From contig CAZJYH010000001.1 of assembly GCA_964549365.1 (NCBI GenBank), positions 1-25,844 of the forward strand: DNA of 25,844 bases, written 5' to 3'. The position numbers and the translations under genes were made by a program. The DNA is from an uncultured Alphaproteobacteria bacterium (GTDB taxonomy: Bacteria; Bacteroidota; Ignavibacteria; OLB7). This document shows, one piece after another, positions 1 through 25,844 of this stretch (the first letter of the stretch is position 1; the number at the start of each line of letters is the position of its first letter). The notes beneath the pieces were generated by a model. It was given only the letters and a program-made list of their open reading frames with translations. It was not told the DNA's origin and did not search any database.

Positions 1-51
1 CGGTCGGACGCGGCTGTCGGTAACGCATTGCTTTCATGGGAACTCCCTCCC

Positions 52-97
52 CCCCGATGTACTCATCGGGGCCGGCCCCCTCTTTGGAAAAGAGGGG
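52..97. repeat. Two adjacent REP-like palindromes
   Basis: ccccgatg(52-59)/catcgggg(64-71) and ccccctcttt(76-85)-gg-aaagaggggg(88-97) are perfect inverted repeats in non-coding sequence. Confidence 0.6.
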
Positions 98-207
98 GAG
101 AAGGATTTCACGGCTCTGATATCGGGGGGGCATCGGAAGAGACAGCCACTAACGAAGGATGCATTGCGCAACAACGTCCTTCATGATTCATACGTTCTCT
201 TCTTCAT

Positions 208-420
208 GGTCGCGGAGTCAACTCCGCGACAACGGGTTCGAGAATCGCGGCCCGTCATTTCCTCCCAACTACCGTTCACTCCCACGCTTCCACATTCATA
301 CTTCATACTTCACACTTTCTCTCGCCGGTCGTGGAGCGAACCACGCGGCAACAGGTTCGAGAATCGCGGCCCCGTTCTCTTCCTCCAACTTCCGCTCACT
401 TCCACGGTTCCACATTCATA
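208..420. repeat. Imperfect tandem direct repeat, two copies with ~119-120 bp period
   Basis: 208-300 vs 327-420 share an identical 21-mer ggttcgagaatcgcggcccgt (235-255, 354-374) and both end in ttccacattcata. Copy 1 starts with the palindrome gtcgcggagt-ca-actccgcgac (209-230). Confidence 0.85.
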
Positions 421-494
421 ATTCTCCATTTATAATTCCCCGGGCTTCCACATTCATAATTCTCCATTCATAATTCATACTTCATAATTCATAC
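295..494. repeat. Short tandem heptamer arrays (TTCATAM-like)
   Basis: ttcatac-ttcatac-ttcacac (295-315); ttcataa-ttctcca-tttataa (415-435); six units ttcataa/ttctcca/ttcataa/ttcatac/ttcataa/ttcatac (453-494). Confidence 0.85.
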
Positions 495-1998
495 TTTCCC
501 TCACGGACTGCGCGTGATTGAAGATGTTCCCCGGGTCCCACTCCCGCTTCGCACGCTGGAGCCGCGCGTAGCCTCCCTTGTAGTAGAGATATTCCCAGTT
601 CTCGAGATCGACATCCGGATAATTCACGTAGCAGCCGTCCATCACGCGATCGGGCATCGGGCCGTCGGGGCCGTACATGTCGTTGTAGAAGTCGCGGATC
701 CAGTTCAGGTTCACCGCGTCCTGATGCTTGTAATCCCAGTGCGTGTGGTATTGCAGCTTCATGATGGAGCTGCGCTGCGGAACGGCGGTGGCGGCCGGCT
801 TGACGGCGTTGATCCGCCCGCCGTAGGAGTCCACCTGCAGCAGGGCCAGCGGGTTGTAGTAGTCGGTGGTGAGATGCTTGAAGATGGTCTCGATCTGCCG
901 CCTCGGGAACGGCTTCTTCATGTAGGCGCTCTTGTACTTGCCGCGCTGGTTGGCGCCGGAGCCGTTCAGCGTCTGCGTGGCCTCCAGCCACGGCATGGTC
1001 GTCGGCGTGGTGGTCGGCACCACCACGTGATGCGATCCCGCGATGACGCGCTGCGGCACGTGGGCAAGGCCGTCCACCTTCACCGCCGCAAGGAATGCAT
1101 GGAGCGGCCCGGCTTCGGCGCCGACGTACTGCGCGGTGATGCTGACCTGCCCGGCCGCCTTGTTGGTCAGATGCAGCATCGCGAAGAGGCCGTCGTACTC
1201 GGAGCCCGGCGCGGAGTGCGCCTCCATGAACGCGCCGTAGTTCTGCACGATCCGATCGAACTCATCGAAGCCGAGCCCCTGCCAGTCCCACGCGATCGTG
1301 GCAAGATGCGCCATCGACGGCGCGGCCGGAGGATCGGCGAAGAAGTATCGCGTCACGATCCCGAAGTTCCCGCCGCCGCCCCCGGTATGCGCCCAGAAGA
1401 GATCCTGTTCACGACGGCTCGTCGACTCGCGCCCGACAACGACGACCTCGGCACGCCGCGCCTCGTTCACCACGATGGCCTCCACGGCGGTGAGATGGTC
1501 CACCGTCAGGCCATGCAGCCGCGAGAGCAGACCGTAGCCGCCGCCGATGATGTGGCCGCCCGCGCCGACGGAGTAGCAGGAGCCCGCGGGGATCGCCACG
1601 CCGTATTCCTTGTAGAGCTGCGTGTAGACGTTCCAGAGGGTGCATCCTCCCTCGATGCAGAAGGCATCGCGCGCGCGGTCCAGGTACACGGCGTTCATCG
1701 GCGAGAGATCGATGATGACGCCGCCGACGTTGCCGCTGACGAAGTCCTCGTAGCAATGGCCGCCGCCGCGCACGGTGATCCGCAGACCCTTGTCCAGCGC
1801 CTTCTGCACGGCGGCGCGCACCTGCGCGGTATCGCCGCACAACTCCACGTAGCGCGGCCTGCCGGTGAAGCGGCGGTTGAAGCCCTGCACCAGCGTGCCG
1901 TAGCGCGGATCGGTCTTGCCGACGGTCCCGCCCCGGAATGTGTTACACTCCTCCGGCGACTCGTCGTTGATTCTATCGTTGGATGCGTTGTTGCTCAT
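475..1998 (-). CDS. FAD-binding oxidoreductase, berberine-bridge-enzyme (BBE)/VAO-PCMH family
   Basis: RGGGHCYEDF flavinylation motif, AGSCYSVGAGGHIIGGGYG, GGGGGNFGIVT, and C-terminal BBE domain YVNYPD...YARLQRAKREWDPGNIFNHAQSV. Start set at MSNN (1998); the ORF is open to 2079. Confidence 0.9.
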   Translation of the reverse strand: MSNNASNDRINDESPEECNTFRGGTVGKTDPRYGTLVQGFNRRFTGRPRYVELCGDTAQVRAAVQKALDKGLRITVRGGGHCYEDFVSGNVGGVIIDLSPMNAVYLDRARDAFCIEGGCTLWNVYTQLYKEYGVAIPAGSCYSVGAGGHIIGGGYGLLSRLHGLTVDHLTAVEAIVVNEARRAEVVVVGRESTSRREQDLFWAHTGGGGGNFGIVTRYFFADPPAAPSMAHLATIAWDWQGLGFDEFDRIVQNYGAFMEAHSAPGSEYDGLFAMLHLTNKAAGQVSITAQYVGAEAGPLHAFLAAVKVDGLAHVPQRVIAGSHHVVVPTTTPTTMPWLEATQTLNGSGANQRGKYKSAYMKKPFPRRQIETIFKHLTTDYYNPLALLQVDSYGGRINAVKPAATAVPQRSSIMKLQYHTHWDYKHQDAVNLNWIRDFYNDMYGPDGPMPDRVMDGCYVNYPDVDLENWEYLYYKGGYARLQRAKREWDPGNIFNHAQSVRESMNYEV

Positions 1999-2240
1999 CG
2001 TCGTTCTGTTCGGGAATGTGGTTGCGAGGGGACAATGGAGGGTGGCATCAAGATACGGCGCCCGGAATAATCCCGACACATCGCAGCAGGATATCCCCTC
2101 GACCGGATATGCTCTGGATTAGACCATTGCCCGACGCATCCCCCGTTGCGTATACTGTGCCCGCCGCGATTTCCGCCGCACATGTCGCACACCTCGGCGC
2201 AGTTCGTTGGGATCACTCCATTCGCCAAGCCGATCGCATC

Positions 2241-5200
2241 ATGAAATGTATCGCTACTCTCCTGCTATTTGCAGCAGCGCTCTCCGCGGTCACCGCATTC
2301 GCCCAGCCGCGTTCGAACGACTCAACGTCGTATGTATTTCGCTGTGCCACCGATGAGGCGCTGCGCGCGCGCCGCCTGGCCGATCCCGCATTGAGCCGGC
2401 GCATGGAAGCGAACGACCGCCTCCTCTACACGTTGATATCCGCGGCGATGGCGGAGCGGCACGACATGCGCGCGCCGCATGCCGACGTGGTCTACACGAT
2501 CCCCGTGGTGATCCACATCGTGCACAACGGCGGCGCCGAGAACATCACCGATGCGCAGGTGCAGCAGGGGCTGCGCGACATGAACGACGCGTTCCGCAAT
2601 GTGGGCGTCTACGATCCGGCCACGGGTGTCGACGTGGAGATCGCGTTCTGCCTTGCCAAACAGGATCCCGACGGCAAGCCGACCAGCGGCATCACGCGCA
2701 CGCAGTCGCCGTTGACGAATCTGGCGATGGAGTCGGACGACATCCCGTTGAAGGATCTGACCCGGTGGAACCCTGAGCACTACCTCAACATCTGGCTGGT
2801 GCGCGAGATCACGTCGACATCGTCGGGGCCCGGCGTTGCCGGCTACGCATATCTCCCGGCGTCGCACGGCAGGCCGGAGGACGGCATCGTGGGCGAGGCG
2901 AGGTGGTTCGGCTCCTCCCCTGCCAACACCGCCATCCTGGTGCACGAGGCGGGGCACTACTTCGGACTGTACCACACGTTTCAGGGAGGCTGCACCAACA
3001 ACGACTGCCTGATCGACGGCGACGCGGTCTGCGACACGCCGCCGGACCAATCGGTGGCCGAGGTGTCGTGCCGGGGACAGGCCAATTCCTGCAGCAGCGA
3101 TCCGGACGATCCCTCACCGAAGAATCCGTTCCGCTCCCCCGCGCTCGGCGGCCTGGGCGACGTCCCCGATCTCCACACCGACTACATGGACTACGGCAAC
3201 CCCGCATGTTTCTCGGTGTTCACCGCGGGCCAACGCGACCGCATGCGTGCGGTATTGACATCGATCCGCTCCAGCCTCCTCGCCTCGCACGGCTGCACCT
3301 CACCCTGCCCGAACCCCTTCACGCCCTCGTTCACCGTTCCGCCGGGGACGATCTATGTGGGGAGCCCGGTCTCCTTCACGAACACCACGAGCGGCGCGAA
3401 CAGCTTCACCTGGAGCGTGGACGGCACGACCTTCTCCACGGCCGCGAGCCCGACCTACACCTTCACGAGCGCCGGCAGGCATGTGGTCACGCTGACGGCG
3501 GCAAGCGACGATCCGCTCTGCACGTTCACGACGTCGGATACGATCGACGTTCGCTGCCGCACCGTCGCGGGTTTCACGATCTCGTCGGCGACCGTGAAGC
3601 CGGGGGAGAGCATATCGGCGACGAGCACCTCCACGAACGCCGACTCGTACGTGTGGCTGGTGGACGGCGTGCAGGTTTCCGTGGGGCCGGATCTGACGAC
3701 CACCTTCCCGAGCGAGGGAGCCGTGCGCATCACGTTGATCGCTCAGGGACCGGATTGCAGCGACACGGCAACCCGCGTGCTGCAGGTGCGGCAATGCGGC
3801 ACCGACAAACACGGCAACGTCTGGTACTTCGGGTTCGGCGGCAACGGCCTGAACTTCAACACCCCGGACAGCCGCGGCTATCCGGCGCCGATCAGCGGCG
3901 GCGGCGGGAGCAACCGCGAAGGGTTCGCGTCGATATGCGATCAGAACGGCGCCGTCATGTTCTACACGGACGGACGAACCATCTACGATGGGCGGCATCG
4001 GAGCATGTACAATACCCTGAACGGCGGCGTGTGGGCCGCACAGGTGCTGATCGTTCCGATGCCCGGCAATCCCGATCTCTACTATGTCTTCAGCGTCAAC
4101 AACTGGACCGATACGCAAGCGGAACTGCGGTACACGGTGGTCGACATGCGGCTCAACGGCGGCCGCGGCGAAGTGACGCAGGGGAACGTGACGATTCACT
4201 CCAACGCAGCCGAATGCGTGGTCGGGGCATATCATGCCAACTGCAAGGACGTGTGGATCGTGACCCATGAGAAGGGGACCAACAACTACGTTGCCTTCCT
4301 GTTGACGTCGAGCGGAATCTCGACGCAGCCGGTGATCTCGTCGGTCGGCAGCGACCTGGTGGGAGCCAACCGGTACGGCTCGCTCCGGTTCTCTCAGGAC
4401 ACACGATGGTTGTGCCGAGCGCTCGGCGGAGGAAGCGCCGCCTCGCCGACCCTGGAGTTGAACGAGTTCGACAATGCCACGGGGAAGGTCTCGAACGCGA
4501 TGCCGATCGCCGACGATACGCTCCTCCCCTCCCCCTTCTCCGCGGAGTTCTCTCCGAACGGACGCTATCTCTACACGGCGAACTTCACCAAGGGCCCGAT
4601 CTATCAATTCGATCTACAGGCGGCCTCGGGGGGCGGCGCGGCAATCCTGGCATCGCGCGTGCCGGTCGGCACCTACGACGGCGGGTGTTTCGTTCTGGGA
4701 CCGGACGGCCGTATCTACATCTCGCAGTACAACACGGGAGGCCTGGCCGTCATCGACTATCCCAATCTCCCGGGGACCGCATGCCACGTCGCAACGCCGC
4801 CGATCCCGTATCCGGGCCAGAGCAGTCTGGGCCTGCAGAACCTGGTGGCCGGCATGTACGGCCGCGGCATATCGCTGCGCGCTGCGGCGACCGCCTGCGC
4901 CGGGGCCGATGTGAAGGTGACGGCGGCGTTCGTCGGCTGCGAGGTCAGCTCCGTGCGCTGGAGAGCGATCGGGCCGGGAACCATCACCGCAAGCGACGAC
5001 AAGAGCGCCACACTCCGCCTGGATGATACCGGCATCGTGCGCGTGGTGGTGGAACGCACCGATGCGTGCACGACGACGCTGGATTCGATCGACGTGCGCG
5101 CCACACCGGGCGTGGCCACAAACCTCGGCCCCGACACCGCGCTCTGTTCGATCGACTCGCTGACGCTCGACGCGGGGGCCGGCTTCGCCTCGTATAGCTG

Positions 5201-7046
5201 GCAGGATGGATCGACACGGCAACGCTTCACGGCCCGCGCGCCGGGCACCTACTGGGTGGAGGCCCGCACGCCCGAGGGATGCGTTGCGCGCGACACGATT
5301 GTCGTCGGCCCCGACGCGGGAAGCCCGTCGGTGAACCTCGGCGCCGACACCACGCTCTGCGGCGGCGCGGTGCTGACGCTCGATGCGGGGCCGGGCGCAC
5401 GCGCGTATCGCTGGCAGGATGGTTCGGCGCAGCGGCAGTTCACCGCGTTCGGGCCCGGCACATACTGGGTGACGATCACCGACGCCTGCGGACGGGCCGC
5501 GACCGACACGATCGTGGTGGCGGCGACCGCGACGACGCCTCTGCTCGGCGCCGACACGACGCTCTGCGACGGCAACATCGTCACGCTGGCTGCGCCCCCC
5601 GGGAAGCCGCGCTATCTCTGGTCGACAGGGGAAACGACCGATCGCATCACGGCCTCGGCAGCGGGAACGTACTGGGTGGATGTGCAGGAGCCGAACGGAT
5701 GCGTGACGCGCGACAGCATCGAGGTCACACTCTCATCCACGGCTTCGACATCGCTGGGACCGGACACGGTGCTGTGTCCCGGCACGACGGTGACGCTTGC
5801 GCCGAGCACGACGGGCGCATCGTATCGATGGTCGACGGGGGCGACATCGCCGAGCATATCGGTGGGGAGCGCGGGAGAATACTGGCTGGAACTGTGGGAT
5901 GCCGCCGGCTGCGTCGCGCGCGATACGGTACGCGTGGAGGTCGACCGCCAACTGCTGGATCTGAGCCTCGGCACGGACACGACGCTCTGCGGACGTTCGC
6001 CGCTGCTGCTGGATGCCGGGGCGGGCTTCGCCGGATACCGATGGAGCGACGGCTCGGCCGGGCGTACGTTGACCGCGACGCAGCCGGGCCGGTACTGGGT
6101 GGAGGTGAACGGACGATGCGGAACGGCGCGCGATACGATCGACATACGGCAGGGCGCGCCGCCGATCGATCTCGGACCCGACACGCTCGTGTGTGCACGC
6201 GACGCGATCACGTTGACGGCCCCGGAAGGGGGAACCTCGTATCGGTGGTCGACGGGCGAGACGACGCGCGATATCCGTGCCGCCGATTCCGGTGATTACT
6301 GGGTGGAGATGTGGAAGGATGGATGCGTGCTCCGCGACACGGTGCACGTGGCCACCTACCCCGGCGCGACGCTCACGGCATCGGTCGCGGAGATCGGCCC
6401 GTCGACCGACGTTGTGCCGGGCGACACGCTGGTCGTGACGCTGCGGCTGGCCTCATCCCCCGCCCGCGGTGCGATCGTGGGGGCGGCATACCGCGCCGTG
6501 CTGCGCTTCGACAGGACGATGCTCTTCCCCATCGCCCCGACACCGAGGGGGCCGATCGACGGAACCGACCGCGTGATCACGTTGAGCGGAACGGTGCCGA
6601 ACTCGGACACGAGGGCGCTGCTGCCGTTCCGCGGACTGTTCGGCCGTGATGCGGGCGTCGACGTGCGCATCGATTCGTTCGAGATCGCCGACGACTGCAT
6701 TGCCGGCATCATCCGCCTTCCCGGGCATGCCACGATCGTCGCGTGCGGCGCGGGGCGAGGGCTGTTGACGATCGAGCTGACCGATCGGGCGCTGTTGAAG
6801 GTCGCGAGCGAGGTGGTGGAGGGGAGGCCGCTGGTGGTCACGTACCGAACCGTGGAGATCGGGCCGACGCAGCTGGTGCTCACCGATGCGCGCGGCGCGA
6901 TCGTCCGACGCCTGTACGACGGCGGGGCCGAGGTCGGATCGTTCACGTTGGAGGTGCCGACCGAGGGAATTCCCTCCGGCGTGTACAGCGTTCAGCTTCG
7001 CACACCCAGCGACCGCAAAAGCGTGCGGGTGCTGGTGACGAAGTAG
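2241..7046 (+). CDS. Secreted M43 (pappalysin/ulilysin-like) zinc metalloprotease with PKD-like domains, propeller-like region, six Ig-like repeats and probable T9SS-type C-terminal domain
   Basis: Signal peptide MKCIATLLLFAAALSAVTAFA/Q; pro-peptide RCAT; HEAGHYFGLYH (2943-2975); Met-turn DYMDY (3180-3194); PKD-like FTNTTSGANSFTWSVDG; C-terminal GIPSGVYSVQL...VLVTK. Confidence 0.9.
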   Translation: MKCIATLLLFAAALSAVTAFAQPRSNDSTSYVFRCATDEALRARRLADPALSRRMEANDRLLYTLISAAMAERHDMRAPHADVVYTIPVVIHIVHNGGAENITDAQVQQGLRDMNDAFRNVGVYDPATGVDVEIAFCLAKQDPDGKPTSGITRTQSPLTNLAMESDDIPLKDLTRWNPEHYLNIWLVREITSTSSGPGVAGYAYLPASHGRPEDGIVGEARWFGSSPANTAILVHEAGHYFGLYHTFQGGCTNNDCLIDGDAVCDTPPDQSVAEVSCRGQANSCSSDPDDPSPKNPFRSPALGGLGDVPDLHTDYMDYGNPACFSVFTAGQRDRMRAVLTSIRSSLLASHGCTSPCPNPFTPSFTVPPGTIYVGSPVSFTNTTSGANSFTWSVDGTTFSTAASPTYTFTSAGRHVVTLTAASDDPLCTFTTSDTIDVRCRTVAGFTISSATVKPGESISATSTSTNADSYVWLVDGVQVSVGPDLTTTFPSEGAVRITLIAQGPDCSDTATRVLQVRQCGTDKHGNVWYFGFGGNGLNFNTPDSRGYPAPISGGGGSNREGFASICDQNGAVMFYTDGRTIYDGRHRSMYNTLNGGVWAAQVLIVPMPGNPDLYYVFSVNNWTDTQAELRYTVVDMRLNGGRGEVTQGNVTIHSNAAECVVGAYHANCKDVWIVTHEKGTNNYVAFLLTSSGISTQPVISSVGSDLVGANRYGSLRFSQDTRWLCRALGGGSAASPTLELNEFDNATGKVSNAMPIADDTLLPSPFSAEFSPNGRYLYTANFTKGPIYQFDLQAASGGGAAILASRVPVGTYDGGCFVLGPDGRIYISQYNTGGLAVIDYPNLPGTACHVATPPIPYPGQSSLGLQNLVAGMYGRGISLRAAATACAGADVKVTAAFVGCEVSSVRWRAIGPGTITASDDKSATLRLDDTGIVRVVVERTDACTTTLDSIDVRATPGVATNLGPDTALCSIDSLTLDAGAGFASYSWQDGSTRQRFTARAPGTYWVEARTPEGCVARDTIVVGPDAGSPSVNLGADTTLCGGAVLTLDAGPGARAYRWQDGSAQRQFTAFGPGTYWVTITDACGRAATDTIVVAATATTPLLGADTTLCDGNIVTLAAPPGKPRYLWSTGETTDRITASAAGTYWVDVQEPNGCVTRDSIEVTLSSTASTSLGPDTVLCPGTTVTLAPSTTGASYRWSTGATSPSISVGSAGEYWLELWDAAGCVARDTVRVEVDRQLLDLSLGTDTTLCGRSPLLLDAGAGFAGYRWSDGSAGRTLTATQPGRYWVEVNGRCGTARDTIDIRQGAPPIDLGPDTLVCARDAITLTAPEGGTSYRWSTGETTRDIRAADSGDYWVEMWKDGCVLRDTVHVATYPGATLTASVAEIGPSTDVVPGDTLVVTLRLASSPARGAIVGAAYRAVLRFDRTMLFPIAPTPRGPIDGTDRVITLSGTVPNSDTRALLPFRGLFGRDAGVDVRIDSFEIADDCIAGIIRLPGHATIVACGAGRGLLTIELTDRALLKVASEVVEGRPLVVTYRTVEIGPTQLVLTDARGAIVRRLYDGGAEVGSFTLEVPTEGIPSGVYSVQLRTPSDRKSVRVLVTK
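5121..6350 (+). repeat. Six intragenic ~65-aa Ig-like repeats
   Basis: The unit LGxDTxLC...Y(R/S/L)W(S/Q)(T/D)G...G(T/E/R/D)YWV...C...DT(I/V) occurs six times in the M43 protein translation. Confidence 0.85.
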
Positions 7047-7092
7047 CGATCACCCCGCCGGGATCGCTGTGCAACGAGACGAGGATACACAC

Positions 7093-7128
7093 GAACGCCC
7101 CCGAAGCCGCAATGCTCCGGGGGCGTTC
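7093..7128 (+). terminator. GC-rich hairpin between convergent genes, possible terminator
   Basis: gaacgcccccg(7093-7103)/cgggggcgttc(7118-7128) is an 11-bp perfect inverted repeat. It has no long U-tract and is followed by ccttatccat. Confidence 0.55.
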
Positions 7129-7201
7129 CCTTATCCATCGATGGCACCGCTCATCCGAACGTCATCGCGACGGCGTCATCGGATCGATCGCATCGCTGCG
7201 C

Positions 7202-9025
7202 TCACCGGTCGCCGACCACCACACGCGCCGCCGCGCGCGCGCCGCCGCCGCCCACGGTCACCACGTACGTGCCGGCCGGCCATCCCGCCGTCGGGATCTC
7301 GGCCACCGTCCGCCCGGTTCCGCTCGGCGCCGTGCGACGCGCAACCTCACGGCCGAGGAGGTCGGAGACGACCACCGTCGTCGCGCGATCGGGGTCCAGT
7401 TCGAACGCCGTGCTCAGCGTGCCGTTGCGCGGCACGGGGTTCGGATACGTCGCAAGACGGCGCGAGGCGGCCGAGCCGTCGAACGTGAGAGTCGCGCCGT
7501 GCGCGGCATCGGGATCCACCGCCGGCTTCGGGTTCAGATAGCAGAGCTGCGATCCCGCGGTGGCCGGGATTCCAAGCACGGGGTAGAACGTCCCGGTGGC
7601 GAACGGATTGTCCGTCACGCTCACGCACTGCTCCACCAGTCCCGTTGCCGGGTACACCGGTGTCGCGGTGCCGCTGTTGCAGCTCATGCCGCCGGCGGTG
7701 TTGGTCTTGATCAGATAGATCTCGCTGAAGGCTCCCGGCGGGATGATGCTCGGGCTGTAGGTCAACCCCGCCACGGCGAAGCCGAAGGTGAAGCCCGGCA
7801 GGCTGTTCGGCGCCTCGGCCACTTCCTCCCCCTGATCCGCGCCGCTGCCGCCGTACACGTTGAACGCCCCGACCGGGGCCAGCGTCCCCTGCGCATACTG
7901 TTGCAGGAAGGCGTCGGTGGCCCCTCCGAGCGGCGCCAGCGACGTGGTCCCGACGACGACCATGTCCCCCGGCGTGCCGACGGCGGGCGCGGTTATCTCG
8001 CGCACCGAGTTGGCCGTGTCGGGGGCCTGGGTGCCGTCGCCGAACGCCGTCCACGCCACGCTCGGCATGCAGACGGCCCCGGCAACGGTCGGGTCGATCA
8101 CCAGCAGGAGCGCGTCGGCGCCGTTCCACGTGGTACCGGCGATCGCCGCCCTGCCGGCCCACACGCCGGACTTCAACTCCTGGATCGAGTTTCCGGCGTC
8201 GCCCATGTCGATGCCGTACTCCGCGGAGGTGATCGTCGCGCCGGTGTTGCCGTCCACGCGCAGCCCCCACACGTCCTCGGTCCCCGGGATGTTGAAACGG
8301 AAGGTGTAGCCGGCGGCGATGACGTCGCCGGGGAAATTGAGGTCCATCTCGTCGAGGCCGCGCAGCTCATCGTCCAGCCCCTGCACGTCGTAGGTGTTCT
8401 CCCAGATCGTCGGTCCCCCACCCCCCGGGATACGGAACATGTACCCGTCCTTGCCGTTCGGCCCGCCGACGTCGGAGACGCCGCTGACGATGAAATCGCC
8501 GGCGAACGTCGTGGACTTGTTGCCGTAGGCCGCCTCGACGACGTCGGTCGCTACCTCGTCCACGCCGGCGGTGCCGTACACGAAGACCCACAACACGTTC
8601 CCCGCCGCGTCGAGCCGCATCACGAAGGCATCCTCGCAGCCGGGGCATATACCGGAGGTCTGCACCTTGCCGACGACGACCAGATCGCCGTTGGCACATT
8701 CCTTGACGTTCGTGGCGACGCTCGGGAAGGATGGATCGATGGCATAGACGTTGTCCCAGAGCGTCAGTCCGGTCGGGTCGGTGCGGATGACGTAGGCATC
8801 CGGCTTCCCGGTCACGAAGTCCGTGCTCCCGCACGTCACGTACTCCCCGTTGGCCGTCTGCACGACGCCGCCGCGTTGATCGTCGGTGGCTCCCGGCGCG
8901 CCGTAGACGTTCAGAAATCGCTGAGCAGACGCCGGCGCGGCCGAGAGCAGCGAGAGCAGAACGGTAGTGAGCACGACGGCCGGGCTCACGCCGCGACGTT
9001 GCAGGTTCGATATGGAACTCTTCAT
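7202..9025 (-). CDS. Secreted ~7-bladed beta-propeller repeat protein with T9SS type A sorting domain
   Basis: RBS aaggaga upstream of MKSSIS; signal peptide ending APASA/Q; seven repeats of (W/F)xxxYG...D...V...GdxvvxGxT...DA(F/Y)xxRxDxxG; C-terminal LATYPNP...VSDLLGREV...GWPAGTYVVTV. Confidence 0.85.
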   Translation of the reverse strand: MKSSISNLQRRGVSPAVVLTTVLLSLLSAAPASAQRFLNVYGAPGATDDQRGGVVQTANGEYVTCGSTDFVTGKPDAYVIRTDPTGLTLWDNVYAIDPSFPSVATNVKECANGDLVVVGKVQTSGICPGCEDAFVMRLDAAGNVLWVFVYGTAGVDEVATDVVEAAYGNKSTTFAGDFIVSGVSDVGGPNGKDGYMFRIPGGGGPTIWENTYDVQGLDDELRGLDEMDLNFPGDVIAAGYTFRFNIPGTEDVWGLRVDGNTGATITSAEYGIDMGDAGNSIQELKSGVWAGRAAIAGTTWNGADALLLVIDPTVAGAVCMPSVAWTAFGDGTQAPDTANSVREITAPAVGTPGDMVVVGTTSLAPLGGATDAFLQQYAQGTLAPVGAFNVYGGSGADQGEEVAEAPNSLPGFTFGFAVAGLTYSPSIIPPGAFSEIYLIKTNTAGGMSCNSGTATPVYPATGLVEQCVSVTDNPFATGTFYPVLGIPATAGSQLCYLNPKPAVDPDAAHGATLTFDGSAASRRLATYPNPVPRNGTLSTAFELDPDRATTVVVSDLLGREVARRTAPSGTGRTVAEIPTAGWPAGTYVVTVGGGGARAAARVVVGDR

Positions 9026-9208
9026 GGTATCTCTCCTTGTGTTGGATTGGATATAACGGACCACGCGGCGCGCACGCCCGCGCCGCATGGGCCTGCCGAC
9101 GCGTACGTTCAGGAGTCTCCTCGCACCGTGTCCGCGCCGGTGCGTGCACATGGGGATAAAATCGAATGTTGGATGTGTGGAGGGTCCGCATGGCTCGGAT
9201 GGATAAGG

Positions 9209-9237
9209 GGATGGTGCGCCGCATGGACGCACCATCC
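9209..9237 (-). terminator. Hairpin downstream of the Cys-rich gene, possible terminator/attenuator
   Basis: ggatggtgcg(9209-9218)/cgcaccatcc(9228-9237) is a 10-bp perfect inverted repeat, 27 nt past the stop at 9265. Confidence 0.55.
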
Positions 9238-9264
9238 GGAGTCATCCGCCGAGCATCGGTGCAA

Positions 9265-9717
9265 CTACGGCCGGCATGGCGTGGGCGGCGGCACGGCCGT
9301 CGGGACGATGTTGATCGTGCAGGTCAGGTCGTCGAACAGGACGTCGCAGCAACATCCCGGCGCAAGCGTGACGTTCGGCGCGAACCACGCCGGCGGCGGC
9401 GCGATGTTCGGTTGGAAGCCATAGAAGCAGCACCCGTTCCTGATGCCAACAACCGGGGCTCCGGGAGTGACCGCCGCGAAGGCGACGCCGCCGGCCGGCA
9501 CGCCCACACAGGTGACGTTCCCGTTCCCGTTGCCGAGATCGACGATACAGATGTTGATGAAGCACCCTGTCAGGTTGTTCACCGTCAACGGGTTGGCGGC
9601 GCATGGGGCGCCCTGTGCGCGTACGGCGGTGCTCAGGCCAAGGAACGCAACTGCCGACACCATGCAGATCGTACCGACCCGCACGGCGCGTGAGAGAAGT
9701 AGTCGCGTGAAACGCAT
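9265..9717 (-). CDS. Small secreted hydrophobic Cys-rich protein of unknown function
   Basis: AGGAG RBS 8 nt upstream of ATG 9717; signal peptide ending AVRA/Q; 116-aa mature part with 11 Cys; a hairpin follows the stop. Confidence 0.8.
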   Translation of the reverse strand: MRFTRLLLSRAVRVGTICMVSAVAFLGLSTAVRAQGAPCAANPLTVNNLTGCFINICIVDLGNGNGNVTCVGVPAGGVAFAAVTPGAPVVGIRNGCCFYGFQPNIAPPPAWFAPNVTLAPGCCCDVLFDDLTCTINIVPTAVPPPTPCRP

Positions 9718-10125
9718 GAATCCATCTCCTGATATTGGTGGACGTGTGATTGTTGTAGACGGCATGAAGAATCCCTGCGATCATCGCACGGAATGTGTCG
9801 TCGATCGCTCGATTCACCGGCCGCTCCTGGACCATCTCTCCATCCCGCAAGCCCCGACATGAAGGGAACAACGGGAATCCCACGGCAGTAAGAGCATTAT
9901 GGCGGCCATTTGTGGACTTCTCGAATGCAAACCAAATTGAGAGCCGGTCTCCGATGACCTTACCGATGCAGTGGTGACATCGACGCGGCGGCATGTATCG
10001 GTCATCGACATCGCGCGGCGGCAACCGCTCATCGACCGATCGACTGATACCGGACCGTCGCAAGGGCCGCGGTTCCGATGACGGCGATATTATCCGCGCA
10101 GCCGTACGGCACGATCCGTGTCCGC

Positions 10126-10794
10126 TCAGGCGCGCGGCCGATGCCGGAACCGACCGCGCACACGTTGGAACAACGCGACGCGATCGATCGGGACGGCGTA
10201 CAGAAACGCGAGAGCGATATTGAGCAGCATGCTGAGCCAGGCATCGAAGTAGGCGGTGATCACGGCCGGCGTGTACATCACCGGGCCGAAGGAGAACTGC
10301 GCCGGCACCTCACGCGGGCTCGGGCGCTCGGCCTCGGGTTCGCACATCAGGTTGCCCCGGCGCGCGTGGAGCCAGAGCATGTTGAAGCAGAGCGACAGGA
10401 CGACGAAGAGCCCGTTGTAGAGCATCGCGGCCGGACGCTCGTCGGGTCGGCCGATGAACTTCGCGACGATGGCGGTGGGGAACGGCACGATCGACACGCC
10501 GAGCAACAGCAGCCCGTTGATCACCAGCAGCCGCTGATCGCTCCGGCGGATCGTGGTGAACAGCTTGTGATGGTTCATCCAGATCACGCCGATCGTGACG
10601 AAGCTGGCAAGGAAGGCCAGATACGACGGCCAGAGCTTCAGCAGCTCGGCCCCGAGATCTCCGTCGCGAACGTCCGAAGGAAGCCGTAACTCGAGCACGA
10701 GCAGCGTGATGGCGATCGCGAAGACGCCGTCGGAGAAGGCCTCCACGCGCGCGGTCTCGTTGGGGAGTGCCCCCGGTTCTCTCTCCGATCCCAT
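10126..10794 (-). CDS. TMEM175-family (DUF1211) potassium channel
   Basis: RVEAFSDGVFAIAITLLVLE signature, YLAFLASFVTIGVIWMNHH, multiple hydrophobic helices; gagga RBS before MGSE. Confidence 0.9.
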   Translation of the reverse strand: MGSEREPGALPNETARVEAFSDGVFAIAITLLVLELRLPSDVRDGDLGAELLKLWPSYLAFLASFVTIGVIWMNHHKLFTTIRRSDQRLLVINGLLLLGVSIVPFPTAIVAKFIGRPDERPAAMLYNGLFVVLSLCFNMLWLHARRGNLMCEPEAERPSPREVPAQFSFGPVMYTPAVITAYFDAWLSMLLNIALAFLYAVPIDRVALFQRVRGRFRHRPRA

Positions 10795-10885
10795 GAAAAT
10801 CCTCATCCATTGATGAAGCGGTCCGTATCGTCGCCGCCGCGAATATAATGCGGCGCCGAAGGCATCGGGCTTCACGACACATCCA

Positions 10886-11992
10886 ATGCCGACACGCCCC
10901 GATCATGAAGCACCTCGACCGCCCGGCCGCAGCGACGCGGGCGGCACGCGCGATCCCTCCGGCGAACACGCCCGCGTCGAGCGCGCGCGGGCGCTGGTGA
11001 TGCGATATGGCTGGAACGCCACCGCCTATCAGATCATCAACCCCGGCATCGAGCACTGGTTCTCGCGTTCGGGGGATGCGGTGGTGGGATTCGTGCGCCG
11101 GCACGGTGTGCGCGTGGTGGCCGGAGCGCCCGCCTGCGATCGCGAACGCCTGGCGGACGTGGTGGCCGAGTTCGAGCGCGACGCCCGCGCGAACGGGGAC
11201 CGCATCTGCTACTTCGGCGCCGAGGCGCGGCTCGAAGGGCACGTGCACGGCAACGCGGCGTACGCCTCGGTGCTGCTCGGGGCGCAGCCGGTGTGGCATC
11301 CGCTTTCCTGGAGCGGCATCGTCGCGCGCCACTCCTCGGTCCGCGCGCAACTGAACCGCGCGCGCAACAAGGGGGTGTTGGTGCACGAATGGCCTGCGGC
11401 CGTTGCCGCCCACGATCCCAGGCTGCGCGCGGTGCTCGCCGAATGGCTTTCGACGCGCGGCCTGCCGCCGCTCCACTTCCTGGTGGAGCCGCGGGCGCTG
11501 GACCGCCCGTTCGACCGGCGCGCCTTCGTTGCGACGCAGCAGGGTGCGGTGATCGGCTTCCTGGTGGCCTCCCCCATTCCGACCCGCAACGGCTGGCTTG
11601 TGGAGCAGAACGTGCGCGGAACGGCCGCACCGAACGGCACGGCGGAGCTGATGATCGATACCGCCGTGCGCGCCGTTGCCGCCGAGGGGGCGCAGTACAT
11701 CACGCTCGGCCTGGCGCCGCTCTCACGCCGCATGCAGACCGCGTCGCGCGACAACCCGTTGTGGCTGCGCGCGGTGCTCGGCGGCGTGCGCGCGCTCGGA
11801 CGGCGGTTCTACAACTTCGACGGACTCGATGCGTTCAAGTCCAAGTTCCGCCCCGACGACTGGGAGCCGGTGTACGCGATCGCCTCGGCGCGCAGCTTCC
11901 GTCCCGGCATGCTCTACGCCATCGCCGAAGCGTTCGCCGGCGAATCGCCGCCGGCAGCGGTCGCTCGCGGCATCATGCGCGGCCGGCGCTGA
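10886..11992 (+). CDS. Stand-alone DUF2156 / MprF-LPG synthase C-terminal aminoacyl-transferase domain protein
   Basis: FYNFDGLDAFKSKFRPDDWEPVY, RGTAAPNGTAELMI, ITLGLAPLS, VRVVAGAPAC. Start is 10886 or 11000. Confidence 0.8.
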   Translation: MPTRPDHEAPRPPGRSDAGGTRDPSGEHARVERARALVMRYGWNATAYQIINPGIEHWFSRSGDAVVGFVRRHGVRVVAGAPACDRERLADVVAEFERDARANGDRICYFGAEARLEGHVHGNAAYASVLLGAQPVWHPLSWSGIVARHSSVRAQLNRARNKGVLVHEWPAAVAAHDPRLRAVLAEWLSTRGLPPLHFLVEPRALDRPFDRRAFVATQQGAVIGFLVASPIPTRNGWLVEQNVRGTAAPNGTAELMIDTAVRAVAAEGAQYITLGLAPLSRRMQTASRDNPLWLRAVLGGVRALGRRFYNFDGLDAFKSKFRPDDWEPVYAIASARSFRPGMLYAIAEAFAGESPPAAVARGIMRGRR

Positions 11993-12121
11993 GAGCGAAA
12001 GCGCTTCGGACCAGAGTGGGAACGAAGCGGCCGGGCTCATCGCATCGATGAAGCCCGGCCGGGCGCCGCACACCATGCAGGCGCATCGCCGTCGGACAGG
12101 TCCGTGCTCAGGCGGGCTCGC

Positions 12122-13003
12122 TCACGAGAGCCCGTTCAGGATCGCCCCCGCATAGGCCGCGGTGTTCATCGGATTGCCGGAGCAGGTCCTGCTGCTCTCG
12201 CAGGCGAGGATGTCGTCGTACAGCCAGATGAACCCGCCGGCGACCCCGTCGGACTTCCATCCCTTGTACTGCGCCTCCATCTGATCCGGGCACTCACCGC
12301 TCATGCAGCCGCTCCCGTTGCGGCACCAGAGGCCGGGATTGATGAACGCCCCCGGGTTGGAGACGTACGGCCCCACCGACGCAATCCACTGCGGAACCTG
12401 GTACACGTTGATGCTGCCGCCCGCATAACACTGGAGGTTGTAGCCGGTCACGAGCCCCGGATTGCTGCTCTCGAGGGCGCCGAGGCACCCGGCCCAGAAC
12501 TGCATGTCCATGTAGGGGCAGAACGTGATCTGCTTGTAGCCGATGGTTGCAAGCATCTGCGCGAACTGCACCACGGTGTTCTGGTTGTAGTTGTCCTCGT
12601 CGTCGAAGTCGATGCCGTCGATCACCGGGATCGTCGCCAGCAGCGCCGCGAAGTTCTGATACAGCGGGCTGGTCGCGCCGGTGCCGTACTGGTTGATCAA
12701 CGCCTCGATGTTCGTGAAATCCGTCGGCCCGCCGCCGCTGCCGACCGAGAAGAGGATGCGGTTCACCGACGTCGTCCCGGTCTTCAGGCTCGCAAGCTGT
12801 GCCGGCCAGGTCGATGCGCCGACGTACTGACCGTTGCTCACGATCAACACATCGTTGAGCGATAGATCCGCCGTCGTCCCGTTGACATGCACGGACCAGA
12901 CCACCACGGTGGTGAACCCGGACGACTTGAGATCGTCCATCACCGTCTGCCCGCCGCTGTAGAACGGGCCGCCTCCATAGATCGATGCCACTACGTTGCT
13001 CAT
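12122..13003 (-). CDS. Glycoside hydrolase family 18-like (chitinase/ENGase-like) TIM-barrel protein
   Basis: DGIDFDDE (12596-12619) fits the DxxDxDxE catalytic motif; ILFSVGSGG substrate loop; ggggaag RBS; no hydrophobic signal peptide. Confidence 0.75.
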   Translation of the reverse strand: MSNVVASIYGGGPFYSGGQTVMDDLKSSGFTTVVVWSVHVNGTTADLSLNDVLIVSNGQYVGASTWPAQLASLKTGTTSVNRILFSVGSGGGPTDFTNIEALINQYGTGATSPLYQNFAALLATIPVIDGIDFDDEDNYNQNTVVQFAQMLATIGYKQITFCPYMDMQFWAGCLGALESSNPGLVTGYNLQCYAGGSINVYQVPQWIASVGPYVSNPGAFINPGLWCRNGSGCMSGECPDQMEAQYKGWKSDGVAGGFIWLYDDILACESSRTCSGNPMNTAAYAGAILNGLS

Positions 13004-13190
13004 CGCTTCCCCCGAAAAGATTGGATGATATCGAACGCCGAATCACGAATCGGCACGGGAGGATCGGCTGCGACTTCCGAGACGGCTGCATCCGGCGGCG
13101 TTCGTTGGATAGACCGGTCGCAACGTAGCGCACGGCGCCGCGGCCCCGGTACTCAATTATTACTCAACGCGGGAAGCCCCGGAAAACGAG

Positions 13191-13223
13191 ATCCCCCGGC
13201 ATGCGCTCGGCAAGCCGGGGGAT
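13191..13223 (-). terminator. Probable intrinsic terminator of the fatty-acid hydroxylase gene
   Basis: atcccccggc(13191-13200)/gccgggggat(13214-13223) is a 10-bp inverted repeat followed on the minus strand by ctcgtttt. Confidence 0.65.
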
Positions 13224-13282
13224 TGGAATCGATCGAGCGAACGGAGAAGGCGCGTCGCGCAGGCGGCGACAACCTGGGCGCG

Positions 13283-13912
13283 TCAATGCTTCTTCGGTCG
13301 CGACTGTTCGGTGCCGAACACGTAGTCCCACAGCGGCGAGCTCACCCCATAGCCGGTATCCTCATCGCCGTAATGGTGCCGCATATGGTACTGCTTCAGC
13401 TTCAGCCAGATGCCGCGCTTCATCGAGAAGTGATGCGTGGCGTAATGCAGCATGTCGTAGCAGAGATAGCCGAACACCATGCCGGCGAAGATGGCCGGAG
13501 TCAGCCTCGCGCCGAAGACGAGCAGGAAGAGGACGTAGAAGATGATCGCCAGCGGGATGCTGATGCCGGGGGGCATCACCAGCCGCGTCGCATCGTTCGG
13601 GTAATCGTGGTGCACGCCATGAAGGAGGAAATGCAGCCGTTTTCCCCAGTCGGTGCGGGGTTCGTAATGAAACACGAAGCGGTGGAGCATGTACTCCAGA
13701 AACGTCCACGTGATGACACCCACCACGAACAGGCCAAGCACGGAAGCAACGCTCATGTCGTACTCCGCGAACGCCCTGTAGAACATATACGCCATCACCG
13801 GGATATAGATCACCAGCGGCGTCGTCGGGTGCACATGCGAGAAGAACTCCATGAAGTCGCTCTCGAACATGCGCACCGTTTCGTTTTTGTTGGATACGTA
13901 CCGGCGTGCCAT
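13283..13912 (-). CDS. Fatty acid hydroxylase superfamily protein, FA2H/Scs7-like catalytic domain
   Basis: His boxes LHRFVFH, HGVHH, LHYATHH, YHMRHH, plus PNDATRLVMPP and YGVSSPLWDYVFGT. Start at MARRYV. Confidence 0.9.
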   Translation of the reverse strand: MARRYVSNKNETVRMFESDFMEFFSHVHPTTPLVIYIPVMAYMFYRAFAEYDMSVASVLGLFVVGVITWTFLEYMLHRFVFHYEPRTDWGKRLHFLLHGVHHDYPNDATRLVMPPGISIPLAIIFYVLFLLVFGARLTPAIFAGMVFGYLCYDMLHYATHHFSMKRGIWLKLKQYHMRHHYGDEDTGYGVSSPLWDYVFGTEQSRPKKH

Positions 13913-14121
13913 ACCAATCAATCTGAATGGGTCGTTGAACCTCACGGCGCAACACCGTGCATACTTATCGGGGCCGAAGATACGAAAGAAGGGATGAAAG
14001 AGTCGAGATCGGGCCTCAATTCGCGGGTTGTAACAGATTTGCCCGATCCGGGCGCGATCCCCGACGATCCCGGGCCTTTCGGCGGAGCGTCCCGCCGACG
14101 ATCGAACCACCCCGCAGCCCT

Positions 14122-15084
14122 TCACCCGCGCGGATGGTAGGTGCGGTGCACCTCGCGCAGATACTCGCGATCGACGTGCGTGTAGATCTGCGTGGTGGTG
14201 ATGTCCTCGTGGCCGAGCATCTCCTGCACCGCGCGGAGATCGGCACCACCTTCCAGCAGATGCGTCGCGAAGGAGTGGCGGAACGTGTGCGGATGCACCT
14301 CGGCGGTCACGCCGGCGGCGGCGGCATACTTCCGCGTCATCTCCCATATCGCATTCCGACTGAGCGAACCGCCGCGCGAGTTGAGGAAGAGCACGTCGCC
14401 GCCCGGGGCCCCCGGCCTCACGAGCAACGGCCGCGCGGCGCGCCGATACTCCGCAACCCACTCCTGCGCGGCGCCGCCGATCGGCACCAGCCGCTCCTTG
14501 TTCCCCTTGCCGATCACGCGCACCAGATCGTGCTCGAAGAGCAGCTGCGAGATCGCGATCAGCCGTATCTCGGTGACACGCATGCCGGTGGCATACAACA
14601 TCTCCAGCAGCGCGCGATCGCGCAGGGCGTAGTGCGCCTTGCGCGGCGCTGCCGTACCGCTCACCGCGGCGAGGATCGCCTCCACCTGCGCGATCGACAA
14701 CACGTCCGGCAACGCGCGGATCCGCGTCGGCAGCTGCACGTGCTCGGCCTGATCGCTCGCGGCATCCCCCTCCACCATCGCGAACTTGTGCAGCCCGCGC
14801 ACCGAGGAGATCGCCCGCGCGATCGAGGCCGGCGCCAGCCCCGCCCCCGCAAGCTCCGCCACGTGCCGCCGGATGTGTTCGGTGCGCACGGCCGCGATCT
14901 CCGCGATCCCGAACGAGACGAGATGCCCCACATACCGCGCCAGGTCGCGCTCGTACGCATCCCGCGTGTGCTCGCTCGACCCCTTGTCCACGATCAGGAA
15001 CTCGGCGTAGCGATCGAGGAGAGAGGCGAGCGGGCGGGGGATATCGGTTTGAGCGTTCAATGGGACGACGGGTATCCTCGACAT
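14122..15084 (-). CDS. xerD: Site-specific tyrosine recombinase XerD
   Basis: LLEMLYATGMRVTE, GKGNKERLVP, HPHTFRHSFATHLLEGGADLRAVQEMLGH, TTQIYTHV give the full R-K-H-R-H-Y set. An alternative TTG start lies at 15060. Confidence 0.9.
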   Translation of the reverse strand: MSRIPVVPLNAQTDIPRPLASLLDRYAEFLIVDKGSSEHTRDAYERDLARYVGHLVSFGIAEIAAVRTEHIRRHVAELAGAGLAPASIARAISSVRGLHKFAMVEGDAASDQAEHVQLPTRIRALPDVLSIAQVEAILAAVSGTAAPRKAHYALRDRALLEMLYATGMRVTEIRLIAISQLLFEHDLVRVIGKGNKERLVPIGGAAQEWVAEYRRAARPLLVRPGAPGGDVLFLNSRGGSLSRNAIWEMTRKYAAAAGVTAEVHPHTFRHSFATHLLEGGADLRAVQEMLGHEDITTTQIYTHVDREYLREVHRTYHPRG

Positions 15085-15262
15085 TCATCAGCGTGGAAGC
15101 CACGGCATCCGGGCCTTCGCATACGCGGCCGTGTCATGCTCATGACCCCACGACGAGCCGGAACCTGACGCTGGGGCCGGACCGCACGATGAGACGGCCG
15201 GGCCGGGCCGGCGGCCATCGGAGCGCGACGCCGGCGGAACGAGAGACAACGCACGCTCATTG

Positions 15263-15883
15263 CTACCGCGGCGGCGTGCCGGGCGGCATCTCGGCGCGTA
15301 ACATGGCAACCAGCCTCGCGGCCCCGCCGAACAGCATCGGCTTCCATTGGTCGCCGTCACGCTTCACCGCGATCGTATCCGTCCAGGTCTTCGCCGTCCC
15401 CATCTTCATCCCATGAGCGCTGACGATGACACGGGCGGAATCGGACCCTTCGGCCATACAGCGAAGCGGTTTGAACGTCGTGCTCTGTTCATCGTGCATC
15501 GACCCGCGCGTTCGCATCATGAACGTCCCGTACACCTTGGCAAAGAAGGTCTGTGGGTCGATGGCCCGAACATCTTCCATGCTCTCGACTCCCGGACCGA
15601 ACACCTCGCGGGGATCGATGGCCGGTCCCACCCCCGGTCTCGACTCAAACGCCGGAAGGTTCACGTACCGGAACTCCGCAAGCGCATCGGAATGCAGCAT
15701 CGATGCGTATTTCGCGAAGTCACCATCGCGCAACGCTTCTTGCGTCGCAACGACCGCGCGCGCGGCGGCACTGTCTGCAGGGGCCGAGCCGGGTTTGGCG
15801 TTGCCGCCGGAACATGCCGCCATGACAAGGGCTGCATGAAAAACGCCGACCGAGCATAGGATGGGATTCAAACGTTTCCTCAT
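15263..15883 (-). CDS. Hypothetical lipoprotein, possibly NTF2-like fold
   Basis: MRKR + hydrophobic stretch + lipobox VMAAC; pattern ALRDGDFAKYASMLH...VKRDGDQWK resembles NTF2-like/DUF4878-type domains (inference). Confidence 0.7.
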   Translation of the reverse strand: MRKRLNPILCSVGVFHAALVMAACSGGNAKPGSAPADSAAARAVVATQEALRDGDFAKYASMLHSDALAEFRYVNLPAFESRPGVGPAIDPREVFGPGVESMEDVRAIDPQTFFAKVYGTFMMRTRGSMHDEQSTTFKPLRCMAEGSDSARVIVSAHGMKMGTAKTWTDTIAVKRDGDQWKPMLFGGAARLVAMLRAEMPPGTPPR

Positions 15884-15926
15884 TCCGGTGCGATACAGTG
15901 TGGATTCAGTCGGTTCGTCCGCTCCC

Positions 15927-18158
15927 TCACTCATCCTTCCGCCGCGCGCGGCCGACGTCCGCGTCGACGTTGCCGAACGCGTCGTCGATGTAGGGGATCA
16001 TCGGCTCGTCCTTCGCCGGCTTCTGTTTCGGCTCGGGGGCCGCAACGGGGGCCTCCCCCTGCTCCGGCTTGTACTGAATGCGCGGATGGCTCATCCCCAC
16101 CAGGTTCTTCATGAACGCCTTGCGGATCTTCGTCAGATCGGCCAGCGTCAGCTCGCACTGGTCGAGCTGCCCCTCGGAGAAGCGCCGCTTGATCGCGCGG
16201 TCGATCGTCTCGTCGATCGTCTTCGGCGTCGGGTTCGGCAGCGCGCGCGTGGTGGCCTCCACGGCGTCGGCCAGCATCACGATCGCGGTCTCGCGCGAGT
16301 GCGGCAGCGGACCGGGATAGCGATAATCGTTCTCGTCGGCATCCGGGTTGGTCTCGCGCGCCTTGTCCAGGAAGTACTTGATCACGGTGGTGCCGTGATG
16401 CATCGGGATGAAGTCCACGATGCGCTGCGGCAGCCCATACTCGCGGGCCAGCTCGATGCCGGCGGTCACGTGGTTGCGGATGATCTTCGCCGACATCTCC
16501 GGCTTGATCCGGTCGTGCTTGTTGGTCATCTCCATCTGGTTCTCGACGAAGTACTCCGCCTTCGCGATCTTCCCGATGTCGTGATAATACGCCCCCACCT
16601 TCGCCAGCAATCCGTTGGCGCTGATGGCGTTGGCGGCGCTCTCGGCCAGGCGCGCGATGGTGAGCGTATGCTGATAGGTGCCGGGCGCCTTGTCGGCAAG
16701 CGCGCGCAGCAGCGGATGGTTCAGGTTGTCGTACTCCAGCAGCTTCAGATCGGTTGCCACGCCGAAGAACTTCTCCACGAGGAATATGCAGCCGAACGTG
16801 AGCACGGGGGAGAGCGTGGCGTTGATCGCGGCGGAGCCGAGCTTCGCGCCGATCACCGCGATCGAATCGCCCCGCTCCAGCGAGAGCGCGACGATCGCCG
16901 AGGCATACCCGACCATCGAGAAGGTGATCGAGCGGAACAGCTGCGTGCGGCTCTTGATGTCGCGCACGGTGTAGGCCGCGAGCACGCCGCCGGACAGGCA
17001 CGCCAGCGCCACGGCGTAGTCGTTGCCGCGGATGCCCGCCACCATGAAGCACGCCACCACGGTCATGTAGAACGCCGTGCGCGAGTCGAACAGGATCGCC
17101 AGCAACATCGACAGCAGCGGCACCAGGATCAGGTATTCCACCGGCCACGCCACGTGCACGATCACCGAGATGAAGCTCATCAGCGCGATCAGCATCAGCA
17201 CGCCGAAGACGATGCCGAGCTGCAGATTGTCCGAGAAGATCCGCGGGCGGAAGTTGTAGAGGAACAGCACCGCCAGCACCATCAACATCAGCACGTGCCC
17301 GAGGTTGCCGATCAGCCGAAGCCAGGGGTTCTCCACCTCCTCACGCAGCCGACGCGAGCGCTCGAAGCCGGTAAGCTTCAGCCTCGTGGTTTCGTTGATC
17401 CGCTCGCCGGTGGCAACGATCAGCTCGTTCTCGGCCACAACGCCGAGCGACCTGGTCACCTCGGCCTTCGCGTTTTCGCGCGCCTCATCGGTCAGCCGCG
17501 CGCTGAACGCCCACGAAGGCCGCAGGCATGCGCGGAGCAGATCGATCGCGAACGCGGACTCCTCCGGCGCAAGCTGCTTGCCGAGCGCCCCTTCGGCGGC
17601 GTGGATCACATCCAGGCTGTCGTACAGCGAGGCGATGGGGATCACATCCTCATAGGCCTCGCCGTGGCGCGCCGAGATCTTCTCGGTTCTGAGCGACACC
17701 TTCGGCTGATCGATCACGCCCGCGTTGTAGACCGGCACAACGGCGGCGTGCAGCGCTTCGGCGATCACCATCAACCGCTGCGCGCGCTCCTCGTCGGTCG
17801 CGAAGGATCGCACGAACTGCCACGATCGATCCGAAAGGAACGAGGGACGCGTCGGCGCGACGGCGATCACACCGGCGGCCGCCGTGAGCGTGTCGTGTAT
17901 GCGCTGCGCCGTGATGCCGGTGGGGACATAGACGGGGAGTACCCCGGCGACGGCCTTCTTGAGATCCTGTTCGTAGGTGGCGTCGTCCTTGTACAGCGGG
18001 AAGTCGAACGGCGCGCGCACCGTGTCGCCGCTCCAGATCGAACCGGGCTCGTATTCGTACTCCAGCGTGGAGGTGCGCGGAAACATCAGGGCGATCAGCA
18101 CCGCCGCGATCGCCAGCCCGGTGTATCGCACCCATGCCTTCCAACGAAGCGCGCGCAT
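15927..18158 (-). CDS. 7TM-HD membrane phosphohydrolase, PgpH-like c-di-AMP phosphodiesterase family
   Basis: N-terminal TM, large extracytoplasmic domain, 7TM region, then APGTYQHT, GAYYHDIGK, HHGT, MLADAVEA. Strong ggaggagg RBS at 18158; an alternative start lies at 18233. Confidence 0.88.
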   Translation of the reverse strand: MRALRWKAWVRYTGLAIAAVLIALMFPRTSTLEYEYEPGSIWSGDTVRAPFDFPLYKDDATYEQDLKKAVAGVLPVYVPTGITAQRIHDTLTAAAGVIAVAPTRPSFLSDRSWQFVRSFATDEERAQRLMVIAEALHAAVVPVYNAGVIDQPKVSLRTEKISARHGEAYEDVIPIASLYDSLDVIHAAEGALGKQLAPEESAFAIDLLRACLRPSWAFSARLTDEARENAKAEVTRSLGVVAENELIVATGERINETTRLKLTGFERSRRLREEVENPWLRLIGNLGHVLMLMVLAVLFLYNFRPRIFSDNLQLGIVFGVLMLIALMSFISVIVHVAWPVEYLILVPLLSMLLAILFDSRTAFYMTVVACFMVAGIRGNDYAVALACLSGGVLAAYTVRDIKSRTQLFRSITFSMVGYASAIVALSLERGDSIAVIGAKLGSAAINATLSPVLTFGCIFLVEKFFGVATDLKLLEYDNLNHPLLRALADKAPGTYQHTLTIARLAESAANAISANGLLAKVGAYYHDIGKIAKAEYFVENQMEMTNKHDRIKPEMSAKIIRNHVTAGIELAREYGLPQRIVDFIPMHHGTTVIKYFLDKARETNPDADENDYRYPGPLPHSRETAIVMLADAVEATTRALPNPTPKTIDETIDRAIKRRFSEGQLDQCELTLADLTKIRKAFMKNLVGMSHPRIQYKPEQGEAPVAAPEPKQKPAKDEPMIPYIDDAFGNVDADVGRARRKDE

Positions 18159-18299
18159 GCCTCCTCCCCCTTCCTCCTTCCCGTCGAGAGGACGGCGCGC
18201 GGGGAACGATGCTTTTCGCTTATGCTCGGACATCGATACCACCGGTTGTGATGATGACGGCCCCACATCGCGACCGGCCGCCAAGCCCGCACGCGGTAT

Positions 18300-19247
18300 T
18301 CATCGCGACCGCCTGCGCCATGATGACGAAGCGCGCACGCCGACCGTGGACTCGCGCACCTCGATGAAGTAGCGAAGGAATTCGTTGATGCCTTCGTCGT
18401 TGAAATCCCGCTTGGTGACGTAGTGCGCGATCTCGCGCAGCTCCGGAACCGCGTTGCGCACGGCGGCCACATAGCCGACCTTGCGGCAGAAGTCCAGATC
18501 GTTGTAGTTGTCGCCGATGCCGATCACCTCCTCCAGTGAGATGGAATCCTGCGCCAGCAGGCGCGACAGCGACGCGAGCTTCGTGGCGCCGGCGGCGCGC
18601 ACCTCGAGGTACCACCAGTCGCTTGTGGTGTGCGACTCATACAGCCGCACCCGCAGCTCCTCCTTGCGCATCTTCTGTTCCACGTAGTTGTACACCTGGT
18701 TCACGCCGTGGAATCCTCCGGTGACGATCAGCTCCAGGATGTACCCCTCGTCGGCCAACGGCTCGAAGGTATCGACCTGCACGGTCTCGATGTTCCAATG
18801 TTCGTGATGCGAGGGAAGATGCACCTCGGGCTCACGACTGAAGAATCCGTTCGGCGTCACCATCGAACAGTGCACGCTGCCGATGCTCGCGGCCTCCTCG
18901 GCGATGTCGAGCGCGAACGCCTGATCGATCGGCGCGGCATCGAGCGGCGCGTCGGCATGAAGCCGGCAGGTGAGGGCCCCGTCGAGCGAGATGATCGGGT
19001 CGCGCAGACGCATCTCCTCGGCGTACGGCTCCACCGATTGATGGTGCCGGCGGGTGATCAGCACGAACTGAACGCCGAGCGCCTGCACATCGCGGACGAG
19101 GTCGATCGTGGAGTCGGCGAGGCGATCGTGGCGGTCGAGCAGGGTGCCGTCGAGATCGCAGGCGATCATGCGCGCGGCTCGCAGGCGCTCTTCGGGTGAG
19201 GGGCGCAGAAAGCCTTGAAACAGCGCTTTTGAGAGGGAATCGAGCAT
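18300..19247 (-). CDS. Cof-type HAD-superfamily hydrolase (subfamily IIB)
   Basis: Motif I ACDLDGTLL, motif II ITRR, motif III GATK, motif IV IGDNYNDL. Confidence 0.88.
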   Translation of the reverse strand: MLDSLSKALFQGFLRPSPEERLRAARMIACDLDGTLLDRHDRLADSTIDLVRDVQALGVQFVLITRRHHQSVEPYAEEMRLRDPIISLDGALTCRLHADAPLDAAPIDQAFALDIAEEAASIGSVHCSMVTPNGFFSREPEVHLPSHHEHWNIETVQVDTFEPLADEGYILELIVTGGFHGVNQVYNYVEQKMRKEELRVRLYESHTTSDWWYLEVRAAGATKLASLSRLLAQDSISLEEVIGIGDNYNDLDFCRKVGYVAAVRNAVPELREIAHYVTKRDFNDEGINEFLRYFIEVRESTVGVRASSSWRRRSR

Positions 19248-19498
19248 GATATGGGGCCTCTGCCACCTGTTGCAACAGCACGCGCCACGGCCGATGCAGG
19301 CCGGGTTCGCCGTCGCTGAACGCACTCAATGATTGGACCAATACCGCCGCTCGGCGGACATGCCGAACGACCACGGTGAGTCTCACACTCTGTAAAGGTG
19401 CAATAACTCTTCGGCACGGGAAAACTACACTGTGAATGTCTATATTTACAAACCAGTCGCGTATATTCTACCGACCCTCATACTTCACAGGAGCAGCC

Positions 19499-20638
19499 AT
19501 GAAGATCAGCGTGATCCACACCCCGCACCCAAAGATTCTCCCGAACGCGGAACTCGGATTCGGCCGATACTTCTCCGACCATATGTTCCTGATGAACTAC
19601 GACGAGGAGCAGGGCTGGCACAATCCGCGCATCACCGCCTACGACACGCTGGGGCTCGACCCGGCGAACATGACGCTGCATTACGGACAGACGATCTTCG
19701 AAGGCTTGAAGGCCTTTCGATGGGCGGACGGCACGGTGTCGTTGTTCCGCGCGCAGGATCACGTGAAGCGGTTCAGCCGTTCGGCCGCGCGACTCTGCAT
19801 GCCGGCGTTCGATGAGGACGTGGTGCTCGAGGGCATCATGCGGCTCGTGGATGTCGACCGCAACTGGGCACCGCCTCAGCGCGGCACCGCGCTCTATCTG
19901 CGCCCAACGCTCATCGCCGACGACAACGCGCTCGGCGTGCGCCCGTCGAAGAGCTATCTGATGTTCGTGATAGCGTCCCCGGTCGGCAACTACTACGCGG
20001 GCGGATCGGCGCCGACGCGCATCCTCGTGGAGGATCGCTACAGCCGCGCCGCGCTCGGCGGGCTCGGCGACGTGAAGACCGCGGCGAACTACGCGGCGTC
20101 GCTGCTGGCGGCCGAGCAGGCGAAGCAGCTCGGCTTCGATCAGGTGTTGTGGCTCGACGCCGCCACGCACAGCTATGCCGAGGAGGTGGGGACGATGAAC
20201 ATCTTCTTCGTGATCAACGGCGTGTTGATCACTCCTCCGCTCGGCGGCACGATCCTCGACGGCATGACACGGCGCTCGGTGCTGCAGCTCGCGCACGAGT
20301 GGGGCGTGCCGGTGATGGAACGCCCGATCGCGATGACCGAGGTGGAGGCCGCGCACGACAACGGCACGTTGAACGAGGTGTTCGGCAGCGGCACGGCGGC
20401 GGTGATATCGCAGGTGGGCGAGCTCTCGTATCGCAACCGTTCGCTGATGATCGAGGAACGCCCGGATTCGCTGCGCCGGCGCTTCTACGACGCGATCACC
20501 GGCGTACAGTACGGAGAGCTCGAGGACACCCACGGCTGGACAATGCGCGTGCCGATCGCCACGAACGGCAACGGCAACGGCCACGCGAAGAAGGAATTGG
20601 AAGGGGTGCTTCCCGGCGACGCCCCGGCATCCCTGTAA
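19499..20638 (+). CDS. ilvE: Branched-chain amino acid aminotransferase (PLP fold type IV)
   Basis: aggag RBS; LHYGQTIFEGLKA, LFRAQDH, VKTAANYA (PLP Lys), EEVGTMNIF, ILDGMTR, EVFGSGTAAVI. Confidence 0.93.
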   Translation: MKISVIHTPHPKILPNAELGFGRYFSDHMFLMNYDEEQGWHNPRITAYDTLGLDPANMTLHYGQTIFEGLKAFRWADGTVSLFRAQDHVKRFSRSAARLCMPAFDEDVVLEGIMRLVDVDRNWAPPQRGTALYLRPTLIADDNALGVRPSKSYLMFVIASPVGNYYAGGSAPTRILVEDRYSRAALGGLGDVKTAANYAASLLAAEQAKQLGFDQVLWLDAATHSYAEEVGTMNIFFVINGVLITPPLGGTILDGMTRRSVLQLAHEWGVPVMERPIAMTEVEAAHDNGTLNEVFGSGTAAVISQVGELSYRNRSLMIEERPDSLRRRFYDAITGVQYGELEDTHGWTMRVPIATNGNGNGHAKKELEGVLPGDAPASL

Positions 20639-21018
20639 TGCAGGACATGCTGCTCCCGGATCTTCCCGGCGGCCACCCGTTTTCGAGCGCGGTGGCCGCC
20701 GCTCGTTTTGAGCTGGAGGCCGCCCGACGCGCGGCTCTTGACGGCAACCACGGCAAGGCCCGCGTCTGCTCGCGGCGCGCGGTGGCGGCATTTTTGCAGG
20801 GGGTCGCCGGGCATCTTCCCTTCGATGCCGGAACCCACGCCCCGGCCAACCTGCGCGCGGTTATGGGGTACGAGGCACTGCCGCAATCGATACGCGACGC
20901 AGCCGAACGCCTGAGCGGCGGCGCGCGCAGCATCGTTGCAGGCACGGCCTACTCCGTCGATCCCGTCGCCGATGCGCTGCTGGTGATCCATCACTTTCTC
21001 GCGGCCGGGGCTCATTGA
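20638..21018 (+). CDS. 126-aa helical hypothetical protein, possibly HEPN-like
   Basis: ATG overlaps the ilvE stop (TAATG). Amphipathic helices ARFELEAARRAALDGNHGKARVCSRRAVAAFL and DPVADALLVIHHF. Confidence 0.65.
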   Translation: MQDMLLPDLPGGHPFSSAVAAARFELEAARRAALDGNHGKARVCSRRAVAAFLQGVAGHLPFDAGTHAPANLRAVMGYEALPQSIRDAAERLSGGARSIVAGTAYSVDPVADALLVIHHFLAAGAH

Positions 21019-21227
21019 TCGCTCTCGGCGGAGCCGCACCCCGGGATCCCACCCCAACATTCGCACGACTGGTTCGTTTCCCCCTCGTTCCCCTGTTTGC
21101 CGCAAAGCACGCCGCGCCGCCCGTTCGGCCGTTATCCCGACCACAATGGGAGTTGTTGCGCGGAGCGGTGTTGTGTAGTTTTGATGCAATTCTCAAGATC
21201 GTTCATTTCACCCTCAGCTATACGGCC

Positions 21228-23336
21228 ATGCTTCAACGCATTCGCTCACTGTGGTACATCCCGGCCCTCCTGCTGCTTCTGGCAAGCGGGACGGCGACGT
21301 CTCAGGTCAACGACAAGGTCACGTGGAAGGTGCTGACCCCCACGGTGAAAGGGGCACCGGGAAAGGTGGTGGAAGTCAAATTCCAGGCCGCGATTGCCAC
21401 GGGCTGGCATATGTACACCACGAAGCGTTATCCGGACAGCGTTGCGGGTCCGTTGCCGACGGAGGTGACCGCCGGCGAAAAGAGCATCCTGACGCTTGGG
21501 GGGCGTTTGAAGGGACCACGGCCGATCCGCCACGTCGATGAGAACTTCGACAATCTGGAGACGGAGTATTGGGAGGGAACGGTCACGTTCACAGTCCCGG
21601 TCAAGATATCGGCGAAAGCGAAGGCGGGCGTCCAGGAAGGCTGGGTGAATCTGTACTTCCAAACGTGCAACGACACACAGTGCTATCCCGGAACCGATAA
21701 GAAGCTCACGTTCAGCATCGACATATCGGACAGCACGATGTCCGCGAACGGCGGCGACACCACCGGGATCGCCACGGGCGACACCGCCACGACGGCGAAC
21801 GCGACGCCGACGGATACGGCCTCGATCGCATCGAAGGGAACCGACACGGCGGCGACCCCGCACACCGTGAGCGCTCAGACCACGCAGCCCCCCCCGAACA
21901 AAGCATCGGTGGGCGCGGCATCGGAGATCGACACGCTTCTGGCCGCTGGGTTCTGGGCCTTCCTGCTGAAGGCGCTCATCGCCGGCGCGATCGCGTTGCT
22001 GACACCGTGTGTCTATCCGATGATCCCGATCACGGTATCGTTCTTTACGAAACGCGAGCAGAACTCGAAGGCGCGTGTGATGCGGGATGCGCTTCTGTTC
22101 GCCGTCGGCATCATCTTCACGTTCACCGGACTCGGCTTCATCATCACCGCGCTTACCAGTGCATCGGGGGTGCAGGATTTCGCGACCAATCCCTACGTGA
22201 ACATTCTGATGGCACTGACATTCACAGCGCTGGCCCTCAGCCTTTTCGGGCTGTTCGAGATTCAGGTGCCTACCGGCATCCTCAACAAGCTGAACCGCAA
22301 GGCATCCGGCGACGGCGCGGGCGCGATCGTGATCATGGGCCTCATCTTCTCGCTCACATCGTTCGCATGCACGGTTCCCTTCGTGGCGACCATCTTCTCG
22401 AACATCGACAGACTTCCGTGGTATTGGCCCATCGCGGGAACATCGGCGTTCGCCGCGGTCTTCGCCCTGCCGTTCTTCCTGCTGGCGATGTTCCCGTCGT
22501 TCCTGAAGTCGCTGCCACGATCCGGCTCCTGGCTGAACGCCATCAAGGTGGTGATGGGCTTCGTCGAGATCGGGTTCGCCGTGAAGTTCATCGCCGGCAC
22601 CGACATGGTGTGGGAGTGGAACATCTTCACGCGCGAGGTCTGCATCGCCATCTGGATTGCCGTCACGACGCTGGCCTCGTTCTACCTTCTGGGATGGTTC
22701 CAGATGCCGCACGATACGCCGACGGAGAAGGTGGGGCCGATCCGCGTCATGTTCGCCACCGCGTTCCTCGCGGCAGGCCTCTGGCTTCTGACCGGGCTGT
22801 TCGGCGGCAACATCGGCGAGCTGGAGGCTCACATCCCTCCGCCTCGTGAGGGCATGCAAACCGCCTCGGGGATGGGCTCGCGCGGCAGCAACTCCTCCGA
22901 GCCGAAGCAAACAACCGGTGAAGTTGCGGCAGCCCAGAACGGTGAGGGAGAGTGGATGCAGGACAACTACGAGGCCGCGCTCGCGCTTGCAAAGAAGTCG
23001 GGCCGTCCGATCTTCATCGACTTCACCGGCTACTTCTGCACCAACTGTCGTTGGATGGAACGCAATATGTTCCCGAAGAAGGATGTGGCGGAATTGATGC
23101 GGAAGTACGTGCTGGTCCGCCTGTACACGGACCGCCGCGATGAGATCAACCTGCGCAACCGCAAGATGCAGATGGATCGCCTGAGTACCTTCGCACTGCC
23201 GTACTACGCCATCTACACTCCGGGCGACCAGTTGGTGGCGCACTCATCCTTTACGCGCAGCACCGACGACTTCATCACGTTCCTGAAGACGGGCCTCGCG
23301 CAGAAGACGGCGACGGTGGCCGCCAACTCGCAATAA
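21228..23336 (+). CDS. dsbD: Thiol:disulfide interchange protein DsbD (N-terminal Ig-like, TM and thioredoxin domains)
   Basis: Signal peptide ending TATS/Q; TCNDTQCYP; LLTPCVYPMIP; FACTVPF; LPRSGSWLNAIKVVMGF; FTGYFCTNCRWME. Confidence 0.9.
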   Translation: MLQRIRSLWYIPALLLLLASGTATSQVNDKVTWKVLTPTVKGAPGKVVEVKFQAAIATGWHMYTTKRYPDSVAGPLPTEVTAGEKSILTLGGRLKGPRPIRHVDENFDNLETEYWEGTVTFTVPVKISAKAKAGVQEGWVNLYFQTCNDTQCYPGTDKKLTFSIDISDSTMSANGGDTTGIATGDTATTANATPTDTASIASKGTDTAATPHTVSAQTTQPPPNKASVGAASEIDTLLAAGFWAFLLKALIAGAIALLTPCVYPMIPITVSFFTKREQNSKARVMRDALLFAVGIIFTFTGLGFIITALTSASGVQDFATNPYVNILMALTFTALALSLFGLFEIQVPTGILNKLNRKASGDGAGAIVIMGLIFSLTSFACTVPFVATIFSNIDRLPWYWPIAGTSAFAAVFALPFFLLAMFPSFLKSLPRSGSWLNAIKVVMGFVEIGFAVKFIAGTDMVWEWNIFTREVCIAIWIAVTTLASFYLLGWFQMPHDTPTEKVGPIRVMFATAFLAAGLWLLTGLFGGNIGELEAHIPPPREGMQTASGMGSRGSNSSEPKQTTGEVAAAQNGEGEWMQDNYEAALALAKKSGRPIFIDFTGYFCTNCRWMERNMFPKKDVAELMRKYVLVRLYTDRRDEINLRNRKMQMDRLSTFALPYYAIYTPGDQLVAHSSFTRSTDDFITFLKTGLAQKTATVAANSQ

Positions 23337-23365
23337 CCCGCGCGCACCGGAACGAAGTGACAATC

Positions 23366-23403
23366 ACATGGGCGGTCCCTCCTACGCGTGGGGCCGCCCA
23401 TGT
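23366..23403 (+). terminator. Strong hairpin 30 nt after dsbD
   Basis: acatgggcggtccc(23366-23379)/ggggccgcccatgt(23390-23403) forms 14 bp with one G-U; there is no U-tract. Confidence 0.55.
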
Positions 23404-23676
23404 CCGTTGCGACCACATCCGCTGCCACACGGAACGGAGTTCGCTTTCGCACCGGGCTCCGGCGTTCCCTGCAAAAGGGGAGGCAGCCTTCGCTCCGTAC
23501 TTCCTGAACGGTACAACGATCGTTGTGATGGGCCACGGGTCGCGAATCGGATGTTGTGTCCGGACCTGCACCTGTCTCCCGCTCTGAAATGAAGCTCCGC
23601 GCCGCACCGATGGCCCGGGCCCATTCAACACCATCGCAAGGGACACATCATCATCGCGATGCGGCGGCAACCCCAC

Positions 23677-23727
23677 AAAACCGAAGCGGGGCGCCCTCGG
23701 TCGATCGAGAGCGCCCCGCTTGCTTTT
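23677..23727. terminator. Probable bidirectional intrinsic terminator
   Basis: aagcggggcgc(23684-23694)/gcgccccgctt(23711-23721) is an 11-bp inverted repeat with aaaa (23677-23680) and tttt (23724-23727) flanks. Confidence 0.75.
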
Positions 23728-23747
23728 GCGTGGGAACCGAGGCGGCG

Positions 23748-24947
23748 CTACGGCTTGCGCTTGATCGCCGTCAGCTCCATCTCGAAGCCGGTCACCGGCA
23801 GCGACTGCGTGACGGTGAGCACCTTCGCCACCAGCGTCTTGCTGTCGAAGACCTCACGGATCACGCCGTCGCGCGGCGAGAGATCCATGCGCACCATCAG
23901 CGAATCGTTCAACGCCGTCACCGGCAGCGACGACGGCTTGACCACCAGGCCGATCGTGTGGTCGGTGTGCACGGCGTCGGCATAGTTGCCGGCGGGAACC
24001 GTCAGCGCGCGTGTTCCGCGGTGCGCGGCGTTCATCCGATAGGTCAGATCCACCGCGAGCGGGATGCCGTCCACCGTCAGGTTCTTCACCTCCTGCGAGT
24101 CGGAGCCGAAGGATTTCCACGTGTCAATGCTGGTCTTGTTGACGTTGGAGATCTTCACCCACAACGGCGAGAGCTTGTCGGAGAACGAGGTGCCGCTCGA
24201 CGTGCGCGAGAGGAGTACGCGCAGCAGGTCGTATTGGTAGACCGAACCGTCGGCATCGAACACCATGTACACGCTGTCGACACCGACAACCGCGCCGGCC
24301 AGCGTACGCGTCTCCTGCTTGATCAGCGTCACGTTCGTCTTGCCGAACACGTTCATGCCGACCGCGAGCGGCGTCCAGGTTCTGGTCATTTGCGAGGCCG
24401 TCACGCGTTGGTTCAGCGAATCGCGATCGTAATAGTTGAACGTCGCGGTGTCGCCCATCGCAAGGCCGCGTGTTCCGGGGTTCACCGTCACGGGAATCGC
24501 GTTCGAGGTGAACGCCGTGCCGGCCCCCGCTCGCAGCGTGAACTTCACCGTTGTGGTCCCCGCCTTCAGGCCGGTGAGCTTGATCTTGTACTTGTCCTGC
24601 GGCACGATGGATGCCAGCGTCGCGTCGGCAAACGTCCACTCGAGCGTATAGTCCGCGCTGGAGGGTCCGCCGCGCTTGCCGTCACCCTTGGCAATGAAGA
24701 GCACATCGATCGGGCCGATCTGCTTCCCTTCGTCCACAACGATTCCGCCGGTAACGGTGCCGGCGCTGTCCACCGCGATATCCGCGCCGGTGCTCCCCTG
24801 CAATGCAACGCCCTTGCTCTCGTAGACGGCGCTCACAGGATCGTCGCCGCATCCCGACAACATCGGCACCGAAAGCGCCAGCAGGGCGCCGAGCGGCCAC
24901 GCGGCAAGGCGCCGAAGGCCGCCGCGGTAGGTTGAAGATCTCATCAT
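23748..24947 (-). CDS. Hypothetical lipoprotein with Ig-like middle domain and beta-rich C-terminal domain
   Basis: Lipobox LSGC-GDD; Ig-like segment TGLKAGTTTVKFTL; C-terminal LTVPAGNY motif resembling DUF3108/TapB-like domains (inference). Confidence 0.8.
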   Translation of the reverse strand: MMRSSTYRGGLRRLAAWPLGALLALSVPMLSGCGDDPVSAVYESKGVALQGSTGADIAVDSAGTVTGGIVVDEGKQIGPIDVLFIAKGDGKRGGPSSADYTLEWTFADATLASIVPQDKYKIKLTGLKAGTTTVKFTLRAGAGTAFTSNAIPVTVNPGTRGLAMGDTATFNYYDRDSLNQRVTASQMTRTWTPLAVGMNVFGKTNVTLIKQETRTLAGAVVGVDSVYMVFDADGSVYQYDLLRVLLSRTSSGTSFSDKLSPLWVKISNVNKTSIDTWKSFGSDSQEVKNLTVDGIPLAVDLTYRMNAAHRGTRALTVPAGNYADAVHTDHTIGLVVKPSSLPVTALNDSLMVRMDLSPRDGVIREVFDSKTLVAKVLTVTQSLPVTGFEMELTAIKRKP

Positions 24948-25155
24948 GTTGATGTCCACAGTATGTGAAGGTTGGAAGAGTTACATCGAGGAGCGAACAG
25001 CAGGAATCGCCGAGAGGCCCGGGGCTCCGGCGACGTCAATCGGGCGTCAGGGGGCCGGGACGCAAGCCTCTGTCATGGCGCCGGGCCGCTCCCCGAATCA
25101 TCGGGAAGGGCCCGTTGCCTGCCGACTCAAGTCGGAGAAATCGTACGCGAGACCA

Positions 25156-25842
25156 CTACGGCGTGATGCTCACCAACTCCATCTCGAACCCGGTGATCTG
25201 CATGCCGCCGTTGAACACCGCGCCGGAGTTCAGCACCTGTCGGAGCACGCCGTCCTTCGGGCTGATATCGTAGCCGAGCGTCAGCGTGTCGGAGGTGTTG
25301 TACAGACTGTTCGTGATGCGCACGCGCTGATCCGTGTGGAAGGACTTGTCGTAGACAGCCTTCGGCACCGTCACCGCCTGCTTCCCCTTGTGGGTTGCGT
25401 TCATGGCAAACGTGATCGTCACCGGAAACGAGGAGATCGTCACGGTGCGCTCGATCGGGCCGCCGCCGTCGATGGCATCCCACGCCCCGGCATCGGTCTT
25501 CTTCGTATTGCCGACGAGGATCCACATCTGCGGCACGCTGTCGAGGAAGAGTGCGGCGCCGTCGATACGCTTCAGAACGTTGCGCAGCAGGTTGTACTGC
25601 GAGAACGCGCCGTCCGCCGTCTTCGACTCGAAATAGAAGGTATCGGCCAGGCCCTGCCTCGTTGTTCCCGTGGAATCGAAGGCAGTCTCCTCAACGACGG
25701 CAACACCCGTGCGGCCGCCGACCGTCTGATCCACCTTCAGCACGGACCAGACCTTCACCTTCTTGCTCCCCGGCACGCGCGCATTGGCGGCATCGCGGTC
25801 ATAATAGTTGAACGTCCACTTCTGGTTCGCCTTGAACGATAC
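25156..25842 (-). CDS. Paralog of the preceding lipoprotein C-terminal domain, 5'-truncated by the window edge
   Basis: The frame is open to the edge (VSFKANQKWTFNYYDRDAANARVPG...). It shares TFNYYDRD, QY(N/D)LLR, (I/L)SP(K/R)DGV and TGFEMEL with 23748-24947. Confidence 0.8.
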   Translation of the reverse strand, partial: VSFKANQKWTFNYYDRDAANARVPGSKKVKVWSVLKVDQTVGGRTGVAVVEETAFDSTGTTRQGLADTFYFESKTADGAFSQYNLLRNVLKRIDGAALFLDSVPQMWILVGNTKKTDAGAWDAIDGGGPIERTVTISSFPVTITFAMNATHKGKQAVTVPKAVYDKSFHTDQRVRITNSLYNTSDTLTLGYDISPKDGVLRQVLNSGAVFNGGMQITGFEMELVSITP

Positions 25843-25844
25843 CG

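Follow-up and report, generated by a model that had tools for sequence, protein, structure and literature searches.

The protein encoded at positions 9265-9717, on the minus strand of the window (the whole 25,844-nucleotide stretch of DNA that was analysed), is a member of a new and undescribed family that is nearly confined to one genus. This 150-residue protein, P0001, shares with its relatives a predicted beta-sandwich fold stapled by disulfides and a cis signal upstream of the gene, and its assignment to such a family is well supported. P0001 is the product of a real gene because its orthologs are 54-62% identical to it (four-way alignment), the dN/dS values between paralogs are 0.16-0.8, and its structure is modeled with a pLDDT of 91. 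The parts of the gene are collected in Table 1.

Table 1. Features of the P0001 gene and its flanks, in window coordinates.
Feature	Position	Strand	Basis
-35-like box GTCCAC of the family-specific bipartite motif (consensus ATGTCCAAT)	9912..9917	(-)	motif scan
-10-like box CTCTTA, 17 nt 3' of the first box	9889..9894	(-)	motif scan
5' leader of ~165 nt, G-poor toward its 3' end (putative extent)	9718..9888	(-)	inferred from motif position
Shine-Dalgarno AGGAG, 8 nt 5' of ATG (ATG at 9717)	9726..9730	(-)	sequence
Sec / signal peptidase I signal peptide, residues 1-34, VRA↓Q cleavage	9616..9717	(-)	translation
Mature 116-aa chain, nine-strand beta-sandwich (predicted), 11 Cys	9268..9615	(-)	AlphaFold2 pLDDT 91.1, pTM 0.85
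Stop codon	9265..9267	(-)	translation
Extended hairpin, inner 12-bp stem 9209-9237, begins 11 nt past the stop	9193..9254	(-)	RNA fold

In the signal peptide, a basic N-terminus is followed by a hydrophobic core and then by a VRA↓Q site, so that the mature chain starts at Q35. That chain is made up of 17 Pro, 13 each of Gly, Ala and Val, 11 each of Cys and Asn, 9 Thr, 7 Ile, 6 each of Leu and Phe, 4 Asp, 2 each of Gln and Arg, and a single Tyr and Trp, with Lys, Glu, Ser, His and Met all absent. Its GRAVY score is +0.58, 5% of its residues are charged, and its cysteines include a CC pair (mature residues 62-63) and a CCC triplet (mature residues 88-90). Cysteine accounts for 9.5% of residues, compared with about 1% in the long ORFs of the genome. 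This composition is far from chance and is common to about 100 paralogs. A preliminary description, made from the sequence of the window, had recorded a 116-residue mature chain with 11 Cys (CC and CCC among them), only four Asp and two Arg, none of the five missing residue types, an abundance of Pro, Gly, Val, Ala and Asn, a strong ribosome-binding site and a Sec signal; translation and residue counts of 9265-9717 agree with it on each of these points, the AGGAG element and the signal peptidase I site of Table 1 accounting for the last two.

A Shine-Dalgarno-like site is found in 85/101 family genes, and the family leaders are poor in G between -40 and -15 (a fraction of 0.14, versus 0.28 for other genes). 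Comparison of the P0001 leader with Rfam found no family, and so no riboswitch match. The hairpin past the stop codon has a folding energy of -59.3 kcal/mol (z = -3.6), which none of 200 shuffled sequences equalled. It looks like a terminator, has no clear U-tract and was not called by a simple terminator scan.

In Bacteroidetes, signal peptidase I sites expose Gln at position +1, the so-called Q-rule (PMC5837995), and both the VRA↓Q site of P0001 and the A-x-A↓Q sites of its paralogs (predicted in 88/103 complete paralogs) fit this rule. No plant-type glutaminyl cyclase was found. The source genome encodes SprA, the translocon of the type IX secretion system (T9SS), and contains at least 150 matches to Por_Secre_tail, none of which falls in a family gene. 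The sorting-domain models (Por_Secre_tail PF18962, TIGR04183/TIGR04131) have no match in P0001 or in 10 members scanned, and no sorting-domain structure occurs among the fold matches described below. The signal peptide of P0001 also lacks a lipobox of the form [LVI][ASTVI][GAS]C; the context of the cleavage site is AVRA↓QG, and the only cysteine of the signal peptide, C18 of the precursor, lies ahead of the hydrophobic core. Secretins were found neither in the source genome nor in five others of the genus that are near-complete, and the source genome also yielded no GspG; no type II system was therefore found, and type II secretion was rejected as the export route. The preliminary description had likewise seen neither a C-terminal sorting domain nor a lipobox, and had called the route beyond the periplasm unexplained, which still applies after the search for secretins in six genomes of the genus. 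By default, P0001 would end up in the periplasm or at a membrane face, unless it is exported in vesicles or by some other route.

Family size, distribution and rate of change

The source genome is a 5.7-Mb metagenome-assembled genome of 1044 contigs, estimated to be 89% complete. A protein search with P0001 returned 17 matches in it, and an iterated profile search, run over the ORFs of all six frames, settled at 111 full-length paralogs spread across 54 contigs, i.e. about 2% of the genes of this genome belong to the family. An independent profile search with the alignment A2, in which up to 99 candidates were scored, gave at least 98 matches, and P0001 aligns to the A2 profile over its full length with E = 4.8e-29. 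Many of the genes stand in tandem arrays: ten copies make up the whole of contig C303, nine lie on C267, six each on C357 and C65, and five on C598. The fragmented assembly cuts arrays at contig ends and the copy counts are therefore lower bounds. The preliminary description had proposed a search for paralogs with conserved cysteine spacing, and the outcome was about 111 paralogs with six cysteines kept family-wide. The number of paralogs, the restriction to one genus and the family-specific promoter motif are all absent from that description.

Members are made as precursors of 120-155 residues, all with a signal peptide. The median mature chain is 110 residues long and contains 9.6% Cys, Pro and Val at about 10% each, and 9% charged residues; the median GRAVY is +0.40 and the median net charge -2, which places P0001 at the extreme of its family. 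P0001 has the shared family features, i.e. a signal peptide, a mature chain of about 110 residues, six core cysteines, among them those of the motif GCC-x-D-[VI]-x-x-D...C, and a cysteine no more than three residues from the C-terminus. The closest pair of paralogs is only 72% identical and the expansion of the family is therefore not recent; an origin by recent duplication was rejected on this basis. Among the 42 closest paralog pairs, those for which dS could be estimated had dN/dS values of 0.16-0.84, with dS of at least 0.4, and dN/dS was below 1 in every pair with a defined estimate. Diversifying selection is not supported, since dN/dS stays below 1.

All seven other genomes of the genus contain family members, with 6 to at least 62 matches each in the profile search. 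Among 13 genomes from other genera of the same taxonomic family, five have one or two matches and eight have none. There was no match in 20 genomes from other families of the class, and none at E ≤ 1e-5 in 400 genomes from 180 genera of the phylum, where the best 10 candidates were scored per genome. With P0001 alone as the HMMER query, 1.84 billion representative proteins yielded 20 matches, all of 132-154 residues, and no relative whose source record was examined bears a name. These searches lend good support to the view that the family hardly occurs outside one genus of uncultured soil Bacteroidota, within which the copy number spans 6 to more than 98 between species. The family also evolves fast: the best matches to P0001 are 64% identical in G007 and 41-43% identical in G001 and G004, whereas the housekeeping aminotransferase of the window is 75-78% identical in the same three genomes. 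The aminotransferase has 79% identity to one from a soil metagenome-assembled genome labelled Candidatus Kapaibacterium sp., and this best match of a single protein suggests that the host belongs to the Kapabacteria lineage of Bacteroidota.

Predicted fold and cysteine pattern

With an alignment of 81 family sequences, AlphaFold2 modeled the mature chain of P0001 as an all-beta protein of nine strands (mean pLDDT 91.1, pTM 0.85), and a paralog on contig C290 with only 23% identity to P0001 was modeled with the same nine-strand pattern and a pLDDT of 94.4. Along the strands, conserved hydrophobic positions, which would face the core, alternate with variable positions occupied by Thr, Asn, Val or Ala, which would face outward, as expected if the core is that of an ordinary sandwich and the outer face is variable and uncharged. 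The subfamily to which P0001 belongs also conserves N14, D91 and D95 and a set of aromatic residues (Y65, F67, W77, W78 and Y/F94). An N-x-T sequence is conserved ahead of the second cysteine, and N-glycosylation sequons are modestly enriched (1.05 per protein, versus 0.73 in shuffled sequences). PglB-type N-glycosylation sequons carry an acidic residue at position -2, and this is lacking from the sequons of the family.

Neither model had a confident structural match. Foldseek against the PDB gave best E values of 0.22 for P0001 and 0.026 for the second model, with TM scores of at most 0.59, the top matches of the second model being a Vps13 VAB repeat and the VHL beta domain. The best E values against the AlphaFold DB clusters were 0.065 and 0.026 for the two models, and a shape search of the ESM Atlas found only assorted Ig-like domains at a TM of about 0.5. 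An exhaustive VIA-align comparison with 48,161 chains reached best Z scores of 5.7 and 6.8, where best values of 7-8 are typical for models without a clear match; its top matches were CnaB-type pilin domains, Vps13 VAB repeats, aegerolysins and NttC. Sequence searches were equally negative. Pfam gave no family for P0001 at E ≤ 1 and none for 81 members at E ≤ 0.1, except for the Bacillus endospore appendage (Ena) subunits (PF13157) in one member (E = 0.018), a family that P0001 itself does not match. NCBIfam had no match among 10 diverse members, a profile search of PDB sequences found none for the family, and ESM Atlas features led to unnamed clusters only. P0001 is thus predicted to be a nine-strand beta-sandwich without a confident known relative. 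The preliminary description had not recognised the family and had suggested AlphaFold and Foldseek as a check; that check produced a confident model, no fold match above noise and no characterised family.

The best structural neighbours, although weak, are the CnaB-type domains of the Gram-positive pilins PitA, RrgB and Spy0128 and the Vps13 VAB repeats. These are beta-sandwiches of similar size, with internal cross-links in the case of the pilins, and they score VIA Z values of 5.0-6.8 and a Foldseek TMq of at most 0.59. However, these scores fall below the noise level (typical best Z of 7-8), sequence identity is 6-12%, and the isopeptide bonds and sortase signals of pilins are both absent from the family. 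NttC (a Legionella type II substrate; PF24268, PDB 6sjt) resembles the family in being a small stand-alone secreted beta-sandwich, and two independent approaches flagged it, one from language-model features (0.76) and the other from structure (Z = 4.2, within noise). The aegerolysins OlyA, RahU and Cry34Ab1 are small secreted lipid-binding beta-sandwiches with Z scores of 3.3-5.4, again within noise. Unlike the family, neither NttC nor the aegerolysins are rich in cysteine; there is no HMM match to either, and no type II system was found in the genus.

Six cysteines are kept family-wide (mature C5, C18, C88, C89, C99 and C114), all of which are present in P0001. The remaining cysteine columns are gained and lost in pairs, and the extra pairs vary by subfamily: the C23 and C36 columns co-occur with r = 0.98, and a further pair that is missing from P0001 co-occurs with r = 0.90. 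The columns of C89 and the C-terminal C114 co-occur with r = 0.72, and 80/103 paralogs have an even cysteine count. Because the columns are paired and the counts mostly even, the pattern points to intramolecular disulfide staples, not to a conserved free thiol or a metal site. From the co-occurrence, C23 would pair with C36 and C89 with C114, and C5 and C18 presumably pair with C88 and C99. The window also contains a homolog of DsbD, 11 kb from P0001.

Upstream motif and gene neighbourhood

The k-mers ATGTCCAA and CTCTTA are enriched upstream of the family genes. In strict form, i.e. GTCCAA-N(13-20)-CTCTTA, the motif occurs at 14 sites in the source genome, 13 of which have a 17-nt spacer, while base composition predicts about 0.2 sites for one spacer length. 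All 14 sites lie inside family arrays and 12 of them are positioned 38-192 nt upstream of a family start codon. A weight matrix placed 39/109 family genes (about 36%) above the 99th percentile of random windows; genome-wide it gave 57 hits, 34 of them ahead of recognised family genes and several others ahead of unrecognised Cys-rich secreted ORFs. P0001 carries GTCCAC-N17-CTCTTA at 9917-9889, which scores 18.9 bits compared with 7.9 at the 99.9th percentile of the null distribution; the sixth base of its first box, a C, departs from the pattern GTCC[AT]A-N17-[CT]TCTT[AT].

Both boxes are kept upstream of the ortholog P0003, and the motif is found ahead of family genes in G001, G003, G004 and G007. 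Sites of the strict pattern number 13 in the source genome (G000), 13 in G001, 10 in G004 and five in G007, and there are none in each of G002, G003, G005 and G006, which belong to the same genus. Among 33 genomes of other genera, 31 have none and the remaining two have one each; the reversed pattern, used as a control, occurs 0-4 times in any genome. Because it consists of two conserved boxes at a fixed 17-nt spacing, we infer that the motif is a promoter for an alternative sigma factor, typically one of the ECF type, although it could instead be the site of an activator. The genome contains about 50-60 ECF-type sigma genes, of which about four lie near family genes where about three would be expected; no array-adjacent sigma gene therefore stands out as a candidate regulator.

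The neighbours of the family genes are heterogeneous. Large T9SS cargo proteins and TPR-LuxR/SARP regulators recur among them, alongside housekeeping genes, and enrichment within 4 kb of family genes was seen for none of the neighbour families. Homologs of the 677-residue neighbour of P0001 lie near family genes in 3/12 cases, compared with 0.7 expected, or in 2/11 cases (roughly p = 0.12) when the index case is excluded, and this neighbour has no similarity to a redoxin-domain protein found near one paralog. The ortholog P0003 adjoins an ortholog of the M43 protease gene of the window (61% identity). The ortholog in G007 adjoins orthologs of LPG-synthase-C and a BBE oxidase, with neither the M43 gene nor the 677-residue gene nearby. 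A three-gene module of Cys-rich protein, propeller and M43 protease is therefore unsupported, because the G007 ortholog lacks both neighbours and the 677-residue homologs accompany family genes in 3/12 cases only. Overall, no conserved partner gene points to a pathway.

Candidate functions

The explanation that we prefer, and which in our judgement has about an even chance of being correct as a whole, is that the family provides a co-regulated repertoire of stable, non-enzymatic, disulfide-stapled modules of the cell envelope or its interfaces. Transcription of P0001 would run from the putative ECF-type promoter GTCCAC-N17-CTCTTA, some 165 nt ahead of the gene, to the hairpin past the stop codon. 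The precursor, as read from its sequence, would be exported by Sec and cut by signal peptidase I, exposing an N-terminal Gln, and a compact nine-strand beta-sandwich is the high-confidence prediction for the 116-residue mature chain. The conserved cysteines would then tie the two termini and adjacent strands to the core, with the disulfides formed by the periplasmic Dsb system. The product would be a protease-resistant, non-enzymatic module with a hydrophobic surface, its function deduced from these features; it would act at the cell-envelope interface, i.e. in the periplasm or at a membrane face, or outside the cell after release. Many copies, forming a diversified repertoire, may be deployed together on a specific signal. 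The reading as a non-enzymatic repertoire draws on six features: the scaffold is kept, outward positions vary, the copies range from 6 to more than 98, the family has no catalytic motif, the predicted cross-linking is extreme and the composition is hydrophobic and uncharged. The surface hydrophobicity and the disulfide geometry in this account are deduced from sequence patterns. Against this explanation, it would be unusual for a protein with a hydrophobic surface to be free in the periplasm, the motif is recognisable in only about a third of the family genes, and its strict form is found in none of four species of the genus.

P0001 and its relatives could instead form a surface-active coat, i.e. 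a self-assembling amphipathic or disulfide-linked layer at the cell surface or membrane face, made in a differentiation or stress programme under a dedicated sigma factor. Such a coat would work like those of hydrophobins or chaplins without membership of either family, and we consider it rather unlikely. Fungal hydrophobins are, like the members of this family, multi-copy secreted proteins of about 100 residues with several disulfides, few charges and positive hydropathy, and a coat would be in keeping with the small size of the proteins, their Sec export and numerous disulfides, their low content of charged residues (5-9%) and their positive GRAVY (+0.58 in P0001, a median of +0.40 in the family). 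Hydrophobins self-assemble into amphipathic films where hydrophobic and hydrophilic phases meet, and P0001, judged by its hydropathy and its 5% of charged residues, may behave likewise. The hydrophobin-like composition reported in the preliminary description is therefore real, but the membership that it might imply was refuted for hydrophobins (PF01185, PF06766), there being no HMM match, a different cysteine pattern and a different fold, and for chaplins (PF03777), there being no Pfam match to them in any of 81 members. Hydrophobins have eight cysteines in the order C-CC-C-C-CC-C and four disulfides, whereas the family has C-C...CC-C-C with variable extra pairs; the family is predicted to adopt a nine-strand sandwich and no hydrophobin appears among its fold matches, and its host is a diderm bacterium without a known export route for proteins of this type. 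Chaplins and rodlins are closer in being small, hydrophobic, Sec-secreted paralogs, and the family genes likewise appear to be co-regulated from a dedicated ECF-type promoter: the chaplin and rodlin sheath genes of Streptomyces are the regulon of the ECF sigma factor BldN (PMC6101532). However, chaplins form amyloid from a short domain and number about 10 copies, whereas the proteins described here are much larger, Cys-rich sandwiches in about 100 copies. A coat would also have no evident need of about 100 diverged paralogs in numbers ranging from 6 to at least 98, no route through the outer membrane was found for it, and the even, paired cysteines leave no conserved free thiol for cross-links. 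The preliminary description had counted an odd number of cysteines and deduced one free thiol for bonding between subunits. The count of 11 is correct, but it is not conserved: the eleventh cysteine is the third residue of CCC, a position that is CC-V in the ortholog P0003 (10 Cys) and V in most paralogs, and a free thiol is not a trait of the family, in which counts are mostly even and columns paired.

A role as protective binders in the periplasm, for which the periplasmic inhibitors of serralysin-type proteases are a model, is less probable still. Such binders would inhibit the cell's own T9SS-bound hydrolases in transit, or would form an immunity-like repertoire against incoming toxins or lytic enzymes. 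Export by Sec alone fits a periplasmic end station, the genome has at least 150 T9SS cargo tails, ECF-type control would suit a response to envelope stress, and P0001 and P0003 both lie near orthologous M43 peptidase genes. Yet no M43 gene adjoins the G007 ortholog, hydrolase genes are absent from family arrays of up to 10 genes, none of the neighbour families is enriched (the homologs of the 677-residue protein reaching only 3/12), and hydrophobic, uncharged surfaces are atypical of soluble periplasmic inhibitors. Metal binding, the other suggestion of the preliminary description, would make P0001 akin to a metallothionein or a copper-storage protein, with CC and CCC as thiolate ligands. A high cysteine content and adjacent cysteines are what such a protein would have, but Sec exports P0001 unfolded into an oxidising compartment, the cysteine columns are paired, an ortholog and most paralogs have CC in place of the CCC, and the mature chain has neither His nor Met. 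The confident all-beta fold furthermore puts the cysteines at strand ends, where strands or termini can be stapled, and the storage of metal would hardly call for a hundred diverged paralogs; we regard this explanation as highly improbable.

Within the preferred explanation, i.e. a co-regulated repertoire of stapled envelope or interface modules, binding or interaction (in defence, antagonism or adhesion) is slightly favoured over a purely structural coat. Fungal and oomycete effectors, the NCR peptides of legumes and defensins are expanded families of secreted Cys-rich proteins that act on a host or symbiont. Like these eukaryotic mini-proteins, the family combines a conserved disulfide scaffold with surfaces that vary, occurs in tandem arrays and swings widely in copy number between related species, but it differs from them in that its host is a free-living soil bacterium and in that dN/dS is below 1, with no signal of positive selection. 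More tentatively, and with distinctly less confidence than we attach to the preferred explanation, more than 100 stapled, hydrophobic beta-sandwich mini-proteins with a fold unseen in solved structures may constitute a sigma-controlled arsenal or coat that crosses the outer membrane by an unrecognised route or in vesicles. This would be a bacterial counterpart of the eukaryotic Cys-rich effector or antimicrobial repertoires, or else a hydrophobin-like sheath of resting cells.

A single family, unrecognised by any database, thus accounts for about 2% of the genes of this organism, and related species have dozens of copies. The uncultured soil Bacteroidota to which the organism belongs, probably of the Kapabacteria lineage, are poorly understood, and a confident fold that matches nothing known, together with a promoter signal of its own, gives concrete experimental handles: a defined regulon, a small stable domain that is likely to be easy to express, and a disulfide map that can be tested. 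In eukaryotes, secreted Cys-rich mini-proteins that have expanded into large families are a hallmark of interaction between organisms; such expansions have rarely been described in bacteria. The target or product of this repertoire could bring to light an undescribed envelope structure, antagonistic or defensive proteins of a new class, or a hyper-stable scaffold of practical use.

Leaders and promoter-like motifs of the family genes

In the 25 nt 5' of the ribosome-binding site, the roughly 100 family genes of the window's own genome (G000) are strongly depleted in G, with a frequency of 0.14 vs 0.28 for other genes, and the same stretch contains many CA and CAT repeats. This composition suggests that the leaders are unstructured and adapted to high translation.

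Strong copies of the bipartite family promoter motif (consensus GTCCAA-N17-CTCTTA) were also found upstream of two other G000 ORFs (see table): one encodes a secreted protein of 214 aa with 10 Cys, which falls outside the recognised family, and the other is lipoprotein-like and truncated at its contig end. Both may be additional members of the regulon. Other good motif copies, in three loci, are not followed by a convincing ORF in the next 400 nt; these could mark long leaders, non-coding transcripts or family genes that have decayed.

Features in the window and at other loci
Feature	Location	Strand
Secreted 1687-aa protein, M43 (pappalysin-type) metallopeptidase and PKD domains	window 1983-7046	+
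677-aa ORF	window 7202-9235	-
TMEM175-type potassium channel homolog	window 10126-10875	-
Stand-alone LPG_synthase_C domain protein	window 10886-11992	+
DsbD homolog, full-length	window 21015-23336	+
Strong motif copy, 214-aa protein	G000 C706, about 1680-2320	-
Strong motif copy, lipoprotein-like ORF	G000 C70, 1-470	-
Motif copies, no convincing ORF	L128 (G004:C22) 5169, 9074, 10627	
Motif copies, no convincing ORF	L129 13794; L130 1243, 6919	
Large TPR proteins	G000 C105, C35, C455, C52, C93; L133 4095-6740	

A conserved sequon

An N-x-T/S sequon directly precedes the second conserved Cys, both in P0001, the Cys-rich precursor encoded in the window (residues 47-52), and in the matching alignment column across the family; N14 (mature-chain numbering) is kept in 39 of 40 subfamily members. 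The sequon could mark either a turn in the structure or a site of glycosylation.

Genes beside P0001

The promoter side of the P0001 gene is flanked by the channel homolog and the LPG_synthase_C protein, the latter but not the former being syntenic in the congeneric genome G007. An ortholog of the M43 protein (61% identity) adjoins the P0001 ortholog on a Logan contig (L039) and is absent beside the one in G007. The genome encodes 12 paralogs of the 677-aa ORF, in which a weak T9SS tail (E = 1.9e-4) is the only domain that can be recognised. The true start of this ORF is probably an internal Met near 9025 (MKSS...), which is followed by a signal peptide ending ASA|Q; the longer version would run into the hairpin downstream of P0001.

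Regulators, secretome and possible disulfide isomerisation

G000 encodes about 50-60 ECF-type sigma factors. Several family genes have nearby a large TPR protein whose DNA-binding domain is of the LuxR/GerE or SARP (BTAD) type; such proteins are common genome-wide and not statistically enriched around the family. The T9SS secretome of the whole genome is very large, with at least 150 Por_Secre_tail matches and one SprA translocon. Located 11 kb away from the P0001 gene, the DsbD homolog combines a DsbD_N, a DsbD_TM and a thioredoxin-like domain. Periplasmic disulfide isomerisation for a Cys-heavy secretome may be the job of this protein.
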